Shown piece after piece: positions 1 to 64,000 of a DNA stretch of 64,000 bases. The DNA comes from an uncultured Bacilli bacterium. GTDB taxonomy: Bacteria; Bacillota_I; Bacilli_A; RF39; UBA660. The stretch covers positions 1,897-65,896 of the forward strand of contig CANQJD010000001.1 in assembly GCA_947624175.1 (NCBI GenBank), written 5' to 3'. Made by a program: the position numbers and the translations under genes. The notes below the pieces were generated by a model. It had not been told where the DNA came from, ran no database searches, and saw nothing but the letters and a program-made list of their open reading frames with translations. How positions within the stretch are numbered: position 1 is the first letter of the stretch; the number at the start of each line of letters is the position of its first letter.

Positions 1-663
<663 letters not shown>

Positions 664-667
664 TTAT

Positions 668-885
668 ATTATATTAAAATTAAAAAAAGATTCTTATCCC
701 AAAGGACGAGAATCTCGTGGTACCACCTTATTTTGCATATTCCTATGCCTCTTTCTCTTAACGCGAGTCTTCGTAGGTTTCCCTATGCTCCAGAACCATA
801 CTTCAATTAGGTCTAATTGTTTTTTTCACCAACCAAAACATCTCTTTAAATAATTCCTAATTTACTCATTCCATCTCTGCAACTT
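668..885 (-). promoter_or_regulatory. T-box riboswitch leader (candidate Met/AUG specifier) with intrinsic terminator
   Basis: The minus-strand leader upstream of metG has AGAGA and GGTGAAA stem I elements and a candidate AUG specifier at 797-799. The T-box motif AAGGTGGTACCACGAG lies at about 713-730. It overlaps a terminator hairpin (arms 704-715 and 688-699) followed by a U7 run. Confidence 0.75.
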
Positions 886-912
886 GCCTATATTTTAGCA
901 CATTAATTTTTA

Positions 913-1437
913 TTATTCAAGATATTTATCTAAAAAATTACACATTAAATCAAATAATTTTAAATCATTATTCTCTAAATTAGTATCGGTAAGAAGAATT
1001 AATAAACCAACGGAATCTCCATTTTTAATAATGGTTTTTATAACATAGGATACTTTGATATCTTCTTTATCTTGATTAAGGGATAAACTAATAGGAATTG
1101 GCTCTTTTATATCTTGTCTTTCATCTAAAACACTATTTAAGTAAGGACTAAGTTCTAAACCTTGATATTCTTTATATTTATCTGATGTTAAAACAAAACT
1201 ATTTAAACTTGTTAATAAAAAATTTATATTATAGACTTCTTCAATACTTGTAATTAAATTAGTAAGGGAAATATCATATTCATCTAAATCTGAATATCTA
1301 TTCAAAACAATACTATCATCTTGAACATTAATTTCAACTTGTTCATTTTCTTTTATTTTTAAAACTTTTCGAATTTCTTTTGGTATGACAATTCTACCTA
1401 AACCATCAACTCTCCTAACCATACCAGTTGTTTTCAT
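913..1437 (-). CDS. spoVT: SpoVT/AbrB-family transcriptional regulator
   Basis: The N-terminus MKTTGMVRRVDGLGRIVIPKEIRKVLKI is the AbrB/SpoVT swapped-hairpin motif. The 174-aa length with a C-terminal GAF-like part matches SpoVT. It lies near mfd and pth as in Bacillus. Confidence 0.75.
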   Translation of the reverse strand: MKTTGMVRRVDGLGRIVIPKEIRKVLKIKENEQVEINVQDDSIVLNRYSDLDEYDISLTNLITSIEEVYNINFLLTSLNSFVLTSDKYKEYQGLELSPYLNSVLDERQDIKEPIPISLSLNQDKEDIKVSYVIKTIIKNGDSVGLLILLTDTNLENNDLKLFDLMCNFLDKYLE

Positions 1438-1588
1438 TTAATCACCCAATTTTATTATTGGTAAATATTATAAATTTATACTTTAAAGTATCTTAAGCTT
1501 TGAATTTTTTTGCCAAATCCGGTACTTTTTTTCAATATTAGTATAAGTAATTTAATTCATTATATGAAAAAAACTAGAATTATCTAGT

Positions 1589-2176
1589 TCAAATCCCAAC
1601 TGTATTCTTATTTAATTCTAAATATTTTAGATAAGTTTCTTTATAAGTATTAATAAGAATTATATCTCTATTTCTAATGATATCAAGTACTTTATTGTTT
1701 AAGTTTTTAAGGAAAATATTTGATAAGTATGTATTTAATCTTTGAATTTTAAAATCAGTATCAAAATATTCATATAGACTATTAGCAAGATTATCTATAA
1801 GTTTAATTGTATCATCTTCAATCGTTAAAGATGTTTTATCATATAATTCTTGAACTTTCTTTTGATTTTTTAAAATATCCGTATCTATTTCTAAATTTTC
1901 TTTAAGTTTTAGTTTCTTTTGTTCAAATAAATTCATTAAATAATCATTATAACTATTCATAAATTCGGTTATTTTTTGTTTGAAAACTTTTTCATCTTGA
2001 AAACTTTCAGCAATTTCTATAATTTTCTTTTGTAATTCTTCACTTTGAATTTTTAATAGATTATCAATTGTTAATACTAGAACTTCTAAGTTATTATCAA
2101 GATCAAGATTTAGTTTGTTTAAATATATTTCTTTGTTTTTTACTTCTAACTGCTTTTTAATATCTTCTTCGTTCAT
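1589..2176 (-). CDS. hypothetical coiled-coil protein
   Basis: Long ORF on the backbone strand, K/E/L-rich with a heptad-like composition. No family recognised. Confidence 0.5.
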   Translation of the reverse strand: MNEEDIKKQLEVKNKEIYLNKLNLDLDNNLEVLVLTIDNLLKIQSEELQKKIIEIAESFQDEKVFKQKITEFMNSYNDYLMNLFEQKKLKLKENLEIDTDILKNQKKVQELYDKTSLTIEDDTIKLIDNLANSLYEYFDTDFKIQRLNTYLSNIFLKNLNNKVLDIIRNRDIILINTYKETYLKYLELNKNTVGI

Positions 2177-2300
2177 ATTTAACCCTTTCTATTATTTTTT
2201 AACAATAATATGATACCAATTTTACAGTGATTTGTCAAATTGACTTTAAATTATATGTGATTTATATAGAAAAAAGAACCTTGAATATTCAAAGTTCTAA

Positions 2301-3152
2301 TTATTTTTCACTCATTTTATAGGCTGCAAGAAAACCTAATATGAATAGAACAAAACCAATTATTACTTCAAGAAATTGTAGATTGGTACCAATTAATGGT
2401 TTGATAATTGCAATCATGGATGCAAGGACAAAACCTAACACTCCAAAGTAAGTTTTAACTTCAAACTTTTTAAGTAAAAATTCAATTATTTTAGCAACGA
2501 CGATTATCCCAATTACTATTCCAATTCCAAAGACGCCTAAAATTAAAATATTCCTGCCAATTAAACTAAAATCAGTTAGACTTCTAATCGTATCAATGAT
2601 TGGCTTATAATAACCAAGTAGCATTAACACAAATGAACCACTGATACCGGGTATAATCATCGTAGATGATGCAACAACTCCAACTAGGAAAAGTAATATA
2701 TAGCCTCCTACATTTAAGTTAGATAAACTAACAACTGCTGAACTTTCTTTTAGAAAAGCAAAAGTAGTTATTATCATAAAGGTTATTGCAAAGATAAACC
2801 AATTACTAAAACTTTTCTTCTTGGTATTAACCTTTTTCCATAAAAGTGGTAAGCCTCCTAAAATTAAACCGATAAATAATAAAGTCGTTGGAAAAGGATA
2901 TTTATCAAGAGATGCTCCAATTATTTTACTAAATAGTAAAACAGCAAGCACTAAACCTATTCCAAGTGGAATTAAGAATTTAAGATTTTCTTTAAAATTC
3001 TTGAAAAAATGGCTTATAGTATTAATTATCTTTTCATAAAGACCTAACGTTATCATTAAAGTTCCACCACTTACTCCAGGAATAACATTAGCAAGTCCAA
3101 TTATCATACCTTTTATTACTAAAACTAAATTTTCTTTCATCATATCCTCCAT
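2301..3152 (-). CDS. DUF368-family polytopic membrane protein (putative undecaprenyl-phosphate translocase family)
   Basis: Duplicated PG(V/I)SGG/S motifs (VIPGVSGGTLMITLGLYE and IIPGISGSFVLMLLGYY) in a multi-TM protein, as in DUF368. Confidence 0.75.
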   Translation of the reverse strand: MEDMMKENLVLVIKGMIIGLANVIPGVSGGTLMITLGLYEKIINTISHFFKNFKENLKFLIPLGIGLVLAVLLFSKIIGASLDKYPFPTTLLFIGLILGGLPLLWKKVNTKKKSFSNWFIFAITFMIITTFAFLKESSAVVSLSNLNVGGYILLFLVGVVASSTMIIPGISGSFVLMLLGYYKPIIDTIRSLTDFSLIGRNILILGVFGIGIVIGIIVVAKIIEFLLKKFEVKTYFGVLGFVLASMIAIIKPLIGTNLQFLEVIIGFVLFILGFLAAYKMSEK

Positions 3153-3210
3153 TTAATTATATTATTTTAATTACCTTTAATATCATATCATACTTTTAAA
3201 GAAAAAAATA

Positions 3211-6200
3211 CTACTGATTAGCAGTATTTTCATTCAATAAATCAATTAAGTAATAAACAGGATGTTTTTTCAAATTTCGAAGTTTTAAAGAAATATGTAA
3301 TCTTAAATTATGATAACTAAAGTTAAAGTCTCTTGAAATATCATAAGCCCTCATGAATAATTCTTCTCCATTAATAGTTTTTGATTTATCAATTGAGAAA
3401 ATAAGTTCGATACTATCTTTATTAGATATAACTTCTTCAACACCTTTAGATTTAGCAAGTTTTTCAAACCATTCTTGGTACATATAAGTTAATATTTCTT
3501 CACTTGGAGTACCAAATCTATCAGTAAATTCTTCTTTAACACTTACTAACTTCTCATAGCTATCAATCGTGTTAATAAGTTTATGAATTTCAATTTTTAA
3601 GTCACTTTCTTTAGCATATTTATCATCAATATGAGTTGAAACATTGATAAGTGGCTTTTCTTCTTTAACTTCATCTTCAATAGTTTCTTGTCCTTGTAAA
3701 TGTTTAATCTCATCATTTAAAATCTTTAAGTATAAATCAATTCCCATGGTATCAATGAAACCGGCTTGTTCACTTCCTAAAATATCCCCAGCCCCACGAA
3801 TTGATAAGTCCCGACTAGCAATGGCATAACCACTTCCAAGTTCCGTGAACTCCTTTAAAACATTAAGTCTTTTTATGGCTGCTTCTCCTAAAACTTTATG
3901 TTCTTGGTACATTAAATAAGCATAAGCAACTTTATTACTTCTTCCAACTCGTCCTCGTATTTGATATAATTGAGCAAGTCCAAATCTATCAGCATCTAAA
4001 ACGATTAAAGTATTAGCATTAGCAATATCAATTCCAGTTTCAATAATAGTTGTTGATAATAAAATATCATATTCATGATTAATAAACTTTAACATTCGAT
4101 TTTCAAGTTCTATCTTTGATAACTGTCCATGAGCTATAACAATTCTCGCATTTGGAACTAATTTTTGAATTTCAATCATTTTATTTTCAATTGTTTCAAC
4201 CCGATTATATAAAATAAATACTTGTCCATCTCGCATTAATTCTTTATTAATTGCATCTTGAATTAATTGGTCTTGTTCATAGACAACATAAGTTTGAATT
4301 GGAAAACGGTTAACAGGTGGTGTTTTAATAACTGATAAAGACCTAATTCCAACAACTGACATTTGTAAAGTTCTTGGAATTGGGGTTGCTGTTAGAGTTA
4401 AAACATCAACATTCGCTTTATATTGTTTTAATTTTTCTTTATGAGCAACTCCAAATCTCTGTTCTTCATCAATGATTAATAATCCTAAATCTTTAGGTTT
4501 TATATCATCACTTAATAATCTATGCGTTCCAATTACAATATCAACTTCTCCATTTTTAAGTTTATTTATTATTTCATTAACTTTCTTGCTAGTTGTAAAT
4601 CTATTCAAAAGTTCTATATTAACTGGAAAATTTTTAAATCTTTCAAGAGCATTTTGATACTGTTGATTAGAAAGAATCGTGGTTGGACATAAGTAAAGGA
4701 CTTGTTTACCATCATAAACCGCCTTGAACATAGCCCGAAAAGCAACTTCTGTTTTACCAAACCCAACATCACCACATAATAACCTATCCATTGGCTTGTC
4801 TTTTTCCATATCTCTTTTAATTTCTTCATAGGCTGTTAATTGGTCAAGAGTTGGCTCATACATAAATTCATTATAAAATTCTTCATGATACTTGGTATCT
4901 TTTGAAAATGCAAAACCTTTTTGCATTTCTCTTTCTGCATATAATCTAATTAATTTATCAGCAATATCTCTGACTTTACTAATAATTCTTTGTTTATTCT
5001 TTCGCCATTCACTGCTACCTAACCCATTTATTTTAGGTGTTACTCCTTCTCTTCCTGAATATTTACTAATTAAATCAATTTTTTCAACTGGAATATAAAG
5101 TTTATCATCACCTTTATAAAGGATTTCTAAAAAATCTTTCTTTAAAGAATTAACAGTTAAAGTCTTAATACCATTATAAATACCTATACCATTGATACTA
5201 TGAACTATATAATCTCCTACTTCTAATTTGTTGATGTTATTAATCTTCGTTGCATACTTAAACTTCGTTTTATATTTCTTTTTAGTAGGACTAACATTAA
5301 ATAAATCTTTATCAGTTAAAACAACAATATCTTGATAAACAAAACCTTTTGGGAAATCAAAGATAATAATATTTACAATATGGTCTTTTAAATCATTAAT
5401 CGAAGTTTTTACATATGGAACTTCTAGGTATTTTATAAAATTTCTAACTTGATAATCTTTTAAACAAACAACTATTTTTTTATTAGTTCCTAGCATATCT
5501 CTTAAATAGGTATTAATAATATCTATATTTTCATGGAATTTAGGAGCGGTTTTAATATTAAAATTTTGATAACTTGCAAATTCATGATTTGGAATTAAGT
5601 TATCTATACTTAAATAATGTAAGACTTTATCTTTATTGATAATTGAAATTGGAAACATATAGTCTCCATGATAATCAAGGTCATTTTCCTTATAAGTTTT
5701 AATTTCAGTTTGCATTTTATCATAAAGATTTACAAGCATCGTATAATCTTTCACGATGATAAGTGGATTATCTAAATAATCTGCAATATTTTTAGTATCA
5801 TTTAAGTATTCTTTTAAATACTTTTGTTTTCTTTTAGTCTCTTCTAATTTTGAATAATCTTGAAGTAAAAATTCGGTATATGGATAAATAGTTATTTCTT
5901 TAATTTCAGAGATAGATTTTTGAGTTTCTTCATCAAATATTCTAATTGAATCTATCTCATCTCCAAAGAATTCAAAGCGAACTGGATGATTAGATGAAAC
6001 GGGAAATATATCAATTATGAAACCTCGAATGCCGAGTTCACCTGTTGTTGTAACTAGGGTTTCTCGTTTATAACCAAGATTATAAAAATGTTCGGTTAAG
6101 TCTTTAGGATCAATCTCCATCCCTACTTTTAAATTTAAAATATTCTTCCTATAAACACTTTTACTAGGTAAATATCTTAAATACCCCATCATATGGGTAA

Positions 6201-6513
6201 TCACAATCTTATTCGAGTTATTTACTAATTCATTTAAAGTTTCAAGTCTTGTTACCATTAAATCAGGACTGATACTTATAGCCTCACTTGTTAAAAAATC
6301 ATCCATTGGGAAAAATAAAGTATCAAGATTTAAAGAGGTCATGATATTAAGTAAATTATTGGCATCCGTTAAAGTTGGGCAAACAATAAGAATTCCCTTC
6401 TTTTCTTCTTGATAAAGTTTATTAACATAAAGGCAAAAAGACTCATCAGTCATTCCTGATAAGCCGAGATTTTCTTGATATTTGATTTTAAACATATCGA
6501 ATAAATTATTCAC
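3211..6513 (-). CDS. mfd: transcription-repair coupling factor
   Basis: 1100 aa with superfamily 2 helicase motifs (GDVGFGKTEVA, DEEQRFG, QLYQIRGRVGRS) and a CarD/TRCF-like RNAP-interaction region. The mfd-pth adjacency is conserved. Confidence 0.95.
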   Translation of the reverse strand: MNNLFDMFKIKYQENLGLSGMTDESFCLYVNKLYQEEKKGILIVCPTLTDANNLLNIMTSLNLDTLFFPMDDFLTSEAISISPDLMVTRLETLNELVNNSNKIVITHMMGYLRYLPSKSVYRKNILNLKVGMEIDPKDLTEHFYNLGYKRETLVTTTGELGIRGFIIDIFPVSSNHPVRFEFFGDEIDSIRIFDEETQKSISEIKEITIYPYTEFLLQDYSKLEETKRKQKYLKEYLNDTKNIADYLDNPLIIVKDYTMLVNLYDKMQTEIKTYKENDLDYHGDYMFPISIINKDKVLHYLSIDNLIPNHEFASYQNFNIKTAPKFHENIDIINTYLRDMLGTNKKIVVCLKDYQVRNFIKYLEVPYVKTSINDLKDHIVNIIIFDFPKGFVYQDIVVLTDKDLFNVSPTKKKYKTKFKYATKINNINKLEVGDYIVHSINGIGIYNGIKTLTVNSLKKDFLEILYKGDDKLYIPVEKIDLISKYSGREGVTPKINGLGSSEWRKNKQRIISKVRDIADKLIRLYAEREMQKGFAFSKDTKYHEEFYNEFMYEPTLDQLTAYEEIKRDMEKDKPMDRLLCGDVGFGKTEVAFRAMFKAVYDGKQVLYLCPTTILSNQQYQNALERFKNFPVNIELLNRFTTSKKVNEIINKLKNGEVDIVIGTHRLLSDDIKPKDLGLLIIDEEQRFGVAHKEKLKQYKANVDVLTLTATPIPRTLQMSVVGIRSLSVIKTPPVNRFPIQTYVVYEQDQLIQDAINKELMRDGQVFILYNRVETIENKMIEIQKLVPNARIVIAHGQLSKIELENRMLKFINHEYDILLSTTIIETGIDIANANTLIVLDADRFGLAQLYQIRGRVGRSNKVAYAYLMYQEHKVLGEAAIKRLNVLKEFTELGSGYAIASRDLSIRGAGDILGSEQAGFIDTMGIDLYLKILNDEIKHLQGQETIEDEVKEEKPLINVSTHIDDKYAKESDLKIEIHKLINTIDSYEKLVSVKEEFTDRFGTPSEEILTYMYQEWFEKLAKSKGVEEVISNKDSIELIFSIDKSKTINGEELFMRAYDISRDFNFSYHNLRLHISLKLRNLKKHPVYYLIDLLNENTANQ

Positions 6514-7078
6514 CTAAATCTCTCCTATTGTATCTTGACATTAAATCATTGAATGGTAATTTTAAATAATTATCTAATATTTCAATGATTAATGGATTTA
6601 ATTTATCTAATATTATTTCTTCATCCTTATTAAATTTACCTAAAACATAATCTTTAGTATCATAATTCTTATTCTTAGAAATACCTATCTTTAATCTTTT
6701 AAAGTTTTCATTTCCTAAATTAAGAATAATATTTTTAATACCATTATGTCCCCCACCTGAACCATTTTCTTTTAATTTTATTTTTCCAAGTTCAATATCT
6801 AAATCATCATGTATTATTAGTATATCCTTATTATCTATTTTATAATAATCTTTAAATTTTTTTACTACTTCTCCTGAATTATTCATATATGATAAGGGTT
6901 TTAAGAAAATTATATCTTGATTATTATAAGTAGTTTTTAAATATAAACCATTAAATTTCTCTTTAAAGTTACCTAGATTCTTATCATTTACAAATAAGTC
7001 TAAATAACGAAATCCTATATTATGTCTAGTATTTTGATATTCTAATCCTGGATTTCCTAAACCAACTATTAATAACAT
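6506..7078 (-). CDS. pth: peptidyl-tRNA hydrolase
   Basis: MLLIVGLGNPGLEYQNTRHNIGF and GGGHNGIKNI are canonical Pth motifs. Confidence 0.9.
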   Translation of the reverse strand: MLLIVGLGNPGLEYQNTRHNIGFRYLDLFVNDKNLGNFKEKFNGLYLKTTYNNQDIIFLKPLSYMNNSGEVVKKFKDYYKIDNKDILIIHDDLDIELGKIKLKENGSGGGHNGIKNIILNLGNENFKRLKIGISKNKNYDTKDYVLGKFNKDEEIILDKLNPLIIEILDNYLKLPFNDLMSRYNRRDLGE

Positions 7079-7181
7079 TTTATCACCTTCTTCAGATGTC
7101 TTTTTTGGACTATCTTATTTTAAATTATTTTTTAATCTTTAGCAAGTATTTTTTGATACTTAATATAAACTATATAAATTT

Positions 7182-7931
7182 CTATAGTTTTTTGTTTTTA
7201 TAGACTTTTTCTTTTAAATATTCATATCCTTTTTCTATCTTTTCTTCTATCCTAATTTCTTCTCGATATATTTCCCGAAGAGTTGCAATTACCATACCAT
7301 CTTCTAATTCATAGAAACTATCATAGGCTTTTGAAGTAACTCCTATTATATCTTTAATTTCTTTGCTATTTAAAATAGGGTCAACGATAATTTCACTATA
7401 AACCCATGCTAGATATGGAGAATCATATTCTTTTCTTGGAATAAGTGGAAATAATTCTTTGAACTTTTTAAACCAAAAGAAATGTAAAACTTCATGAACT
7501 ACAGTTTCAATTAAAGAATCTTCATCTAAATTAGTTCCTACTGAAAAACTTAATTCATCCAAATCTCTTGGAAAAATTGGAAGAAATCCTACTTTAGCAA
7601 CTATTTCTTTAGTTTCTATATAACCAACATTTAGATATTTACTAATAGCATTCATATATTTATCATTGATACTATTCCAAATAGAATTATATCTTTCAAC
7701 ATTTTGTTTAATTTCCTGGTTATATTCATGATAAAAGTTAGTAACAACTTCTTCAATTTTTTGATAGATTTCATCTTTACTTGCAGACTTTTTTATTTCT
7801 TTTAATTCGGAAAAATATTCTAAAGTATAGTAACTAACATCTGAGGAAGGAGTATTTTCAAAATAAGCCCATTTAATAATTTCTATATTTTCTTCCATAC
7901 TCATTTCTTTAAATATTACTTTTGGAATCAT
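7182..7931 (-). CDS. hypothetical protein with HExxH motif (possible zinc metallopeptidase)
   Basis: Long ORF containing VVHEVLHFFW. Family not recognised. Confidence 0.5.
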   Translation of the reverse strand: MIPKVIFKEMSMEENIEIIKWAYFENTPSSDVSYYTLEYFSELKEIKKSASKDEIYQKIEEVVTNFYHEYNQEIKQNVERYNSIWNSINDKYMNAISKYLNVGYIETKEIVAKVGFLPIFPRDLDELSFSVGTNLDEDSLIETVVHEVLHFFWFKKFKELFPLIPRKEYDSPYLAWVYSEIIVDPILNSKEIKDIIGVTSKAYDSFYELEDGMVIATLREIYREEIRIEEKIEKGYEYLKEKVYKNKKL

Positions 7932-7989
7932 TTTCTAATACCTCTTAATCCTTCATTATTATATTTTTATATTCTTTGTTTACCAAAAC

Positions 7990-8014
7990 TGTGTGTACAC
8001 ACATTTTTGGTAAA
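7990..8014. repeat. left copy of a 25-nt direct repeat bracketing the AAA+ ATPase gene
   Basis: tgtgtgtacacacatttttggtaaa matches 9449-9473 at 23 of 25 positions. This copy sits inside a larger palindrome, taccaaaa..ttttggta, at 7981-8013. Confidence 0.6.
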
Positions 8015-8018
8015 AAGT

Positions 8019-9299
8019 TTATTCATCTAAACTATTCTCATTTAATAAGAAGTGATATAAGCCCATAGTCATTATTCCATCATTATCTATTCTAGTTTTG
8101 ATATTATCTCTTACTACTATAATCTTTTTAAAAGAATCGGCAATTTGTCTTAATGATTGTTTTTCTTGATTTGTTTTTTCATCATCTACTAATCTATATG
8201 CAGATTGAATATAATATTTTTTAGCACCTTTATTAACAATAAAATCTACTTCATAATTAGTTCTTATAGTTTTACCTTTACTATCTTTATCAAAGGTTTC
8301 AACAATACCTACATCAACATTATACCTTCTTGCTAATAATTCATTATATATTATGTTTTCCATAATATGTCCATCATCAATTTGTCTAAAATTAAGTCTA
8401 GCATTTCGAAGTCCTATATCTTCATAATAATACTTATATGGTGAATTAATATAGTGATTTCCTTTAATATCGTATCGTTGAGCTTTTTTTATTAAAAAGG
8501 CATCTTCTACATAGCCAATATAACTATCAACTGTATTTTTATTTACTAAATCAACTTTTTTATTTTTTGAATATTTTAAATATTTATCATTTATAATATT
8601 TGTAAGTCTTGAAGGATTTGTCAATGAACCAATTTGTGATGATAATACATCTAAAATATCATTTAAAAGTTGCTCGTCTTGAATATTTCTTCTTTCTTTT
8701 ATATCATCTAAATATGTTTCTTTATAAAGATTTTTTAAGTAATCAACTTTATCTTCTTCAGTTTTACAAAATAATATATATGGTAATCCTCCATATAAAA
8801 CATAATCATCCCATGCTTCATCTTGAGAACCATTATAAGCTTCTAGGTATTCTTTAAAGGTTAACGGATATAAGTGTATAACATCTCCACGACCTCTAAA
8901 TTCCGTACTTATATCACTTGATAACATTTTAGAATTACTTCCTGTAACATAGACATCAACATTCTTTTTATATAAAAGACCATTTAACACTGGAACAAAG
9001 TCGTTTACATATTGAATTTCATCTAATAAAATATAATATTGGTCAGATTCATTTTCAATTTTTGCTAATAGATATTCATTAAGGATTGTTGAATCCCAGT
9101 ATTTTTTATTTTCTTCGGCATCTAGTGCAAGATAAATAATATGATTCTCATCTGTTACATTATCTAATAAATATTTTCTAAATAAGTTATATAATAAATA
9201 TGATTTTCCAGAGCGTCTTAACCCTGTTATTACTTTAATCATACCATTACCTTGCTTATCAATTAACCTTTCAAGATAATTAGTTCTTTTTATTTCCAT
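8019..9299 (-). CDS. AAA+ ATPase with C-terminal DUF4143 / restriction-endonuclease-like domain
   Basis: Walker A (GLRRSGKSYLL) and Walker B-like (ILLDEIQ) motifs. The C-terminal segment YEVDFIV...KYYIQSAY resembles a PD-(D/E)xK-type core. Confidence 0.7.
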   Translation of the reverse strand: MEIKRTNYLERLIDKQGNGMIKVITGLRRSGKSYLLYNLFRKYLLDNVTDENHIIYLALDAEENKKYWDSTILNEYLLAKIENESDQYYILLDEIQYVNDFVPVLNGLLYKKNVDVYVTGSNSKMLSSDISTEFRGRGDVIHLYPLTFKEYLEAYNGSQDEAWDDYVLYGGLPYILFCKTEEDKVDYLKNLYKETYLDDIKERRNIQDEQLLNDILDVLSSQIGSLTNPSRLTNIINDKYLKYSKNKKVDLVNKNTVDSYIGYVEDAFLIKKAQRYDIKGNHYINSPYKYYYEDIGLRNARLNFRQIDDGHIMENIIYNELLARRYNVDVGIVETFDKDSKGKTIRTNYEVDFIVNKGAKKYYIQSAYRLVDDEKTNQEKQSLRQIADSFKKIIVVRDNIKTRIDNDGIMTMGLYHFLLNENSLDE

Positions 9300-9448
9300 T
9301 TTATTTAATTGAGCAAAAACTCAACTTCTCCTCTCTAAATTTTGTATATTAATTAACTTAATACTAATAAAAACTAAATGTTCTATAACCTACAATATAT
9401 ATTATATACTTAATTAATTTAGATATCAAGATTTTCATTTACTTTTTT

Positions 9449-9473
9449 TGTGTGTAGACACAATTTTGGTAAA
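9449..9473. repeat. right copy of the 25-nt direct repeat
   Basis: tgtgtgtagacacaattttggtaaa, located 28 nt beyond the stop of the upstream methyltransferase gene. Confidence 0.6.
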
Positions 9474-9501
9474 TGGTTTTTTATAATCAATGTTTCTCTA
9501 A

Positions 9502-10176
9502 TTATTTATTAGCATAAATACTATCTAATACTTTCATACCACTTTTACCATTTTTAACAGCTTTAATCATGAATAATTTAGATTCTTTATCTTGATATGG
9601 AAAAATAAATTGCAGTTCTTTAGGAATTAGTTTATATTTTCTTAATAAATCAAGAATTTCTACTAGTCTTTCTGTTCTATGAACCATATAAAACTTACCA
9701 TTATCTTTTAAAAGATATAATGATATTTTAAATAAATCATCTAAGGTTAAGTTATTCTCATGTCTTGCTCTAGCTTTTATAGCATTAGAATTTTGTTTTG
9801 AATTATCTAAAACTTTAAAATATGGAGGATTCACGGTTATAATATCAAAAGTATCACCTTTAAAAATCGTTTTTAAATCTTTAACATCATGGTTTAAAAA
9901 AGTAATTTGATCTTGCTTGTTATTTAATTCAATACTTTTGCACCCTAACTCATATACTTCTTTTTGAAGTTCTACTCCATATATCTTGGCTTTCGTTTTT
10001 AATGATAAAAGTAAAGGAATAGGTGCATTACCTGAACATAAATCAAGTATCATCTTATCCCTTAAATTAACTTGTACAAAAGAAGGAAGTAAAACTGATT
10101 CTAAAGAGAATTTGAAAAAATCATCATCTTGAACTATTTTTAAGTTAGAATCTACTATCTCATTAACGACTTTCAT
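9502..10176 (-). CDS. SAM-dependent N6-adenine methyltransferase (YabB/TrmN6-like)
   Basis: LDLCSGNAPIP (SAM-binding motif I) and VNPPYF (NPPY catalytic motif). It lies downstream of ricT as yabB does in Bacillus. Confidence 0.7.
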   Translation of the reverse strand: MKVVNEIVDSNLKIVQDDDFFKFSLESVLLPSFVQVNLRDKMILDLCSGNAPIPLLLSLKTKAKIYGVELQKEVYELGCKSIELNNKQDQITFLNHDVKDLKTIFKGDTFDIITVNPPYFKVLDNSKQNSNAIKARARHENNLTLDDLFKISLYLLKDNGKFYMVHRTERLVEILDLLRKYKLIPKELQFIFPYQDKESKLFMIKAVKNGKSGMKVLDSIYANK

Positions 10177-10957
10177 TTGCTATATAAACTTGTTCAACTG
10201 AATGATTTTCATTTTCAAGTTTAACCTTTCTTTTTAAAACATCAACATCTATAACTTTATAATTTTCCCCGTTATATTTATAATCATCTCCAACATTTGG
10301 TAACCCTTCTCTTAACTCTGTATAAACTTCATCTTCATAAGATAAACAACAAAGTAATCTGCCACATACTCCATTTATTTTAGTTGGATTTAAAGCCAAC
10401 ATTTGGTTTTTAGCCATATTGATAGTAACACTATTTAAATCGGTTAAGAAAGAATTACAACATAAGAATCTTCCACATGGACCTAAACCACCTATTTCTC
10501 TGGCTTTATCACGAATTCCGATTTGTCTTAATTCAATTCTCGTTTTATATATTCGTGCAAGTTCTCGCGCAAGTTCCCTAAAGTCAATTCGATCATCAGC
10601 TGTGAAATTAAAAAGTAATTGCTTTCTATCAAAAGTATAATTAGCATCTAATATATTCATTTCTAATCCTAAATCATCAACTAATTCCTTGGCTTTTAAA
10701 TAGGCTAAACTACTATCTTTTAAGTTCTTTTCATAAACGGATTTATCTTTTTTACTTGCAACTCGAATAATCTCTCTTAAAGGCGTTACTAATTTAGAAG
10801 CATCAACTTCATGTAAAGGTTTTATAACAAAGCCATATTGAAGTCCTCTTTCTGTTTCAACAATAACTTCATCTCCTAATTCTAAAGCAATATCATTCTT
10901 ATCAAAATAATACATCCGGCCTTTTTTAGAAAATCTAACACCTGCAACTTCTACCAT
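10163..10957 (-). CDS. ricT: PSP1-domain protein RicT/YaaT
   Basis: PSP1 C-terminal domain with the cysteine cluster GPCGRFLCC...CGRLLCCLSYE. Conserved position after holB. Confidence 0.85.
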   Translation of the reverse strand: MVEVAGVRFSKKGRMYYFDKNDIALELGDEVIVETERGLQYGFVIKPLHEVDASKLVTPLREIIRVASKKDKSVYEKNLKDSSLAYLKAKELVDDLGLEMNILDANYTFDRKQLLFNFTADDRIDFRELARELARIYKTRIELRQIGIRDKAREIGGLGPCGRFLCCNSFLTDLNSVTINMAKNQMLALNPTKINGVCGRLLCCLSYEDEVYTELREGLPNVGDDYKYNGENYKVIDVDVLKRKVKLENENHSVEQVYIANESR

Positions 10958-11839
10958 TTACATCACCTCGACTTTGGATACTTCTATTACAAACCTATCC
11001 ATGAATAAATTAATATTTAAGTTTAAAGTTATCGTTAGCATATTCTTAAACTCTACAACTTTTTCTAAATAATAAATTAAGTCTGTAAGAGAAATATTTC
11101 CTAAATTCGCCTTTATTATATCATAAAATTTTAGGTTTTGAGTAGTTTTTATTTGATATTTTTCATTTATTAAAGATGATAAGATAACTTCCATGGTATT
11201 GAAAGCCTTAATTATTTTATCTCTATCTGGGTATTTATCTAAAAACAAAGTCTTGATGTAAGGCATGGTATTTTCTTTTTCAAGATGTAATTTTTGAATA
11301 AATTCGGTTAAAGCCTTAATATCTTCTTCTAAATAAGTAGTTTGTTGATTAGTCGTTAAAGTAATTAAATTACAACGAGATAATATAGTTGGTAAAATTT
11401 GAGTTCTATTTTCAGTCACTAAAAAAGCATAGATACCAGGTTCTGGCTCTTCAATGAATTTTAATAAGGAATTGCTAGCACTAGCATTCATTTTCTCGGC
11501 TGATTTAATTATATAAACTTGATTTGTATCATTAGATGACTTTAAACTTAAAGATTGTTGTAAGGTTTCAATTTGCTCTTTCTTAATACTCATTCCATCA
11601 GGTTCTATTATCTTTAAATCTGAATAGGTATTAGTATCAATTAAGTGGCAAATGTTGCAATCAGGACAAGAGTTTTGATTAGTATAATGATTTTTACAAA
11701 TTAACATTTTAGCAAATGCTAATATCATTGGAAAAGATGCTTCTATATTTGCAACTTCAAAGATATAAGCATGATAATAGTTTTTTAAATTTATAGCATA
11801 TTTATAAAATTCATTATCTTGATAATCATCTAACATCAA
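10958..11839 (-). CDS. holB: DNA polymerase III delta' subunit
   Basis: Size, zinc-module cysteines (CPDCNICH), the SRC motif (ILSRCNLI) and the holB-ricT synteny. Confidence 0.75.
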   Translation of the reverse strand: MMLDDYQDNEFYKYAINLKNYYHAYIFEVANIEASFPMILAFAKMLICKNHYTNQNSCPDCNICHLIDTNTYSDLKIIEPDGMSIKKEQIETLQQSLSLKSSNDTNQVYIIKSAEKMNASASNSLLKFIEEPEPGIYAFLVTENRTQILPTILSRCNLITLTTNQQTTYLEEDIKALTEFIQKLHLEKENTMPYIKTLFLDKYPDRDKIIKAFNTMEVILSSLINEKYQIKTTQNLKFYDIIKANLGNISLTDLIYYLEKVVEFKNMLTITLNLNINLFMDRFVIEVSKVEVM

Positions 11840-11844
11840 ATCAC

Positions 11845-12030
11845 CTACAATCCAACTATTTTGAGAATAACTAAAGAAAACAAGCCTGGTATATCTAAAA
11901 GTCCTACGGTTGCTATGGTAAAAAGATTAATAGGTACGGTTATATTAAAGGTTACAGCAATTAAATTATAGGCATAAAGCATAAAACCACCTAATACAAA
12001 TCTTTTTAAATATTTAAAAAATATATGCAT
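11845..12030 (-). CDS. bofA: BofA-family small membrane protein (pro-sigma-K processing inhibitor family)
   Basis: TVPINLFTIATVGLLDIPGLFSLVILK closely parallels the conserved BofA C-terminal half. It lies after recR as in Bacillus. Confidence 0.75.
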   Translation of the reverse strand: MHIFFKYLKRFVLGGFMLYAYNLIAVTFNITVPINLFTIATVGLLDIPGLFSLVILKIVGL

Positions 12031-12075
12031 GAAATCACCTATAAAACTTTATGATTTTGGGCTTGTTATATGATA

Positions 12076-12675
12076 TTATTTACCAATATTTTTTCGATTA
12101 TCAAAGGCCTTTTCTAAAGTCATTGGATCAATGTACTCCATATCAGCTCCCATTGGGATACCTGATGCAAGGCGACTTACGATAACATTCATTCCTGATA
12201 AAACATTACTAATATAAAGGGCTGTCATTTCTCCTTCTAAGCATGGTTTTACGGCAATAATAACTTCTTTAAATTTTCCATCTTCAATTCTTTTTATTAA
12301 TTTATCTAGTCTTATATTTTCAGGATTAATGCCATCTAAAGTTGAAATTAAACCATTTAATACATGATAATAGCCGTGATAAATTCCAAGTTTTTCAATA
12401 GAAATAATTGATTTAGGATCTTCAACTACACATATATAATCAGGGTTTCTTAAAGAATCATTGCAAATTAAACAAGTATCAGATTCCGAAATATTATTAC
12501 AGATTTGACAATGTTTTATTTTGGCTTTAACATCTTGAATACTATGGGCCAAGAATTCAGCCTGTTCTTTTTCCATTCCAAGAACGTGTAAAGCCATGCG
12601 TTCGGCGGACTTTTCTCCTATTCCCGGAAAATATTTTAAGGCTTCGATTAAGTTATTAACACTTTTAGGATACAT
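12076..12675 (-). CDS. recR: recombination protein RecR
   Basis: N-terminal HhH (LKYFPGIGEKSAERMA), C4 zinc finger (CQICNN...CLIC) and a Toprim domain. Confidence 0.92.
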   Translation of the reverse strand: MYPKSVNNLIEALKYFPGIGEKSAERMALHVLGMEKEQAEFLAHSIQDVKAKIKHCQICNNISESDTCLICNDSLRNPDYICVVEDPKSIISIEKLGIYHGYYHVLNGLISTLDGINPENIRLDKLIKRIEDGKFKEVIIAVKPCLEGEMTALYISNVLSGMNVIVSRLASGIPMGADMEYIDPMTLEKAFDNRKNIGK

Positions 12676-12680
12676 AATTT

Positions 12681-12980
12681 CTAAAACATACCTGGCATCA
12701 TATTAGCGTATTTGCCCATTTTTTGTTCTGTTGCTTTATCTACTTGACTTAATGCATCATTGATTGCAACTTGAACCATATCTTCTAACATATCTATATC
12801 TTCTACTGAAAAGTCTTCATCAGGTTTTATTGTTACCTTTAAAACTTCCTTCTTTCCATTTACTTTAACTGTTACAAAGGAACTTTCAGCTGTAAATTCC
12901 ATTTTATCGATTTCATCCTTTGCTTTCATCATATCTTTTTGTAAACTTTGAGCTTGTTTCATTAATGCTTGTATATTCAT
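12681..12980 (-). CDS. ybaB: YbaB/EbfC nucleoid-associated protein
   Basis: 99 aa, MNIQALMKQAQSLQKDM..., in the conserved dnaX-ybaB-recR arrangement. Confidence 0.9.
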   Translation of the reverse strand: MNIQALMKQAQSLQKDMMKAKDEIDKMEFTAESSFVTVKVNGKKEVLKVTIKPDEDFSVEDIDMLEDMVQVAINDALSQVDKATEQKMGKYANMMPGMF

Positions 12981-12994
12981 ATTTTTCTCCTCTC

Positions 12995-14704
12995 CTATTC
13001 AACCTCGACAACATCGCTTCCAAATGTGTCAATTGCTTTTTGTACTAAATTAGAGTAACATACTTCTTTATTTTTTTCAATCTTTATTTCGTTATCTAGT
13101 GATTTTTTTTTCAAAAGAGGTTTGTCCTCTTCTTTATATATATAATAATCTTTATCTTTGATATGAGTTTTATAATTTACTACTTCTTGCTTAAATTCTT
13201 CTTCACTTAAAACGACAATGCTATATTCATGTTCAAAGAGTTTAGCAATTAATTCATTTGTTAAATCAAAGTATTCATATATTTTATCAATTACAGATGG
13301 ATATTTAGAAACTAATATTAAGTTTTTATCACTGGCAACACCAACTTCTATATCCTTCAAATCAGTTGCTACTTTCTGATATTTTGTATCAGTTAAGTAA
13401 TCATCTAACTTTTGCCATTTATCTAAAGCCATATTTTTTAAAAGTTTACTTGCCATCGCGAAGGTATTGTTAATTCTAACTTGCTTACTATCTAAATCTA
13501 TATCATACTTTTCTTCTAGATTTTCTTTGGTTTCTTCTTTTACATCATTTCCCGAAACTGATTCAGTTTTTGGCAAAGAATTTACTATTTCCTGGGAAAT
13601 TGGAGTCTTTAGGTTTGGATTAGCTTCTAGAGTCGTTTGTTTCAAAGGTAATGGTTGTTCAATAGTCTCTTCATTATTCATGAACGACAATAATTTTACT
13701 TCTAAAATTATTCTTCTATTGGCTGCCTCTTTTAACATATTATAAGTTTCATTGAAACAAATAATTAAATTTGAAAGATCTTTAGGATTATATTTACTAG
13801 CATCATTTTTCGTATAATGAGCTACTAATAAATCTCGAAGTTCCTCGAGAATCTTCTCAATTATTTTAGAAAAGTCAATTCCAAGATTTGAAAATTTATC
13901 TAGTGTTTCTATTACATTAACATTATCATGGCTTAAGATTTCATCAATAAATAAATCAATATCGCTTTTAGAAATCAGGCCATTTATTTTTAAGAAATCA
14001 TCAGCTGTTATTTCTTCTAAAGAATATGATGCAAGTTTATCAAGCATACCTAAAGCATCTCTTAATCCACCATCGGCATATAAAGCAATTTCATGAATGG
14101 CTTCATCAGTTATTTTAATTTTCTCTTTACTTGCAATACCTTTAAGTCTAGCCTCTAAATTTTCTAATTTAATTCTTGTAAAATTTAAGCATTGGCATCT
14201 CGAAACGATGGTTGTTGGAACTTTATAAAATTCTGTTGTTGCTAGAATAAAGATTACATGACTAGGTGGTTCTTCTAGTGTTTTTAATAAAGCATTAAAA
14301 GCACTAATCGATAACATATGAACTTCATCAATGATATAAACTTTATATTTTAATTTATTAGGTACTAAATTAATTTTACTTTTTAATTCCCTAATTTCAT
14401 CTACACCATTATTACTAGCAGCATCTATTTCAATGATATCTGAACTATTATTCTCAATATCTAAACAATTTTCACACTTGCCGCAGACCGAAAAATCATC
14501 TTTAATATTTAAACAATTTATTGTTTTAGCAACTAATTTAGCAACCGTTGTTTTACCTGTTCCACGTGGTCCTGAAAATAAATAAGCATGTGAGATTTTA
14601 TTTTCTTTGATGGAATTAGTTATTATTTTTAAAATTGTTTCTTGATCTACAACATCACTAAATTTAGTTGGTCGATACTTTCGATATAATGCTTGATATT
14701 CCAT
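12995..14704 (-). CDS. dnaX: DNA polymerase III gamma/tau subunit
   Basis: AAA+ clamp-loader motifs (GPRGTGKTT, IIDEVHMLS, SRCQ) and a zinc module (CGKCENC). Confidence 0.93.
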   Translation of the reverse strand: MEYQALYRKYRPTKFSDVVDQETILKIITNSIKENKISHAYLFSGPRGTGKTTVAKLVAKTINCLNIKDDFSVCGKCENCLDIENNSSDIIEIDAASNNGVDEIRELKSKINLVPNKLKYKVYIIDEVHMLSISAFNALLKTLEEPPSHVIFILATTEFYKVPTTIVSRCQCLNFTRIKLENLEARLKGIASKEKIKITDEAIHEIALYADGGLRDALGMLDKLASYSLEEITADDFLKINGLISKSDIDLFIDEILSHDNVNVIETLDKFSNLGIDFSKIIEKILEELRDLLVAHYTKNDASKYNPKDLSNLIICFNETYNMLKEAANRRIILEVKLLSFMNNEETIEQPLPLKQTTLEANPNLKTPISQEIVNSLPKTESVSGNDVKEETKENLEEKYDIDLDSKQVRINNTFAMASKLLKNMALDKWQKLDDYLTDTKYQKVATDLKDIEVGVASDKNLILVSKYPSVIDKIYEYFDLTNELIAKLFEHEYSIVVLSEEEFKQEVVNYKTHIKDKDYYIYKEEDKPLLKKKSLDNEIKIEKNKEVCYSNLVQKAIDTFGSDVVEVE

Positions 14705-14774
14705 AAATTCACCTCCATACTTAATATCTATTATATCAAAAAAAATTATTTCAGTGGAAATAATTTACTTAATT

Positions 14775-15236
14775 TTACTTATTTCTTTGTTCTTTAAAAA
14801 ACTTTTGTAAAATTTCAATACATTTATCTTCTAAAATACCTGTTTTTATTTCAAAACTTGAACTATTTTTATCAGTTTCAAAGATTAAATCTACTATTTT
14901 CTTAAATTTTTGGTCTTGATTAGTAGCACCTACGACAACTTGTTTTATTCTTGATTCTTTGATTGCACTAGCACACATAGGACAAGGAGACATGGTTATA
15001 TATAAAGTGGCATCATTAATTCTCCAATCATGGATTTTATGACTCGCCTTGCGAATTGCTATCATTTCTGCATGATTAGTAATATCATGTGTTTTCTGTC
15101 TTGTATTATGAGCTTTAGCTATAACTTTATCATTTAAAACTAAAACTGCTCCAACTGGTACTTCTTTTTTTTTATAAGCCTTAAAAGCTTCTTTTAAAGC
15201 TAAATTCATATAATATTCATCATTCATATTACACAC
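14775..15236 (-). CDS. tadA: tRNA-specific adenosine deaminase
   Basis: CDA-fold motifs HAEMIAI and PCPMCASA. The start may be the internal MNDEYY. Confidence 0.9.
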   Translation of the reverse strand: MCNMNDEYYMNLALKEAFKAYKKKEVPVGAVLVLNDKVIAKAHNTRQKTHDITNHAEMIAIRKASHKIHDWRINDATLYITMSPCPMCASAIKESRIKQVVVGATNQDQKFKKIVDLIFETDKNSSSFEIKTGILEDKCIEILQKFFKEQRNK

Positions 15237-15247
15237 CTATAAAATAA

Positions 15248-15323
15248 AAGTGCACATAAAAGAGTTATGTTAAGGCTGCTGTCTTCCGACCCTGACCTGG
15301 TTCCATTTCTTTTATTGCACGAG
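15248..15323 (-). ncRNA. ffs: small signal recognition particle RNA (4.5S/scRNA type)
   Basis: The minus strand reads GTGCAATAAAAGA...CCAGGTCAGGGTCGGAAGACAGCAGCC...TCTTTTATGTGCAC. The conserved domain IV motif is flanked by a closing helix formed by the two ends. A TTGCAT-17-TAAAAT promoter lies just upstream on the same strand (about 15329-15357). It sits between tadA and gyrA. The ends are approximate. Confidence 0.8.
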
Positions 15324-15579
15324 TAATATTTTACACTACTTCTTAAATTAATGCAAGTAATTTCTTTCAATTTAAATATTATTTAAAATCATTGTGTCAA
15401 ATTTGTGTTAACTCTATTGACAAGATTTTTTTGTTCATGATATATATAATGTATAATATATGTTTACTAACTCTTGCTATGTTATATAGATGTTTCGCAA
15501 AAAACGGAATTTTCACGAAACATATAGTTTCCTTTATTTATCAAGGATTTATACAAGAAAAAAGATGCTGATTTAAATT

Positions 15580-18246
15580 TTATTCAACATCTTTTTCAAT
15601 TTTTTCTTCATTTTCTATAGCTGGTTCTTCCGAAACATTATCCGTTTCTACTACCTCGTTGTCTGGATTTTCTTCTTCACTTTTCTCAAGGACTGTAACC
15701 GTTGCAACATGATGTTCTTCTTTTAGATTAATTAATCTTACACCTTGTGTTGCTCTTCTTAAAGTTGATACTTGTTCAAGAGATATACGAATTATAATAC
15801 CAGCATCAGTTATCATGATTAAATCTTCATCACCAACAACAGATTTTAAGGTTACTAAATTACCATTTTTCTCGGTTACGTTTAAGGCTTTAACACCTTT
15901 ACTACCACGATGAGTTAAACGATACTCATCAATTGGCGTTTTCTTTCCATAACCTTTCTCAGTTACAATTAAGACTTGATGGTCAGGAGTAATTACTTCT
16001 CCACCAACAACTTTGCTATCTCCTAAATCTATACCTCGAACACCGCTTGCCGTTCTACCCATGATTCTTACTTCATTTTCAATGAATCGAACCATGCGGC
16101 CATTTGTAGCACCAATTATGATTTCATTCTCACCTGTTGTTTTTTGAACTGCAATTAACTCATCATCTTCTCTTAAAGAAATTGCTATCTTACCATTTGT
16201 TCTAATATTATCAAACTCATGTAAGTCTGTTCTCTTAACAACACCATTTCTGGTTATGAAGAATAAATATTTATAAATATCTTCATCTGGTTTCAAAGAA
16301 ACAATTGAATTAATCTTTTCATCTTTTTCAAGTGATAACAAGTTAATAATTGGAAGACCCTTACTTTGTCTACTAAATTCTGGAACTTCGTAACCTTTCA
16401 TTCGATATACCTTACCTTTATTACTAAAGAATAAGACATAGTCATGAGTTTTCGTGTATATCATTTTTTCAACAAAATCTTCTTCATTCGTGGTCATTCC
16501 TTTAATTCCAACACCACCGCGATTTTGAGTTCTATATTCTGATACTAGCATTCTCTTAATATAACCTCTGTTAGTTAAAGCTATTAATGTATCTTCAACT
16601 GGTATTAAAGATTCATCTTCAATGTAATCAATAGCTGTCATATCAATTTTTGTTCTTCTATCATCAGCATATTTTCTCTTAATTTCTAACATTTCTTCTT
16701 TGATAATATTATCAATTCGCTCAGGTGATGCTAAAATATCTTTATAATCCGCAATCTTAACAAGTAAATCAGCAAGTTCATTTTCAACTTTACTTCTCTC
16801 TAATCCTGTTAAACTACGAAGCCTCATTTGAAGAATACTATTAGCTTGAATTTCATCAAGGCCAAATCTTGAAATTAATTTAGTCCTTGCATCTTCATCA
16901 CTTTCAGCACCTCTTATAATCTTAACAACTTCATCAATATTATCAAGAGCTATCTTTAAGCCTTCTAAAATATGTACTCTTTCTTCAGCTTTCTTTAAAT
17001 CATACTTCGTTCTTCTAATAATTACTTCTCTTTGATGATCAATATATTTAGCAATTATATCTTTTAAACCAAGAGTTCTTGGAGTTTTTCCATCAATCAT
17101 TAAGAAAATAATACCATAATTAACTTGGAAGTTAGTATGTTTATATAAATTATTTAATACTACTTGAGGATTAGCATCCCTTTTTAAAGTAATCGTTATC
17201 TTAACACCATCTTTTAAATCAGTATGATAGTCAGATATACCATCAATTACTTTATTATGAACAAGTTCTGCTACTTTATTTTTAAGTTCCATTGTATTAA
17301 CACCATAAGGAACCTCATCAATTACAATTGTATTATGATTTTTACCTTCTTCAATAGTAGCTTTACTTCTAATCGTGATACTGCCACGACCAGTTTCATA
17401 GGCCTTTTTGATACCTGAATTACCAAGAATTATACCACCAGTTGGAAAATCAGGCCCTTTTATATATTGCATCAAGCCCATGGTATCTATATCCGGATTA
17501 TCAATATAAGCAACACATCCATCGATTACTTCTCCTAAATTATGAGGAGGAATATTAGTAGCCATACCAACGGCAATTCCCATTGAACCATTTACTAAAA
17601 TATTAGGAAATCTTGATGGTAAAACGGTTGGTTCGTCTAAAGTTTCATCGAAGTTTTTCATCATATCAACAGTATCTTTATTGATATCACGAAGTAGTTC
17701 TAATGATAATTTGGCAAGTCGAGATTCGGTGTAACGCATAGCTGCGGCTCCATCACCTTCAATGTTACCAAAGTTACCATGACCATCTATTAACACATAT
17801 CTTTGATTAAAATCTTGAGCTAAACGAACCATAGCTTCATAAATTGAAGAATCTCCGTGTGGGTGATAATTACCCATAACTTCTCCAACGGTTTTAGCAC
17901 TCTTACGATGTGGTTTATCAGGAGTATAGCCAGATGCATACATTGACCATAAAATCCGTCTATGAACTGGTTTTAAACCATCACGAAGGTCAGGAATAGC
18001 CCGAGAGACAATAACACTCATTGAATAATCAAGGAAAGATTTAGATACTTCTTCAACAATATTTTGTTCCGTTAATTTATCGTGTTCATGAAAAGTGCCA
18101 CCAAAATCAGTATTAACTACTTCGTCAGTCACCTCTTCTAAAGAAGAATCATCGTTAGTTTCTTCAGAATCTTCACTATTACTATCAGCTTCAGCTCGTT
18201 CTAATAATTCTTCTAAATCATCTTTATTTTCTTCATTAGTATCCAT
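15580..18246 (-). CDS. gyrA: DNA gyrase subunit A (with acidic N-terminal extension and acidic C-tail)
   Basis: Contains [19 protein letters not shown], the catalytic Tyr region AAMRYTE, and the C-terminal beta-pinwheel. A strong GGAGG RBS precedes the ATG at 18246. Confidence 0.95.
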
Positions 18247-18257
18247 ATATAAACCTC

Positions 18258-20204
18258 CTAAATATCAAGATTTTCAACAGTATAGGCATAATCTTCGATG
18301 TATTTTCTTCTTGGTTCTACTTCATCACCCATAAGTTTTTCAAATATCTTATCAGCAGCAACACAATCGCCTACTGTTATCTTTCTTAATGTTCTCTTTG
18401 TAATATCCATAGTTGTTTCATTTAACTCTTCAGCATCCATTTCTCCTAAACCTTTCATTCGAGCTATTTCAACCCTGCTTCTAACATTATCAGGTAGGCT
18501 TGATAAATATGCATCTCTTTCTTTTTCATCAAGAACATATTTTCTTGTTTTTCCGTGCATTATCCTAAATAATGGGGGTTGAGCAGCATAAACATGGCCT
18601 GCTTCAACAATAGGTTTAAAGAAACGATAGAATAAAGTTAATAATAGTATTCTAATATGAGCTCCATCAACATCGGCATCGGTCATGATAATTATCTTAT
18701 CATATCTTAACTTAGATAAATCAAAGTATTCACCTATTCCAGTTCCAAAAGCGGTTATAATGGTTTTGATTTCTTCATTTCCCAAGGCCTTATCTAACCT
18801 TGCTTTTTCAACATTTAATATCTTTCCACGAAGAGGTAAAATAGCTTGAGTCATTGCATCTCTTCCTTTTTTAGCTGAACCACCAGCCGAATCTCCCTCG
18901 ACTATAAAGATTTCAGATATTGTTGGGTCTTTACTCTTACAATCAGATAATTTCCCAAAGAAATTGGTTGTTGTTAAATCCGTCTTTCTTGTTGCTTCTC
19001 TGGCTTTCTTGGCTGCCATTCTGGCATCTCTTGCTAATATAGCCTTATTAATAATCGTCTTGGCTTCTTGAGGATTTTCAAGTAAGAATCTCTCGAATCC
19101 TTCAGCAAAGACACTATCAGCTAAATTCTTAACTTCACTATTTCCTAGTCTTCCTTTAGTCTGTCCTTCAAATTGAGGATTAGGATGCTTACAAGATATA
19201 ATCATTGTAAGTCCTTCTTTAACATCATCATCTTTTAAATTCTCATCTTTTTCTTTTAATAAGTTAGCTTTTCTAGCATAACTATTGATAACTCTTGTTA
19301 AAGCTCTTTTAACACCATCTTCATGCGTTCCACCATCATGAGTATTGATATTATTAACAAATGAATAAATATTAGGATTATAAGATGTATTATATTGCAT
19401 AGCAACCTCAAAGAATACACCATCTTTTTCTCCTTGTAAATGAATAATATCTTCATGAAGCGGAGTTTTTTCTTGATTTATAAATCTAACATATTCACTT
19501 ATTCCACCTTCATACATGAATGTTTCTCCAGTTGTATCTTCAAGGTCTCTATCATCCCTTATATTTAAAGATAATCCACGATTTAAGAAGGCTAACTCTC
19601 TTACTCTTGTTTTTAAGGTTTCATAATCATAGATATCAGTATCAAAAATATCTGGGTCTGGTTTAAAAGAAACGGTTGTTCCTGTTCTATCTTTATCACA
19701 CTCTCCTATTTCATGAAGTGGTTCAACTGTATGTCCTCCGTTTTCAAATTTTATATAATTAACTTTTCCATCTTTATAAACTGTTACTTCTACCCATTTA
19801 CTTAAAGCATTTACAACAGAGGCTCCAACACCATGTAATCCTCCTGAGACTTTATAGCCCCCTCCTCCAAATTTACCACCAGCATGAAGTACTGTATAAA
19901 CTGTTTCAACCGTTGATATTCCTGTTTTGGGATGAATATCAGTCGGTATTCCACGACCATCATCTTTTACGGTAATTGAATTATCTTTATTAATTATAAT
20001 TTCAATATTATTACAATATCCTGCTAAAGCTTCATCAATTGAGTTATCAACGATTTCCCAAACTAAATGATGTAATCCTTTTACATCGGTTGTTCCAATA
20101 TACATACCTGGCCGTTTTCTTACAGCCTCTAGTCCTTCTAATACTTGAATTGATGAAGAATCATAACTTCCTTGTACTTTTTCTTCTTCCATTTCTAACA
20201 CCAC
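18258..20204 (-). CDS. gyrB: DNA gyrase subunit B
   Basis: GHKL ATPase ([16 protein letters not shown]), Toprim ([14 protein letters not shown]) and [10 protein letters not shown]. The true start may be MEEEK at 20192. Confidence 0.95.
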
Positions 20205-21315
20205 CTTTTGTTATTTTCACTTCTCCATTTTTTATTTTATAGATTCTTGCTTCTTCTACTAATTTCATATCTATATCATTGATATCAGTTGTTGTAATAA
20301 TAACTTGCATATCATCTTTAAAATACTTAATTATATTATTTCTTTTCTTAATATCGATCTCTGAAAAAACATCATCAAGTAAAAATACTGGATATTCACC
20401 TTTTATTTTCTTATATATCATAAGTTCAGCTATTTTATAGGCAATAACTATCATTCTTTGTTGCCCTTGAGATGCATATATCTTCGCGTCTTTCCCGTCT
20501 AGCAAAAATACTAAATCATCACGATGCAATCCAGTTATTGTCATTCCTTGCATCAATTCTTTTTGAAAATTACTCTCCCATTTTTTTAGAAGTAAAGTCC
20601 TAATCTTCTCTTCATCATAACTTTCTAAATTAAGCGAATTTTGATACATTACTTTAAGTCCACTAAGACCTGATATCTTTTTAAAGATATTCTCAATAAT
20701 CATATTAACTTCTTCTAAATAAGAAAATCTGAAATAATAAATTTTAACACTTAAATCAAGCATTTTTTGATTAATAACATCAAGATATTTTTTATCGGAT
20801 AAAGCATTTATATTTAATCTTTTTAAATACTCATTTCTGATTTTTAAGAGACTATTATATTCATTCATATACTTTAAATAATTATTATATAAAGAACCTA
20901 TTTGAATATTTAAGTTATTTCTTCTGATACTCGGAGAACCTTTAATTATTTCCATATCATTTGGTTCAAAAGAAGTAACACAAAAATTGGAAATATATTC
21001 TGAAATCTTTTTGATTTGGAATTTATTGATATAAACTCTTTTTCCAAACCTATCAACTTCAACTTGATAAGATTTTAAGACTTCATCATTTAAAACTTCT
21101 CCTGATATTTTTGCAAGATTACTATTATAGTTAATTAAATCAGAATCAATACCATTTCGATTACTTTTGGTTAAAGCTAATACATAAATAGCCTCAAGAA
21201 TACTTGTCTTTCCTTCTCCATTAGAACCAATTATAATATTAATACCAGGTGCAAAGTCAAGATTTACTTCTTGATAATTTCTGAAATTTTCTAATTTTAA
21301 ACTCTTTAATCTCAT
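20161..21315 (-). CDS. recF: DNA replication/repair protein RecF
   Basis: [14 protein letters not shown] and Walker [15 protein letters not shown], plus signature and Walker B ([11 protein letters not shown]). The 3' end overlaps the gyrB start. Confidence 0.9.
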
Positions 21316-21512
21316 AAAACATCACAAAAACCCTAAAAATCAAATTTTGGGTATTTCCTAATATACCTACCCGCTTAATTATTATATCATAAATTTGAGG
21401 GAAAACAATCCCAAATAACACTTTTAGACATTTTTTTATTGATTTTATATTTTCCACTTTTATTGGGGATAATTTTTTTATAAGAAAAGACACGAGTTAA
21501 GTGCCTTTCTAA

Positions 21513-22046
21513 CTATTTCTTTTTACTACTTGTTGCCTTTTTGGTTCGTGTTTGTTTTTTTGTTTCTTCTTTATTTGTGATTTTTTTAGCTGGTTCTTTG
21601 GAATACCTATCTACTAGAATTTGACGTAGACGCATGGCTCTAAATAATTGAGTTTCAAATGAATTATGAGATATTTTTAAAATTATTGTTTTGCCACTAT
21701 CAAAAGTTACTTTTGTATATCCTTTATATGGTGTGTATTTTTCAATATGTTTTAAAGATATCCATGAACAATTATCATTGTTATTACCATTAGTTGGAAA
21801 GAAGATAATATCATTACTATCTTCAATTACAATAGGTAGTTTATAACTAGAACCAAGGATCATTCTTGTTCCTTTTAATCTTCCATCATAAGTACTACCA
21901 TAGTAAGCACAACTATCTTCCATAACTTCAAATGTTTTTTTATCAATTAGATAATTTTCATCGCCTTCAATTATTTTGGTTGCTTCTTTTCCAACATTTA
22001 AAACGGCACAAGTATCTCGATTAATCTCATAAGAATCAAGATTCAT
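21513..22046 (-). CDS. comK: ComK-family competence transcription factor
   Basis: The SCAYYGSTYDGRLKGT...YKLPIVIE...IIFFPT...CSWISLKHI...KVTFDSGKTIILKISHNSFETQL pattern parallels B. subtilis ComK. I place the start at MNLDSY (ATG 22044-22046), which has an AAAGGGGGTGA RBS, rather than at the track start 22088. Confidence 0.75.
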   Translation of the reverse strand: MNLDSYEINRDTCAVLNVGKEATKIIEGDENYLIDKKTFEVMEDSCAYYGSTYDGRLKGTRMILGSSYKLPIVIEDSNDIIFFPTNGNNNDNCSWISLKHIEKYTPYKGYTKVTFDSGKTIILKISHNSFETQLFRAMRLRQILVDRYSKEPAKKITNKEETKKQTRTKKATSSKKK

Positions 22047-22135
22047 TAATTTCACCCCCTTTGAAATATAAAATTTAACTTTATCCACAAAAATGGTGGA
22101 AAACTCAAATTTCGGGGCTTATAATAGCAACATGC

Positions 22136-22166
22136 TTTGTCGAAATTTGTCGAATTTTGTCGAAAA
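22136..22166. repeat. three tandem 10-bp repeats (tttgtcgaaW) upstream of comK
   Basis: ttgtcgaa occurs at 22137, 22147 and 22157, with exactly 10-nt spacing. This is a candidate operator. Confidence 0.6.
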
Positions 22167-22240
22167 TGGAAAAAAATGTTAAAAAAAGACCAATTTTCTT
22201 TAAAAATCAGTCAAATTTTTGAAATTATTAGTTTTTTTTA

Positions 22241-23365
22241 TTAATAAGTTCTAATTGGCAATACTAATTGGATTAAATCATCAGCATCACTTGCTTTAAA
22301 AATAATCGGATTAACTTCTCCAACAAATGATATTTCACATTCTGGACTATTAAATACTCTTAATGCCTCCATTACATATCTAGCACTAAAAGATATCGTT
22401 ATATCTTCTTCTTTATCTTTTTTGATTGGCATTTTTTCTTCTACTCGACCTATTTCAGCACTTGATGATTTCATAGTTAATATGTCTCCATTAGTCTCAA
22501 GTGTTACTACATTTTTTTCTTTATCACTTGTTAAGATACTTACTCTATCGATAACATCATATAAATCTGAAACGTTAACCGTTAATTTTAATATACTATC
22601 TTTTGGTAATAAATTAGATGTATTAGGGAACGTTCCATTTATTAATCTACTTTGAAATAATACATTATCATATTTAAATAATATTTTATTATTAAATATA
22701 TGTAACTCAACATCTTTATCATCATCAGTTAATAATTTTGATACTTCAATGATATTCTTACTTGGAATAACAATATTATATTCATTAGCATCATTGGAAA
22801 CGACATTTACAACTTTTCTAGCTAACCTGTAAGAATCGGTACAATTACATTCTAATAAATCTCCTACTATTTTTAAATTCAATCCAGTTAAAGGTGGACG
22901 CGATTCATCAGTTGAAGCTGCAAATGCCGTTTGATTTACTAAATCTTTAAATACTTTACTATTTATTAAAATAGGTGTTTTATTAGTTTCTAAATTAATG
23001 TTAGGATATTCTTTTTTATTAATACCATTTAAATTATATTCGCTATTTTCAGTTGAAATAATTACTTTTAATTCATCAAACACTTCTAAATTAATCATTT
23101 TATCTGGAAGTTTACGAACTATATCTAATATATATCTTCCTTGAATAATAATACTTCCTTCTTCGATACCTTCCATATCATCTTTATTATTTGGTATAAA
23201 AGCTCGAATTGTGATATCATTATCAGAAGCTGTTAATGTTAAACCATCATTAGTTAAATCAAATTTTATTCCTGCTAAAGCTGGTACTAAATTTTTAGTT
23301 GATAATGCTTTAGCAACTTTATTTAAATTTTCTAGTAATAAATCTTTTTTAATTTTAATTTTCAT
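22241..23365 (-). CDS. dnaN: DNA polymerase III beta sliding clamp
   Basis: 374 aa, MKIKIKKDLLLENLNKVAKALS... with a three-domain clamp pattern, immediately downstream of dnaA. Confidence 0.93.
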   Translation of the reverse strand: MKIKIKKDLLLENLNKVAKALSTKNLVPALAGIKFDLTNDGLTLTASDNDITIRAFIPNNKDDMEGIEEGSIIIQGRYILDIVRKLPDKMINLEVFDELKVIISTENSEYNLNGINKKEYPNINLETNKTPILINSKVFKDLVNQTAFAASTDESRPPLTGLNLKIVGDLLECNCTDSYRLARKVVNVVSNDANEYNIVIPSKNIIEVSKLLTDDDKDVELHIFNNKILFKYDNVLFQSRLINGTFPNTSNLLPKDSILKLTVNVSDLYDVIDRVSILTSDKEKNVVTLETNGDILTMKSSSAEIGRVEEKMPIKKDKEEDITISFSARYVMEALRVFNSPECEISFVGEVNPIIFKASDADDLIQLVLPIRTY

Positions 23366-23638
23366 ATTAATCTCCTTCTAAAAAAATTATTTATATTCTT
23401 TTCTTTTCTTTTATAATATAGTAATAATAATAAGGTGGAAAACTGTGGAAAACTAGTTATTTTTCTTATTTATCAAGCATTTACAAGCATTTTTTATTGT
23501 GGATAACTTGGTGGATAACTGTGACTTTTCCACAATTAATATTATTTTATCAAATTTTTGTTAAAATTTCTTAATTATTTTTTCTAAATTATAAAATTTC
23601 ATAGTAAGTTATCCACAATTCATGGTGGATAACTTTAT
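23366..23638. other. oriC part 2 (dnaA-dnaN spacer): DnaA boxes, DnaA-trio-like element and AT-rich unwinding stretch
   Basis: Perfect boxes are TGTGGATAA at 23498-23506 and TTATCCACA at 23609-23617. One- or two-mismatch boxes occur at 23435-23452, 23510-23518, 23526-23534 and 23624-23632. TAGTAATAATAATAA (23419-23433) followed by GG abuts the first boxes. Confidence 0.8.
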
Positions 23639-25009
23639 TTACAATAGATTTTGTTTTATTTTATCTACAGTTTCACGGATACTTTTATCTTTTTTTATTT
23701 CTTTTTCTATCTTTTCACAAGCATACATAACGGTAGTATGATCTTTTCCACCAAATTCTAAACCTATTCTTTGATAGGATTCATTTAAAACGTCGCGAGA
23801 TAGAAGCATAGCTATTTGTCTTGGAAATGCAATACTAGCACTTCGCTTTTTTCCTTTTAAATCATCTGATGATATTTGAAAGAAATCTGCAACGACTCTT
23901 TGAATTTTGGCAATATCATTTTTTTCACTGGTTCCTTTACTAACTTCTCCTTTTAAAGCTTCAACGGCTAGTTGTAAGGTTATATCGGCACCTCCCATCA
24001 TCGTTGAATAAATAAGTAATCTATTAATTGCACCTTCAAGTTGTCTTACATCGCTTGTCATATTAGAAGCAATATATTCAATAACTTCTTCTGGGAATGA
24101 TTTATCGATTTTTTCACCATTTATCTTCTTTTTTATTATATTAATTCGAAGTTCTAAATCAGGTGGATAAATATCGACGACGGCACCCCATGTAAACCTG
24201 GTTCGAAGCCTTTCTTCTAAAAGTTTTAAATCATTTGGAGACCTATCTGATGAAATGATTAATTGTTTTTTATTGTCGTGTAATGCAGTAAATGTATGGA
24301 AGAATTCTTGTTGGGTTTGAGTTGCTCTTGCTAAAAATTGAATATCATCAATAATTAAAACATCAATATTTCGGTACTTATCTTTAAAGTATTCAGCATA
24401 ATCATAGTCTTGTTCTTCATTTTTTTCTTTTCGCCCAATGTTTGAAAAATCTGAAATAAACTGTTCACTTGTAACATATAAAACTCGTTTATCAGAATTT
24501 GCTTCGATATAGTTACCAATAGCATGCATTAAATGAGTTTTTCCTAACCCACTATTTCCATAAAGGAACAACGGATTATAAGCAAGACCAGGACTTTCAG
24601 CAACCGCGAATGCCGCCGCATGGGCTAATCTATTACTATTTCCAACCACAAAAGTATCAAAAGTACATTGGGGTTTTAGATTAGATTCATGCCGAAACTT
24701 TTTTGTTTCTTTAACTTGTGGATGTTCAATTTCTTCTTTCTTTTGCTCTTCGATTTTTGATACTTCATCCTCTAATACGAAATCTAAATCATAGATATTT
24801 CCCGTAATATCTGTTAAAGTTTGAATTATAACATCTTGATAAGTTGATTCGATTCTTTGCTTATGGATTATACTTGGTAAAACAATTGTTGCTTTGGTTT
24901 CCGTAATATCTAATAAGTAACTATTTGCAAACCAAGTTGAATATACCATAGAATTAACTTTAGATTGTACCTTTTCTAAGAATTGCTTCCATAAAAGGTC
25001 TTTATTCAT
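23639..25009 (-). CDS. dnaA: chromosomal replication initiator DnaA
   Basis: AAA+ motif (GNSGLGKTHLMHAIGN) and C-terminal DNA-binding domain (GGKDHTTVMYACEKI). I place the start at MNKDLLWKQF (25009) rather than the track start 25042. Confidence 0.93.
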   Translation of the reverse strand: MNKDLLWKQFLEKVQSKVNSMVYSTWFANSYLLDITETKATIVLPSIIHKQRIESTYQDVIIQTLTDITGNIYDLDFVLEDEVSKIEEQKKEEIEHPQVKETKKFRHESNLKPQCTFDTFVVGNSNRLAHAAAFAVAESPGLAYNPLFLYGNSGLGKTHLMHAIGNYIEANSDKRVLYVTSEQFISDFSNIGRKEKNEEQDYDYAEYFKDKYRNIDVLIIDDIQFLARATQTQQEFFHTFTALHDNKKQLIISSDRSPNDLKLLEERLRTRFTWGAVVDIYPPDLELRINIIKKKINGEKIDKSFPEEVIEYIASNMTSDVRQLEGAINRLLIYSTMMGGADITLQLAVEALKGEVSKGTSEKNDIAKIQRVVADFFQISSDDLKGKKRSASIAFPRQIAMLLSRDVLNESYQRIGLEFGGKDHTTVMYACEKIEKEIKKDKSIRETVDKIKQNLL

Positions 25010-25199
25010 TATCCACCTCCTATCATTAATTATCAAAATCACGTATTATAAATGATTATTAATTTGTATAAACCCGTTTTATTCTTTAGTTAAGAGCTTA
25101 TTGAGAATGTCCTCTCTAACTCTTTGTGTTATTATTCTAGTTTATTTTTTATAAAAAAACAATACCTATTGTCAAGTAAAATTAAAAAAAATAAATTAA

Positions 25200-25400
25200 G
25201 AAAAATTGGGAAATAATCCACAATTCATGGTGGAAAACTAGGTGGATTAAAATTTCCCAAAAAAGTTTTCCACATACTTATCCACCGAGTTATCCACATA
25301 TTTTTTTCTTATTTTACAATAAAACTTTAAGGTTTTCCACTTTTCCACAATTTGACTTTTCCACAAGTTAAAAACGTTTTCCACCAAATTGTGGAAAACT
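25200..25400. other. oriC part 1: DnaA-box cluster upstream of dnaA
   Basis: A perfect TTATCCACA lies at 25290-25298. Near-perfect boxes occur at 25214-25222, 25266-25274, 25278-25286, 25341-25349, 25357-25365, 25377-25385 and 25390-25398. Confidence 0.8.
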
Positions 25401-25533
25401 CTCATTTCCCAAAGAAATTTTTCTTTTAAAAAAATTTTTAACTTTACATTTAATAAAAATTGGCTTATTATATTATCATGTTATTTTTAACAGAAATATT
25501 TAGGAGGTCTAAATTTTAGTTTAGAGATTTGGT

Positions 25534-26577
25534 ATGAAAAAATTAAATTCAAGTGAATTAACAAAAGCAATTAGACATAGTTTAATAATTTTTATTGTTA
25601 GCTTTTTCTTTTTAATAGGAACACTTATCCTTATATATATAGGATATCAAGAGTATCATCATGCCCAAGATAAAGCAATAGGGATGAATGAATTAACTGG
25701 TGATATAAATAAGTTAGAAGGTAGAAATGCTTATATAGATATTGCAATGTCTCCATTTTTATTTGCAAGTTATAAACAAGATGGTAAAGAAAGTGATAAT
25801 AAATTTTATTTAGTAATGGATAAAGATAATTTTTTATATGTTGTTTATATGAGTAGTAAAGATTATCAAAAATTAAATAAAAAGAATGAACGAATAACAG
25901 GAGTAACTGAAAAAATTACAACTGATATTAAAGAATTAGCTATTAAAGCCTATAATAAAGAATTAGGTGAAGAATATTTAACTATTGAAAATTTTGATGA
26001 GTTTGTAGGTCCAATTATGTTGAATACAACTTATATAATCGATAATTCAGAATTATATTATATAGGAAGTATAGTATGTTTTTGTATGTTTATCGTATTT
26101 ATGTTCCATTTTGTTAGCACTTATTTTAAAAATCGAAAAGTATTAAAGAAATATAGTAAAGAAGACTTAGAAAAAATAGGTATGCAAATATATGGAATGG
26201 GACATAATCCTTATCAAAAAATGAAATTATATTTAACCAAAGATTATGTTGTAGATTTATCTCAAGGTCTAACAATATTAAAATATGATGAAATCATATG
26301 GGCTTATCCTTACGAATATCGTTATAATGGATTGCTTGTTAATAAAAATGTAAAAATTGTTGATACAGAAAATCAAGCTTATGATATTGCTAATACGAGA
26401 TATATAAAAAAGGATAAAGAAAAAGTAATTGATGAAGTAATAGAAAAATTAAAACGTAAAAATAAAAATATTACTATTGGTTATAGTGATGAGATGAAAA
26501 AAAGTTTAAAATCAAAAAAGAAACCTAGAAAGAAAAAAAATATAAAAGAAGAAGACAAAAATTCTTCTTTAGAATAA
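25534..26577 (+). CDS. hypothetical membrane protein with Lys-rich tail
   Basis: Long ORF with two hydrophobic segments (LIIFIVSFFFLIGTLILIYIG and IGSIVCFCMFIVFMFHFV). No family recognised. Confidence 0.55.
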   Translation: MKKLNSSELTKAIRHSLIIFIVSFFFLIGTLILIYIGYQEYHHAQDKAIGMNELTGDINKLEGRNAYIDIAMSPFLFASYKQDGKESDNKFYLVMDKDNFLYVVYMSSKDYQKLNKKNERITGVTEKITTDIKELAIKAYNKELGEEYLTIENFDEFVGPIMLNTTYIIDNSELYYIGSIVCFCMFIVFMFHFVSTYFKNRKVLKKYSKEDLEKIGMQIYGMGHNPYQKMKLYLTKDYVVDLSQGLTILKYDEIIWAYPYEYRYNGLLVNKNVKIVDTENQAYDIANTRYIKKDKEKVIDEVIEKLKRKNKNITIGYSDEMKKSLKSKKKPRKKKNIKEEDKNSSLE

Positions 26578-26707
26578 AAAAATAAGGTTAAGAAAACAAA
26601 AAAGAGACAATAATTTAGAAAAAATTTACAAAAGTTAGTAAAAATTGTTTGACAAGTACCCTATTTTGCTATTATAATAATGTAGACTTTGATTTTGGAG
26701 GTGTGAA

Positions 26708-26833
26708 ATGAAAAGAACTTATCAACCAAATAATAGAAGAAGAGCTAAGAAACATGGTTTTTTTGCACGGATGAAAACATCTGTTGTTAATTCAAGAAGA
26801 AGAAAAGGTCGTAAGGAAATTATTAAAAAATAA
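26708..26833 (+). CDS. rpmH: 50S ribosomal protein L34
   Basis: Absent from the ORF track because it is under 60 aa. Hand translation gives [41 protein letters not shown]. It has a GGAGG RBS and a TTGACA-17/18-TATAAT promoter at 26649-26678, and lies upstream of rnpA. Confidence 0.93.
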
Positions 26834-26893
26834 GCCCCATTTTTATGGTGGTTTTTTTTGGAATTTGTAAATCTATTAGAATAGAGGTAAAAT

Positions 26894-27223
26894 ATGAAGA
26901 AAATTAATATAGTAAGGAGTAATGAAGATTTTAATAATATTTTAAAAACCGGTAAATCTGTAAAAAATCACTACTTTGTCTTATATCATAAAAAAAATAA
27001 TTTAGGTTTATATCGGTTTGGAATATCTGTTCCTAAAAAAGTATGTAATGCTGTTAATCGGAATAAATTAAAAAGAAAAGTAAGAAATATTGTAGATAAT
27101 TCAAAAAATCTCTATTCAAAACAAGAAGATTATATTATAATAGTAAGAAAGAGTTGCTTGAATTTAAAATATGCAATTCTTGAAGAAAATTTAAGAAATT
27201 TATTTAAAATGATTTACAAATAG
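26894..27223 (+). CDS. rnpA: ribonuclease P protein component
   Basis: 109 basic aa with an RNR-like motif (AVNRNKLKRKVRN), in the rpmH-rnpA-yidC order. Confidence 0.88.
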   Translation: MKKINIVRSNEDFNNILKTGKSVKNHYFVLYHKKNNLGLYRFGISVPKKVCNAVNRNKLKRKVRNIVDNSKNLYSKQEDYIIIVRKSCLNLKYAILEENLRNLFKMIYK

Positions 27224-27235
27224 AAAGGAATAGTA

Positions 27236-28258
27236 ATGAAGAAAAATAAGAAATTAATATTAATATTGCTTGTTGTTTTAATGTTAACAACAGGATGTAC
27301 AAAAGTTTTAAAAGACAAAGATAAGAAAGCAGTTATTAATGAAGTAACAGGTCAAAATTTAACTGAAAATATTGTATGTCGACCAACCGATTCTGAAACC
27401 ATTAAACTTTATAAAGAAAATAAAGTTGATATTGATTCGTTACCTTATTGTGTTTGTCCAAGTGAAAAAGTTAAGGTTACAGAAGAAGTTAAAGATGAAG
27501 AGGGAAATGTTACAACTGAAGAAAAAGAAGTTGATTGTGAAAGTTTTAAGATTACATCTGGTAAATACGAAGGATTATGGACATCAATATTTATTAAACC
27601 TCTTGCATTTGTAATTTTATTCTTTGGAAATTTAACTAAGAATTATGGTTTAGGTTTAATAATTACAAGTTTATTAATAAGATTAGTTTTATATCCGATT
27701 ACAAGAAAAACGGCGATGCAGTCTGAATATATGAAAAAGGCTCAACCAGAAATGGAGAGAATTGAAAAGAAATATGCTAATAAGGATCAAAATGACCAAC
27801 AAGTCATGATGCAAAAGAGCCAAGAAATGTTGATGGTATATAAAAAATATAATATTAATCCTATTTCTGGATGTTTACTTGCTTTTATTCAATTACCACT
27901 TCTAATTGCATTTCTAGAAGCCATTAATCGAGTACCAGCTATCTTTGAAGGAACAATGTTTGGACTTCACTTAGGAACGACTCCTGGAATTGGAATATTT
28001 ACAAATCATAACTGCTGGTATTTAATCTTAAGTGCAATAGTTATGGTAACTACTTATTTATCATTTAAAGCAACAACTAAAGATCAGCCAACCACCAATA
28101 GTGATATGGCAAGACAACAAAAGATGATGACTAATATGTTTACATTAATGATTATAGTTATGTCATTCTTTATGACAACGGCTTTAAATATATATTGGGC
28201 AACCACGAACTTATTTACAGTCGCTCAAAACTTAATCGTTAGAAGGAGGGTAAAATGA
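27236..28258 (+). CDS. yidC: YidC/SpoIIIJ membrane protein insertase (lipoprotein)
   Basis: Lipobox (LTTGC) and a 60-kDa-IMP core (LIRLVLYPITRKT...PISGCLLAFIQLPLLIAF). Confidence 0.9.
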   Translation: MKKNKKLILILLVVLMLTTGCTKVLKDKDKKAVINEVTGQNLTENIVCRPTDSETIKLYKENKVDIDSLPYCVCPSEKVKVTEEVKDEEGNVTTEEKEVDCESFKITSGKYEGLWTSIFIKPLAFVILFFGNLTKNYGLGLIITSLLIRLVLYPITRKTAMQSEYMKKAQPEMERIEKKYANKDQNDQQVMMQKSQEMLMVYKKYNINPISGCLLAFIQLPLLIAFLEAINRVPAIFEGTMFGLHLGTTPGIGIFTNHNCWYLILSAIVMVTTYLSFKATTKDQPTTNSDMARQQKMMTNMFTLMIIVMSFFMTTALNIYWATTNLFTVAQNLIVRRRVK

Positions 28259-28884
28259 AAAAATATACATATCAAGCAAAAACGTTTGAAGAAGCAAAAA
28301 GCATGGCTATGGCTGATTTAATGGAACAAGAAGGTAATTTATATATTAAAGAAATTGAAAGTAGCACAAAATTATTTAATAAAAAAAGTGTAATCGAAGT
28401 AATTAAAAAGGAAGATGTTGTTAATCATATTAAAGAGTTAGTTAAAGGAATAACTAATGATATGGGCATTAACATCAATATGGAAGTAAAAAAACGTGGC
28501 GAAACTTTAAATGTTACTATTTATGCAGATAACAATGCAATTTTAATTGGAAAGAATGCTGCTACTCTTTCAGCTTTAACAACAATAATTAGACAAAGTA
28601 TACAAAAAGAAATTGGAGAAGTTTATAAATTTGTTTTAGATGTTGGAGAATATAAACAAAAAAGAGAATGGAATCTTGAAAAGATGGCTAAACAAATTGC
28701 AAGAGAAGTTGCAAAAACGAAAGTTGAAGCAAAACTTGATCCAATGAATTCTTATGAAAGAAGAATAATTCATAATACTTTAACAAATAATAAAAAAGTT
28801 TATACAGAAAGTACAGGCGAAGAACCTAATCGTTGTGTTGTAATAAAACCTAAAGAAGAAACGAAGGAAGAAAGTTTAAATTAA
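28255..28884 (+). CDS. jag: Jag/KhpB RNA-binding protein (KH + R3H)
   Basis: Jag N-terminal domain, a KH-like middle region and an R3H motif (SYERRIIHNTL). Follows yidC. Confidence 0.85.
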   Translation: MKKYTYQAKTFEEAKSMAMADLMEQEGNLYIKEIESSTKLFNKKSVIEVIKKEDVVNHIKELVKGITNDMGININMEVKKRGETLNVTIYADNNAILIGKNAATLSALTTIIRQSIQKEIGEVYKFVLDVGEYKQKREWNLEKMAKQIAREVAKTKVEAKLDPMNSYERRIIHNTLTNNKKVYTESTGEEPNRCVVIKPKEETKEESLN

Positions 28885-29020
28885 ATTTGTTTGGTAGTAA
28901 ATATAATAGAAAGACCGAGATAGATAAATCTTGGTCTTGTTTGCAAAAAAAATAAAATTAATCCTTTATTCGACAAAATTTTCTAATTCAATTTGTTATA
29001 GTTTCATTCGGAGGAAAAAT

Positions 29021-29932
29021 ATGACGAATGAATTAAAAGCTATAATTAGAAAGATTGATGTTGCATTTACACTTTATTTTGGAAGTAATAAGGATGTAGA
29101 AACGGTTTTTGTTGTTGGATCAATGGCAAAAGATGATTATCAAGATAGGTTTGCGAATGATTATGATATTAGAGTAATTTCTAATAAAGTAACGAAAGAA
29201 GATATTGAAAACTTTCATTACTTTTTATACAAATTATCTAAAGCTTTAACAACTAATGACATTGAAGTTTCTTATTCTACATTAGTTGGTCCTGTTAACC
29301 ATAAGGTTTCAACAACGAAAAAGAATGTGTTAATACATGCTATGATACATGAGAAAAGTCAAATGACTGATTTCTTACCTGAAACTCATAAGTATCAATA
29401 TGGAAAAAGATATAGAATTGTTTCGGGACTTGATAATTTAAAGAAATTTAAAGATGTAAGATATACATTAAATGATATCTTAAATGGACATGAAGGCTTA
29501 AATTATTGTATTGATATGTTAAAAAAGCAAGAATATCGTTATTTAGATTGGGATATTTTAGATGATGATATAAAGTTTAATTATCATGCAGAAAAAATGG
29601 AAGATGAGGTAATATATGAAAATTGCTTTTATTCAGTTAATAAGTTTTTAGATAATTTAATGAATTATTGTAAATTTGAAGGATATAAAATACCTAATAA
29701 TAAAATGGATTTTACTTTACAATTATTAGGTAATAAAAATATAAAGAGTCCTACTCTCTTTTTACTTGATGGTTTATTAAGAAAAGATGAAAATTTACTT
29801 AATAACATTTTTGAAGATATAGTAAATGAAACAATTAATTTGTTAGAAAAATTTGGAGAGAGAGTACAATTTTTAGAAGAAATATTTGAAAGAGATGTCC
29901 GTGATAAACGGCATAGGTTGGTGAAAAGTTAA
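29021..29932 (+). CDS. putative pol-beta-superfamily nucleotidyltransferase
   Basis: VFVVGSMAKDDY...DYDIRV fits the GS...DxD pattern. The start is placed at ATG 29021 (MTNELK), which has a GGAGG RBS, rather than the track start 28931. Confidence 0.5.
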   Translation: MTNELKAIIRKIDVAFTLYFGSNKDVETVFVVGSMAKDDYQDRFANDYDIRVISNKVTKEDIENFHYFLYKLSKALTTNDIEVSYSTLVGPVNHKVSTTKKNVLIHAMIHEKSQMTDFLPETHKYQYGKRYRIVSGLDNLKKFKDVRYTLNDILNGHEGLNYCIDMLKKQEYRYLDWDILDDDIKFNYHAEKMEDEVIYENCFYSVNKFLDNLMNYCKFEGYKIPNNKMDFTLQLLGNKNIKSPTLFLLDGLLRKDENLLNNIFEDIVNETINLLEKFGERVQFLEEIFERDVRDKRHRLVKS

Positions 29933-31045
29933 ATGAAAAAAATAGTAGTAGATTATAAAAATTCTTTAGTATCAGTTAGTAATTCAATTTTAAAATATTT
30001 TGAAGTTCAACCTTTTCATGAAACGATGAAAGAGTTAGATGAAATTTTAGAGAATAAAAAGTATAAGAATGTGGTGCTATTAATTTTAGATGGTTTAGGA
30101 AGCTATAATTTAACAGAGATGTTAAAAAGAAATGCATTTTTAAAAGAACAAAAAGTAAAAGATATCAGTACAGTATTTCCCCCAACCACAACGGCAGCAA
30201 CTACTTCGATATTAACAGGTCTTACTCCAAGTGAGCATAATTGGTATGGTTGGGATATGTATTTTAAAGATACAGATGAGACAATATCTTTGTATTTAGA
30301 TAAATTAAAAGATAGTCATAAGGAACCTAAACTCAGTGTTAAAAAAAGAAGTTATATGCAATTTAAAAGTATAATTGATTTAATTAATGATACTAAAAAA
30401 GCGAAAGCTTATTATGCTTATCCATTTGATACTGAGAATCCTTGTTATGATATAGATGAAGTTTTGGCTAGAATAACGAAATTATGTAAAACGAAAGATA
30501 AAAAGTTTATTTATTCTTATATTGAAAAACCTGATAAGTTATTTCATGAACTAGGAGTTCATTCTTTAAAAGTAGTCTCTGAAATGGAAGAGATAAATCA
30601 AAAGATAGAGGATGCAACTTCAAAATTAAAAGATACGTTAGTAATAATTTCAGCTGATCATGGTCTTGTAAAAACAAAGTATATTAATATTCAAAAAGAT
30701 ATTCCAAAGTTATACGATATGCTTGCAAGAACAACAGCCATTGAACCAAGAGCCGCAGCTATTAAATTAAAAGATGAAGTTAAAAAAGAAGAATTTGAAG
30801 AATTATTCAATAAATATTTAAAAAATGCTTTTTGTTTATTAACAAAAGAAGAAGTTTTAGACTTACAATTATTTGGACCTCAAAGAAATCAATATTTAGA
30901 AGATACATTAGGTGATTATTTAATTGTTGCAACAAGAAATTACTGTTTAAATTATGATGATAACTCCCCTATTTTTAAGGCTAATCATGCTGGATTTACC
31001 AAAAAAGAAATGTTAGTTCCTTTAATTATAATAGATAGGAAATAG
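29933..31045 (+). CDS. alkaline-phosphatase-superfamily protein (phosphodiesterase/PglZ-like)
   Basis: LLILDGLGSYNL, TVFPPTTTAATTSILTGLTPSEHNWYG (nucleophile Thr region) and ISADHGL are metal-site motifs of the AlkP/NPP fold. Confidence 0.6.
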   Translation: MKKIVVDYKNSLVSVSNSILKYFEVQPFHETMKELDEILENKKYKNVVLLILDGLGSYNLTEMLKRNAFLKEQKVKDISTVFPPTTTAATTSILTGLTPSEHNWYGWDMYFKDTDETISLYLDKLKDSHKEPKLSVKKRSYMQFKSIIDLINDTKKAKAYYAYPFDTENPCYDIDEVLARITKLCKTKDKKFIYSYIEKPDKLFHELGVHSLKVVSEMEEINQKIEDATSKLKDTLVIISADHGLVKTKYINIQKDIPKLYDMLARTTAIEPRAAAIKLKDEVKKEEFEELFNKYLKNAFCLLTKEEVLDLQLFGPQRNQYLEDTLGDYLIVATRNYCLNYDDNSPIFKANHAGFTKKEMLVPLIIIDRK

Positions 31046-31225
31046 CAAATTTTGTGTAAAAGTCCCTTAAAAAGTTGCGATTTTTGTGAAAAAATGCTTC
31101 TAATTTTATGTGATTTTTGTGATATGTTACTAAAATTAATATTAAATATAAAATTAGATTATGTTAAAAATAAATGACATAGTCTTATTTTTATGGTATA
31201 ATTCTACTCGAAGTGAGGGATGTAT

Positions 31226-32581
31226 ATGAATGATACAATCGCGAGTATTGCAACTTCGCTTGGAATTTCTGCAATATCAATAATTAGAGTAAGTGGAATT
31301 GATGCTATTAAAATAGTTAATAAAATATTTAAAGGAAAAGATTTAGAGAGTGTTCCTAGTCATACTATTCATTATGGTCATATAAAATATCAAGAAGAAA
31401 TAATTGATGAAGTGTTAGTAACAGTAATGAGAGCTCCTAAAACTTATACAATGGAAGATGTTGTTGAAATTAACTGTCATGGAGGAATATCAGCTACTAA
31501 TAAAGTTTTAGAAATCTTATTTTTAAATGGTATCAGAGAAGCCAATCCTGGAGAATTTACAAAAAGAGCCTTTTTAAATGGTCGAATTGATTTAGTTAAA
31601 GCAGAAGCAGTTATGGATTTAATTAACAGTGAAACTGAAAAAGAAAGAAAAGTTGCAATTAATAATTTACAAGGAAATAGTAGTAATTTAATTAGAAAAT
31701 TAAGACAAAGTTTGATTGATATTATTTCCAATATTGAAGTTAACATTGATTATCCTGAATATGAAGATATCTATGAAGTTACGATGAAAGATTTAGAAGT
31801 TAAAATTTTAGAAGTTAAAAATAGTCTTCAAAAAATAATTAGAGAAGCAGAAGACGGGAAAATGATTAAAGATGGTATCACAACCGCGATTATTGGAAGA
31901 CCAAATGTTGGAAAAAGTAGCTTATTAAATAGATTACTAGAAAGTGAAAAAGCGATTGTAACTGATATTCCCGGAACCACGAGAGATATTGTAGAAGGAA
32001 CGATTTTAATATCAGGTATTAAATTAAATATTATAGATACAGCAGGAATAAGAGAAACTAGTGATAAAGTTGAAAAAATAGGAGTTAAGAAAAGTTTAGA
32101 AGTTTTAGATAATGCTGATTTAGTCCTTCTTCTTTTAAATAACAATGAAAAATTAACTCAAGAAGACTATGAATTACTAGACAAAGTTCAAGATAAAAAA
32201 GCAATAATTGTTGTCAATAAAAATGATTTAGTAACAAAAATTGATTTAAGAGAACTAAAAAACGACAATATAATTTATATTAATACAATTGAAGATAATG
32301 GAATAGATGCTTTAAAAGAGAAAATCAAAGAGTTATTTAATTTAGAAAAATTTGAAACTAGTAATTATAACTATATAACGAATACTAGACAACTTTCTAA
32401 AATCAAAGAATGTTTAAATATCATTAAAGATATAGAAATCGGTATTCAAAATGAAATCGGTTTAGATATGTTAGAAATTGATTTAAAAAATATTTGGAAT
32501 ACGTTAGGTTCGATTATTGGAGAAAATTATGATGAAGAATTACTTGATGAGTTATTTAGTAAGTTTTGTGTTGGAAAATAA
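31226..32581 (+). CDS. mnmE: tRNA modification GTPase MnmE
   Basis: G domain (GRPNVGKSSLLN, DTAG, NKND) and C-terminal CVGK. I prefer the start at ATG 31226. An extended -10 element (TGgTATAAT) lies at 31194-31202. Confidence 0.93.
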   Translation: MNDTIASIATSLGISAISIIRVSGIDAIKIVNKIFKGKDLESVPSHTIHYGHIKYQEEIIDEVLVTVMRAPKTYTMEDVVEINCHGGISATNKVLEILFLNGIREANPGEFTKRAFLNGRIDLVKAEAVMDLINSETEKERKVAINNLQGNSSNLIRKLRQSLIDIISNIEVNIDYPEYEDIYEVTMKDLEVKILEVKNSLQKIIREAEDGKMIKDGITTAIIGRPNVGKSSLLNRLLESEKAIVTDIPGTTRDIVEGTILISGIKLNIIDTAGIRETSDKVEKIGVKKSLEVLDNADLVLLLLNNNEKLTQEDYELLDKVQDKKAIIVVNKNDLVTKIDLRELKNDNIIYINTIEDNGIDALKEKIKELFNLEKFETSNYNYITNTRQLSKIKECLNIIKDIEIGIQNEIGLDMLEIDLKNIWNTLGSIIGENYDEELLDELFSKFCVGK

Positions 32582-32583
32582 AA

Positions 32584-33411
32584 CTATTTATAAATCCTTT
32601 CTTTATATTGATTTATATAATTAAATGCTTCTGTATAATCAATTTTATCATATTGATTGCATTTTTCATTAATCCCGTTTATGCCAGGATAATTTCTATC
32701 CATGTATGGTCTAAACTCTTGTTCCATACTAGAATAAACATTTAAATATAAATTCTTAGCTTCCTCCCCTAGTTCATTTTGTAAAATATCAAGTCTTGTT
32801 TCAAAATTTGCAAACGTTAATTGATTACAAATCTCTAAACCAAATAGTTGTTGTAATTCAAAAGCAATTTTAGTTTCTTTAGGATAACCACAACAAGATG
32901 TTTCTAACCCATATTTTTGAGCAATTTCCCGAGTTTTCAGTTCATTAAAACCTTCTGCAATAGCACTTGCTCCATTAGAACCACATGCATGCATTACTTC
33001 ATGTAACAAGATTTCTTTAAAATAGTCAAGAGGAGTTGCACCTTTTAAAATAATATGTTCAACAAAGTCTTTAAAAGTATTATTATTTATAATCATATCT
33101 AAATCATTATGAGTTTTATGAGATTTATTACTTCCATATTCTTTATAAGTTGCAAGAATACTAATTGCCTTATAGGCATCTAGTGGTAAATGAATAACTC
33201 CATCTTTTGTTGCAAATAAAGAAATGGTTTTAGTATCTTCAATTTGAACATAATTACTAAAATCTGTAATTTTATTTAAACGTTCCTTTATATCCTTTGG
33301 AATTACATCTTTATATTCATTTAAAATTATTTGAACATATTCTTTAAATAACAAAGATATTTCTCTTTTATCTTTATTAATATCATATTTAATTTCTTTT
33401 TCCATAATCAT
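32584..33411 (-). CDS. hypothetical HExxH protein (possible metallopeptidase)
   Basis: Long ORF with LLHEVMHACG, convergent with mnmE with a 2-nt gap. No family recognised. Confidence 0.5.
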   Translation of the reverse strand: MIMEKEIKYDINKDKREISLLFKEYVQIILNEYKDVIPKDIKERLNKITDFSNYVQIEDTKTISLFATKDGVIHLPLDAYKAISILATYKEYGSNKSHKTHNDLDMIINNNTFKDFVEHIILKGATPLDYFKEILLHEVMHACGSNGASAIAEGFNELKTREIAQKYGLETSCCGYPKETKIAFELQQLFGLEICNQLTFANFETRLDILQNELGEEAKNLYLNVYSSMEQEFRPYMDRNYPGINGINEKCNQYDKIDYTEAFNYINQYKERIYK

Positions 33412-33530
33412 CCTCTTTATAAATAAAGTATATCATTAAAATTAAAAAATGGTGTACTTTTTTTGGTAAGTTTTTATTTACAATAAATTAAAAATGTTGT
33501 ATAATCTCTAGGAAGTGTGGAAGTGATAGA

Positions 33531-35396
33531 ATGGAATATGAAATCATTGTTGTAGGTGGAGGTCATGCTGGATGTGAAGCGAGTTTAGCATCTGCAAGAC
33601 TTAATCATAAAACTTTATTGGTAACAGGAAATATTAAGAATATAGCTGATATGCCGTGTAATCCTAGTATTGGAGGACCAGCTAAAGGAATTTTAGTCAG
33701 GGAAATAGATGCTTTAGGTGGAGAGATGGGCATCAACACTGATAAAAGTCATTTACAATTAAAAATGTTAAATACCAAAAAAGGTCCAGCTGTTTGGGCA
33801 TTAAGAGCTCAAGCTGATAAAATAACTTATCCAAAAGAAATGTTAAAAACATTGAATAATCAAGAAAATTTAACCATTAAAGAAGCCATTGTTGATGATT
33901 TATTAGTTAAAGATAATAAAGTTTATGGAGTAAAGTTAGAATCAGGTGAAGAAATTAAATCCAAAATAGTTATTTTAACAACTGGTACTTACTTAAAAGC
34001 TGATATTTTAGTTGGAGACAAAAGGACACCTGGTGGTCCACATGGTGAAAAAGAAGCCAAGAATTTAAGTGATAATTTAAGAAAATTAGGTCTTACAATT
34101 CAAAGATTAAAAACGGGAACTCCTCAAAGAATTAAAAAATCTTCAATTGATTACTCTGTTTTAGAACGAGAAGATGGTGATAAAGAATTAAGAACCTTTT
34201 CATTTGATACTAAACCAATGTATAAAATTGAAGACCAAGTTCCTTGTTACTTAACCTATACAAATCTTGCAACTCATAAGATAATCATGGATAATCTTGA
34301 GAAATCAAGCATGTATGGAGGTTATGTAAGAGGTATTGGACCAAGATATTGTCCATCTATTGAAGATAAAGTTGTAAGATTTAAAGATAAAGAACGTCAT
34401 CAATTATTCTTAGAACCGGAAAGTTTATATTATGATGATATCTATTTACAAGGTTTTTCAACGAGTATGCCCCATGATATTCAAGAAGAGATGGTTCATA
34501 GTTTAAAAGGTTTAGAGCATGCTGAGATTGTAAAATATGCATATGCTATCGAATATGATGCAATAGACCCTTTAGAAATGAAACCAAGTTTAGAAAATAA
34601 AATACTTGAAAATTTATTTACAGCTGGGCAAATCAACGGAACCAGTGGCTATGAAGAAGCAGCGGCTCAAGGACTGATGGCTGGAATAAATGCAAGTTTG
34701 AAGTTAAATGATAAAGAGCCTTTAATCTTAAAAAGAAATGAAGCTTATCTTGGAGTATTGATTGATGATTTAGTAACGAAAGGAACCAAAGAACCATATC
34801 GAATGTTAACATCAAGGGCTGAATATCGATTACTTCTTCGTCATGATAATGCTGATATCAGACTTCGGGAATATGGACATCAAATTGGTTTAATTGATGA
34901 TACAAGATATCAAAAATTCCAAACTAAATTACATAATATCGAAGAACTTACAAATTATTTGAAGACTAATAAAGTTTATCCAACAGAGATTGAGTTATTT
35001 CAAAAACTTAATACTTCCCCTATTCTTGATGGTATAACTTTATATGAATTACTAAAAAGACCTGAAATAAAGATAACTAATTTAAAAGATTTAGGAAAAA
35101 TTCCAGATAAATATGATGATGCGGTTTTAGAACAAGTTGAAATTTCAATTAAATATGCTGGTTATATAGCTAAAGAAGAACGAGAAGCCAAGAAATTAAA
35201 GGACTTAGAAAGTATAAAAATTCCAGAAAATTTGGATTATCAAAAAGTACCTAATTTAGCCGGTGAAGGAAGACAAAAATTAGACCAAGTAAAACCAATT
35301 ACTTTAGGTCAAGCATCTCGAATAAGTGGTGTAAACCCTGCTGATATTGCCGTTTTAAGTGTTTATTTAAAGAGGTTAAACAATGAATCAAGATAG
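33531..35396 (+). CDS. mnmG: tRNA uridine 5-carboxymethylaminomethyl modification enzyme MnmG (GidA)
   Basis: FAD motif (VVGGGHAGCEA) and full-length GidA pattern. A TTTACA-17-TATAAT promoter lies upstream. Confidence 0.95.
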   Translation: MEYEIIVVGGGHAGCEASLASARLNHKTLLVTGNIKNIADMPCNPSIGGPAKGILVREIDALGGEMGINTDKSHLQLKMLNTKKGPAVWALRAQADKITYPKEMLKTLNNQENLTIKEAIVDDLLVKDNKVYGVKLESGEEIKSKIVILTTGTYLKADILVGDKRTPGGPHGEKEAKNLSDNLRKLGLTIQRLKTGTPQRIKKSSIDYSVLEREDGDKELRTFSFDTKPMYKIEDQVPCYLTYTNLATHKIIMDNLEKSSMYGGYVRGIGPRYCPSIEDKVVRFKDKERHQLFLEPESLYYDDIYLQGFSTSMPHDIQEEMVHSLKGLEHAEIVKYAYAIEYDAIDPLEMKPSLENKILENLFTAGQINGTSGYEEAAAQGLMAGINASLKLNDKEPLILKRNEAYLGVLIDDLVTKGTKEPYRMLTSRAEYRLLLRHDNADIRLREYGHQIGLIDDTRYQKFQTKLHNIEELTNYLKTNKVYPTEIELFQKLNTSPILDGITLYELLKRPEIKITNLKDLGKIPDKYDDAVLEQVEISIKYAGYIAKEEREAKKLKDLESIKIPENLDYQKVPNLAGEGRQKLDQVKPITLGQASRISGVNPADIAVLSVYLKRLNNESR

Positions 35397-36090
35397 ATTT
35401 ATAGAAGAAACTAAGAAATTAGGTATTGAATTAGATGATTTAAAATTAACTAAATTAAATACGTTTTATGAACTATTAATTAGTTGGAATGAAAAAATTA
35501 ATTTAACAACCATTACAAAACGAGAAGATGTTTACTTAAAACATTTTTATGATAGTCTAACTTTAGTAAAAGGTATTGATTTAACTCGTGATTTAAAAGT
35601 ATTAGATGTTGGAACAGGGGCAGGGTTTCCTGGAATTGTTTTAAAAATCATATTTCCAAGCTTAAAAATAACTCTTCTAGATTCTTTAAATAAAAGGATA
35701 AATTATCTAAATGAAATAATTAAAGAACTTGATTTAAAAGATATAGAAACGAAATGTTTAAGAGTTGAAGACTATGCACATATTGCTTCTGAAGAATATG
35801 ATTTAGTCGTTGCCAGAGCCGTTTCTCATCTTGGTATTTTAATTGAAACCTGTACTCCTCTTTTAAAAGTTAATGCTTATCTTATTGCTATGAAATCAAA
35901 TGTAGAAGAAGAAATAGAGGAGTCAAGTAATATCTTAAAAAATATCAAAGCCGAGATTAAAGAGATAATAACTTTTAATTTACCTATTGAAAATAGTATA
36001 AGAACTTTAGTTAAAGTTCAAAAGAAAGATAAAACTCCAAATAAATATCCAAGGCCTTATGGTAAAATTAAAAGGGAATATCAAAAGTAA
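35383..36090 (+). CDS. rsmG: 16S rRNA m7G527 methyltransferase RsmG (GidB)
   Basis: DVGTGAGFPGI SAM motif. Follows mnmG. Confidence 0.9.
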   Translation: MNQDRFIEETKKLGIELDDLKLTKLNTFYELLISWNEKINLTTITKREDVYLKHFYDSLTLVKGIDLTRDLKVLDVGTGAGFPGIVLKIIFPSLKITLLDSLNKRINYLNEIIKELDLKDIETKCLRVEDYAHIASEEYDLVVARAVSHLGILIETCTPLLKVNAYLIAMKSNVEEEIEESSNILKNIKAEIKEIITFNLPIENSIRTLVKVQKKDKTPNKYPRPYGKIKREYQK

Positions 36091-36285
36091 ATATTGCTTG
36101 GGAAATAATATTTTAAAGATTAACAATATTCATTTTTTAGTAATAGTAATTATTAATTAATAAATATTGTTTTCTTTTGGGAAATTAGATAAAATAAGAA
36201 ATATTTTAAAAAGGGGATTGAAAAAAATGTAAATTTAAGGTATCATATTAATATATGCTAACTGTAAAAAGAAAGAAGGGATTGT

Positions 36286-38562
36286 ATGGATAAAGAAAAA
36301 AAGGAGAATGAAGTTGTCTATTTAAGATTAGATGATATTCTTCCTAACCAGTTTCAACCACGTGAAGTCTTTGATGAAACCGGACTTCAAGAACTTGCTG
36401 ATTCCATTAAAGAACATGGTGTCATACAACCAGTTATTGTTAGACCTCAAGGAGAGAAGTACGAACTTATAGCTGGAGAGAGACGTTGTAAAGCATCAGC
36501 TCTAGCCGGACTTACCAAAGTACCAGCAATTATCCGGGAAATGGATGATAAAGAAAGTGCTAAAGTATCTTTACTTGAAAATTTACAAAGAAGGAACTTA
36601 AGTGCTATTGAAGAAGCTAGAACTTACAAAAAAATCTTGGAACTTGATAATATGACTCAAGATGAACTTGCTAAAACAATGGGAAAAAGTCAACCAATGA
36701 TTGCTAATAAAATAAGACTTTTAGGTCTGCCTGAAGAAGTTCAAGATGCTTTAATTAAAAATCAAATTTCGGAACGTCATGCCAGGAGTTTATTAAATGT
36801 TAAAAATAAAGAACAACAGTTGATGATGTTAGATAGAATTCGAAATGAAAGATTAACCGTTAGGGAACTTGATGCTGAAATTAAAAAATTAGTTCAACCA
36901 ATTGATCCTAATGAAATTATAAATCAAGAGAGTTCTATGCAAGAAGAAAAAAAAGAGGAAGCAAATGAAGGAGGTGTAGATATGCAACAAAATATGATGA
37001 ATGGTAATATGAATAATAATTTTAATAACAATAATAATATGACTCAAGAATTTAATAATGCAAATAATAATACTTTTAATGATAGCAATATGAATATGGG
37101 AATGCCATCTAATATGAGTGAGCCTATTCCTCAAAATAATCAATTTGGAAATACTCAAAACTTATATGGTAATTTCAGCAATATGGGCTTAAATGATTAT
37201 CAAGGAAGTGGTATGTTTAATAATATTCCAAACTTTAACAATCAAAATATGCAAAATACATCCCCTCTTCCAACTTTTCAAGGAGGATTCTCTAATCCAT
37301 CAACTAATAACTCTAATGAAGGAAATACGTCTTTTATTGAATCACAACCTAATATATCTAATAATATAAATGATAATCGTTTAAATGAGATACCAGGTTT
37401 CAATGATACTCCTTCAAATTCTGATACACCTAATAAAAATTTTAATTCTTTAGGTTCAATGTTTGATGGAAATCCTAACAGTAATAATAATCAAAATCTG
37501 GCTCCTGATTATACAAACGACAATAATAATTCTAATACATTCATTAGTCAAATAAGAGAAGATACTATTAAGCCAAAAGAAAATCAATTCTTACCAAATT
37601 TTGATACACCTAATAACTTTGATAATCAAAATAACTTTAATGATATGTCTAATATGAATAATTTTGATAGTCAAAATGATTTTGGAATGAATAATTTTAT
37701 TAATCAAAGTCAAAATCAAAATACATTTAATGACTTTAATAATAACAATAATATGAACAATATGAATAATGATTTTAGTAATCCAGGTTTAAATAATTTT
37801 GGTGGACCAATTAATGATTTTTCATTTCCTCAAAATAATAATAACAATATGCCATTTAATATGCCTTCAAATAATTTTAATGCTAATCAAGGGGGGTTAT
37901 TTAATCAACCTCTTAACATAGTAAGTGTTCCTGGTAGTGATATGAATAATAATCCAGAAGAAAATGAAAATTCAAAGGACAATGGTCATTTTGATTATGA
38001 AAATGCTAGTCAAAATAATTCAGATGAAAATACTGAATCAGAAAACAATATGCAATCTAACGATGATGAATCTACTGATGAAGAATCTAATGATAAAGAA
38101 AATTTTGATAATCCATTAGATGATGCTTATGAAGATATTTTAAATGTTAAACCAGTAGCAGTTAATCCTGATGAAGAGAAACAAGAAGAAAGTGATGCTG
38201 ATAAAGAAGAGACAAAAGAACAAAGTGAAGATAGTGATACTTCTGAAACAGAGAGTGAAGATACTAGTGAAGAAGTTGAAGTAATTGGAGGTGATTCACC
38301 TTCTGGAGATACTGAAACTAAAGAAAATACAAATGAAACTTCAGAAAAACAAGATTACAAAGAAGATAGTAAAGAAGAAGATAATAAAAAGAAAGATGAT
38401 TATATTCATCTAGAACCAGAAAAAACTATCTTTGATGCAAGAGGTGCTGTTTATGAACTTAAGAAAACAACCGATGCTATTAAACTAAACAATATAAATA
38501 TTGATACCGAAGAAATAGAATTCGATGACTATTATCAAATTACTATCAAAATCAAAAAATAA
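36286..38562 (+). CDS. ParB/Noc-family protein with a very long Asn-rich and acidic low-complexity region
   Basis: The N-terminal ~200 aa form a ParB N-domain plus HTH (GERRCKAS arginine patch, LLENLQRRNLS). It occupies the noc position between rsmG and soj. Residues ~205-690 are low complexity. Confidence 0.8.
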   Translation: MDKEKKENEVVYLRLDDILPNQFQPREVFDETGLQELADSIKEHGVIQPVIVRPQGEKYELIAGERRCKASALAGLTKVPAIIREMDDKESAKVSLLENLQRRNLSAIEEARTYKKILELDNMTQDELAKTMGKSQPMIANKIRLLGLPEEVQDALIKNQISERHARSLLNVKNKEQQLMMLDRIRNERLTVRELDAEIKKLVQPIDPNEIINQESSMQEEKKEEANEGGVDMQQNMMNGNMNNNFNNNNNMTQEFNNANNNTFNDSNMNMGMPSNMSEPIPQNNQFGNTQNLYGNFSNMGLNDYQGSGMFNNIPNFNNQNMQNTSPLPTFQGGFSNPSTNNSNEGNTSFIESQPNISNNINDNRLNEIPGFNDTPSNSDTPNKNFNSLGSMFDGNPNSNNNQNLAPDYTNDNNNSNTFISQIREDTIKPKENQFLPNFDTPNNFDNQNNFNDMSNMNNFDSQNDFGMNNFINQSQNQNTFNDFNNNNNMNNMNNDFSNPGLNNFGGPINDFSFPQNNNNNMPFNMPSNNFNANQGGLFNQPLNIVSVPGSDMNNNPEENENSKDNGHFDYENASQNNSDENTESENNMQSNDDESTDEESNDKENFDNPLDDAYEDILNVKPVAVNPDEEKQEESDADKEETKEQSEDSDTSETESEDTSEEVEVIGGDSPSGDTETKENTNETSEKQDYKEDSKEEDNKKKDDYIHLEPEKTIFDARGAVYELKKTTDAIKLNNINIDTEEIEFDDYYQITIKIKK

Positions 38563-38694
38563 ATTAAAAATTATTGATTACTAAAGAAAATCTTGGTAAT
38601 TAATAATTTTTTTGTATAAAGTTAGTAAATACCTTTGCTTATTCTGTCGTTTTTTGATAAAATATATTTGACAACATTTAAAGAAGGTGTAATC

Positions 38695-39480
38695 ATGGGA
38701 AAAATTATTTCATTAGTAAATCAAAAAGGAGGAGTTGGTAAGACAACAACTAGTATTAATCTAGCCGCTTCCCTTGCCTTACTTGGTAAGAATGTTTTAC
38801 TACTTGATTTAGACCCACAAGGCAATGCGACAACGGGTGTAGGAATTAACAAAGGTGATATTCAAAAAAGTATCTACGATTTATTAAGAGGAGATGCAAG
38901 TATTGAAGAAGTTATAGTTAAAACCGATTTTAGAAATCTTGATATTGTACCAGCAACGATTCAACTTGCGGGAATTGATATTGAATTAATGGAAAAAAGT
39001 AGAAATGATCCAAACTTTAAAAGGTCTCATCAATTAAAAACAAAAATAGAGTCTATTAAAAATAACTATGATTATTTGATTATTGATTGTCCTCCAAGTC
39101 TAGGTATGATTACAACTAATGCCTTAACAGCTAGTAATTCCGTTATAATTCCGGTTCAATGTGAATTTTATGCCTTAGAAGGAATTACTCAATTATTAAA
39201 TACAATTATGCTTGCTCAAAAGAACTTGAATCCTCATTTAGAACTTGAAGGTGTTCTTTTAACAATGCTTTCCAAATCTAATTTAGGACTTGATGTAATC
39301 GAGGAAATTAGAAGTTATTTTAAAGATAAAGTGTATGATACTATCATACCAAGATTAATTAGGCTTGCTGAAGCACCTAGTCATGGTAAGCCAATCGTTG
39401 CTTATGATCCTAAAAGTAAAGGGTCTGAAGCGTATATAAATTTAGCAAAGGAAGTGATAATGCGTAATGGAAACTCCTAG
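38695..39480 (+). CDS. soj: ParA/Soj chromosome partitioning ATPase
   Basis: Deviant Walker A (NQKGGVGKTTT). The start is placed at MGKIISL (38695). Confidence 0.92.
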   Translation: MGKIISLVNQKGGVGKTTTSINLAASLALLGKNVLLLDLDPQGNATTGVGINKGDIQKSIYDLLRGDASIEEVIVKTDFRNLDIVPATIQLAGIDIELMEKSRNDPNFKRSHQLKTKIESIKNNYDYLIIDCPPSLGMITTNALTASNSVIIPVQCEFYALEGITQLLNTIMLAQKNLNPHLELEGVLLTMLSKSNLGLDVIEEIRSYFKDKVYDTIIPRLIRLAEAPSHGKPIVAYDPKSKGSEAYINLAKEVIMRNGNS

Positions 39481-40351
39481 AAGAAGGGCCTTAGGAAAAG
39501 GTTTAGAAGAATTATTTGGTTCAGAGGTTTTGGATATTGAAACTTTAGAAGAACAAATCGTATCTGAAACACCAAAGGAAGAAATAGTAGAAGTTAATAT
39601 CAATGAACTTCGAAGTAACCCTTATCAACCAAGAAAAACATTTGATCAAGAAAGTTTGAATGAACTAGCAAGTTCGATTAAAGAACATGGGGTTTTTCAA
39701 CCAATTATTGTTAAAAAAAGTATTAAAGGCTATGAAATAGTTGCTGGTGAAAGAAGAGTTAAGGCTAGTAGTTTGGCTGGAAAAGCAACGATTCCTGCAA
39801 TCGTTCGTGAGTTTAATGATCAAGAAATGATGGAAATTGCTTTACTTGAAAACTTGCAAAGAGAAGATTTAAACCCTATTGAAGAAGCAATTGCCTATCA
39901 AAATATTATGGAGTCACGTGGTTATAGTCATGAACAATTAGCTGAAAAAATAGGTAAAAGTAGAAGTTATGTTACTAATATGGTAGGACTTCTTAACCTA
40001 CCAGATTCCGTTAAAGATTTAGTTATTGCAAGAAAAATACCAATGACTCATGCTAGAACTTTAAGTAAAATGCAAGATGTTGACAAAATTGAAGAACTTG
40101 CTGATAAAATTATCAATGAAGGTTTATCAACTTATGAATTAGATGAGATTTCACAAGGTAAAGAAGTTGCCAAAAGAAATAAAATGGAACGTCATGAAAC
40201 CGAAGAAACAAGAACTTATAAATATATTCAAGAATTATTATGTGATAAATTAGAAACGAAGGTTAAAGTTCGGAGTAAAAAGATTGAAATTAATTTCCAA
40301 GATTTAGAAGATTTTAATCGCATTATGGAAATTCTTGGTATAAGTGAGTGA
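39467..40351 (+). CDS. spo0J: ParB/Spo0J chromosome partitioning protein
   Basis: ParB box (GERRVKAS), HTH and C-terminal dimerisation segment. Follows soj. Confidence 0.92.
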   Translation: METPRRRALGKGLEELFGSEVLDIETLEEQIVSETPKEEIVEVNINELRSNPYQPRKTFDQESLNELASSIKEHGVFQPIIVKKSIKGYEIVAGERRVKASSLAGKATIPAIVREFNDQEMMEIALLENLQREDLNPIEEAIAYQNIMESRGYSHEQLAEKIGKSRSYVTNMVGLLNLPDSVKDLVIARKIPMTHARTLSKMQDVDKIEELADKIINEGLSTYELDEISQGKEVAKRNKMERHETEETRTYKYIQELLCDKLETKVKVRSKKIEINFQDLEDFNRIMEILGISE

Positions 40352-40354
40352 TAT

Positions 40355-40558
40355 ATGGAAGATAAAAAATATGATATTGGAACCATTCTTACAATGAAAA
40401 AAGCCCATCCTTGTGGAGAAAATAAATGGGAAGTTGTAAGAGTTGGGGCTGATATAAAGATTAAATGTTTAAATTGTGGTCATGTTGTGATGTTACCAAG
40501 AGTAGAATTTAATAAAAAAATAAAGAAAATTATATCTAATGGTGATAAAAATGAATAG
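40355..40558 (+). CDS. DUF951 (YyzM-like) small protein
   Basis: 67 aa with KKAHPCGENKWEVVRVGADIKIKCLNCGH, the characteristic DUF951 pattern. Lies downstream of spo0J as in Bacillus. Confidence 0.75.
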   Translation: MEDKKYDIGTILTMKKAHPCGENKWEVVRVGADIKIKCLNCGHVVMLPRVEFNKKIKKIISNGDKNE

Positions 40559-42146
40559 AAAGAAAAAATTACGATTAAAGAAACCGAAGTTGCATCCCGT
40601 TACTTTATATATAATCTTAACAGTATTAACCGTTTTAGTAAGTGGGATTTTAAGTGGAATAAAGTTTCAAACAACTTATAGTACGATTAATGCAACTGAC
40701 CTTTCAATCGTTCAAAATACAGTTCGGGTTGAGAATTTATTAAATTATAATGGATTAAAATATATTATTAGTAATGCTGCAACTAATTTCATTAGTTTTG
40801 CACCCTTAAGTATGTTGATTATAACAGCTATTGGTATGTCTGTTTTAATGTCATCAGGGTTTATGGATTATCTCTCCAAGCATATTTTCTCGAAGATTAA
40901 TAATAAAGTTATAACCTTTATAATAATCTTTATAGGGATAATTTCAACAATTATTAATGATATAGGATATGTTATTTTAATTCCAATTGCAGCATCGATT
41001 TATGAAACGAAAGGACGAAATCCTTTATCGGGTGTAATTGCTGCCTTTTGTGGAGTTGCCTTTGGAACTGGTACTAGTATCTTTGTGGGTTCTGCGGAAG
41101 TATCTTTAATTCCTTATACAACAAGTGCTGCAAGACTAGTGGATGGTGCTTTTCATGTAAGTTTATTATCTAATTTATTTATCATGATAGCATCTACAAT
41201 CATATTAGCAATAGTTGGAACGATTATAGTTGAAAAAATTATCGTTCCAAAATTTGGTCGAGTTAAAAAGGAAGATGCTGAAGAAGAAATAGAAGTAATT
41301 GAAAATCTTGATGAAGAAGAGAAAGAACAAGAAAGATTAAATACAGAATATAAAGAAAAAAGAGGATTCCGCTATGCTTTGATTGCTGGAATTATCATGA
41401 TGATTTTATTCATTTATTCAGTTATTCCAAATTTACCTTTATCAGGAATGCTTCTTGATATGACAGAAGATACTTATTTAAAACAAATCTTTGGAGATAA
41501 CTCTTATTTCCAAGATGGATTTACTTATATGATGTCACTTCTTTTTATAGTAACAGGACTTGCTTATGGAATAGGTTCTAAAACATTTAAAAATGATAGA
41601 GATGTCTTTGAGGGATGTCATGATAATTTAAAAAATCTTGGAGGAATATTAATTTTAATCTTCTTCGCAGCTCAATTTATCTATGTATTTAGAAAAACTA
41701 ATATCGGAACGATTTTAACAGGAATAGTTGCTAATGTTATAGATAGTATAGAGTTTGGTGGAATAGCTCTTTTAGTAATAGCTATTATTTTGATTGCTAT
41801 TGCGAACCTCTTCTTAACAACGCCTCAGGCTAAATGGGTTATCTTAGCACCGGTTATAGTACCACCTTTAATGCAATTCAACATTGCTCCTCAATTTTTA
41901 CAATTTGTATTAAGGGCTGCTGATTCGATGACTAATGGAATAACTCCCCTATCAACCTTCTTTGTCATATTTATTGCTTTCTTGAATATTTATAATAAAG
42001 ATAAAGATAAACCAATTGGAATATTTGGAGCAATACGACTAATCATGCCATATTGTTTAATAATTTCTTTAACTTGGTTGCTACTTTTGATTGGTTGGTA
42101 TATAATAGGATTGCCGATTGGACCAGGAGTGTATCCAACCATATAA
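40539..42146 (+). CDS. AbgT-family transporter
   Basis: Polytopic protein of ~530 aa with an N-terminal LHPVTLY motif, resembling AbgT/YdaH. The start may be MNRKKK at 40551. Confidence 0.6.
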   Translation: MVIKMNRKKKLRLKKPKLHPVTLYIILTVLTVLVSGILSGIKFQTTYSTINATDLSIVQNTVRVENLLNYNGLKYIISNAATNFISFAPLSMLIITAIGMSVLMSSGFMDYLSKHIFSKINNKVITFIIIFIGIISTIINDIGYVILIPIAASIYETKGRNPLSGVIAAFCGVAFGTGTSIFVGSAEVSLIPYTTSAARLVDGAFHVSLLSNLFIMIASTIILAIVGTIIVEKIIVPKFGRVKKEDAEEEIEVIENLDEEEKEQERLNTEYKEKRGFRYALIAGIIMMILFIYSVIPNLPLSGMLLDMTEDTYLKQIFGDNSYFQDGFTYMMSLLFIVTGLAYGIGSKTFKNDRDVFEGCHDNLKNLGGILILIFFAAQFIYVFRKTNIGTILTGIVANVIDSIEFGGIALLVIAIILIAIANLFLTTPQAKWVILAPVIVPPLMQFNIAPQFLQFVLRAADSMTNGITPLSTFFVIFIAFLNIYNKDKDKPIGIFGAIRLIMPYCLIISLTWLLLLIGWYIIGLPIGPGVYPTI

Positions 42147-42161
42147 GAAGGAGGATGAAGT

Positions 42162-43259
42162 ATGAGTTTAAAAGCAGGAATTGTTGGACTTCCAAATGTT
42201 GGAAAGTCAACCTTATTCAATGCCATTACCAAACAAAATATATTAGCAGCAAATTATCCTTTTGCAACGATTGACCCCAATGTTGGAGTTGTAAATGTTC
42301 CAGATAATAGAATGAATATCTTAAATGATATGTATATGCCTGAACGATTAATTTTAGCCAGTTATGAATTTACAGATATTGCAGGACTTGTAAAAGGTGC
42401 CTCGACGGGTGAAGGTTTAGGTAATAAATTCTTATCCCATATAAGAGAAGTTGATGCAATCGTTGAAGTTGTTAGATGCTTTGATGATGCGAACATCATT
42501 CATGTTGAAGGGGGCTGTGACCCGATTCGGGATGTTGAAATAATTGATTTGGAACTGGCTATTAGTGATTTAGAAATTGTCACGAATAGACTAGATAAAG
42601 TTTATAAAAAAGCTATGACTACAAAAGATGCTGATTCTCTAATAGAAGTCTCGGCTTTAACAAAAGCCAAAAATGCTTTAGAAAAATCAATACCATTAAG
42701 GCAAATTGATTTTACTGATGAAGAAAAATTAAAAATAAAATCATTTCAATTTCTAACTATGAAACCGATTATTTATCTTGCTAATATTAAAGAAGAAGAT
42801 TTAGGTAAACCTGATAACCATTATGTTGCTTCTTTAAAAGAATATATAGGAAATGATAGCAAAGTTATCAAAATATGTGCCAAAGTTGAAAGCGAGTTAT
42901 CAGAGTTATCAATCGAAGATAAAAATGAAATGTTAGAAATGCTTGGAATTGAAACAAGTGGACTTGATGAACTTATTAATGTAACTTATGAAATATTAGG
43001 ACTTAAAACTTATTTTACAGTAGGTCCTGATGAAGTAAGAGCTTGGACTTTCAAAGATGGAATGAATGCCAAAGAATGTGCAGGAATCATTCATACTGAT
43101 TTTGAAAAAGGCTTCATTAAAGCCGAGGTTATGAGTTATAATGATTTAATTGCTTGTGGAAATGAACTTAAGGTCAAAGAGGCCGGAAAATTAAGAATAG
43201 AAGGAAAGGATTATTTAATGCAAGATGGAGATATTTGCCATTTTCGCTTTAATAAATAG
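42162..43259 (+). CDS. ychF: ribosome-binding ATPase YchF
   Basis: GIVGLPNVGKSTLFNA and the C-terminal TGS/YchF domain (DGDICHFRFN). Confidence 0.95.
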   Translation: MSLKAGIVGLPNVGKSTLFNAITKQNILAANYPFATIDPNVGVVNVPDNRMNILNDMYMPERLILASYEFTDIAGLVKGASTGEGLGNKFLSHIREVDAIVEVVRCFDDANIIHVEGGCDPIRDVEIIDLELAISDLEIVTNRLDKVYKKAMTTKDADSLIEVSALTKAKNALEKSIPLRQIDFTDEEKLKIKSFQFLTMKPIIYLANIKEEDLGKPDNHYVASLKEYIGNDSKVIKICAKVESELSELSIEDKNEMLEMLGIETSGLDELINVTYEILGLKTYFTVGPDEVRAWTFKDGMNAKECAGIIHTDFEKGFIKAEVMSYNDLIACGNELKVKEAGKLRIEGKDYLMQDGDICHFRFNK

Positions 43260-43967
43260 GTGATATATATGTATAATTTTAGTTTTAATATAACAGATTA
43301 TTTAGAGGAAATACCAGCAGGGTTTTGGATATTAGGAATATTTTTCTTAATTGTTGTAGTTTTAGGACTTATTGCCATTTATATAATATCTAGTTTAGGA
43401 ATTATGAATGTAGCTTCTAAAAATAAGATTCCTAATGCTTGGCTTGCATTTGTACCATATGCTAGATACTATATCATTGGTAAATTAGGTTTTGAGATTT
43501 ATCCTGAAGAAGGAAAGAAAAATCCAACTTTAACATGGGTTTTGTTTGGACTTAGTTGTGGAGTTTTAGTTTTAAGTAGTCAAGATTATAGTTATTTATT
43601 AAGAGCTGCTGTTACCGTCTTTAATGCAATTGCTTTCTATAATATATTTAAAGTTCTTGCTCCAAAAAGTGCAACAGGATTTACAATAGGAACAGTTATA
43701 GTTGAAAACTTAGGTGGTATATTCTTATATGCTGTAAGAAATAATGTTCCAGAATCTAAAGTAGATGAAGCTGTTGTTCTTGAAGCCCAAGAAGAGAAAC
43801 CAAAAGTAGAACCTGTTTTAAATGAAGAAGAAAAACCAAAGCTAAAACCTAAAAAGGTTGATACAACAGAAGAGTCTAAAGAACGACCTAACTTTTGTCC
43901 AAATTGTGGCGGAAAAATATCTAAAACTGCTAAATTCTGTGGCAATTGTGGAAAAGAAATTAAATAA
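43260..43967 (+). CDS. membrane protein with C-terminal zinc-ribbon
   Basis: Several TM segments, a Lys/Glu/Pro linker and CPNCGGKISKTAKFCGNCG. The start is uncertain (GTG 43260 or ATG 43269). Confidence 0.6.
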   Translation: MIYMYNFSFNITDYLEEIPAGFWILGIFFLIVVVLGLIAIYIISSLGIMNVASKNKIPNAWLAFVPYARYYIIGKLGFEIYPEEGKKNPTLTWVLFGLSCGVLVLSSQDYSYLLRAAVTVFNAIAFYNIFKVLAPKSATGFTIGTVIVENLGGIFLYAVRNNVPESKVDEAVVLEAQEEKPKVEPVLNEEEKPKLKPKKVDTTEESKERPNFCPNCGGKISKTAKFCGNCGKEIK

Positions 43968-43971
43968 AAAT

Positions 43972-44003
43972 AATTATCCACCAAAAATGTGGATAATTTT
44001 TTT
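43972..44003. terminator. bidirectional hairpin terminator built from two inverted DnaA-box-like sequences
   Basis: aattatccac-caaaaat-gtggataatt followed by T7, lying between convergent genes. Confidence 0.65.
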
Positions 44004-44919
44004 AACATTTTTTTCCTTGATAAGTATCACGTCTTTTTAATTCTTTATCAATATCATTCAAGACAACAAACTTTTTAATTAACCAAGTAGGTTCAATTAA
44101 ATCATCAGGATTAGGGTCACCTGTAATTCGGTGAATAACAATATCAGGCCTTAATAATTCTAACTGGGATACAACAATATCAATATATTCATCTTTGGTT
44201 AAAACATGAAAAGGCTTTTTTTCATACATTTCAGCAAGCCGAGTATTCTTTAGAATATGTAACATATGAATTTTAATGCCATTTATATCAAGTTTATTTA
44301 AATATTTAACGGTTTCAAGCATCATTTCTTTTGTCTCATAAGGAAGACCATTGATAATATGAACAACAACATTAATATTCCTTTTTCGAAGTTCTTTAAC
44401 CATATTGGTAAATTCTTCTAGACTATGACAACGATTAATTAATTTAGAAGTTTTATCATGAATAGTTTGTAAACCAAGTTCAACTGTTAAGAAAGTTCGA
44501 TTATTTAAATCACTTAAATATTCTAAACATTCAGGACTTATTGCATCAGGTCTCGTTGCTATACTTAAACCGACAACATTTTCTTGTTTTAAAATAGGTT
44601 CAAATAATTCTTTTAACCTATCAATACTAGCATAAGTATTAGTTCCTGCTTGAAAATAACCTATAAATTTAGCATCTTTCCATTTATGTAACATTATTTT
44701 TTTAATGTTATTAAACTGTGTAACTATATCGTCATGATAATCACCAGCATAGTCTCCACTTTTAAGGTTAGAGCAATAAATACACCCCCCTACCCCTTTA
44801 GTTCCATCACGATTTGGACAAGTAAAATTACCATTTAAACTAACTTTAGCAATTTTAGAATGAAACTTTTCTTTATAAAAATAGTCTAATGTATAATATC
44901 TTTTATTATTAGGATACAT
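44002..44919 (-). CDS. radical SAM protein, TIGR01212-like (YtqA family)
   Basis: The CPNRDGTKGVGGCIYC cluster and the overall pattern of this family. Confidence 0.8.
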   Translation of the reverse strand: MYPNNKRYYTLDYFYKEKFHSKIAKVSLNGNFTCPNRDGTKGVGGCIYCSNLKSGDYAGDYHDDIVTQFNNIKKIMLHKWKDAKFIGYFQAGTNTYASIDRLKELFEPILKQENVVGLSIATRPDAISPECLEYLSDLNNRTFLTVELGLQTIHDKTSKLINRCHSLEEFTNMVKELRKRNINVVVHIINGLPYETKEMMLETVKYLNKLDINGIKIHMLHILKNTRLAEMYEKKPFHVLTKDEYIDIVVSQLELLRPDIVIHRITGDPNPDDLIEPTWLIKKFVVLNDIDKELKRRDTYQGKKC

Positions 44920-45114
44920 CTAAATCACCGGCTTTAGTGTAACATTTTAATTTTAACTTTGCAAGAAAATTTGAAAAATAATTAAAATAAAAAATCAGTA
45001 TTCTGGGAATGTTCAAGAAAGGTATTGTTTTCTTCGACAAATAATGATAAGATATAATTATTAAAGCAGTATAATAAAAGTCCAGAATAAATTGGATAGA
45101 AAGGAGCAACCCCT

Positions 45115-45180
45115 ATGAAAAATTTCACTAATGTATCATATATATATGTTAACAATTTGTCAACCATGGGGGGGGTATAG
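45115..45180 (+). CDS. candidate 21-aa leader peptide ending in the G8 tract
   Basis: AAAGGAG RBS 8 nt upstream of the ATG. Translation is MKNFTNVSYIYVNNLSTMGGV. Speculative small ORF. Confidence 0.3.
   Translation: MKNFTNVSYIYVNNLSTMGGV
45168..45175. repeat. homopolymeric G8 tract
   Basis: The sequence ccatggggggggtat. This is the longest G/C homopolymer I saw in this very AT-rich window. Confidence 0.9.
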
Positions 45181-45219
45181 CACCTAAGCAACATTTAATA
45201 AATTATATATTGCGAGAAT

Positions 45220-45267
45220 AACACTTAAAAAGTAGTGATGTTAATCACTAGGTTTTTAAGTGTTTTT
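45220..45267 (+). terminator. strong hairpin plus T-run immediately upstream of the DGR target gene RBS
   Basis: Outer stem aacacttaaaaa/tttttaagtgtt (12 bp) and inner stem tagtgat/atcacta (7 bp), followed by tttatattt. The target RBS (aaaggag) follows. Confidence 0.6.
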
Positions 45268-45290
45268 ATATTTGAAAGGAGTAAAAAAGT

Positions 45291-47009
45291 ATGGAAGAAA
45301 AAACTAAAAATAATAAGAAAGGTGTAATAATAGCAGGAATAAGTGCAATAGTCTTAATCGCAACCGTTGGAGTATCATTTGCTATTTGGAATTATTTGAG
45401 AGTTGGAGAAAACCAATTGTTAGTTGCTGGAGATATTTATATGAAATTCACGGAATCTAATCAAATAACAATTGAAAATGCCTTACCAAGTGAAGGGCCA
45501 GGCGAAAAATATTTTGAATTTAAAATAGAAGGAAAGAATACCTATAGTAAACCAATTTGGTATGAAATAGACTTACTACATGGAGATGATGACGAGACAA
45601 GAAAAACAAGAATAAAAGATAACTTATTAGCTTTTAAATTAGTAGAAGTTAAAGATGAAAATCAAGAAGAAGTACTAATAGAAAACGGAAGTTATACAGG
45701 ATTAGCAGCCGGAAAAGGAATATATGTAAATACTATACCAGCAGGAACAAAGGACAAAATAATAAGAACTTATAGATTATATATGTGGATATCAAGCAAA
45801 ACAGTAATAGGAAATACCGACGATGCAATCTATGACATGGATACTTGGAATGATGTCTTTGCAAGTATTAAAGTAAATGTAACGGGAGACTTTAATGAAA
45901 AAGAATTACCAACCCCATCAGCAACAGATGTAGTGAAAGATACATTAGGACTACCTGGCGGAGTAATTGGGGTAACAAATGAGAATACATCAACTAAAAC
46001 TGAAAGTGAAAATATAAGAGAATATAGATATTCAGGAACAAATGTAAATAATTATATCTACTTTAATTGTGAAGCTGATGCGACAAAAGAAGATGCAAGT
46101 AGTAAATGTGAATTATGGAGAATAATTGGAGTATTTACAGACAGCAAAGGTGAACATTTAAAAATAGTAAGAGATAATGTGCTATCTGCAGATATGTTTC
46201 CTGAAACTTATACAGTAGATGGTAGAGAATATTATCTAAATAAGGCTATGATAGCTACAGCATTTCCAAACAAAAAATATAGTGTAAAAAAATTAATAGT
46301 TCCAAATAATACAAAAGCAACAATTGAAAAACTTGATTATGAGGAAGTAGGTATGGCAAATTGGAATTATCCAACTGATTACAATTATAATAACGACTGG
46401 GCAACAGCCGGATTACAATATTGGCTAAATACAACAGCTGATGATAATAGTAGAAACCAAGGTTATTTAAGTACATTAAAAGGAAATACTTTAAGTATGA
46501 TAGAAGATACAGAGTATTATTTAGGAACACAAATGTATAATGATGATACAATAAATTCCTTTAAAAATGAAAGAGATGTAAAAAGTTGTCCTGAAAATAC
46601 CGGAACAGTAGAATATTATGAAGATTCAGCAAATTCTGGATGTAATGTATATGCTGGAAATAAAGCAACGTGGACAGGAAAAATAGCATTAATGTATCCT
46701 TCAGATTATGGATTCACTGCCAATAGTACATATTGGACTGGTACTGGATTATCTGATTATTATGATAGAGCTGCCTATACAAGTTGGTTACAAACAACAG
46801 CAAACCATAGTACATACGAATGGCTTTTGTCCCCTTCCTCTGGCAACTCTTATGGTGTGGCTGGCTGGGTCAGCGACGGCGGTGTGGACGACAGCGGTGT
46901 CGGCAACCTCGGGGCGGTGCGGCCAAGTCTTAATCTGAAATCCAATACAAATATTACAGGGGGTGATGGAAGTAAATTGAAACCATACTTTGTAAATTCG
47001 GGACAATAG
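45291..47009 (+). CDS. DGR target protein: N-terminally membrane-anchored surface protein with C-terminal variable region
   Basis: N-terminal TM segment (GVIIAGISAIVLIATVGVSFAIW). The C-terminus WLLSPSSGNSYGVAGWVSDGGVDDSGVGNLGAVRPSL is encoded by the VR. A paralogue lies at 53694..55259. Confidence 0.85.
   Translation: MEEKTKNNKKGVIIAGISAIVLIATVGVSFAIWNYLRVGENQLLVAGDIYMKFTESNQITIENALPSEGPGEKYFEFKIEGKNTYSKPIWYEIDLLHGDDDETRKTRIKDNLLAFKLVEVKDENQEEVLIENGSYTGLAAGKGIYVNTIPAGTKDKIIRTYRLYMWISSKTVIGNTDDAIYDMDTWNDVFASIKVNVTGDFNEKELPTPSATDVVKDTLGLPGGVIGVTNENTSTKTESENIREYRYSGTNVNNYIYFNCEADATKEDASSKCELWRIIGVFTDSKGEHLKIVRDNVLSADMFPETYTVDGREYYLNKAMIATAFPNKKYSVKKLIVPNNTKATIEKLDYEEVGMANWNYPTDYNYNNDWATAGLQYWLNTTADDNSRNQGYLSTLKGNTLSMIEDTEYYLGTQMYNDDTINSFKNERDVKSCPENTGTVEYYEDSANSGCNVYAGNKATWTGKIALMYPSDYGFTANSTYWTGTGLSDYYDRAAYTSWLQTTANHSTYEWLLSPSSGNSYGVAGWVSDGGVDDSGVGNLGAVRPSLNLKSNTNITGGDGSKLKPYFVNSGQ
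46822..46927 (+). repeat. DGR variable repeat (VR)
   Basis: Gap-free 106-nt alignment to 49009-49114 with 22 mismatches, all at TR adenines. The 3' end, GGGCGGTGCGGCCAAG, is IMH-like. Confidence 0.92.
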
Positions 47010-47040
47010 GTTTCCGCGCGGAATAAGAACCGCGGGAAAC
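47010..47040 (+). other. GC-rich hairpin directly after the target gene stop codon
   Basis: gtttcc(g)cgcgg / ccgcgggaaac forms an 11-bp stem with one bulge and an 8-nt loop. An alternative pairing is tccgcgc (47013-47019) with gcgcgga (47043-47049). Confidence 0.6.
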
Positions 47041-47109
47041 GGGCGCGGATTTACATAAAATATCAATTAAAGCAGTAACTGTCGAAGACAGAGATTTATA
47101 TTTATTAGG

Positions 47110-47131
47110 TTGGCACGCGAATGCGTGCCAA
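47110..47131 (+). other. perfect 9-bp GC-rich hairpin (ttggcacgc-gaat-gcgtgccaa)
   Basis: Seen directly in the sequence. No T-run follows it. Confidence 0.6.
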
Positions 47132-47181
47132 ACCACCACCTTTGAAAAACATAAGACATAAAGTCAAAAAATAGATAAAAC

Positions 47182-47568
47182 ATGGAAGAAAGGAATATTG
47201 TTAATAATATGAATATTATTAAGATAAGAAAAAGTGGGACTTTCTATAGTGTCTTTGATGATGACTGCTATATATTGTATTTTTTGTTAGGTTATCAAAT
47301 AAATAATAGTAAAGTAGGATTTCCAAAATCAGCTCTTAATAAAGTAATTAATATATTAGAAGAAAATAAAATTAATTATGAAATAATAGGAGAAGATAGG
47401 AAGCAAAACTTTAAAACATTAAATAGATATGAAAAATTTGTTAAAATTGGAAAAGAAAAATATAGTAAAGATAGTCATTATGAAGACTTAATAGATAAAT
47501 TAAAATGTACTACACCAGAGAAATTAGATAAAATATTATTGACTATTGAAACTATTTTAAATGAATGA
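47182..47568 (+). CDS. small MutS-domain-I-like protein (DGR accessory, MSL-like)
   Basis: IKIRKSGTFYSVFDDDCYILYFLLGY...KVGFPKSALNKVINILEENKINYEII parallels the MutS N-terminal mismatch-binding domain (GDFYELFYDDA...AGIPYHAVENYLAKLV...VAICEQ). Its stop overlaps the Avd start by 8 nt. Confidence 0.55.
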   Translation: MEERNIVNNMNIIKIRKSGTFYSVFDDDCYILYFLLGYQINNSKVGFPKSALNKVINILEENKINYEIIGEDRKQNFKTLNRYEKFVKIGKEKYSKDSHYEDLIDKLKCTTPEKLDKILLTIETILNE

Positions 47569-47902
47569 AGAAAAATTTATTGTTGCTAAACATATAAAAG
47601 AATTTATAATGATGCTTGATGATTATTTAATTAATTATCCAAGAAAATATTATGAACTTCGAAATAGATTAGTAAATGATAGTTATGAATTATTAGAAAT
47701 TATTTATACGGCTAATTATATGGAAGTTGAAGAAAGAAAAAGTTTACAAGTTAAAGGTATTATGAAAATTAGTTTAATTGATTTTTATATAGAACAAAGT
47801 TTTAAGAAAAGGATAATAAGTGAAAAACAGTCTATTAGATTAAGTAAGAAGTTATTAAATATTAATAAATTATTAAGAAGTTGGTATGAATATAAATATT
47901 AA
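47561..47902 (+). CDS. avd: Avd-like accessory variability determinant (four-helix-bundle family)
   Basis: 113 aa, helical and basic, translationally coupled to the RT by a 17-nt overlap. Size and position are typical of Avd. The family call is from memory of the pattern only. Confidence 0.6.
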   Translation: MNEEKFIVAKHIKEFIMMLDDYLINYPRKYYELRNRLVNDSYELLEIIYTANYMEVEERKSLQVKGIMKISLIDFYIEQSFKKRIISEKQSIRLSKKLLNINKLLRSWYEYKY

Positions 47903-48986
47903 AGATATAATGGATATCTATGATTTAGAGATTAGAAAGAATTGTCGGAATAAGAGAAAAGTTTATGTATTTGAAAAGAATAAGATGCAAAATATCATAG
48001 ATATTTATAATGAACTTACTAATATGAGTTATTATCCTAGTAAATATAATATCTTTATAATTAGAGAACCAAAGTATAGAATAGTAATGTCTTTAAAAAT
48101 AAAAGACAAAGTTATTAATCATTATTTAGCAAGATATGTTTTAATACCTAAATTAGATAAATATTTAGATATGAGAATAGTTGCAACTAGAAAAGGTTAT
48201 GGAACTGATTATGGAATTAAATTAGTTAAAAAATATATAGAAATTAATAAGAAATATGGAAAGTTTTATATACTAAAAATAGATATTAAGAAATATTTTT
48301 ATAATATAGACCATGAAGTATTAAAGAGTTTACTTGAAAGTAAATTAGATAGTAATGAATATACATTAATTAGTAGAATAATCGATAGTACGAATAGTAG
48401 TTATATAAATTCTGACATTGATAAAGAAGTTAGGAATATGATTGAAAAAAGACCATATGATAAAGATAAGTTACTAGATTTACCAAGATATAATGAAGGA
48501 AAAGGACTAGGACTTGGTGCTATGACAAGTCAGTTTTTATCAATATATTATTTATCTAAATTAGACCATTATATAATCCATGATTTACATTTAAAATATA
48601 TGGTACATTATATGGATGATATAATAATAATTCATCATGATAAAGAATATTTATATGAAGCTTTAAGTAAAATAGAAAAAATAATCCATGATGTATATAA
48701 ATTAGATGTTAATAAAAAGAAAACCAAGATAGTAAGTAGTAAAGAAGGATTTTGTTTTTTAGGATATCGATTTATAGTTAGAAATAATAAAACAATTATG
48801 AAGATAAAGAGAGATACTATAACTAAAATAAAAAGAAGAGTTAAAGAAGTTAAATATTTATATAGTAATAATAAAATAAGTTTTGAGAGATGTTTTTCAA
48901 GTATTAATACTTATCTTTATAGTTTTAAATATACAAGTAATTTTAAAGTAGTAAAAATAGTAAATAAGTATTTTTTTAAAGGGTAG
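47886..48986 (+). CDS. DGR-type reverse transcriptase
   Basis: RT motifs include YMDDIIII (YxDD) and GLGLGAMTSQFLSIYYL, which carries the [ILV]GxxxSQ signature of DGR RTs. No maturase, endonuclease or retron msr/msd context. Confidence 0.9.
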   Translation: MNINIKDIMDIYDLEIRKNCRNKRKVYVFEKNKMQNIIDIYNELTNMSYYPSKYNIFIIREPKYRIVMSLKIKDKVINHYLARYVLIPKLDKYLDMRIVATRKGYGTDYGIKLVKKYIEINKKYGKFYILKIDIKKYFYNIDHEVLKSLLESKLDSNEYTLISRIIDSTNSSYINSDIDKEVRNMIEKRPYDKDKLLDLPRYNEGKGLGLGAMTSQFLSIYYLSKLDHYIIHDLHLKYMVHYMDDIIIIHHDKEYLYEALSKIEKIIHDVYKLDVNKKKTKIVSSKEGFCFLGYRFIVRNNKTIMKIKRDTITKIKRRVKEVKYLYSNNKISFERCFSSINTYLYSFKYTSNFKVVKIVNKYFFKG

Positions 48987-49008
48987 GATAAATATAAAAT
49001 GGTTGTCG

Positions 49009-49114
49009 GGCTTTTGTCCCCTTCCTCTAACAACTCTAATAATGTGGCTAACTGGAACAACGACGGCAATGTGAACAACAACAATGTCAACAACAACAGG
49101 GCGGTGCGGCCAAG
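49009..49114 (+). repeat. DGR template repeat (TR)
   Basis: Begins 22 nt after the RT stop. Read in the VR frame it is a run of AAC/AAT codons: LLSPSSNNSNNVANWNNDGNVNNNNVNNNRAVRP. Confidence 0.92.
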
Positions 49115-49580
49115 CCCTTTATAATTAGAATATTGGATTAAGGTTTAATATGTATATGTAAAGGACAATCCTATCCGTGATTTTATCAGAAGGGAAATAT
49201 AGATAACTTGGTATACGTACTTAAGTTTAGAACTATATATGAGTAAATATAATAGATATTTGTTTTGTAAAAGGTTATATAATTGTTATTTAATATTAAT
49301 AATAGATAAAGATAAAATAATAAGTTTTGATGAAGATTTAAAAATAATAGAATTATATGGAATAGAAACAATAAAGCAGGAAATTAATTATTTAATATTA
49401 GATGGTTTAAATATTAAATTATATAAAAATAATAATAACTATTTTTACTACTTTAAGATTAGTTTGATTAAAGATATTATAGATTACATTATGACTATTA
49501 ATTAGTCTTTTTTTTATAAAAATTAAAAAAAGGTCTTAACTAATCTCGTTTTTATGGTATACTTATAATAGGAGAAAAAT

Positions 49581-50699
49581 ATGAAAAAAAGAAAATTGAA
49601 TAAAAAGGTAATAATTATTTTAAGTATTATATTAGTAGTATTATTAATTGAGGTTATTAACCCAATTAAATTATATAATAAACATCAATTAAGAGAATTA
49701 GGTTATAATGAAACCAGCATTAATACAATTTTAAAGAATGATTTAAAGAAAGATGTTTTAGCAAGTGAATATCAAAAATCATTAGATACAATTTTTGCAA
49801 GTTCTGATTTTAAAAAGGAAAATTATGATATCTATAAGAAATTAAATTATTATAATTTAAAAGATTATACTAAAGATATCAATGCTTTAATTAAAAAAGG
49901 TTATAAAGAAGAAGATATTGAAAATATTTTAAGAAGTGCAACAGATAGTAGTATTAAAGAGTTTTTAGAGAAAGATTATATTGAAGATATTTCAAGTTAT
50001 CTTGGATATGATTATGCTATTTTAGCTAATTATGATAGATATGTTGCTTATCAAGAAGAGAATAATTTAGATAAAGAAGCAACCGTTACTTATGTTAATA
50101 TTGGATTAGATAGAGATTATTATACAGAACCTAATAAAGTTAAGGGATTTAGTTTTGATATGTTAGTTAACAAATATAATGAATTAGATTCTAATTTTGT
50201 ACCTGATGATTTAGTAAGTGTTCCTGAAGATTATGCAGTTGATGATAAACAAAAGGCTAATGGAACGATGTTAGAAGCCTTTAAAAAGATGTCCGATGAT
50301 TGTAAGGCTGCGGTTGGTAGTAAAATATTAGTTCGGTCTGCTTATCGAGATTATAATACCCAACAATCAACTTATGATTTATATCTTAAAACTTATGGTA
50401 AAAATTATGCAGAAAACTATGTTGCACATCCTGGCTTTTCGGAACATCAAACAGGACTTGCAGTTGATATCAAGGCTGAAAGTAGTGAAACTTTTGAAGG
50501 AACCAAAGAAAGTAAATGGTTAAAAGAAAATGCTTATAAATATGGATTTATTTTCCGCTATGCAAAAGATACTGTTAATATTACAGGAATTAAGTATGAA
50601 TCATGGCATTATCGTTATTTAGGAGTTGAACTAGCCACTAAAGTTCATGAAAGTGGTTTGACTTATGATGAATATTATATTAGAAATTTAAGTAAATAA
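49581..50699 (+). CDS. M15B/VanY-type D-alanyl-D-alanine carboxypeptidase, membrane-anchored
   Basis: SAYRDYNTQ, SEHQTGLAVDI and ESWHYRYLG are zinc-ligand motifs of VanY-like peptidases. An N-terminal TM segment is present. Confidence 0.85.
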   Translation: MKKRKLNKKVIIILSIILVVLLIEVINPIKLYNKHQLRELGYNETSINTILKNDLKKDVLASEYQKSLDTIFASSDFKKENYDIYKKLNYYNLKDYTKDINALIKKGYKEEDIENILRSATDSSIKEFLEKDYIEDISSYLGYDYAILANYDRYVAYQEENNLDKEATVTYVNIGLDRDYYTEPNKVKGFSFDMLVNKYNELDSNFVPDDLVSVPEDYAVDDKQKANGTMLEAFKKMSDDCKAAVGSKILVRSAYRDYNTQQSTYDLYLKTYGKNYAENYVAHPGFSEHQTGLAVDIKAESSETFEGTKESKWLKENAYKYGFIFRYAKDTVNITGIKYESWHYRYLGVELATKVHESGLTYDEYYIRNLSK

Positions 50700-50722
50700 A
50701 GAATAAAAAGGAGGTTCTTACA

Positions 50723-53110
50723 ATGTATGATTTAGGTCCCCAATTTTATATTAATTTAGATAAATTAAAGACCAATTCTTCTGCTATACTTCAAGGTCAA
50801 AAATTTAGAATTTCCATTTTAACTGAAAGGTTAATTAGACTTGAGTATAGTGAAACAGGAAAGTTTGTTGATTTAGCATCGGCTTTAGTTGTAAATCGGA
50901 ATTTTCCATTTCCAGAATTTTTAGTCAAAGAAGATGGTGGCAATTTTTATATTGAAACTAAATATATTACTTTAAAATATGCTAAAGAAAGCAAATTTAC
51001 AGAAAAAAGTTTATCGGCTGTTATAACCTTTAGTCGGAAGGAATGGTTTTATACTCAAAAAGAAGTTAGAAATTATGGTGGGACTACGGTATCACTTGAT
51101 AATACTATCAAAATGCCTGGCCTTGATAAGGGATTAATTAGTCCTGAAATGTTTGTTGTATTAGATGACTCGGATAGTATTTTATTAGATGGTAGTTCAA
51201 ATGTTTATAAACGTGAAGAAGGTTCAAAAGATATTTATTTATTTGCATATGGTAATGATTTCAATGAAGTATTAAAAGATTATTATACTTTAACAGGATA
51301 CCCTGCTTTTTTACCTCGTTATGCGCTTGGAAATTGGTGGAGTCGAGATATGCCTTATCTTGATGAACATATTGTAACTTTATTAAATAAATTTCGAATT
51401 AATAGTATTCCTATTTCTGTCTTTTTGTTTGACAAAGATTGGAGTATTAAAAATACTAAAGTATCTACAAGTTCAGGATTTACATTCAATAAAAGTTTAA
51501 TTAGAGAACCTGAAAAACTAATTAGTATTTTACATCAAATGAATGTTAAAGTCGGAGTTAAAGTTAATCCAAAAGATGGAATTTTGCCTCATGAAGAATA
51601 TTTTCCTCAAGCTCGTGAATATATTCAATTAAATAAAAAAGGTTATATTGATTTTAACCCATTTGATGCAAGATTTATGGATCTTTATTTTAAGATATTT
51701 TTACATCCATTAGAAAAACTAGGAATTGATTTATACTGGAATGATTATGATGTTTTAGAAAATAGAAATACGATGTTTATTTTAAATGATTATATGAAAA
51801 AAGACATGGAACGAAATGGCAATAGAAGTTTAATTTTAGGACGAAATGCTAATTTTGCTCCTCATAGATATCCGGTTTTATATTCTGGACATAATGTTAT
51901 TAGTTTTGATGTTTTAAAGTTTTTGCCACTATTCAATATAACAGCTGCTAATATTGGTGTTTCTTTATGGAGTCATGATGTTGGAGGATCTGTTGGAGGA
52001 ATTGAAGATGACGAACTTTATATTAGAAGTGTGCAATTTGGTGTTTTCTCCCCTATTCTAAGATTTAATACAGAGTTTGGTACTTATTATAAAAGAGAAC
52101 CATGGCGGTGGGATGTTGTAACCAATAATATTGTAAGTTACTATTTAAGACTAAGAAATCAATTAATTCCTTATTTATACACAGAACTTTATTATTATCA
52201 TAAAGAAGGTATTCCTTTGATTAAACCATTTTATTATGAATATCCTTTTGTTTATGATGACCCTATTTATATTAATCAATATTTCTTTGGTTCTTCAATG
52301 CTAGTCTCTCCTATTGTTAAGAAAAGCGATCCTTTAATAAATAGGACGATTCAGAAGTTCTTTATTCCAGATGGTGTATGGTATGATTTTAAAACAGGTA
52401 AAAAGTTTATTGGTAATAAAAAGTATGTTTCATTTTATAATATTGAAGATTATCCAGTGTTTGTTCGGGCTGGTGCTATTATTCCAACTTCTGGAGTAAA
52501 TTATGTAATGTCAACTGATGCTCCTAAAGAATTAGAAATTCATGTCTTCCCAGGTGCTAGTAACTCTTATAATTTATATGAAGATGATGGTTTAACCAAT
52601 AAATATGAAGAAGGTTTTTATGCTATTACCCATATTGAATATAATTATTTAACTAATAACTATACTTTAATAATTAATACAGCCGAAGGTAACCAAGGAA
52701 TGTTCTTTAAAACTCGGGACTATCGAATTAGATTCCGAAATACGAAACAAGCTGAAAGTGTTAAAGTATATTCTAATGATACCGAGATACCTTTTGTCTC
52801 TTATGTCATGGATACAGATTTTGTTGTTGAAATTAAAGATTTTAATCCTAATACCCAACTTATGATAAATTGTCAAGGCAAAGATATTGAAATAGATGCT
52901 TTAATGCTTTTAGATAATGATATTGATAGTATTTTATCAGATTTAAAAGTACCAACTAAATTAAAAGATACAATTGCTTCAATTTTATATGATAAAGACA
53001 CATCTATTCCTAAGAAGAGAATAGGTATTCGAAAACTTAAGAAGAAAGGTTTAGATAAAAGAAGTATTAAAGTATTCTTAAGATTGATTGAATATATGCA
53101 AGAAGTATAA
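50723..53110 (+). CDS. glycoside hydrolase family 31-like protein
   Basis: 795 aa. DLYWNDYDV resembles the GH31 nucleophile motif WxDMNE, and LWSHDVGG resembles the acid/base region. Substrate unknown. Confidence 0.6.
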   Translation: MYDLGPQFYINLDKLKTNSSAILQGQKFRISILTERLIRLEYSETGKFVDLASALVVNRNFPFPEFLVKEDGGNFYIETKYITLKYAKESKFTEKSLSAVITFSRKEWFYTQKEVRNYGGTTVSLDNTIKMPGLDKGLISPEMFVVLDDSDSILLDGSSNVYKREEGSKDIYLFAYGNDFNEVLKDYYTLTGYPAFLPRYALGNWWSRDMPYLDEHIVTLLNKFRINSIPISVFLFDKDWSIKNTKVSTSSGFTFNKSLIREPEKLISILHQMNVKVGVKVNPKDGILPHEEYFPQAREYIQLNKKGYIDFNPFDARFMDLYFKIFLHPLEKLGIDLYWNDYDVLENRNTMFILNDYMKKDMERNGNRSLILGRNANFAPHRYPVLYSGHNVISFDVLKFLPLFNITAANIGVSLWSHDVGGSVGGIEDDELYIRSVQFGVFSPILRFNTEFGTYYKREPWRWDVVTNNIVSYYLRLRNQLIPYLYTELYYYHKEGIPLIKPFYYEYPFVYDDPIYINQYFFGSSMLVSPIVKKSDPLINRTIQKFFIPDGVWYDFKTGKKFIGNKKYVSFYNIEDYPVFVRAGAIIPTSGVNYVMSTDAPKELEIHVFPGASNSYNLYEDDGLTNKYEEGFYAITHIEYNYLTNNYTLIINTAEGNQGMFFKTRDYRIRFRNTKQAESVKVYSNDTEIPFVSYVMDTDFVVEIKDFNPNTQLMINCQGKDIEIDALMLLDNDIDSILSDLKVPTKLKDTIASILYDKDTSIPKKRIGIRKLKKKGLDKRSIKVFLRLIEYMQEV

Positions 53111-53189
53111 AAAAATAATAAAAATGACATTTTTGTGTTAAAAAAACTTGCTATTTAATATAATTGTAGTATAATTATAAATGTCTAGG

Positions 53190-53224
53190 ACTGATAGCCA
53201 TTAAATGGTGCGTCAGTTTTTTTT
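53190..53224 (+). terminator. intrinsic terminator after the GH31 gene
   Basis: actga..gccatt / aatggt..tcagt hairpin with an internal loop, followed by T8. Confidence 0.6.
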
Positions 53225-53290
53225 AATATTGCATTCAATAATAAAAAGACTTATTATCTACTTTATTTAAAAATTAGTTAATAAGTCTAA

Positions 53291-53560
53291 TTAAAAATCT
53301 CTTTCTACAAAAAACTCTTTAATATCTACTTCTAATACTTTTGAAATTCGGTATAAAACGGCAATACTAAATGACTGTTGAACTTTTGAAGATTCTATAT
53401 TACTAATTAAACTATGACTTAAGTCAGCTTTTTCAGCTAATTTTTCTTGAGTCATTTTACCATAAGAACTAAATTTACTTTTATTATGTAATCTAAAATA
53501 TTTTATATTTTTACTTACTAATTCATATATATATCTATCATCTTCAGGACTAAAATTCAT
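53291..53560 (-). CDS. XRE-family helix-turn-helix regulator
   Basis: MTQEKLAEKADLSHSLISNIESSK is a classic Cro/CI-type HTH. Divergent from the target-gene paralogue. Confidence 0.8.
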   Translation of the reverse strand: MNFSPEDDRYIYELVSKNIKYFRLHNKSKFSSYGKMTQEKLAEKADLSHSLISNIESSKVQQSFSIAVLYRISKVLEVDIKEFFVERDF

Positions 53561-53693
53561 ATTATCACCACCTATATATATTTTCTCATTTATAGTAGAA
53601 AAGAATTATATACATATTATAGAAAAATATTCTACAATTAGTGGTAATTTTCAGAAATATATGTTATACTTATGTAGATGATTGGATTAAAAT

Positions 53694-55259
53694 ATGAAAA
53701 GAAGAAATGTAATTATATTAATGATATCACTTAGTTTAGTCTTGTTATTAGGTTCTAGTTATGCTCTTTTAAGAAGTAGTCAAGTTGGTAGTAATCCTTA
53801 TGTAATTAATGTAGGAACATTACAAGTAACCTTTGAGGAAGGTAAAACTGAAAAATTGAACTTAGAAAATATGTATCCGATGAGTGATAAGGAAGGAATC
53901 AGTCAATCTGATGAATTAGGATTTACAGTTAAGAATACCGGAACAGTCGCTTCGTACTATGATGTATATATAGAAGAAACAAGTACCACTCCTGAATTTA
54001 AAAGTGTTATAAGATTTATAAGTAATAAAGATAATCAAGGATATAATGAACCTAAAACATTAAGTGAAGATAAGAATATAGATGTAGGAGGATATTTAAA
54101 GGCTAATGAAAGTAGTAGTTATAAAGTAAAAATTTGGTTAGATTATAATGCAGACAATACCTATATGGATAAGACTTTTACAGCGAAAGTTTTAGTAAAT
54201 AGTTTTCAAGAAAGCAAGTATGCAAAAGATGTAATTAAGAGTAAATTAGTAAAATATTCTGAATCAAGTAAAGAAAATTTTGAAGGTGGACTAATTGCTG
54301 TTAATACTGATGGGGATTTATATAATGAAACTATTGCTAGTGAAACGATAAGAGAATATAGATATTCTGGGCTAACTGTTAATAACTATGTAACTTTTAA
54401 TGATGAGACTTGGAGAATAATTGGAGTATTTCCTGATGAAGTAGGACAAGAACACATTAAAATCGTACGAAATGAAATATTAAGTGGAATATTTCCTGAA
54501 AGTTACAAAATTAATGAAATAACCTATAAAATAAAAGGTGATAGTGAAAATTATACTTATAAAAATTATATTACTGGTACTTATTCAGACAATAGTGACT
54601 GGGCAACAGCTGGATTGCAATATTGGTTAAATACTAAAAGTGATGCTGATGGAATCAATAAAGGTTATTTAAATTATTTGAGTGAAGATAATTTTAATAT
54701 GATAGAAGAAACAAAATATTATTTAGGTGCAGTAACTGCTAATCATGAAGGAAGTATAGTTTTAATCGATACCCCAAAAGATGCGTATAAATATGAGAGA
54801 GCAGTTGGTGGATGTGAAGCGAATAAAGGTTCGACAGAAAATAATAGTGCAATTCAAATAGAATCAAATGCAACCTGTCGAGTATGGGTAAACAATAATG
54901 CAACCTGGAAAGGTAAAATTGCTTTATTATATCTAAGTGATTATGGTTATAGTGCTAATAGCAAATATTGGGAAACATCATTGGGACTTAATTCATTTGA
55001 TAAAGATCCAGTCAATACAACTTGGCTTTCAAAACCTATAAATATTTCAATAAATGAATGGCTTTTATCACCTACAACTCATACTACAAATACTTATACA
55101 ACATCGCTTGTTTCTCGTTGGAATATGAGTGGCTTTGGTTCTACAAGAAGTGTTTTTTATGCTGATAGTGTTCTTAGACCTTGTGTTTACTTAAAGTCAA
55201 ATGTAAAAATAACATCAGGTGATGGAACATTTGAAAATCCATATGATTTGACTTATTGA
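53694..55259 (+). CDS. non-diversified paralogue of the DGR target protein
   Basis: Shares these blocks with 45291..47009: IREYRYSG.(T)VNNY, WRIIGVF, H(L/I)KIVRN, DWATAGLQYWLNT, ATW.GKIAL.Y.SDYG, EWLLSP, (V/L)RP...LKSN..IT.GDG. The VR-equivalent DNA (about 55060-55200) is AT-rich and does not match TR. Confidence 0.8.
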   Translation: MKRRNVIILMISLSLVLLLGSSYALLRSSQVGSNPYVINVGTLQVTFEEGKTEKLNLENMYPMSDKEGISQSDELGFTVKNTGTVASYYDVYIEETSTTPEFKSVIRFISNKDNQGYNEPKTLSEDKNIDVGGYLKANESSSYKVKIWLDYNADNTYMDKTFTAKVLVNSFQESKYAKDVIKSKLVKYSESSKENFEGGLIAVNTDGDLYNETIASETIREYRYSGLTVNNYVTFNDETWRIIGVFPDEVGQEHIKIVRNEILSGIFPESYKINEITYKIKGDSENYTYKNYITGTYSDNSDWATAGLQYWLNTKSDADGINKGYLNYLSEDNFNMIEETKYYLGAVTANHEGSIVLIDTPKDAYKYERAVGGCEANKGSTENNSAIQIESNATCRVWVNNNATWKGKIALLYLSDYGYSANSKYWETSLGLNSFDKDPVNTTWLSKPINISINEWLLSPTTHTTNTYTTSLVSRWNMSGFGSTRSVFYADSVLRPCVYLKSNVKITSGDGTFENPYDLTY

Positions 55260-55273
55260 TAAAAATTTAGTAT

Positions 55274-55305
55274 AATACTACCCAAACAAGGGGGGTAGTA
55301 TTTTT
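55274..55305 (+). terminator. intrinsic terminator after the paralogue gene
   Basis: aatactaccc-aaacaagg-gggtagtatt plus T-run. The next ATG (55306) follows immediately, and its only SD-like purines lie inside the hairpin. Confidence 0.6.
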
Positions 55306-56088
55306 ATGATAGAAGACAAAGAGTTATTAGAACTTGAAGGTATAATTCAAGAAAATAAGAAACATACTTTATTAGATAAAGTATTTGAATCTAAAAAAAT
55401 AGATGTTATTATTAAGAAAGTTCAAAATATCTATAATAAAATCTACCAAGAATTATTTATTAAACTAGATTTAAAAAATGATTTAAAACAAGGTAAATTA
55501 TTTACGATATTAGTAGCTATAATTTCTTTAATTACTTTAACGATTATCCTTTTTGTTTTAATGAACTCCTTGCTTGGATTAAATTTAATCTTTACTCTAT
55601 TTAAATATAGTTTATTTTCTTTAAACTGGCTTTATAAAATAATTAAAAATAAAGGAATATTAATTAAAAAATATTTAAGTAACTTATTTCCTCAAAGTGA
55701 ATTATTAAAAAATAAAGAAGAAAATAAATTTCAAACTAATTCTAATTTTACGAATCTAATATTTAATGAAATTAATAATTTAGTTAAAAGAATAAATAAA
55801 ATGAATTTAGATTTAGAAGAAGAAAAAGAATTAGTTGTAAAACTTAAGGAAATTGTTTTAATGCTTCAAAATGAAGATGGAACTTTTGAACAAGAAATTA
55901 AATTTTTAGATACTAAACAAGAAATTGCCAAGAGATTAAGTGAAGTTGAATGTTTCTTAAATAATAAAGAATTAGAAGATAAAAATCAAGATGAATTTTT
56001 AGTTCATAAAGAGACTATAATAGAAGATTTAGATAATTTGATTGAAAATGATACAAAAAGTTTTCAAAAGAGGTTGAAAAATATTTAA
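55306..56088 (+). CDS. hypothetical membrane / coiled-coil protein
   Basis: Long ORF with a central hydrophobic region (LFTILVAIISLITLTIILFVLMNSLLGLNLIF). No family recognised. Confidence 0.5.
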   Translation: MIEDKELLELEGIIQENKKHTLLDKVFESKKIDVIIKKVQNIYNKIYQELFIKLDLKNDLKQGKLFTILVAIISLITLTIILFVLMNSLLGLNLIFTLFKYSLFSLNWLYKIIKNKGILIKKYLSNLFPQSELLKNKEENKFQTNSNFTNLIFNEINNLVKRINKMNLDLEEEKELVVKLKEIVLMLQNEDGTFEQEIKFLDTKQEIAKRLSEVECFLNNKELEDKNQDEFLVHKETIIEDLDNLIENDTKSFQKRLKNI

Positions 56089-56094
56089 AAATAC

Positions 56095-56242
56095 TTGCAA
56101 TACAATAAAAAATATGATAATATGAATACATGAAGAAAAACTTCATAAAATAAAAAAGGATATACCTAATTGTCACAAGTTAGGTACTATTCCAGGTTTT
56201 GGAAGCACACCAACGATAGACAAACGTTAGTGTGCTGTTTTA
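56095..56242 (+). ncRNA. candidate antitoxin sRNA with its promoter (type I TA)
   Basis: TTGCAA (56095-56100), 17-nt spacer, TAATAT (56118-56123). The predicted transcript runs from about 56130 to the hairpin agcacac..aacg/cgtt..gtgtgct plus TTTT (about 56203-56242). It is fully antisense to the 3' UTR of the toxin mRNA. The ends are inferred. Confidence 0.4.
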
Positions 56243-56338
56243 CTAGCTAACTAGCAAAATTGCTAGTACTAGTTCTAGGGCAAAAATCCCTAGAAGTAGT
56301 AATGATACTACTTGAAAAAAGAATTCTCTTTTAAACAT
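56243..56338 (-). CDS. candidate type I toxin: 31-aa hydrophobic peptide
   Basis: Hand translation gives MFKREFFFQVVSLLLLGIFALELVLAILLVS, stop TAG. A GGAGGTGG RBS lies 4 nt upstream. Absent from the ORF track because it is under 60 aa. Confidence 0.55.
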   Translation of the reverse strand: MFKREFFFQVVSLLLLGIFALELVLAILLVS

Positions 56339-56443
56339 AGTACCACCTCCTTTAAATAGATTTTTAAACTGTACTAAACAACTTGAATTAAAATTGTCTA
56401 TATAAAGGAACAGCACCTAACGAATTAGGTATATCCATTTATA

Positions 56444-56472
56444 ATTATAAATTAATGAGATATTAAAGTCAA
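56444..56472 (-). promoter_or_regulatory. near-consensus sigma-A promoter for the toxin mRNA
   Basis: The minus strand reads TTGACT, 17-nt spacer, TATAAT. This predicts a start about 7 nt downstream, at GGATATACC (56436). Confidence 0.55.
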
Positions 56473-56634
56473 TAAATTTAAGATAATTATTTTAATAAAA
56501 TTACTAAAATTGTATCATTGAAATAATTTCCTTATGCATGATTGTGAATAGTAATTTAATTATTCATAAGGAAATATAGCTTAAAATCAAAAAAATGCTT
56601 GCAAAAAAAAGATATTTATGGTTAAATATGTGTA

Positions 56635-56819
56635 TCAATTATTTAAAGAAGTAGTAATATCTATTCTTTTTGAAGAGAGTTAGTGGTTGGTGCAAACTAA
56701 TAAAAGAGTATTTATGAACTTGTCTTTTAGAAAATAATTCGTTAATCGCGTTAAGATAATTAAGTAAATTAAGGATGGTACCGTGCTTTGCACTCCTTTG
56801 GTATCATTCTTTTATTTTT
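56635..56819 (+). promoter_or_regulatory. T-box riboswitch leader (candidate Leu/CUU specifier) with terminator
   Basis: AGAGAG...GGTGCAA stem I elements and a candidate CUU specifier at 56719-56721. The T-box motif is AAGGATGGTACCGTG (56771-56785). The terminator arms ggatggtacc and ggtatcattc are followed by ttttattttt. Confidence 0.75.
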
Positions 56820-56830
56820 AGGAGGTGTTG

Positions 56831-57205
56831 ATGAAGCTTACCGATTTATATTGGTTTTTAGGAACTTTTGTGGTGGTTTACCTACTCTATTTCTTTTTTC
56901 AGGTAATTAGAAAGAAGAAAATGGATAAAAAAAGAGTTCCTGTTGAACTCTTGTTGCTTATTAAAAAGTATAAATTAGATATAGATAAGATAAATTATCG
57001 GAGTATTATGAATAAAATTGCTTTAGTAAGTGCATTTGATATAGCCTTTATTGCAGTATTTGTAATGAAATTTATCGATAATATATACTTATCAATTATA
57101 GTTGGAGGAGTTTTATTTATACCTCTTATCTTAATAACTTATAATTTTATAGGAAAGTACTATGTACGGAAAGGATTGATTACAAATGGAAACAAAGAAA
57201 ATTGA
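56831..57205 (+). CDS. small membrane protein, first gene of the T-box-controlled leuS operon
   Basis: Three hydrophobic segments. A GGAGG RBS lies at 56821-56825. The 3' end overlaps the leuS start by 20 nt. Confidence 0.55.
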   Translation: MKLTDLYWFLGTFVVVYLLYFFFQVIRKKKMDKKRVPVELLLLIKKYKLDIDKINYRSIMNKIALVSAFDIAFIAVFVMKFIDNIYLSIIVGGVLFIPLILITYNFIGKYYVRKGLITNGNKEN

Positions 57206-59585
57206 AGCAAAATGGCAAAAGTATTGGAAAAAGAATCATACTTTTGAAGCTAAGAATAATAGTACAAAGGAGAAATACTATGTTTTAGTAGAATTTCCTT
57301 ATCCAAGTGGAGCTGGTCTTCATGTTGGACATGTAAGAAGTTATGCATCTCTTGATGCCGTTGCAAGAAAAAAAAGGATGGAAGGATATAATGTTTTATT
57401 TCCAATGGGTTGGGATGCTTTTGGATTGCCAGCTGAAGAGTATGCTATAAAAAATCATGTTCATCCAAGTGTTGCAGTCAAAGAGAATATTAAAACTTTT
57501 AAAGGACAACTTGAAAGTTTAGGTTTATCATTTGATTGGAGTCGTGAGTTTGCAACAACGGATCCTGAATATTATAAATGGACTCAGTGGCAATTTTTAA
57601 AATTCTATGAAGCAGGACTTGCTTATAAAGATAAGAAAACTATTAACTGGTGTCCTAATTGTAAAATAGGTCTTGCTAATGAAGAAGTTGAAGGCGGTTG
57701 CTGTGAAAGATGTGGAGGTCCTATCGTTCATCGTGAAAAAGAACAATGGATGCTTGGTATGAAAGAATATGCCGAAAGACTTCTTGATGGACTTGCTGAT
57801 ACTGAGTTCCAAGAGAAAACCAAACTTGCTCAAATTAATTGGATAGGTAAATCAACGGGTGCTGAAATTGACTTTGCAATCGATGATACAGATGAAAAAT
57901 TAAAAGTTTATACAACTCGTCCTGATACAATCTTTGGAGTTACCTTCATGGTAATTGCTCCTGAACATCCAATTTTAAAGAAATTAGAAGCAAGAATTTT
58001 AAATATGGATGAAATTAAAGAATATCAAGAATTTGCTAGTCATAAAAGTGAAATGGAAAGAACACAACTTAATAAAGATAAAACGGGAGTTAAGATTTTA
58101 GGTTTTTATGCTATTAATCCAGTTACTAAAGATAAAATACCAGTTTATATCTCAGATTATGTTATGATGAACTATGGAACAGGTGCGATTATGGCAGTTC
58201 CTGCTCATGATGAAAGAGACTTTGAGTTTGCTCATAAATTCTCTATTCCAATAATTGAAGTTATTAAAGGTGGAAACATTAAAGAAGAAGCCTATGTTGG
58301 AGATGGAGAAATGATTAATTCCGGATTCTTGAATGGCATTACAACCAAAGAAGAAGCCATCAAGAAAATGCTTGATTATTTAGAACAAGAAGGTTTAGGT
58401 CATGCAGCCGTTAAATATCGTCTTCAAGATTGGGTTTTCTCCCGTCAAAGATTTTGGGGTGAACCAATTCCAATGATTAAATGTCCAACTTGTGGTTGGG
58501 TTCCCGTTCCTTATGAAGATTTACCAGTTAAACTTCCAAATGTTGCATCTTATGAACCAACCGAAAATGGAGAAAGTCCCCTTGCCTCTATTCCAGAGTT
58601 CGTGAATACGACTTGTCCAAAATGTGGTGGTCCTGCTAAACGTGAGACTGATACAATGCCTAACTGGGCTGGATCTTCATGGTATTGGCTACGTTATATG
58701 GATCCTCATAACGACAAAGAATTCGTTTCAAGAGAAGCTTTAGATTACTTCGGTCAAGTTGATTGGTATAATGGTGGTATGGAACATGCAACCAGACACT
58801 TACTTTATGCAAGATTTTGGAATAACTTTCTATACGATCAAGGATTAGTACCAAATAAAGAACCATTTAAAATTCGGACCAGTCATGGAATGATACTTGG
58901 GGCTAATGGTGAGAAGATGAGTAAATCAAAAGGAAATGTTATTAATCCTAATGATTGCATAGATGAATATGGTGCTGATGCTTTAAGAGTTTATGAAATG
59001 TTTATTGGAGACTATGAAAAAGAAGTTAATTGGAATACTAATAGTTTAAATGGTTGTAAGAAATTCCTTGATCGAGTTGAAAGAATTGCTAGTAAATTAA
59101 ATAGTAAGATAACTTATACAGAAAGTTTAGAAGTTTTAATCAATAAAACAATTAAGAAAGTAACCGAAGATTTAGATAATTTAAAATTTAATACGGCTAT
59201 TTCAAGTTTAATGATTTTATTAAATGAAATGGAAAAATTAGAAAAAATAACCAAAAAAGATTATCGAACTTTATTACTACTTCTTAATCCAATGGCACCT
59301 CATATCACGGAAGAACTAAACGAAAAATACGAATTAGGTGCTCATCTATGTGAATCTAAATGGCCAAAATATGACCCTGAAAAATTAATTGATGATACAG
59401 TTACGATTGCTATTCAAGTAAATGGTAAACTTCGAGGAACAATTGAAGTTCCAACTGATTCAACTGAAAATAAAATTCAAAAATTAGCTTTAGAAAACGA
59501 AAATGTTCAAAAACATGTTGATGGCAAAGAAATAGTTAAAGTAATTGTTATCAAAAATAAGATAGTTAATATTGTTGTAAGATAA
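57186..59585 (+). CDS. leuS: leucyl-tRNA synthetase
   Basis: HVGH (HIGH-type) and KMSKS motifs, the CP1 editing domain and zinc-binding cysteines. Confidence 0.96.
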   Translation: METKKIEAKWQKYWKKNHTFEAKNNSTKEKYYVLVEFPYPSGAGLHVGHVRSYASLDAVARKKRMEGYNVLFPMGWDAFGLPAEEYAIKNHVHPSVAVKENIKTFKGQLESLGLSFDWSREFATTDPEYYKWTQWQFLKFYEAGLAYKDKKTINWCPNCKIGLANEEVEGGCCERCGGPIVHREKEQWMLGMKEYAERLLDGLADTEFQEKTKLAQINWIGKSTGAEIDFAIDDTDEKLKVYTTRPDTIFGVTFMVIAPEHPILKKLEARILNMDEIKEYQEFASHKSEMERTQLNKDKTGVKILGFYAINPVTKDKIPVYISDYVMMNYGTGAIMAVPAHDERDFEFAHKFSIPIIEVIKGGNIKEEAYVGDGEMINSGFLNGITTKEEAIKKMLDYLEQEGLGHAAVKYRLQDWVFSRQRFWGEPIPMIKCPTCGWVPVPYEDLPVKLPNVASYEPTENGESPLASIPEFVNTTCPKCGGPAKRETDTMPNWAGSSWYWLRYMDPHNDKEFVSREALDYFGQVDWYNGGMEHATRHLLYARFWNNFLYDQGLVPNKEPFKIRTSHGMILGANGEKMSKSKGNVINPNDCIDEYGADALRVYEMFIGDYEKEVNWNTNSLNGCKKFLDRVERIASKLNSKITYTESLEVLINKTIKKVTEDLDNLKFNTAISSLMILLNEMEKLEKITKKDYRTLLLLLNPMAPHITEELNEKYELGAHLCESKWPKYDPEKLIDDTVTIAIQVNGKLRGTIEVPTDSTENKIQKLALENENVQKHVDGKEIVKVIVIKNKIVNIVVR

Positions 59586-59601
59586 ATTCTTACAACTTTT
59601 T
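59574..59601 (+). terminator. intrinsic terminator overlapping the leuS stop codon
   Basis: gttgtaaga-taaat-tcttacaac followed by ttttt. Confidence 0.7.
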
Positions 59602-59665
59602 GTTTTAAATAAAGATTTCTGTGGTATAATTGATTTAGAATATATTCTCGGTTGGAGGTGATAAA

Positions 59666-60295
59666 ATGATACTTAAGGATTTAATTTTAGAATATGATGA
59701 TGACCCAGAAATGCTTGCTAATGTTTTAAAACTTTTAGATGGTACTATTAGATATATTCATAGTCAAGGTTATTATATTAGAGATTTTAATCCTTCTAAA
59801 ATCATTTTAACTAATCACCCCCCTAACCTTTCTAATTTTCATGGCTTAATTGATAGAATTGATTCTGACCCAAGACGAGATATCAATATAAACATTTATC
59901 AAATGGCTAAAATAGGTTTAATGGCTTATAATCATTTTCCAATTGATGGTAATATGAATCAAGATCATTTTAATTTTATTTTAGATAATTTGCAAGAATT
60001 TAATCGAAATGGTTTGATACCAAGTGATATATATGAATATTATGAAGATTTATTTATAAATGGAAATGTTAATTATTTAACAGCTTATTTAGAAAATAAA
60101 AATTCGTTAGAAGGAAGAAGTGCTGGTATTAGAAAATCTTTAGCAACGGAAGCTGGTAAAGCCTTATCAGCAAATGGTTTACAATTAAACTCAAATAATG
60201 AAGATAAAGCTTTTGTAAATATCTTATTTATACCAAGTATTTTGGCTCTTCTTTATTTAGTAGGTTTAATTATCTATATTTTCTTTATAAAATAA
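59666..60295 (+). CDS. membrane-anchored protein with a degenerate protein-kinase catalytic-loop-like segment
   Basis: LLDGTIRYIHSQGYYIRDFNPSKIIL resembles the HRDxKPxN region but has no Gly-rich loop or VAIK region. C-terminal TM segment (ILFIPSILALLYLVGLIIYIFFI). An extended -10 element (TGgTATAAT) lies at 59622-59630. Confidence 0.5.
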   Translation: MILKDLILEYDDDPEMLANVLKLLDGTIRYIHSQGYYIRDFNPSKIILTNHPPNLSNFHGLIDRIDSDPRRDININIYQMAKIGLMAYNHFPIDGNMNQDHFNFILDNLQEFNRNGLIPSDIYEYYEDLFINGNVNYLTAYLENKNSLEGRSAGIRKSLATEAGKALSANGLQLNSNNEDKAFVNILFIPSILALLYLVGLIIYIFFIK

Positions 60296-60312
60296 TAAAT
60301 TAGGTGGTATAT

Positions 60313-61725
60313 ATGCAAAATAAGATAATGGAATTAAATATTAATGATATAAAAAAAGATGACTTTGATGTATCGGATTTAGATATTGAAGTTTTAAAAA
60401 TGAAATTGGTTGAAAGAAAAGTCCGAAAAGCAATCACAAGACTAGAAAATGGAGATTATTTCTTGGATGATTCGGAGATTAATTACTTAAAAGATTGCCT
60501 TAATCTTCCATTTTTAGAATCTAATTTTTCTTATCAAGATTTAGTACTAGTCATGAATGTTAACAAATTACCAAAAGATAATACTATAGAATTAGATACA
60601 ATAAATAAAGTAAGTTTGAATGGAATATTAGATTATAATCCTCTAGACATTATTGTTGTTGAACCTTTAAAATATCAAATGGATAAAGTAGTTAGATTAG
60701 ATACTTTAGATACAAGATTTAAAGAAGATATTTCTTTATCAGAAAAAGCTATCATTTTAATTAATTGTGATAATTCTCTAGATACAACTTTATATAGTGA
60801 TTATAAGATATTAAGATATAGGGGAAATTTTCTTAATATATTAGAAAAAATCTTATTACTTTTAGAATTTAAACCTCAAGTAATTACTGAAAAAGGCTTT
60901 AAAAATCAAGATAATAATAAATTATTACATAACTATATCATGCAAGAGTATCCAAGTAAATTATCAGTTGATGTTTTAGAATCTTTAGAAGAAAGACAAA
61001 ACAAAGAATTAAGTACTCGAGATGAAGTTTTATCAATTATTCGAAATGGAGTTATTTTAATGCTTGATGATATTGATATAACAGCTAATGAGTTAGTATT
61101 GTTAGCAGAACATTATAAAAATATTCATGCTCCGGAATCTAAAGATTTAAATAAATTAGATTTTACAGACTTTGTTAATATATATGGAGTTCGAGTTTCA
61201 GAGGATGGAATTTATTTAATAGATGAAGAAAATATTGCATCAAGAGGTTATGCTGATAATGAAATAGTAGACTATTTATATAATATTTATTTAAAAACGA
61301 AGAAGAATTATAAAGATAGATTAACTTTCTTAAAACAAAGAAAATCTATATTAAATTCTATTTATGAAAGTGATTATGAATTAAATGATAAAAGAGAAAT
61401 AAGTGATACTGATTTAGATTTATTATATAAAGCTTATCAAAAAATAGATAATTTTGATTTTAGTGTTAAAAAATTTATGCAAGATGTTGGAGTTCGGGTT
61501 AATGATAATCATATCTATTTATTAAGTGATGATGAGACCATTAATCTACTTGAATTTGTTAATCCAAATGAAGAAGATAAAATAGCTTTATTTTTAAGAG
61601 ATGGTTTTGGAGAAGAGTGTTTTACAGAAAATGAAAAGAATTTTGGAATATCTATTAAAGAAAATAATCATATTAATTTAAGTTTTGAAGGATTAGAAGA
61701 TTTTGGAGATTATTTTGCAAAGTAG
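60313..61725 (+). CDS. hypothetical protein with internal repeat (GVRV..(D/N)..IYL..(D/E)E)
   Basis: Long ORF. I prefer the start at ATG 60313 after a TAGGTGG RBS. No family recognised. Confidence 0.5.
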   Translation: MQNKIMELNINDIKKDDFDVSDLDIEVLKMKLVERKVRKAITRLENGDYFLDDSEINYLKDCLNLPFLESNFSYQDLVLVMNVNKLPKDNTIELDTINKVSLNGILDYNPLDIIVVEPLKYQMDKVVRLDTLDTRFKEDISLSEKAIILINCDNSLDTTLYSDYKILRYRGNFLNILEKILLLLEFKPQVITEKGFKNQDNNKLLHNYIMQEYPSKLSVDVLESLEERQNKELSTRDEVLSIIRNGVILMLDDIDITANELVLLAEHYKNIHAPESKDLNKLDFTDFVNIYGVRVSEDGIYLIDEENIASRGYADNEIVDYLYNIYLKTKKNYKDRLTFLKQRKSILNSIYESDYELNDKREISDTDLDLLYKAYQKIDNFDFSVKKFMQDVGVRVNDNHIYLLSDDETINLLEFVNPNEEDKIALFLRDGFGEECFTENEKNFGISIKENNHINLSFEGLEDFGDYFAK

Positions 61726-61733
61726 GAGGAGTT

Positions 61734-62348
61734 ATGGAATACTATGAAATTGAATTAAGTACAATTGGAGTCTATACTTATCATTATGCTTTCTTTGATA
61801 TGTTTAAGAAGTATAACATTACAACATTAGGTCAAGTTTTAGATGATAATCTTATGTATGGGATTATGGAAAAATGTCGGCAAAAATCAAGACGAGAATT
61901 GTGTTCGTTTATTTCTTTAATGAAATATAAATATTTAAATATTCCTATTCCTAATGATTACTTATTAGATAGAAAAATAGCAACTATTGAATATACTCTT
62001 GATGATACGTTTGGTAGTTTAGGATTTCCAGAACTTTGTATTAAAGATTTAAAAAATCAAATTCAAAATCAAGGTAATGAAATACTTAATATAACAATCA
62101 AAGATTTCTTTAAAAGATTAATTAGTCAAGGACAATGTCGGGATGCAACGAGAAAAATAATTGAGATATATTTAGAGGCTTCTGAAAAGAAAAATGATTT
62201 AGCAAGTAATAATGATTATGATACTTTAAAGGAGTTAAAGATACAACTTGAAAATTTAATTAAAATTCGTGATGATTTAGACTTTGAAATAAAAAAGTTT
62301 AAAGAATCTTTAAGTAAACTAGAAGAAAGAAGTATTGGTGATAAATAA
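61734..62348 (+). CDS. hypothetical protein, possible helix-hairpin-helix N-terminus and C-terminal coiled coil
   Basis: Long ORF with GGAGG upstream. IELSTIGVYTYHYAFFDMFKKYNITTLGQVL loosely resembles the RNAP alpha-CTD HhH. Confidence 0.45.
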   Translation: MEYYEIELSTIGVYTYHYAFFDMFKKYNITTLGQVLDDNLMYGIMEKCRQKSRRELCSFISLMKYKYLNIPIPNDYLLDRKIATIEYTLDDTFGSLGFPELCIKDLKNQIQNQGNEILNITIKDFFKRLISQGQCRDATRKIIEIYLEASEKKNDLASNNDYDTLKELKIQLENLIKIRDDLDFEIKKFKESLSKLEERSIGDK

Positions 62349-62479
62349 TGGATAATTTAATCAAAGATATAAATAAAGTTCTTGAAGATTTAAAAATGGA
62401 AATAGCTAATAAACAAATAGAATTAGATGATTTAATTGAAGAATATCAATCTAAAAGTGGCGAAATAATAGAAAATTAG
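62348..62479 (+). CDS. candidate 43-aa coiled-coil peptide
   Basis: Its ATG overlaps the preceding stop (TAATG). Translation is MDNLIKDINKVLEDLKMEIANKQIELDDLIEEYQSKSGEIIEN. Confidence 0.35.
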   Translation: MDNLIKDINKVLEDLKMEIANKQIELDDLIEEYQSKSGEIIEN

Positions 62480-62581
62480 GAAAAATAACAAAAAACACTT
62501 GATTTTTATTTATAAATGTGATAATTTATAAACATGAACACGAAAGTGTTTTTTAATTTACCTAAAAAAAGGAGATTTATA

Positions 62582-62866
62582 ATGAAGAAAGAAAAAACTA
62601 AAAAACAAGATGATGTTAAAGAAACAAAAAAAGTAACGAAAAAGGATACTAAGAAGGACAAGAAAAAGGTTACTAAAAAAGAAGATAAGAAAGAGAACAA
62701 AGAGAGTTTGTGGAAACAAATTAAAAAGGAAATGAGTAAAGTTCATTTTCCTAGTCGAAAAGACATGATTAAATATAGTATTGCAACAATATTCTTTGTA
62801 ATTTTCTTTGCTATTTACTTTTATGTGATTGAATTAATCATGGCCTTCATTCGGAGTTTAATATAA
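62582..62866 (+). CDS. secE: preprotein translocase subunit SecE
   Basis: Lys-rich N-terminus and a single C-terminal TM segment (IATIFFVIFFAIYFYVIELIMAFI). Lies directly upstream of nusG. The start is placed at ATG 62582 after AAAGGAG. Confidence 0.8.
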   Translation: MKKEKTKKQDDVKETKKVTKKDTKKDKKKVTKKEDKKENKESLWKQIKKEMSKVHFPSRKDMIKYSIATIFFVIFFAIYFYVIELIMAFIRSLI

Positions 62867-62878
62867 GGAGGGGTTAAA

Positions 62879-63418
62879 ATGGATGAGAAACAATGGTATG
62901 TAGTTAATACTTATTCAGGACATGAAAATAAGGTTAAAGAGAAATTAGAGATGAGGGCTAATTCTATGGATATGAAAGATTATATCTTTAGAGTTATTGT
63001 CCCTGAAGAAACTGTTATGGTTGATGATAAAAAAGGTGGACAAAAAGAAAAAGTTAAAAAATTATTTCCAGGTTATATCCTAGTTGAAATGATTATGAGT
63101 GATGAAGCATGGTTTATTGTTCGGAATACTCCGGGGGTTACAGGCTTTATTGGTTCATCAGGAAAAGGTGCTAAACCTACCCCACTTCAACCTTATGAAG
63201 TTGATAATATCTTAAAGAATATGGGTATGGCTCGGATTGATATTAAGAAAGACTTAAATGTTGGAGATAATGTTAAAATTGTTGATGGACCATTTGCTAA
63301 TATGAGTGGTACTATAGAATCAATTGATGAAGAACAAAAGATTATCAATGTATTAGTTGACTTATTTGGTAATGAAACATCTATTGAATGTGAATTAAGT
63401 CAAATTCAAAAGGCTTAA
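62879..63418 (+). CDS. nusG: transcription termination/antitermination factor NusG
   Basis: NGN domain (WYVVNTYSGHENKV) and KOW motif (VGDNVKIVDGPFANMSGTI). Confidence 0.95.
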   Translation: MDEKQWYVVNTYSGHENKVKEKLEMRANSMDMKDYIFRVIVPEETVMVDDKKGGQKEKVKKLFPGYILVEMIMSDEAWFIVRNTPGVTGFIGSSGKGAKPTPLQPYEVDNILKNMGMARIDIKKDLNVGDNVKIVDGPFANMSGTIESIDEEQKIINVLVDLFGNETSIECELSQIQKA

Positions 63419-63420
63419 AA

Positions 63421-64000
63421 ATGGGACGGTTTTCGGTTGATTTTCAAGGAATAGAAGAACTTAAAAGGGAAAAAGAATTTTTAAGTTCTGGTAAAGAAGG
63501 TGCTTGTTACTTTCTTGATTCTAAAACAATAATTAAATTATTTCATATATTAAGAGGTAATCGAAAGATTAATTTTAAAGGATATAAATCAGATAATATT
63601 GCTTTTCCTATAGATATTTATTATTATGATGATACTAATCTTATAGAAGGTTATACAATGAATTATTTAAAAGGAATGAGTCTTTCTAAAGGATTCGATT
63701 CGTCCTTATTAATAGATGACTTGAAGAATGCATATAATAAAATTAGGATGGAAATCGAAAAATATCCCAACATTTATATGGATGATTTAGTAAGTGTAAA
63801 TATTTTATATGACTATAATTCTAATAATTTTAATATTATAGATACTAGTAAATGGTATAAAAAGAAAGATGCTAAATTGATTAATATTAGTAAATTAAAT
63901 GCTATCTTGATTGATAAATTATTAGATATATTAAAAAATAGTTATAAAGAAATAATCAATGAAGATTCTAAATTGAACTTATTATACCAAGAATATAATA
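63421..64000 (+). CDS. hypothetical protein, possibly kinase-fold (3' end runs off the window)
   Basis: Hand translation from ATG 63421 stays open to the window end: MGRFSVDFQGIEELKREKEFLSSGKEGACYFLD...MDDLVSVNILYD...FNIIDTSKW. This loosely resembles the Gly-loop, catalytic-loop and DxD pattern of small-molecule/protein kinases. Confidence 0.4.
   Translation, partial: MGRFSVDFQGIEELKREKEFLSSGKEGACYFLDSKTIIKLFHILRGNRKINFKGYKSDNIAFPIDIYYYDDTNLIEGYTMNYLKGMSLSKGFDSSLLIDDLKNAYNKIRMEIEKYPNIYMDDLVSVNILYDYNSNNFNIIDTSKWYKKKDAKLINISKLNAILIDKLLDILKNSYKEIINEDSKLNLLYQEYN

Follow-up and report, generated by a model that had tools for sequence, protein, structure and literature searches.

The cassette described here occupies the plus strand of the window, by which we mean the whole 64-kb stretch of DNA analysed. 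From 5′ to 3′, it comprises a target gene holding a variable repeat (VR), a small MutS-like ORF (Msl), the gene of an Avd accessory protein, a reverse transcriptase (RT) gene, a template repeat (TR), a structured RNA segment and a further small ORF, orf88, named Msl2 here. The original prediction had read the locus as a complete chromosomal DGR in the order target(VR)-MutS-like ORF-Avd-RT-TR, and every element that it named, TR included, passed its test as detailed below. What it had missed were the structured RNA flanking TR, the orf88 gene and the fact that Msl-containing DGRs are an already described architecture.

The repeat pair and the cassette genes

TR (49009..49114) and VR (46822..46927), both 106 nt long, give an ungapped alignment, and their likeness ends at both edges. 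Realignment reproduced the predicted coordinates and the 22 mismatches exactly: all 22 fall on adenines of TR, with no mismatch elsewhere, such that TR and VR agree at 100% of the non-adenine positions in the 106 nt. The chance of 22 random mismatches all falling on the 34 TR adenines is P = 1.8e-14. The changes from TR to VR comprise 18 A>G, three A>T and one A>C, all at codon position 1 or 2 of the target ORF. A degenerate pattern with N at each TR adenine found two sites in the window, TR and VR, and none in 100 shuffles of it. VR corresponds to residues 511-546 of the target, has 66% GC and carries a GC-rich, IMH-like 3′ segment, GGGGCGGTGCGGCCAAG; both repeats terminate in a GC-rich 17-mer, and the bases beyond it differ (VR, TCTTAATCT; TR, CCCTTTATA). 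TR starts 22 nt past the RT stop (48986), as predicted, and its translation in the frame of the target ORF reads ...SSNNSNNVANWNNDGNVNNNNVNNNRAVRPS; the 16 AAY codons counted there bear out its description as a run of AAC/AAT codons. The same cassette is carried by 80 related loci in gut Bacilli metagenome-assembled genomes, and in 22 of these 369 of 400 TR/VR mismatches lie at TR adenines.

The 366-aa RT (47886..48986) had been called DGR-type for its YMDD and LGAMTSQ motifs. Both are present, LGAMTSQ aligning opposite IGSLTSQ and YMDD opposite YMDD of bRT, the Bordetella phage DGR RT (8ub7), which was the best PDB match (E 5e-20); Cas6-RT-Cas1 and group II RTs scored 1.7e-5 or worse in the PDB search. 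A PHROG search matched an RT family at 4e-72, and the protein shares no more than 35% identity with phage DGR RTs. The Avd-sized ORF (47561..47902; 113 aa, pI 9.3) shares 8 nt with the end of Msl and 17 nt with the start of RT, and its assignment as Avd agrees with matches to Pfam bAvd (2e-6), NCBIfam DivGenRetAVD (1.5e-7) and the PHROG ‘Avd protein of DGR’ (4.5e-11), the Pfam and NCBIfam matches being full-length yet under the curated cut-offs. Could the RT belong to another class, i.e. retron, group II intron maturase or DRT3-like defence RT, with the repeat pair an unrelated duplication? Some of its phage relatives are annotated ‘retron-type’, and NCBIfam gave sub-threshold matches to group_II_RT_mat (90.9 bits, cut-off 300) and Drt3a (51.9 bits, cut-off 200). 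Against this, the match to bRT is 15 orders of magnitude better than those to the Cas6-RT-Cas1 and group II RTs, Avd adjoins the RT, the TR/VR pattern is adenine-only (P ∼2e-14), Rfam returned no intron RNA or retron ncRNA even at E ≤ 1, and the RNA flanking TR fits a DGR priming architecture. We consider another RT class extraordinarily improbable and effectively refuted by the bRT match, Avd and the repeat pattern.

The target gene (45291..47009) encodes a 572-aa protein with an N-terminal membrane anchor, an acidic ectodomain (pI 4.7) and a C-terminal domain that holds VR. Its family is large (2521 matches among 8000 candidates scored). A direct Pfam or PDB match was not found for the protein. 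Residues 368-570 share 38% identity with the stretch of the paralogue P0068 that gives a full-length match to Pfam DUF6273, and DUF6273 has been described as C-lectin-like and DGR-targeted (PMC10743442); by this transitive homology, the target C-terminus appears to be DUF6273-like, i.e. C-type-lectin-like. A paralogue of the target at 53694-55259 is not diversified.

Directly 3′ of the target stop lies a GC-rich hairpin with one bulged base (47010..47040; GTTTCC-G-CGCGG / CCGCG-GGAAAC) that has no T-run and was not called by terminator prediction. A two-part bulged stem of differing sequence is kept past the target stop in ∼15 related loci. By comparison with the Bordetella VR hairpin (PMC3240598), we regard it as a candidate target-site hairpin or cruciform of like function. 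The characterised phage hairpins lie 4-34 nt from VR and have GRNA tetraloops (PMC3240598), whereas the one described here lies 83 nt past VR and has an 8-nt loop in place of a GRNA tetraloop. A second GC-rich hairpin (TTGGCACGC-GAAT-GCGTGCCAA; 47110..47131) is located between the target gene and Msl, and related loci also have a second strong hairpin at the matching place.

Structured RNA around the template repeat

The segment past TR (49115..49205) has the features of a structured, ‘Sp’-like RNA. Helix P1 pairs 49116-49121 with 49159-49164, and P2, which caps a conserved GATTAAGGTT, pairs 49130-49134 with 49147-49151 and 49136-49138 with 49143-49145. An invariant ACA (49165-49167) is followed by the 3′ strand of a long-range duplex (49168-49176), whose 5′ strand, GGGTAGGAT (48981..48989), spans the RT stop codon. 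A short hairpin, P3 (49178-49188), and an A-rich tail complete the segment. Rfam returned nothing for the post-TR RNA at a cut-off as loose as E ≤ 1.

Covariation among related loci supports these helices. The best long-range duplex lies at the matching place in 27 loci and shows many compensatory changes; it is 99.5% paired, a score inflated by its having been located through a best-duplex search, and both sides change in six of its nine pairs, while its position and GGGTA core are constant. Taken over three helices, 23 pairs were 97.2% paired, vs 36-50% when the partners were slid, with compensatory changes in 17 of them; none of 500 shuffles reached the observed score.

The order of elements, namely primer duplex, 3-nt invariant linker, upstream:downstream duplex, short hairpin and adenosines, is that of the RNA in the RT-Avd-RNA structure of the Bordetella phage BPP-1 DGR (mtd-avd-TR-brt; Handa et al., bioRxiv 10.1101/2023.10.23.563531; PDB 8ub7), in which a TR:downstream primer duplex likewise precedes a short linker, an upstream:downstream duplex, a stem-loop and adenosines. 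The strongly covarying helices flanking TR correspond to the cis-priming duplex and ‘cPRT Stop’ of Bordetella, and the long-range duplex (48981-48989/49168-49176) is the putative analogue of the latter. The two systems also have in common a homologous RT (5e-20) with IGxxxSQ and YMDD motifs, Avd, adenine-only changes and a GC-rich VR 3′ end. In contrast, the gene order is target-Msl-Avd-RT-TR here and target-avd-TR-brt in BPP-1, the stop duplex takes its upstream strand from the RT gene end, not from that of avd, and the BPP-1 element resides on a phage, whereas the present one is chromosomal and includes Msl proteins.

Two small MutS-like proteins

Msl (47182..47568; 128 aa, pI 7.7) was recognised by structure: no direct sequence match was found, and it falls under every Pfam threshold. 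Its high-confidence AlphaFold model (pLDDT 89) retrieved in Foldseek only MutS/MSH domain I among the best 50 PDB matches, and superposed on domain I of the E. coli, Taq and human MutS homologues with an rmsd of 1.2-2 Å over 60-68 columns. Two distant homologues carry Pfam MutS_I. The original description of this ORF as MutS-like is thus well founded. In the motif G19-T-F21-Y-S, the Phe of the MutS mismatch-binding motif is kept and the Glu is not; G19 and F21, i.e. the Gly and Phe of the GxFYE motif of MutS/MSH domain I (Pfam PF01624), are invariant in 27 homologues. Compared with MutS/MSH, Msl is an isolated domain I followed by two long helices, without connector, clamp or ATPase domains. 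In 55 of 81 sources, Msl is conserved as the gene immediately before Avd.

Msl has been published as a DGR accessory gene in ‘Architecture D’ (Wu et al., 2018, NAR 46:11, PMC5758913), and a later study also places it in the Bacteroides Bfr/Bth/Bun DGRs (bioRxiv 10.1101/2024.11.15.621889). As in Architecture D, the present cassette combines RT, Avd and a small, neutral MutS-like protein without an HRDC gene (no HRDC match was obtained in any cassette ORF), all genes lie on one strand, and VR occupies the 3′ end of a surface-protein gene; the size and pI of Msl lie within the range given in PMC5758913 (112-283 aa; pI 7.2 ± 1.7). The element, a DGR diversifying a surface-protein tip, belongs to a kind of system already known; it is very probably a complete, chromosomally resident DGR with Msl, and its host is an uncultured gut bacterium of the Bacilli with low GC. 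It differs from Msl-containing DGRs, as far as the available texts describe them, in its host, a low-GC uncultured Bacilli lineage, in its target, a membrane-anchored DUF6273-like protein instead of a type V pilus tip, and in a conserved second MutS-domain-I-like gene of ∼90 codons.

This gene, orf88 (49239..49505; 88 aa), appears to encode a more degenerate relative of Msl. Profile-profile comparison by hhalign related the two families with 93% probability (E 2.7e-7), and weak Pfam MutS_I matches occur in the same register in 19 of 114 orf88 family members. A conserved Lys (K26) takes the place of the Msl Phe, such that the Phe-X-Glu motif of MutS lacks its Glu in Msl and its Phe in orf88. 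With domain I alone and these residues missing, both proteins were rejected as MutS proteins proper; by sequence and model they seem to resemble one MutS domain, not the multi-domain mismatch repair ATPase.

We also considered that ORF 49239-49505 is not a protein gene, either a chance AT-rich ORF or a 3′ part of the DGR RNA. It is short, AT-rich and rich in Ile, Asn, Tyr and Lys, lacks an obvious upstream Shine-Dalgarno sequence, has no Pfam, PHROG or PDB match of its own, and yielded a poor AlphaFold model (pLDDT 44). Against this, orf88 was found in 59 of 81 sources, and its frame is intact in ∼38 loci despite variable length and identities of 32-62%; a profile search gathered 122 clusters at 50% identity, nearly all small stand-alone proteins of 40-130 aa (one of 210 aa). 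Its place in the cassette shifts (after TR-Sp, after RT or before Msl), yet its strand is always that of the cassette. Together with the similarity to Msl and the end of the covarying RNA ∼35 nt before the orf88 start codon, this makes a non-coding origin very unlikely. Judged from these comparisons, orf88 appears to be a conserved, previously unremarked second small MutS-like gene, which nearly every related cassette carries, and the only unusual part of an otherwise known system. The available texts of PMC5758913 and bioRxiv 10.1101/2024.11.15.621889 do not mention a second MutS-domain-I-like gene, which may be among the ‘potential accessory genes’ of Wu et al.

Proposed mechanism, genomic setting and activity

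The following route would account for diversification. An RNA of ∼48981-49205, containing the RT gene end, TR and the structured downstream segment, would be made and bound by the RT-Avd complex. Fold-back of the post-TR segment, with UAAAGG (49159-49164) pairing to CCUUUA (49116-49121), would set the invariant GGACA beside the TR 3′ end, where cDNA could be primed in cis. The RT would copy TR, misincorporating opposite its 34 adenines, and halt at the duplex GGGUAGGAU/AUCCUAUCC, ∼20 nt upstream of TR; the cDNA would replace VR (46822-46927). Only the 16 AAY-encoded positions and two others would be re-randomised, allowing up to ∼5e18 peptides, and these positions would sit in the C-terminal lectin-like domain of the membrane-anchored surface protein. 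The cDNA:VR heteroduplex would be dense in mismatches, and binding it is the most likely task of Msl and the 88-aa Msl2; mismatch repair by the host would thereby be prevented from bringing back the parental sequence. In Bacteroides, retrohoming is reduced 5-10 fold by host MutS (bioRxiv 10.1101/2024.11.15.621889); an anti-repair role is therefore plausible for Msl. Within this scheme we infer the priming nucleotide, the stop site, the roles of the post-target hairpin and of the Msl proteins, and the target ligand.

The dnaA-dnaN-recF-gyrB cluster lies on the minus strand at 18.3-25.0 kb (dnaA, 23.6-25.0 kb), and GC skew reverses at ∼25 kb, which places oriC ∼20 kb from the cassette. Together with the profile searches, these landmarks confirmed the chromosomal, non-phage setting that had been proposed. 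The target gene is oriented away from oriC, and such an oriC-proximal position and orientation gave the most efficient DGR editing in E. coli (PMC12875486).

Closely related strains bear on whether the element still works. Contig L081 differs from the window by three substitutions in 2.7 kb, two of them at VR adenine sites (P ∼5e-4), which suggests recent activity. The coverage of L081 is low (∼2.3×), and 19 nt are deleted from its RT gene. The two differences seen in its VR may be errors, although errors should show no preference for adenine sites.

An alternative is a fossil DGR that diversified in the past and is now silent or very rarely active, the TR/VR pattern being a historical record. 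VR is the same as in the window in three independent metagenome contigs of one study (L082-L084), and VR turnover is therefore not fast; the sole near-clonal VR difference comes from the 2.3×-coverage contig; and A>G accounts for 18 of the 22 changes, vs 48% family-wide, a skew that could reflect a long-selected, fixed sequence. On the other side stand five intact, translationally coupled ORFs, a catalytic YMDD, the integrity of every RNA helix and the L081 substitutions at adenine sites; moreover, the complete TR/VR identity at non-adenine positions counts against a fossil, because drift would be expected without ongoing homing. We judge a fossil element fairly unlikely, and the sequence evidence points to a DGR that is complete and probably active.

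The comparison across relatives, proposed originally as a check for an invariant VR, favoured a DGR, as both L081 and a second strain differ from the window at adenine sites. In the latter (L086), which is 97% identical, ∼19 VR adenine-site differences contrast with ∼3% divergence of the flanks, and of its four substitutions outside adenine sites, three agree with the TR of another strain.

TR/VR pair and protein components of the cassette

Pairwise alignment of the template repeat (TR, 49009-49114) with the variable repeat (VR, 46822-46927) of this diversity-generating retroelement (DGR) was gapless over 106 nt and gave 22 mismatches, every one of them at a TR adenine (18 A>G, 3 A>T and 1 A>C). 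Non-adenine positions showed 0 differences, and the likeness stopped at either border of the segment. The adenine-only pair claimed in the original prediction was thus recovered exactly upon re-reading and realigning 45200-49400. The probability that 22 random mismatches all fall on the 34 adenines of TR is 1.8e-14, and a TR pattern with N at every adenine matched two sites in the window (TR and VR) and none in 100 shuffles. All 22 changes also fall on codon positions 1 or 2 of the target ORF (45291..47009); read in the VR frame, TR holds 16 AAY codons, one GAC and one AGG, for a computed diversity of at most ~5e18 peptides, with no stop codon among them. Standard mutagenic retrohoming is the likeliest way in which the cassette works. 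Few natural systems hypermutate a chosen gene as DGRs do, and DGRs are currently being engineered for directed evolution.

The GC content of VR is 66%, compared with 48% for TR, 31% for the remainder of the target gene and 20% for the reverse transcriptase (RT) gene; in AT-rich genomes, a local GC spike of this kind makes a VR easy to spot by eye. The VR changes in the window are biased to A>G (18/22, vs 48% across the family).

The RT ORF (47886..48986) was assigned to RVT_1 by Pfam, and the solved structure closest to it is that of the Bordetella phage DGR RT (8ub7, E 5e-20), as against 1.7e-5 or worse for Cas6-RT-Cas1 and group II RTs. Its LGAMTSQ and YMDD motifs line up with those of the Bordetella enzyme, in support of the predicted DGR type. 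Likewise, the ORF proposed as Avd from its size (47561..47902) has full-length matches to the PHROG family 'Avd protein of DGR' (4.5e-11) and, under the curated cut-offs, to Pfam bAvd (2e-6) and NCBIfam (1.5e-7); the protein is basic (pI 9.3) and gave no match when searched alone against the PDB. The Avd and RT ORFs overlap by 17 nt, as expected from their proposed coupling, and the Msl and Avd ORFs by 8 nt.

The target protein is acidic, carries a hydrophobic N-terminal anchor and belongs to a large family. It gave no direct match in Pfam or the PDB, either alone or, for the PDB, as a family profile. Pfam DUF6273 is matched over its whole length by a segment of a homologue (P0068), and residues 368-570 of the target align with that segment; the literature describes DUF6273 from gut phages as a C-lectin-like domain targeted by DGRs (PMC10743442). 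A second target of TR inside the window was considered and rejected: the sole paralogue (53694-55259, plus strand, 521 aa; 38% identity over residues 211-566) has no TR-matching segment. This paralogue has a C-terminal domain as in the target, plus the 'EWLLSP...RP..YLKS' frame, and represents either a decayed former target or a copy that does not undergo diversification. A DUF6273-like surface target with a non-diversified paralogue nearby may hint at what these reduced-genome gut bacteria must recognise.

Chromosomal setting

The window has a GC content of 25-30% and contains dnaA (23639-25042, minus strand), with dnaN, recF and gyrB, also on the minus strand, to its left. At about 25 kb the GC skew switches from -0.25 to +0.28 and gene orientation flips, the large ORFs rightward all lying on the plus strand. 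The dnaA-dnaN-recF-gyrB cluster, the orientation and the skew switch together place the origin at about 25.1-25.5 kb (origin region 25043-25533 plus dnaA). The cassette begins 20 kb to the right of it, in agreement with the original prediction, and the target gene is directed away from the origin. In E. coli, DGR editing is best near oriC and on targets co-directional with replication (PMC12875486); the cassette position fits this optimum, which is only a correlation.

The cassette is flanked by housekeeping genes, i.e. those for a putative YchF-like GTPase, a zinc-ribbon membrane protein, a radical SAM protein, VanY and LeuRS, together with an unannotated 795-aa ORF; ParA/ParB genes lie farther left. 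Both the radical SAM and VanY neighbours and the lack of phage and integrase genes had been anticipated, and the latter held for the flanking ORFs scanned against Pfam. Neither the target nor Msl nor orf88 (the fifth gene, described below) matched a PHROGs family, and phage RTs are at most 35% identical to the window RT. In some divergent relatives YchF, radical SAM or VanY still adjoins the cassette, which suggests long chromosomal residence. Among public genomes, an 'uncultured Bacilli' MAG from rabbit gut is closest (RT identity 95%). The locus is a very clean, compact chromosomal DGR of a little-known lineage of uncultured gut Bacilli, with dozens of relatives available for comparison.

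Among the other genes of the window, the ParB-like protein (36286-38562, plus strand) is unusually long at 758 aa, its ParB_N and HTH_ParB domains covering only the first ~200 residues; the ParA gene (38635-39480) follows it. Rfam identified two ordinary housekeeping RNAs, a T-box leader (699-886, minus strand, 105.7 bits) and a small bacterial SRP RNA (15234-15331, minus strand, 57.7 bits).

Msl and the fifth cassette gene

The ORF at 47182..47568, predicted to be MutS-like, gave no relevant direct match when searched against Pfam, NCBIfam and, by phmmer, the PDB, or as a 27-sequence profile against the PDB, so that its kinship with MutS domain I became visible only through a structure model and Foldseek. 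The AlphaFold model, built with 26 homologues, is confident (pLDDT 89), and each of the 50 PDB entries that Foldseek ranked highest for it matches through domain I of a MutS/MSH protein; Pfam MutS_I is also present in two distant homologues, which bears out the MutS-like assignment. Of the MutS mismatch-binding motif, every family member keeps the Gly and Phe (G19, F21), while the Glu is not invariant. This 128-aa protein is the accessory 'MSL/Msl' described in 16/372 DGRs, always with avd, as Architecture D (Wu et al., 2018; PMC5758913); a preprint also places Msl in Bacteroides DGRs (bioRxiv 10.1101/2024.11.15.621889). The element is accordingly an Msl-containing DGR, an already known kind, and introduces no new principle.

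The original prediction did not include orf88 (49239..49505, 88 aa), whose conservation came to light when 80 related loci were searched by tblastn with the cassette proteins. About 38 loci have it as an uninterrupted ORF of variable length (32-62% identity), and by HMM it is present in 59/81 sources, compared with 55/81 for Msl; both genes occur in every locus with an RT identity to the window of 47% or more, four short contigs excepted. Its profile retrieved 122 clusters from 1.84 billion representative proteins, nearly all of 40-130 aa with one of 210 aa, and none as long as full MutS. With hhalign, a 114-sequence orf88 profile matched the Msl family at 93% probability (E 2.7e-7). Weak Pfam MutS_I matches occur in 19/114 members, any other family being far rarer, and those examined individually all place N-terminal residues 3-47 on profile positions 3-45. 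In the alignment to Msl, a conserved Lys (K26) stands at the position of the Msl Phe. For orf88, a shallow alignment of 15 sequences gave no usable AlphaFold model (pLDDT 44), and profiles of 33 and 114 sequences found nothing meaningful among PDB sequences. With moderate confidence, these profile comparisons point to orf88 as a second, more degenerate MutS-domain-I-like protein, here called Msl2.

The place of orf88 in the cassette varies by locus: 3' of TR and its downstream segment (Sp), 3' of RT, or before Msl. The idea that it always travels with TR proved only partly right, several loci having TR upstream of Msl and orf88 downstream of RT. The orf88 of the closest MAG contig (L001) lacks its middle part (64 aa), and three related loci (L017-L019) carry an additional weak Msl-like ORF 3' of orf88.

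In Bacteroides, host MutS cuts retrohoming 5-10 fold, in an all-or-nothing manner (bioRxiv 10.1101/2024.11.15.621889). Because host MutS lowers retrohoming there, the simplest role for Msl, perhaps paired with Msl2, would be to bind the mismatch-rich heteroduplex and shield it from repair, a role that requires host mismatch repair. In a more specific version, which we regard as rather unlikely, Msl (mismatch-stacking Phe kept) and Msl2 (Phe lost) would form a heterodimer mimicking the asymmetric domain I pair of the MutS dimer or MSH6/MSH2; as a minimal mismatch sensor on the mismatch-dense cDNA:VR heteroduplex, it would keep host mismatch repair from acting or else steer resolution to the cDNA strand. 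If true, a large clade of gut Bacilli DGRs would share an element-encoded step of mutagenic retrohoming dedicated to countering repair. Since one cassette encodes two different conserved MutS-domain-I-like proteins and host MutS is known to suppress retrohoming, the role of Msl becomes directly testable (pairing, binding of mismatched heteroduplex, protection).

RNA and hairpin elements

Related loci have in common GGGTA(A/G) about 20 nt 5' of TR and, 3' of TR, GCCCTTTAT-(variable)-GATTAAGGTT-(variable)-TAAAGGACA-(T)TATCC. RNAalifold predicted two stems in the downstream part, P1 (49116-49121 with 49159-49164) and P2 (49130-49134 with 49147-49151, capping GATTAAGGTT), with compensatory changes in 11/14 pairs. 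In 27/27 loci, the GGGTA region upstream of TR forms a duplex with the 9-11 nt located 3' of an invariant ACA (49165-49167), and many of the duplex variants covary (GGGTAGGAT/ATCCTATCC, GGGTAAATGAT/ATCATTTATCC, TAGGCAGTCTT/AAGGCTGTCTA and AGGGAAATTTC/GAAATTTTCCT among others). Next in the 3' direction come a short hairpin of varying stem sequence (P3) and an A-rich stretch. In a formal count over 23 loci, 23 pairs were 97.2% paired vs 36-50% with slid partners, with the caveat that helix 1 had been found by best-duplex search; both sides had changed in 17/23 pairs, and covariation as high as observed occurred in 0/500 shuffles. P3, whose MAFFT alignment is inconsistent, was omitted from this count and compared locus by locus.

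The RNA thus runs from a primer duplex at the TR 3' end through a 3-nt linker to the upstream:downstream duplex, a short stem-loop and adenosines. The same order is found in the Bordetella RT-Avd-RNA structure, where a TR:Sp duplex with the priming A56 is followed by the 'cPRT Stop' duplex (bioRxiv 10.1101/2023.10.23.563531), and a priming/stop order of this sort has been predicted for many DGRs. Helix covariation hence provides independent comparative support for the cis-priming/'cPRT Stop' layout, solved so far only for the Bordetella phage element; it is this support, along with the second Msl-like gene, that gives the locus its specialist interest. Neither the TR-flanking RNA nor the GC hairpins matched an Rfam family, even when the gathering threshold was relaxed to E<=1.

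Several related cassettes carry the TR-end and downstream RNA motif in two to four tandem copies (L017 at 2383/3041/4005, L018 at 7619/8267/8714/9046, L019 at 3090/3374, L005 at 2128/4348 and L063 at 540/916/1658), a sign that one RT may serve an array of several TRs.

Directly 3' of the target stop codon lies a GC-rich hairpin (47010-47040) with one bulged base and no T-run, and a second hairpin follows at 47110-47131; a terminator scan found the GC hairpins not terminator-like. The two-part bulged stem of the first hairpin recurs, with differing sequence, after the target stop codon of about 15 related loci. The Bordetella element requires a hairpin/cruciform to recognise its target (PMC3240598), and by analogy the 47010-47040 hairpin may be its counterpart. 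However, it lies 83 nt from VR, whereas the distance is 4-34 nt in the Bordetella type, and it lacks the GRNA loop of the latter (PMC3240598). At 27% GC, neither the terminator scan nor a promoter scan was informative (46 promoter-like sites vs 36.5 expected).

Variation among related strains

Of 400 TR/VR mismatches counted over 22 related loci, 369 coincide with an adenine in TR (A>G 48%, A>T 38%, A>C 14%). Short contigs of other samples, obtained by exact-protein look-ups, allowed closer comparison. Over 2.7 kb, one of these (L081) shows three substitutions relative to the window, two of them at the TR-adenine sites 46888 and 46897 of VR (P about 5e-4). In another (L086), the flanks are about 97% identical and VR differs at about 19 adenine sites, as well as by four non-adenine substitutions and an indel; three of the four substitutions match the TR of L001, which fits VRs that each follow their own TR. 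L082-L084 have a VR identical to that of the window. VR thus varies across relatives in the manner foreseen, and taken together the substitutions suggest that the element is functional and its turnover modest.

L081 also has a 19-nt deletion inside the RT gene, at the equivalent of window 48185-48203, that would shift the frame; it may be an assembly error (coverage is only about 2.3x) or mark an inactivated copy. The L001 contig (CANQMV010000003.1) ends about 300 nt 5' of Msl, without the target gene, a break that is only suggestive of a VR heterogeneous in the population. A 98% identical strain (L085 43-2100, ENA ERZ27249041) has an IS256-type transposase (Pfam Transposase_mut, two ORFs) directly upstream of Msl, adjoining the equivalent of window 47157, where the window has the target and hairpins; this is either an insertion or rearrangement parting the target from the cassette, or a chimeric contig. 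Finally, the RT gene of L058 is interrupted by an insert of about 3.4 kb, possibly a mobile element, its pieces at 1252-1881 and 5297-5764 corresponding to query residues 2-211 and 209-365.

Follow-up and report, generated by a model that had tools for sequence, protein, structure and literature searches.

A class of small DGR accessory proteins named MSL (MutS-like) was described by Wu et al. (2018, NAR 46:11; PMC5758913), who assigned 16 of 372 DGRs to it, with protein lengths of 112–283 aa and a pI of 7.2 ± 1.7. DGRs of this class, termed 'Architecture D', always carry avd and never HRDC, and one member lies in the DGR of Legionella pneumophila Corby; the same survey reports three DGR RTs with a weak MutS_I-like C-terminal extension (PMC5758913). 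Msl has also been named in the Bacteroides DGRs Bfr, Bth and Bun by Macadangdang et al., where the Msl-bearing DGRs are not among the constitutively active ones; in a Bacteroides DGR that lacks Msl, deletion of the host mutS raised retrohoming 5- to 10-fold, in an all-or-nothing manner (bioRxiv 10.1101/2024.11.15.621889). For an E. coli DGR system, mismatch repair was held down with a dominant-negative MutL (E32K), on a rationale that cites MutS-like homologues (bioRxiv 10.64898/2026.07.21.739853). We found no functional study of any MSL in the literature searched. A preliminary description of the locus analysed here had stated that DGR surveys contain a MutS-like accessory class and that no function has been established for it; the class does exist.

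A conserved, DGR-locked protein built from a mismatch-sensing domain is an obvious natural candidate for the step of DGR biology at which the cDNA enters the target gene and a heavily mismatched heteroduplex survives. Here we analyse one such protein and its relatives. What is new is the size of the class, its near-obligate linkage to DGRs, its coupling to avd, a pattern in which the mismatch-motif Phe is always present and the Glu almost never, and a minimal form of 119 aa.

A complete DGR near a chromosomal replication origin

We analysed a 64-kb stretch of DNA (64,000 nucleotides; hereafter the window) with a G+C content of 27%, from an uncultured Bacilli bacterium. The window is bacterial chromosome around the replication origin, with dnaA, gyrB, gyrA, dnaX, mfd, gidA, a ParB-like gene and leuS, which makes the DGR a chromosomal one. 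Among public sequences, the nearest comes from a rabbit-gut metagenome-assembled genome labelled 'uncultured Bacilli', which is 95% identical across the cassette. A scan of 10 ORFs, nearly all of the largest in the 64-kb window, detected no host MutS or MutL; the ORFs scanned were mfd, gyrA, gyrB, dnaX, dnaA, gidA, leuS, the ParB-like gene, a VanY gene and one unassigned ORF. We detected no close relatives of the window's MSL in IMG/VR viral contigs (scanned with the family profile A1), and none in INPHARED annotated phages or PLSDB plasmids (searched with tblastn). Thus, the clade to which it belongs looks chromosomal rather than phage- or plasmid-borne.

The cassette lies on the forward strand in the order target/VR, MSL, avd, RT and TR. 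The target (variable protein) gene (45291–47009) encodes 572 aa; the protein has a hydrophobic anchor at its N terminus and, at its C terminus, a variable region that ends in ...GAVRPSLNL, and has no match to any Pfam family. VR (46822–46927; 106 nt, ~61% G+C) and TR (49009–49114; 106 nt) differ at 22 positions over 106 nt, and all 22 differences fall at TR adenines, of which TR has 34; a tally over 49009–49124 gave 15 in-frame AAY codons. The last 16 nt of VR (46912–46927, GGGCGGTGCGGCCAAG) are identical to the end of TR (49099–49114), and are GC-rich and IMH-like. The accessory gene avd (47561–47902) encodes a protein of 113 aa (pI 9.3) that matches bAvd (2e-6), NF033474 (1.5e-7) and phrog_3206 (4.5e-11). 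The RT gene (47886–48986; 366 aa), whose start shares 17 nt with the end of avd, matches RVT_1 (1.3e-18) and phrog_1423 (4e-72); the protein has LGAMTSQ (motif 4) at residue 210, in agreement with the DGR-type pattern [I/L]GxxxSQ, and YMDD at residue 242. A Pfam scan of the cassette ORFs detected no HRDC gene, and an Rfam search of the cassette gave no match. We conclude from the DGR-type RT, the adenine-specific TR/VR pair and the GC-rich, IMH-like 3' end that the cassette is a genuine and complete DGR.

Two GC-rich hairpins lie between the target gene and the MSL gene, on the same strand. In the one directly 3' of the target stop codon (47010–47040), the outer stem (GTTTCC/GGAAAC) is conserved and is followed by a 1-nt bulge, while the inner stem varies between loci with pairing kept. 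Ten loci have this architecture in the corresponding place, and it is absent elsewhere in 457 kb; by a narrow search, the exact pattern was present in 10 of about 58 MSL loci. The other hairpin (47108–47134; GGTTGGCACGC-GAAT-GCGTGCCAAACC) lies 5' of the MSL gene and has analogues in loci L006, L013 and L060. In the Bordetella and Legionella DGRs, GC-rich inverted repeats 3' of the IMH are essential for efficient homing (PMC5758913).

The MSL ORF is a gene under purifying selection

As the preliminary description had it, a 128-aa ORF (47182–47568, forward strand) lies between the target gene and avd, and its stop codon (TGA) falls 8 nt beyond the avd ATG (47561), which gives an 8-nt overlap with the avd start. 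Pairwise comparison with 11 homologous loci gave dN/dS values of 0.16–0.31. We identified 38 close homologues, with 50–97% identity and conserved length, and when 1.84 billion cluster representatives were searched with a profile, the yield was 1,005 clusters of relatives at E ≤ 1e-3 and 428 at E ≤ 1e-10, where a cluster is defined at 50% identity. The best 150 of the 1,005 clusters are all small proteins (52–265 aa). Thus, the MSL class is far larger than the 16 published cases, with more than 1,000 clusters at 50% identity.

The ORF is therefore a real gene under purifying selection. That it might be a chance open frame or a decaying, functionless pseudogene could be argued from the window protein alone, which has no Pfam, NCBIfam or informative PHROG family. 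This idea has practically no chance of being right: dN/dS is 0.16–0.31 against the 11 homologous loci, there are 38 close homologues of conserved length and 1,005 clusters at E ≤ 1e-3, the fold is confidently predicted and the place in the cassette is conserved. We regard it as already refuted by the data on conservation and selection.

The length of 128 aa, which is correct for the ORF, is probably not that of the protein. The majority of homologues have 119 aa, with their start at the window's Met10 (ATG at 47209). A purine-rich, Shine-Dalgarno-like stretch, GAAAGGA, lies within the nominal first nine codons and recurs 5' of the start in related loci, and residues 1–8 have a pLDDT below 50 in the AlphaFold2 model. 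On these three grounds, the true start is probably the ATG at 47209, and the protein 119 aa. The calculated pI is 7.67 for the 128-aa form and 8.41 for the 119-aa form.

MSL has the fold of MutS domain I

In single-sequence scans, the window's MSL had no Pfam match at E ≤ 1 and no match in NCBIfam, and its sole PHROGs match was marginal, to a family of unknown function. Hence, the comparison with Pfam MutS_I (PF01624) that had been suggested as a check failed for the window protein by itself and succeeded for its family: 11 of 37 family members matched PF01624 individually, with a best E-value of 9e-11. A broad family profile (A3), built from an alignment that takes in divergent MSL relatives encoded in cassettes, was compared with all PDB sequences and matched human MSH6 (1.9e-8), Taq MutS (1e-6) and E. 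coli MutS (5e-6). An hhalign comparison with residues 1–135 of E. coli MutS gave a probability of 94% (E = 1.4e-7). A match of the narrow profile A1 to the abscisic acid receptor PYL3 in the PDB was weak (E = 0.04); we rejected it as spurious because the broader A3 profile and the structure search both give MutS.

An AlphaFold2 model of MSL made from the family alignment (mean pLDDT 89.4, pTM 0.73) has a beta-beta-alpha-beta-alpha-beta unit followed by two long helices. The best 50 matches of this model in a Foldseek search of the PDB were all to MutS, MSH6 or MSH3; nearly all matches covered 62–89 aligned columns, and the rmsd was 1.2–1.9 Å for MSH6. In a viral structure library, the model matched best to small phage proteins that carry the annotation 'MutS domain I', and next to MutS proteins from giant viruses. 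Profile and structure thus bear out the earlier observation that the first ~70 residues resemble the MutS N-terminal domain, including by the proposed comparison of an AlphaFold model with MutS domain I: the N-terminal ~70 residues have the MutS domain I fold. The two C-terminal helices (residues 83–127) lie outside the stretch that aligns with MutS. The subfamily to which the window's MSL belongs lacks the N-terminal helix that is found in MutS and in more divergent MSLs. We detected no trace in MSL of MutS domains II–V (connector, core/lever, clamp and ABC ATPase; MutS_II to MutS_V), nor did the Pfam scan reveal any in the rest of the cassette, and the protein is therefore neither a repair enzyme nor a MutS. 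We conclude that the ORF almost certainly encodes an MSL-class protein, a homologue of MutS domain I and a component of the DGR.

The mismatch-motif Phe is kept and the Glu is lost

In the hhalign alignment, G19-T-F21-Y-S23 of MSL falls on G34-D-F36-Y-E38 of MutS, so that the Phe of the Phe-x-Glu motif is retained and the Glu is replaced by Ser. The mapping extends to D28, which corresponds to MutS D43, and to G46-F-P48, which corresponds to G70-I-P72. The invariant or near-invariant columns of the family are G19, F21, D28, G46, F47 and P48, equivalent to MutS G34, F36, D43, G70, I71 and P72, and the core motifs G-x-F-Y...D-D-[AC] and G-F-P are conserved across the family. We found the Phe in 100 of 100 unique relatives in which the motif was found. 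At the E38-equivalent position, the same 100 relatives have Asn (30), Ser (24), Arg (9), Ile and others, with Glu in just two.

The retained Phe (F21, equivalent to F36) and lost Glu (S23, equivalent to E38) had been noted in the preliminary description; its term 'catalytic' for the Glu is wrong, since Glu38 is a residue of mismatch discrimination and repair authorisation. Glu38 of E. coli MutS is reported to be needed for authorising repair and for discriminating against homoduplex DNA (Lebbink et al. 2006). Among the PDB matches of the MSL model are 1wbb, 1wb9 and 1wbd, the structures of the E38A, E38T and E38Q variants of MutS. The Phe-x-Glu motif is not a topic of the main text of the 2018 survey by Wu et al. 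(PMC5758913).

MSL is linked to DGRs and coupled to avd

To describe the genomic context of the family, we used 57 loci that had been gathered from one-genome-per-species contigs by MSL motifs alone; the sample is therefore unbiased towards RTs. A DGR-type RT adjoins MSL in 52 of the 57, almost always in the order MSL-avd-RT. The five exceptions are four truncated or frameshifted MSL remnants and one full-length MSL followed by a short Avd remnant. One further context is that of loci L060–L062, in which an additional intact MSL copy, 71% identical, lies 3' of a homologous target gene (E = 2.6e-96 for the target in L060); avd is split by a stop codon, the RT is present as N-terminal fragments and there is no TR. 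L060–L062 is a decayed cassette. We conclude that linkage of MSL to DGR cassettes is near-obligate, with homologues essentially never found elsewhere. The preliminary description had named homologues commonly located away from DGRs as evidence that would count against it; the 52 of 57 loci with an adjoining DGR RT show the reverse.

Overlap of the MSL and avd reading frames, by 4–68 nt, was present in 42 of 45 pairs, and hence translational coupling is conserved; the suggestion that MSL is co-translated with the DGR machinery is upheld by this count. Some cassettes have two or three MSL paralogues. Separately, in one sequence (P0144, locus L059) an MSL segment is fused to a glycosyltransferase, on a contig of just 1.1 kb.

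Possible roles of MSL in retrohoming

The reading that we favour, with a probability of roughly 0.4, is by analogy with MutS: MSL would bind the adenine-mismatched cDNA:VR heteroduplex without licensing repair, and would block host MutS; that it could bind the heteroduplex or shield it from host mismatch repair had been raised in the preliminary description. MSL shares an operon with Avd and RT and is produced by translational coupling. The RT-Avd complex would make adenine-mutagenised cDNA, which would pair with VR, and the Phe wedge of MSL would bind the densely mismatched cDNA:VR heteroduplex (or the RNA:cDNA hybrid). MSL would be unable to signal to MutL, because it lacks the connector, clamp and ATPase domains and an equivalent of Glu38. 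As a local decoy, it would prevent the heteroduplex from being turned back into the parental VR by host MutS, and the yield of diversified VRs would therefore be higher. This reading predicts epistasis between msl and host mutS, and the small size of MSL is convenient for biochemistry. We put forward more tentatively the fuller idea that MSL is a retroelement-encoded mimic of the MutS sensor, which coats the heteroduplex and locally switches off host mismatch repair; in that case a Phe that is always kept beside a Glu that is dispensable would be the signature of binding without authorisation of repair. If such a mimic were confirmed, nature would have supplied an anti-repair factor that is locus-specific and that could be taken as it stands into directed evolution based on DGRs or recombineering.

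Several points bear on the proposed decoy. The 5- to 10-fold gain in retrohoming upon mutS deletion in the Msl-less Bacteroides DGR, and the use of dominant-negative MutL in the E. coli DGR system, are circumstantial evidence for it, and the role of Glu38 in authorisation and discrimination by MutS is consistent with it. Against these stand the ~22 mismatches per event, which would call for many copies of MSL or for cooperative binding, and the behaviour of isolated MutS domain I, for which no stable binding of DNA is known when the clamp domains are missing. Moreover, the Bordetella DGR can do without either MutS or MSL, the Msl-bearing Bacteroides DGRs are not the constitutively active ones, no MutS or MutL was detected in the 10 ORFs scanned in the 64-kb window, some reduced-genome relatives of the host lineage lack mismatch repair, and the C-terminal helices may have a purely protein-binding role. 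The MutS_I-like extension on three DGR RTs (PMC5758913) also argues for the decoy, and suggests that the domain works physically beside the RT. The presence of such an extension on some DGR RTs equally belongs to the case for the main rival explanation, which we consider possible but doubtful: that MSL acts as a positive cofactor, either for the RT-Avd ribonucleoprotein or for integration. At the cDNA:VR junction, or within the hybrid of TR RNA and cDNA, MSL might hold on to mismatched pairs. It could thereby steady mispaired primer ends while adenines are being mutagenised, or deliver the cDNA to its target and so 'mark' it for retrohoming, as had been raised in the preliminary description. 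The conserved translational coupling to avd and the near-universal order MSL-avd-RT would fit a cofactor; the helical bundle of Avd could offer a docking site for the two extra C-terminal helices, and the two or three paralogues in some cassettes hint at oligomeric assemblies. However, ~96% of the DGRs of Wu et al., including that of Bordetella, mutagenise adenines and home without MSL (PMC5758913), so MSL is not a core requirement.

Two further explanations move the function away from mismatches. It is unlikely, in our judgement, that evolution left the MutS-like fold as a relic, now put to new use as a protein-protein adaptor or as a regulator of the cassette, with no binding of nucleic acid. 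Loss of the mismatch-motif Glu and the free variation at its position are what this would lead one to expect, as are the absence, in the window's subfamily, of the N-terminal helix of MutS and other MSLs, and the mildly basic pI of 7.7–8.4; but the mismatch-stacking Phe is present in all 100 relatives that have the motif, and the G-x-F-Y...D-D-[AC] and G-F-P motifs are conserved too, a pattern that is difficult to account for without continued use of the DNA-facing surface. Another reading, quite unlikely in our view, is that MSL recognises a structure in the target DNA, the GC-rich hairpin or cruciform 3' of the target gene, and so helps to define the site of cDNA integration; binding to DNA that is branched or distorted is within the reach of MutS-family proteins. 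The hairpin between the target stop codon and MSL is conserved in 10 related loci with inner-stem pairing kept, and GC-rich inverted repeats are essential for homing in Bordetella and Legionella (PMC5758913). However, the co-occurrence of hairpin and MSL may merely mirror gene order, the exact pattern was present in 10 of about 58 MSL loci by a narrow search, the Bordetella DGR uses its own hairpin without MSL, and no link of domain I alone to hairpin binding is known.

Comparison with described systems

MSL shares its fold with domain I of MutS and MSH6 (E. coli MutS 1E3M, Taq MutS 1EWQ and human MSH6 2O8B) over ~62–89 aligned columns. It also has the mismatch-stacking Phe (E. coli F36) and the motifs G-x-F-Y-x-x-[FY]-x-D-D and G-[IF]-P in common with them. 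It differs from them in that it lacks domains II–V and has replaced Glu38, by Ser in the window and by various residues across the family; relative to MutS, the loop at residues 57–67 is shortened, and two long helices stand where domain I has its C-terminal strands. The 'MutS domain I' proteins of uncultured phages that headed the search of viral structures (E = 3e-4 to 1e-3), BFVD A0A8S5PL02 (74 aa), A0A8S5L9N2 (84 aa) and A0A8S5PPT8 (153 aa), consist of domain I alone, as MSL does, with 15–25% identity to it. MutL E32K, which has also been used in oligo recombineering, is a functional analogue at most: both proteins are co-expressed with integration of ssDNA or cDNA, and both would spare edits from repair, a role that is hypothetical for MSL. 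The two are unrelated in sequence; MutL E32K is an engineered tool with its effect at the MutL step, and MSL occurs naturally as part of the cassette.

The Msl-bearing DGRs of Bacteroides belong to another phylum, and their targets are pilus tip proteins, in contrast to the membrane-anchored protein without a Pfam match that is the target here. The closest comparison is with the MSL class of Wu et al.: the window's protein is likewise small (119 or 128 aa), has remote MutS homology, and is encoded in a DGR cassette with avd and without HRDC; its pI of 7.7–8.4 is near neutral, like the 7.2 ± 1.7 of the class. The window's protein is thus a member of the MSL class, matched to it by the described features rather than by the 16 reference sequences, and its gene is an ordinary member of a known, uncharacterised class. 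Within that class it represents a minimal form without the N-terminal helix, from a large and previously unsurveyed clade of uncultured gut Bacilli and Clostridia.

A conserved hairpin follows the DGR target gene

Directly 3' of the stop codon of the target gene lies a hairpin, which we identified at the equivalent position in ten loci: the window (47010-47040), the closely related rabbit-gut MAG locus L001 (125-155), and the further loci with MSL relatives L002 (955-986), L006 (1853-1884), L008 (2933-2962), L010 (877-906), L012 (960-989), L013 (4809-4838), L049 (253-283) and L060 (5820-5854). Searching 457 kb for the same pattern, we found no instance beyond these ten. The outer stem of 6 bp (GTTTCC/GGAAAC) is conserved in sequence across loci; the sequence of the inner stem (5-6 bp) varies by locus, with pairing kept. 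The structure includes a 1-nt bulge, and its loop is 3-12 nt long. About one-third of DGRs have a GC-rich inverted repeat downstream of the IMH. The post-target hairpin is probably an inverted repeat of this DGR type, or else a terminator. The interval separating MSL from the target gene holds a second hairpin, also GC-rich (window 47108-47134; GGTTGGCACGC-GAAT-GCGTGCCAAACC), and L006, L013 and L060 have counterparts of the form CCAAGGCAAAG...CTTTGTCTTGG. An Rfam scan of the window matched only a T-box leader (699-886, minus strand; 105.7 bits) and a small SRP RNA (15234-15331, minus strand; 57.7 bits), with no match in the DGR RNA region.

Variation among MSL-containing cassettes

The TR is closely followed by a plus-strand ORF of 88 aa (window 49239-49505) that matches no family. 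Similarity between the window and L001, a 95%-identical locus, ends at window position 49298 (L001 position 2416); hence, the downstream neighbourhood of the cassette differs between the two genomes, and given this difference the cassette could be mobile. Beside the S10 ribosomal operon in L060 (6001-7355; also in L061 and L062) is a decayed DGR that retains an intact target gene and an intact MSL. In this DGR, a stop codon splits avd into 70 and 41 aa, only N-terminal fragments of the RT remain, and the TR is absent.

Seven Clostridia MAG loci (L034, L035, L036, L039, L040, L043 and L054) have two or three MSL paralogues per cassette. One paralogue is upstream of avd; another, on the opposite strand, is more MutS-like (SKLF..Y..LK...GIF[YF]I) and adjoins the RT gene in some loci or a second avd-like ORF in others. 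A third copy, of 185-196 aa, is found in L035 and L054. Across 100 MSL relatives, the full Phe-x-Glu mismatch-recognition motif (GNFYEVF) is retained in only two, at L048 818-1219 and L055 963-1256. We also identified a 265-aa protein, P0144 (L059 197-994). Its match to MSL (positions 21-106) covers the N-terminal ~85 residues, and the rest of the protein is a Glycos_transf_1 domain. Its source is a 1.1-kb metagenomic contig; a fusion, a deletion scar or chimeric assembly could each account for it.

Chromosomal setting of the DGR

The window contains the chromosomal replication origin, at ~25100-25500, with dnaA (23639-25042, minus strand), gyrB, gyrA, dnaX and mfd on the minus strand to its left and genes on the plus strand to its right. 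Among the latter is a ParB-like protein (36286-38562, plus strand) that is unusually long, at 758 aa; its ParB_N and HTH_ParB matches are confined to the first ~200 residues, leaving the other ~550 residues without a domain assignment. The DGR lies ~20 kb to the right of the origin, in the same orientation as the replication fork; hence, antisense DGR cDNA would pair with the lagging-strand template, in the manner of a recombineering oligonucleotide.

What the first reader, a model, noticed from the sequence alone, without database searches (positions are those of the whole stretch)
56095..56472. Candidate type I toxin-antitoxin module with convergent RNAs and 5'-3' complementarity
On the minus strand, a near-consensus promoter (TTGACT-17-TATAAT, 56444-56472) predicts an mRNA starting at GGATATACC (56436). 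A leader of about 98 nt and a strong GGAGGTGG RBS precede a 31-codon ORF (56338-56243). The ORF encodes a very hydrophobic peptide, MFKREFFFQVVSLLLLGIFALELVLAILLVS. On the plus strand, TTGCAA-17-TAATAT (56095-56123) predicts a convergent RNA of about 110 nt. It ends in a hairpin plus TTTT exactly at the ORF stop codon, so it is antisense to the whole 3' UTR. The first 28 nt of the predicted mRNA are complementary to two separated 3' UTR segments. One pairing is 14/14 (56423-56436 with 56158-56171). The other is 14 matches with a single-nt bulge (56409-56422 with 56225-56239). Long-range 5'-3' pairing and a 3'-overlapping antisense RNA are hallmarks of type I TA loci such as hok/sok, txpA/ratA and bsrG/SR4. 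I do not recognise the peptide as a known toxin family.
Basis: partly seen in the sequence, partly recalled or inferred. Interest (0 to 1): 0.65.

Follow-up and report, generated by a model that had tools for sequence, protein, structure and literature searches.

The report
New multi-copy type I toxin-antitoxin family

Summary

**In the window**
- The predicted 290-nt minus-strand mRNA (56436..56147) folds far better than shuffles (z = -11.6).
- Its first 27 nt pair with its last ~35 nt.
- Its Shine-Dalgarno sequence and start codon are buried in structure.

**In related genomes**
- A motif scan of species-representative genomes recovered about 45 related copies. All are in metagenome-assembled genomes (MAGs) from rabbit, rumen and other guts.
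- 34 intact copies keep the whole layout: promoter, 5' element, anti-SD, SD, a 21-31 codon ORF, two 3' hairpins, and a convergent antisense RNA with an extended -10 promoter.
- The peptides share an M-x-x-[KR]-E-[FLI]-F start followed by a hydrophobic helix.
- The ORF evolves as coding sequence (dN/dS mostly 0.05-0.3; differences by codon position 185/64/268).
- The 5'-3' helix is kept in 95.4% of cells. It shows compensatory changes, and its one-sided changes are G-U wobbles that pair only on the mRNA strand.
- No Pfam, NCBIfam or Rfam family matches.

**Correction and limits**
The supported partner is 56179-56190.
- Toxicity and antisense control are inferred.
- Transcription is backed only by sparse metatranscriptome contigs.

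The parts
56444..56472 (-). Toxin-mRNA promoter TTGACT-17-TATAAT
   Evidence: It matches 11/12 positions and is the best match in 1.8 kb. TTGAC-17-TATAAT is at the same position in most homologues.
56147..56436 (-). Predicted toxin mRNA, about 290 nt, from the G at 56436 to the end of the T-run
   Evidence: Fold energy is -108.4 kcal/mol with z = -11.6. All 34 family members have z between -5.8 and -15.3. Family conservation starts at this G. A homologue's RNA-seq contig starts 2 nt after the equivalent position.
56407..56436 (-). 5' element GGAUAUACCUAAUUCGUUAGGUGCUGUUCC, the 5' strands of long-range helices P1 and P2; it resembles the antisense RNA's hairpin H2 in sequence
   Evidence: Helices are listed. 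In the family, 95.4% of cells are paired and 26 cells changed on both sides. nhmmer finds a weak match of this element to the H2 region of the antisense model, E = 3.7e-4.
56397..56409 (-). Anti-SD UCCUUUA.AUAGA, which pairs with 56348-56360
   Evidence: (I6). The anti-SD changes together with the SD context in the Lapin-017 subfamily, from CCUUUAU/AUAAAGG to CUCCUAA/UUAGGAG.
56343..56353 (-). Shine-Dalgarno AAAGGAGGUGG, fully base-paired in the predicted fold
   Evidence: Mean pairing probability across 34 members is 0.83 for the SD and 0.91 for the start codon.
56243..56338 (-). 31-codon ORF plus stop: MFKREFFFQVVSLLLLGIFALELVLAILLVS
   Evidence: Family ORFs are 21-31 codons with the N-terminal motif M-x-x-[KR]-E-[FLI]-F. 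Coding-type substitution pattern: dN/dS is well below 1 in most subfamilies.
56158..56193 (-). 3' element and terminator hairpin of the mRNA (GGAAUAGUACCUAAC-loop-AAUUAGGUAUAUCC), followed by the T-run at 56147-56157; it supplies the 3' strands of P1 and P2
   Evidence: (I2, I3).
56095..56123 (+). Antisense-RNA promoter: TTGCAA-17-TAATAT with a TG extension at 56115-56116
   Evidence: Sequence. T1, A2 and T6 of the -10 are invariant and the G of the TG is nearly invariant in 35 homologues. In L001 the -35 changes to TTGATT with the same spacing.
56130..56242 (+). Predicted antisense RNA, about 113 nt: H1 (56130-56146), A-rich linker, H2 (56158-56193), H3 terminator (56204-56236) plus UUUU
   Evidence: Fold z = -4.7. 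35 homologues are aligned in A3. H3 has 4 pairs with compensatory changes. H1 covaries: AUGAAG/CUUCAU, AUCAAGG/CUUGAU, GCAAGC/GCUUGC. nhmmer finds a single copy in the window, E = 2.4e-34.
56204..56236 (.). H3 hairpin; it is the intrinsic terminator of the antisense RNA, and its complement forms a hairpin just after the stop codon in the mRNA
   Evidence: (I9).

Best explanation
The locus is a type I toxin-antitoxin-like module.

**Shown by sequence and comparison**
- A sigma-70-type promoter drives a ~290-nt mRNA for a 31-residue peptide. The peptide has a short charged N-terminus and a single membrane-spanning hydrophobic helix.
- The mRNA is built to be translationally silent. An anti-SD located right after the 5' element pairs with the SD. 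The rest of the SD and the AUG pair with codons 10-13.
- The first ~27 nt of the mRNA pair with the two arms of its own 3' terminator hairpin. This is a long-distance 5'-3' lock.
- A convergent ~113-nt RNA starts just beyond the mRNA's terminator and ends one base from the stop codon. It is fully complementary to the last ~100 nt of the mRNA.

**Inferred**
- The peptide damages the membrane when it is made.
- The antisense RNA is the antitoxin. It first contacts the mRNA through the complementary loops of hairpin H2 and the mRNA terminator. These loops differ between paralogues, so they would give each pair its specificity.
- The antisense then forms a ~100-bp duplex that displaces the mRNA's 5' end from the 3' element. 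This exposes both ends and creates an RNase III substrate, so the mRNA is degraded. This is the route described for the 3'-overlapping Bacillus systems txpA/RatA and bsrG/SR4.
- Without the antisense, the locked mRNA persists as a stable, inert pool. It becomes translatable only after a processing or refolding step removes the anti-SD.
For: **In the window**
- mRNA fold z = -11.6. Helices P1, P2, anti-SD/SD and SD-AUG/codons 10-13 are listed.

**In the family**
- The motif scan gave 45 loci; about 35 of them hold family copies. nhmmer finds about 50 antisense copies in the fetched DNA, counting the window species' own contigs, which is 7-14 per MAG.
- 34 intact members keep the full layout.
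- The ORF behaves as coding sequence. dN/dS is about 0.05-0.3 in most subfamilies, and differences by codon position are 185/64/268.
- The 5'-3' helix is paired in 95.4% of 972 cells. 26 cells in 6 pairs changed on both sides, and 0 of 500 shuffles reach this. Controls with the partner slid by 1-3 columns give 32-44% paired. All 29 one-sided changes in P1 are to G-U, which pairs only on the mRNA strand.
- All 34 members have the long-distance pairing in their minimum-free-energy fold. Mean z is -9.0, SD pairing probability 0.83 and start-codon pairing probability 0.91.
- In the antisense RNA, the -10 positions T1/A2/T6 are invariant and the G of the TG is nearly invariant. H3 shows compensatory changes.
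- Decayed copies exist, with frameshifted toxins or orphan antisense genes. This is typical of TA families.

**Transcription**
- An RNA-seq contig 96.5% identical to a homologue spans from 2 nt after the predicted TSS through the ORF.
- A sheep-gut metatranscriptome contig covers another homologue's mRNA body.
Against: - There is no experimental evidence for toxicity, for the two transcripts of this particular locus, or for antisense control.
- No RNA run holds the window's own locus.
- The RNA contigs for homologues are low depth (2.9-6.8x), have no strand information, and could contain DNA.
- Blocking the 3' 100 nt in silico does not open the SD. How the mRNA is ever activated is therefore unexplained.
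- In the window's own 31-residue subfamily dN is at least as high as dS, although the number of changes is small.
- The family was found with a pattern that fixes the 3' element. That element's invariance is therefore partly due to how the copies were found.
- The simple terminator scan flags neither terminator.
Confidence: 0.75

Rival explanations
1. The locus encodes a non-toxic small membrane protein, for example a regulatory or accessory subunit. Its expression is tuned by mRNA structure and a cis-antisense RNA. There is no toxin-antitoxin relationship.
For: The ORF is clearly under purifying selection, which a beneficial small protein would also show. The loci sit between core genes such as lepA, uvrC, rpoC and phosphoketolase, not on obvious mobile elements. 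Toxicity is untested.
Against: 7-14 diverged, dispersed and often tandem copies per small genome are typical of type I TA families and unusual for accessory subunits. So are the frequent decayed copies and orphan antisense genes. There is no conserved neighbouring gene or synteny. The peptides have almost no polar surface outside the helix. The multi-layer translational lock is typical of genes whose product is harmful.
Confidence: 0.15
2. The locus is a non-coding repeat element of the REP or MITE type. Its inverted repeats are the 5' and 3' elements, its hairpins serve as terminators, and the ORF is incidental.
For: A 14-bp perfect inverted repeat (24 bp at 88%) flanks about 250 bp. The element is multi-copy and dispersed in intergenic regions. 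One copy lies next to a TnpB/IS605 OrfB gene.
Against: The copies are diverged rather than near-identical; peptide identity between subfamilies falls to about 50% or below. The ORF shows a codon-position bias of 185/64/268 and dN/dS well below 1. The SD, the start codon and both promoters are conserved outside the inverted repeats. One-sided changes in the repeat are G-U wobbles that make sense only at the RNA level on one strand.
Confidence: 0.04
3. The conserved plus-strand RNA is mainly a trans-acting small RNA with other targets. Its overlap with the peptide mRNA is secondary.
For: The RNA is much more conserved than the peptide. Orphan copies without a toxin gene exist. A related unit without a convergent ORF occurs in a human-gut MAG (L022). 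The promoter/H1/linker module appears alone in very deep metatranscriptome contigs.
Against: In 34 loci it is paired with an intact peptide gene in the same geometry. It ends next to the stop codon in the window and close downstream of it in the other copies. No significant complementarity to the 5' UTR or ORF was found beyond the overlap. No other target was searched for.
Confidence: 0.06

Closest known systems
txpA/RatA and bsrG/SR4 (also bsrE/SR5, yonT/SR6) of Bacillus subtilis
   Same: They occur in low-GC Gram-positive bacteria. The toxin is a hydrophobic peptide. A convergent antisense RNA lies on the 3' side and pairs through about 100 nt of 3' overlap (organisation as summarised in PMC8594479). 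By my own knowledge of these systems, the toxin mRNA is degraded through the duplex by RNase III, and in bsrG the SD is partly sequestered.
   Different: In those families the antisense RNA also overlaps the ORF (PMC8594479). Here it stops one base short of the stop codon. Their peptides are longer (38-59 aa) and unrelated in sequence. No Rfam antitoxin model matches here. By my knowledge, they lie on prophage-like elements and are single or few copies. Here there are 7-14 chromosomal copies between core genes, and a 27-bp 5'-3' lock.
Fst/RNA II (par of pAD1) and SprA1/SprA1as
   Same: The promoters are convergent. The antisense RNA overlaps only the 3' untranslated end, not the ORF. Complementary terminator-region stem-loops are available for a kissing contact. 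An intramolecular stem-loop hides the SD, and an intramolecular helix sequesters the extreme 5' end of the toxin mRNA (PMC7472228, PMC8594479).
   Different: The Fst hallmarks, a PXXXG(C) motif and a charged C-terminal tail, are absent, and there is no Pfam or NCBIfam hit. There are no DRa/DRb-type repeats giving 5' complementarity: the DNA repeat here is inverted, so the two RNAs share sequence rather than complement each other, and no significant 5' interaction was found. The two RNAs have separate terminators instead of one bidirectional terminator.
hok/Sok (plasmid R1) and aapA1/IsoA1 (Helicobacter pylori)
   Same: The full-length toxin mRNA is held in an inert fold by a long-distance interaction between its 5' and 3' ends, and the SD is sequestered (hok fold-back inhibition, Franch et al. 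1997 as cited in PMC8594479; aapA1 in PMC6733600). In H. pylori the family is multi-copy and chromosomal.
   Different: Those are Gram-negative systems. Their antisense RNA targets the 5' part of the mRNA, and only after 3' trimming. Here the antisense is complementary to the very 3' segment used by the lock. There is no mok-like leader ORF. The peptides are unrelated.
Ibs/Sib and ShoB/OhsC of E. coli
   Same: The peptides are very short (18-26 aa) and almost entirely hydrophobic, with the few charges at the N-terminus. Ibs/Sib is chromosomal and multi-copy, and paralogues are discriminated by variable antisense regions (my knowledge).
   Different: Sib RNAs cover the whole ibs ORF, and OhsC lies 5' of shoB (PMC8594479). 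There is no sequence similarity. They occur in Gram-negative hosts.

Membership tests
Type I toxin-antitoxin system (general definition) | A short mRNA (150-400 nt) encoding a small (20-60 aa), usually hydrophobic protein | tested here: met
   The mRNA is about 290 nt and the peptide is 31 aa with a single hydrophobic helix. The ORF is under purifying selection in the family.
Type I toxin-antitoxin system (general definition) | An antisense RNA gene whose product base-pairs with the toxin mRNA | tested here: met
   A convergent unit has a conserved extended -10 promoter, three hairpins and a U-run. It is complementary to the last ~100 nt of the mRNA. The evidence is in silico and comparative only.
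Type I toxin-antitoxin system (general definition) | Both RNAs are transcribed | tested here: inconclusive
   No RNA run holds the window locus. Homologues are covered by single low-depth contigs in one transcriptomic run and one metatranscriptomic run. The contigs carry no strand information.
Type I toxin-antitoxin system (general definition) | The protein is toxic when over-expressed, and the RNA prevents its synthesis | not testable with these tools
   This needs expression experiments.
Fst/Ldr superfamily (par-like loci) | Toxin with a hydrophobic domain containing PXXXG(C) and a charged C-terminal tail; match to the family profile | tested here: not met
   No P...G motif and no charged tail in any of the distinct family peptides recovered. 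No Pfam or NCBIfam hit at E up to 10.
Fst/Ldr superfamily (par-like loci) | Direct repeats DRa/DRb that give complementarity between the antisense RNA and the translation initiation region; a shared bidirectional terminator | tested here: not met
   No antisense-to-5' complementarity above shuffled controls. The mRNA ends at H2' plus a T-run, and the antisense ends at H3 plus a T-run.
TxpA/RatA, BsrG/SR4 and related Bacillus families | Antitoxin RNA matching the Rfam models; toxin homologous to TxpA, BsrG, BsrE or YonT | tested here: not met
   Rfam 15 at E up to 10 on the window locus, and at E up to 1 on five other loci, gives no antitoxin hit at any copy. There are no protein family hits.
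Hok/Sok | Hok/Gef toxin, mok leader ORF, Sok RNA against the 5' region, fold-back 5'-3' pairing | tested here: not met
   Only the 5'-3' pairing is present. There is no Hok_Gef hit and no overlapping leader ORF. The antisense lies at the 3' end.
REP/MITE-type repeat | Non-coding, near-identical copies bounded by inverted repeats with target-site duplications | tested here: not met
   Inverted repeats are present. However, the copies are diverged and carry an ORF with a coding-type substitution pattern. Target-site duplications were not examined.

The most novel reading that the evidence does not exclude
The toxin mRNA's 5' end is a built-in mimic of its antitoxin. Both carry GGAUAUACCUAAUU followed by a GUUAGGU-type segment, and both compete for the same site in the mRNA's 3' terminator.

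The locked mRNA would therefore be protected from its own antitoxin and from exonucleases at both ends. The balance between self-pairing and antitoxin pairing would decide between storage and decay.

The hypervariable H2 loop would act as an address code. It would keep 7-14 paralogous pairs in one small genome insulated from each other, even though their stems are almost identical.
Probability: 0.3. Interest if true: 0.7.

Novelty: new variant of a known kind. Interest (0 to 1): 0.55.

Why it matters
**A family the standard resources miss.** Neither the peptide nor the RNA is recognised by Pfam, NCBIfam or Rfam. Gene callers either miss the ORF or call a wrong 57-codon version. The hosts are uncultured low-GC gut Bacilli of rabbit, ruminant and other animals.

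**A good model for RNA-based regulation.** The family is large, and its RNA features are unusually clean and rich in covariation. It combines two regulatory ideas so far described in separate systems:
- the 5'-3' lock of hok and aapA1;
- the 3'-overlapping antitoxin of the Bacillus systems.

It can be used to ask how many paralogous antisense pairs avoid cross-talk.

**Practical use.** The conserved 30-nt motif finds new copies directly. This would improve annotation of small genes in gut MAGs.

Tried and rejected
**Protein-level searches**
- Exact-sequence look-ups of the 31-aa peptide and of the 57-aa extended ORF found no record.
- phmmer of the 31-aa peptide against 1.8 billion representative proteins gave 0 hits.
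- The word-based protein search does not accept queries under 40 aa. With the 57-aa extension it gave a single homologue.

**Nucleotide scans**
- A genome scan with patterns back-translated from the 57-aa alignment found nothing.
- A viral-contig scan with the 5' element found nothing.

**In the window**
- tblastn and blastn found no second copy, and nhmmer confirmed this.

**Tests of mechanism**
- I looked for Fst-like trans complementarity between the antisense RNA and the 5' UTR or ORF. Duplex energies were no better than for shuffled antisense (z about 0), so an Fst-type mechanism is rejected.
- I blocked the 3' 100 nt in silico to see whether antisense binding opens or closes the SD. The SD pairing did not change.

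**Transcription evidence**
- I compared coverage of the TA locus with the neighbouring rpoC in a sheep metatranscriptome to separate RNA from DNA. This was uninformative, because rpoC collects contigs from many organisms.

**Context**
- Synteny: the flanking proteins of the window locus do not flank the other copies.

**Not used**
- The metagenome-contig scan, the covariance-model tools and structure prediction. The genome scan already gave enough members, and a 31-residue helix needs no model.

Full report
**1. The observation**

On the minus strand:
- TTGACT-17-TATAAT (56472-56444) matches the consensus at 11 of 12 positions. It is the best promoter-like site in the 1.8 kb scanned.
- The G at 56436 lies 7 nt after the -10.
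- The SD AAAGGAGGTGG (56353-56343) precedes the ATG at 56338.
- The ORF ends at the TAG at 56245-56243 and encodes MFKREFFFQVVSLLLLGIFALELVLAILLVS.

On the plus strand:
- TTGCAA-17-TAATAT (56095-56123) scores only 8/12, so the scan did not list it. It carries a TG extension (TGATAATAT).
- The hairpin 56204-56236 is followed by GTTTT, which ends one base before the stop codon.

Folding:
- The predicted 290-nt mRNA folds to -108.4 kcal/mol against -56.0 ± 4.5 for dinucleotide shuffles (z = -11.6).
- The antisense RNA folds into three hairpins (z = -4.7).

**2. Anatomy of the mRNA**

- Nucleotides 1-13 pair with 267-279 (helix P1; window 56436-56424 with 56170-56158).
- Nucleotides 16-27 pair with 247-258 (helix P2; 56421-56410 with 56190-56179).
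- The 3' partners of P1 and P2 are the two arms of the mRNA's own terminator hairpin.
- Directly after P2, UCCUUUA.AUAGA pairs with UCUAU.UAAAGGA. This is the anti-SD/SD helix.
- GGUGGUACUAU, which holds the rest of the SD and the AUG, pairs with codons 10-13.

The P2 partner is stronger at -24.0, and it wins in 33 of 34 family members.

**3. Relatives**

Protein-level searches nearly failed.
- The peptide is not on record.
- phmmer against 1.8 billion representative proteins found nothing.
- Only the 57-codon GTG-extended version that gene callers produce had one homologue, P0001, on a 579-nt metagenome contig.

That contig (L001) is 88% identical in DNA.
- Its promoter and 5' UTR are almost unchanged.
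- About 13 changes fall in the ORF, and all the resulting amino-acid changes are conservative.

The window's species occurs in rabbit-gut metagenomes.

A scan of one genome per species (GTDB representatives) with GATATACCTAAN{4,12}TTAGGTRCT returned 45 loci.
- About 35 of them carry the same module.
- They come from four rabbit-gut 'uncultured Bacilli' MAGs, a rumen Erysipelotrichaceae MAG and one further MAG.
- nhmmer with the antisense alignment finds about 50 copies in the fetched DNA, counting the window species' own contigs. That is 7-14 per MAG as a lower bound.
- It finds exactly one copy in the window.

**4. The family**

Opposite nearly every antisense copy lies a 21-31 codon ORF with a strong SD. 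Examples:
- MTLREFFLHVVILLLVVLLYIMYLHQ
- MTGRELFLNVIILGLIIIIVLLLLR
- MLKKEFFFQLVLILQLVIILILALATLGG
- MTHKEMNFLRVVVVLLFAVVFALIFFN
- MRVREFSLFIVIYVLLIIVIILLLR
- MKFREIFYFIIIMFLLIIILIKV

They share an M-x-x-[KR]-E-[FLI]-F start followed by about 20 hydrophobic residues.

The ORF evolves as a protein-coding gene.
- In most subfamilies dN is 0.02-0.25 and dS is 0.2-0.9.
- Summed differences by codon position are 185/64/268.
- The window's own 31-residue subfamily is the exception, with dN at least as high as dS. The number of changes there is small.

Some copies are decayed:
- frameshifted toxins in L014 and L029;
- orphan antisense genes next to toxin remnants in L016, L017, L035 and L044, and with no toxin ORF left in L026, L030 and L042.

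Tandem pairs are common. Flanking genes are ordinary core genes (lepA, uvrC, rpoC, phosphoketolase, a catalase, a UvrD-like helicase), with one TnpB. There is no synteny between copies.

**5. RNA structure is conserved and covaries**

The 5' and 3' ends of 34 intact members were aligned (A4), and the P1+P2 structure was counted on that alignment.
- 95.4% of 972 cells form pairs.
- 26 cells in 6 pairs changed on both sides (for example AAUCC/GGAUU, GUUCC/GGAAU, AGUCC/GGACU).
- None of 500 column shuffles reaches these values.
- Sliding the partner by 1-3 columns gives 32-44% paired.
- All 29 one-sided changes in P1 are A-to-G or C-to-U, which give G-U pairs. These would be C-A mismatches on the other strand, so the constraint acts on the toxin mRNA.

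Every one of the 34 mRNAs has the 5'-3' interaction in its minimum-free-energy fold.
- z ranges from -5.8 to -15.3, with a mean of -9.0.
- The mean pairing probability is 0.83 for the SD and 0.91 for the start codon.

The anti-SD changes together with the SD context: CCUUUAU/AUAAAGG in most members, and CUCCUAA/UUAGGAG in the Lapin-017 subfamily.

For the antisense RNA:
- The invariant promoter positions are T1, A2 and T6 of the -10; the G of the TG is nearly invariant.
- H3 has four pairs with compensatory changes.
- H1 covaries: AUGAAG/CUUCAU, AUCAAGG/CUUGAU, GCAAGC/GCUUGC.
- The H2 loop differs between paralogues of one genome. At least 9 different loops occur among 12 copies in one MAG.

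One caveat applies. The 3' element and the H2 stem were fixed by the search pattern, so their invariance is partly due to how the copies were found. The Lapin-017 copies were found through the 5' element instead, and they still have nearly the same H2 stem.

**6. Transcription**

- No RNA run holds the window's locus.
- In one transcriptomic run (X24), a 228-nt contig is 96.5% identical to the L033 copy. It starts 2 nt after the predicted toxin TSS, covers the 5' UTR and ORF, and ends at the foot of the H3' hairpin.
- A sheep-gut metatranscriptome has a 226-nt contig over the mRNA body of the L039 copy.
- Both contigs are low depth and unstranded, so this is suggestive only.
- A comparison with rpoC coverage was uninformative.

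**7. Mechanism**

What is shown: the architecture, the coding status of the ORF, the lock on translation, the 5'-3' pairing, and the complementarity of the antisense RNA to the last ~100 nt of the mRNA.

What is inferred:
- The peptide is membrane-toxic.
- The antisense RNA is its antitoxin and acts through the 3' overlap. No significant complementarity to the 5' UTR or ORF exists, which argues against an Fst-type mode of action.
- The mRNA's 5' element resembles the antisense H2 segment in sequence (nhmmer E = 3.7e-4). The two should therefore compete for the same 3' site.
- The likely outcome of antisense binding is loss of the protective 5'-3' helix and duplex-dependent decay, as in txpA/RatA and bsrG/SR4 (my knowledge of those systems).

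The activation step is unknown. In silico, occupying the 3' end does not free the SD.

**8. Comparison with known systems**

- No Pfam or NCBIfam model matches any of 11 family peptides.
- No Rfam model matches the locus in the window or in five other loci.
- The gene organisation resembles the Gram-positive 3'-overlap families. It is closest to Fst/RNA II and SprA1 in that the ORF is not overlapped (PMC8594479), and in having a hidden SD and a sequestered 5' end (PMC7472228).
- The Fst peptide hallmarks, the DRa/DRb repeats and the shared terminator are all absent.
- The long-distance lock recalls hok and aapA1 (PMC8594479, PMC6733600), but in those systems the antisense RNA targets the 5' region.
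- I therefore treat this as a new family that combines known elements in a new arrangement.

**9. Verdict**

The locus is one member of a large family of candidate type I TA modules in uncultured gut Bacilli that matches no family in the libraries searched here. My confidence in the TA reading is about 0.75, and interest is moderate to good.

Noticed in passing
window 56638-56800 (+), with ORFs 56825-57205 and 57186-59585: A T-box leader (72.1 bits, below Rfam's gathering score of 93; E = 5e-15) precedes a 126-aa hydrophobic ORF. That ORF overlaps the start of leuS by 20 nt.
   Followed up: no
window 56243-56416 (-); L005 1301-1474; P0001: Gene callers annotate the toxin as a 57-aa GTG-started protein. 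The extra 26 codons are the conserved 5' UTR, including the SD, so the database 'protein' is a mis-call.
   Followed up: partly
L016 5561-5645, L017 6529-6668, L035 379-520 and 629-768, L044 2006-2143, L030 1302-1440, L026 3530-3670, L042 333-472; L014 and L029: These are decayed family copies. Some keep an intact antisense gene beside a truncated or missing toxin gene. In L014 and L029 the toxin is frameshifted.
   Followed up: partly
L022 about 6700-6850 (human-gut MAG HGM10817): A small-RNA-like unit has the same H1 hairpin (AUGAAG..CUUCAU) and a GGAUAUACCUAAC..GUUAGGUACU hairpin plus U-run as its terminator. It has no convergent peptide ORF. It may be a related stand-alone sRNA.
   Followed up: no
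L033 3824-4051 (run X24): An RNA-seq contig of a 96.5%-identical homologue starts 2 nt after the predicted toxin TSS. It ends at the 3' foot of the H3' hairpin and lacks the last ~60 nt that form the 5'-3' lock. It could be a 3'-processed mRNA form, or a coverage artefact.
   Followed up: partly
L033 4099-4155 (runs X25, X28, X31): Chicken and bovine gut metatranscriptomes contain many contigs, some at very high depth (summed word depth up to about 5900). They match only the antisense -10 region, H1 and the A-rich linker, and diverge where H2 begins. This promoter/H1 module may be shared with other, highly expressed RNAs.
   Followed up: no
about -90 and about -75 relative to the toxin TSS in family loci; window 56511-56521: Subfamily-specific motifs lie upstream of the toxin promoter. 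TGTATCA[CT][AG]GTTAC occurs in 9 loci. ATTGCAATTATGATAA occurs in L028, L036, L037 and L040. The window has AATGATACAAT, which looks like a second extended -10.
   Followed up: no
window 56932-56952: A perfect 8-bp palindromic hairpin with a T-run on the minus strand lies inside the 126-aa ORF. A chance-level fstAT match (E = 7.3) overlaps it at 56850-56935.
   Followed up: no
L037 (MAG labelled Muribaculaceae): A full family copy sits in a MAG labelled Bacteroidota, on a contig that contains a run of N. This is probably a binning or scaffolding error rather than a true host.
   Followed up: no
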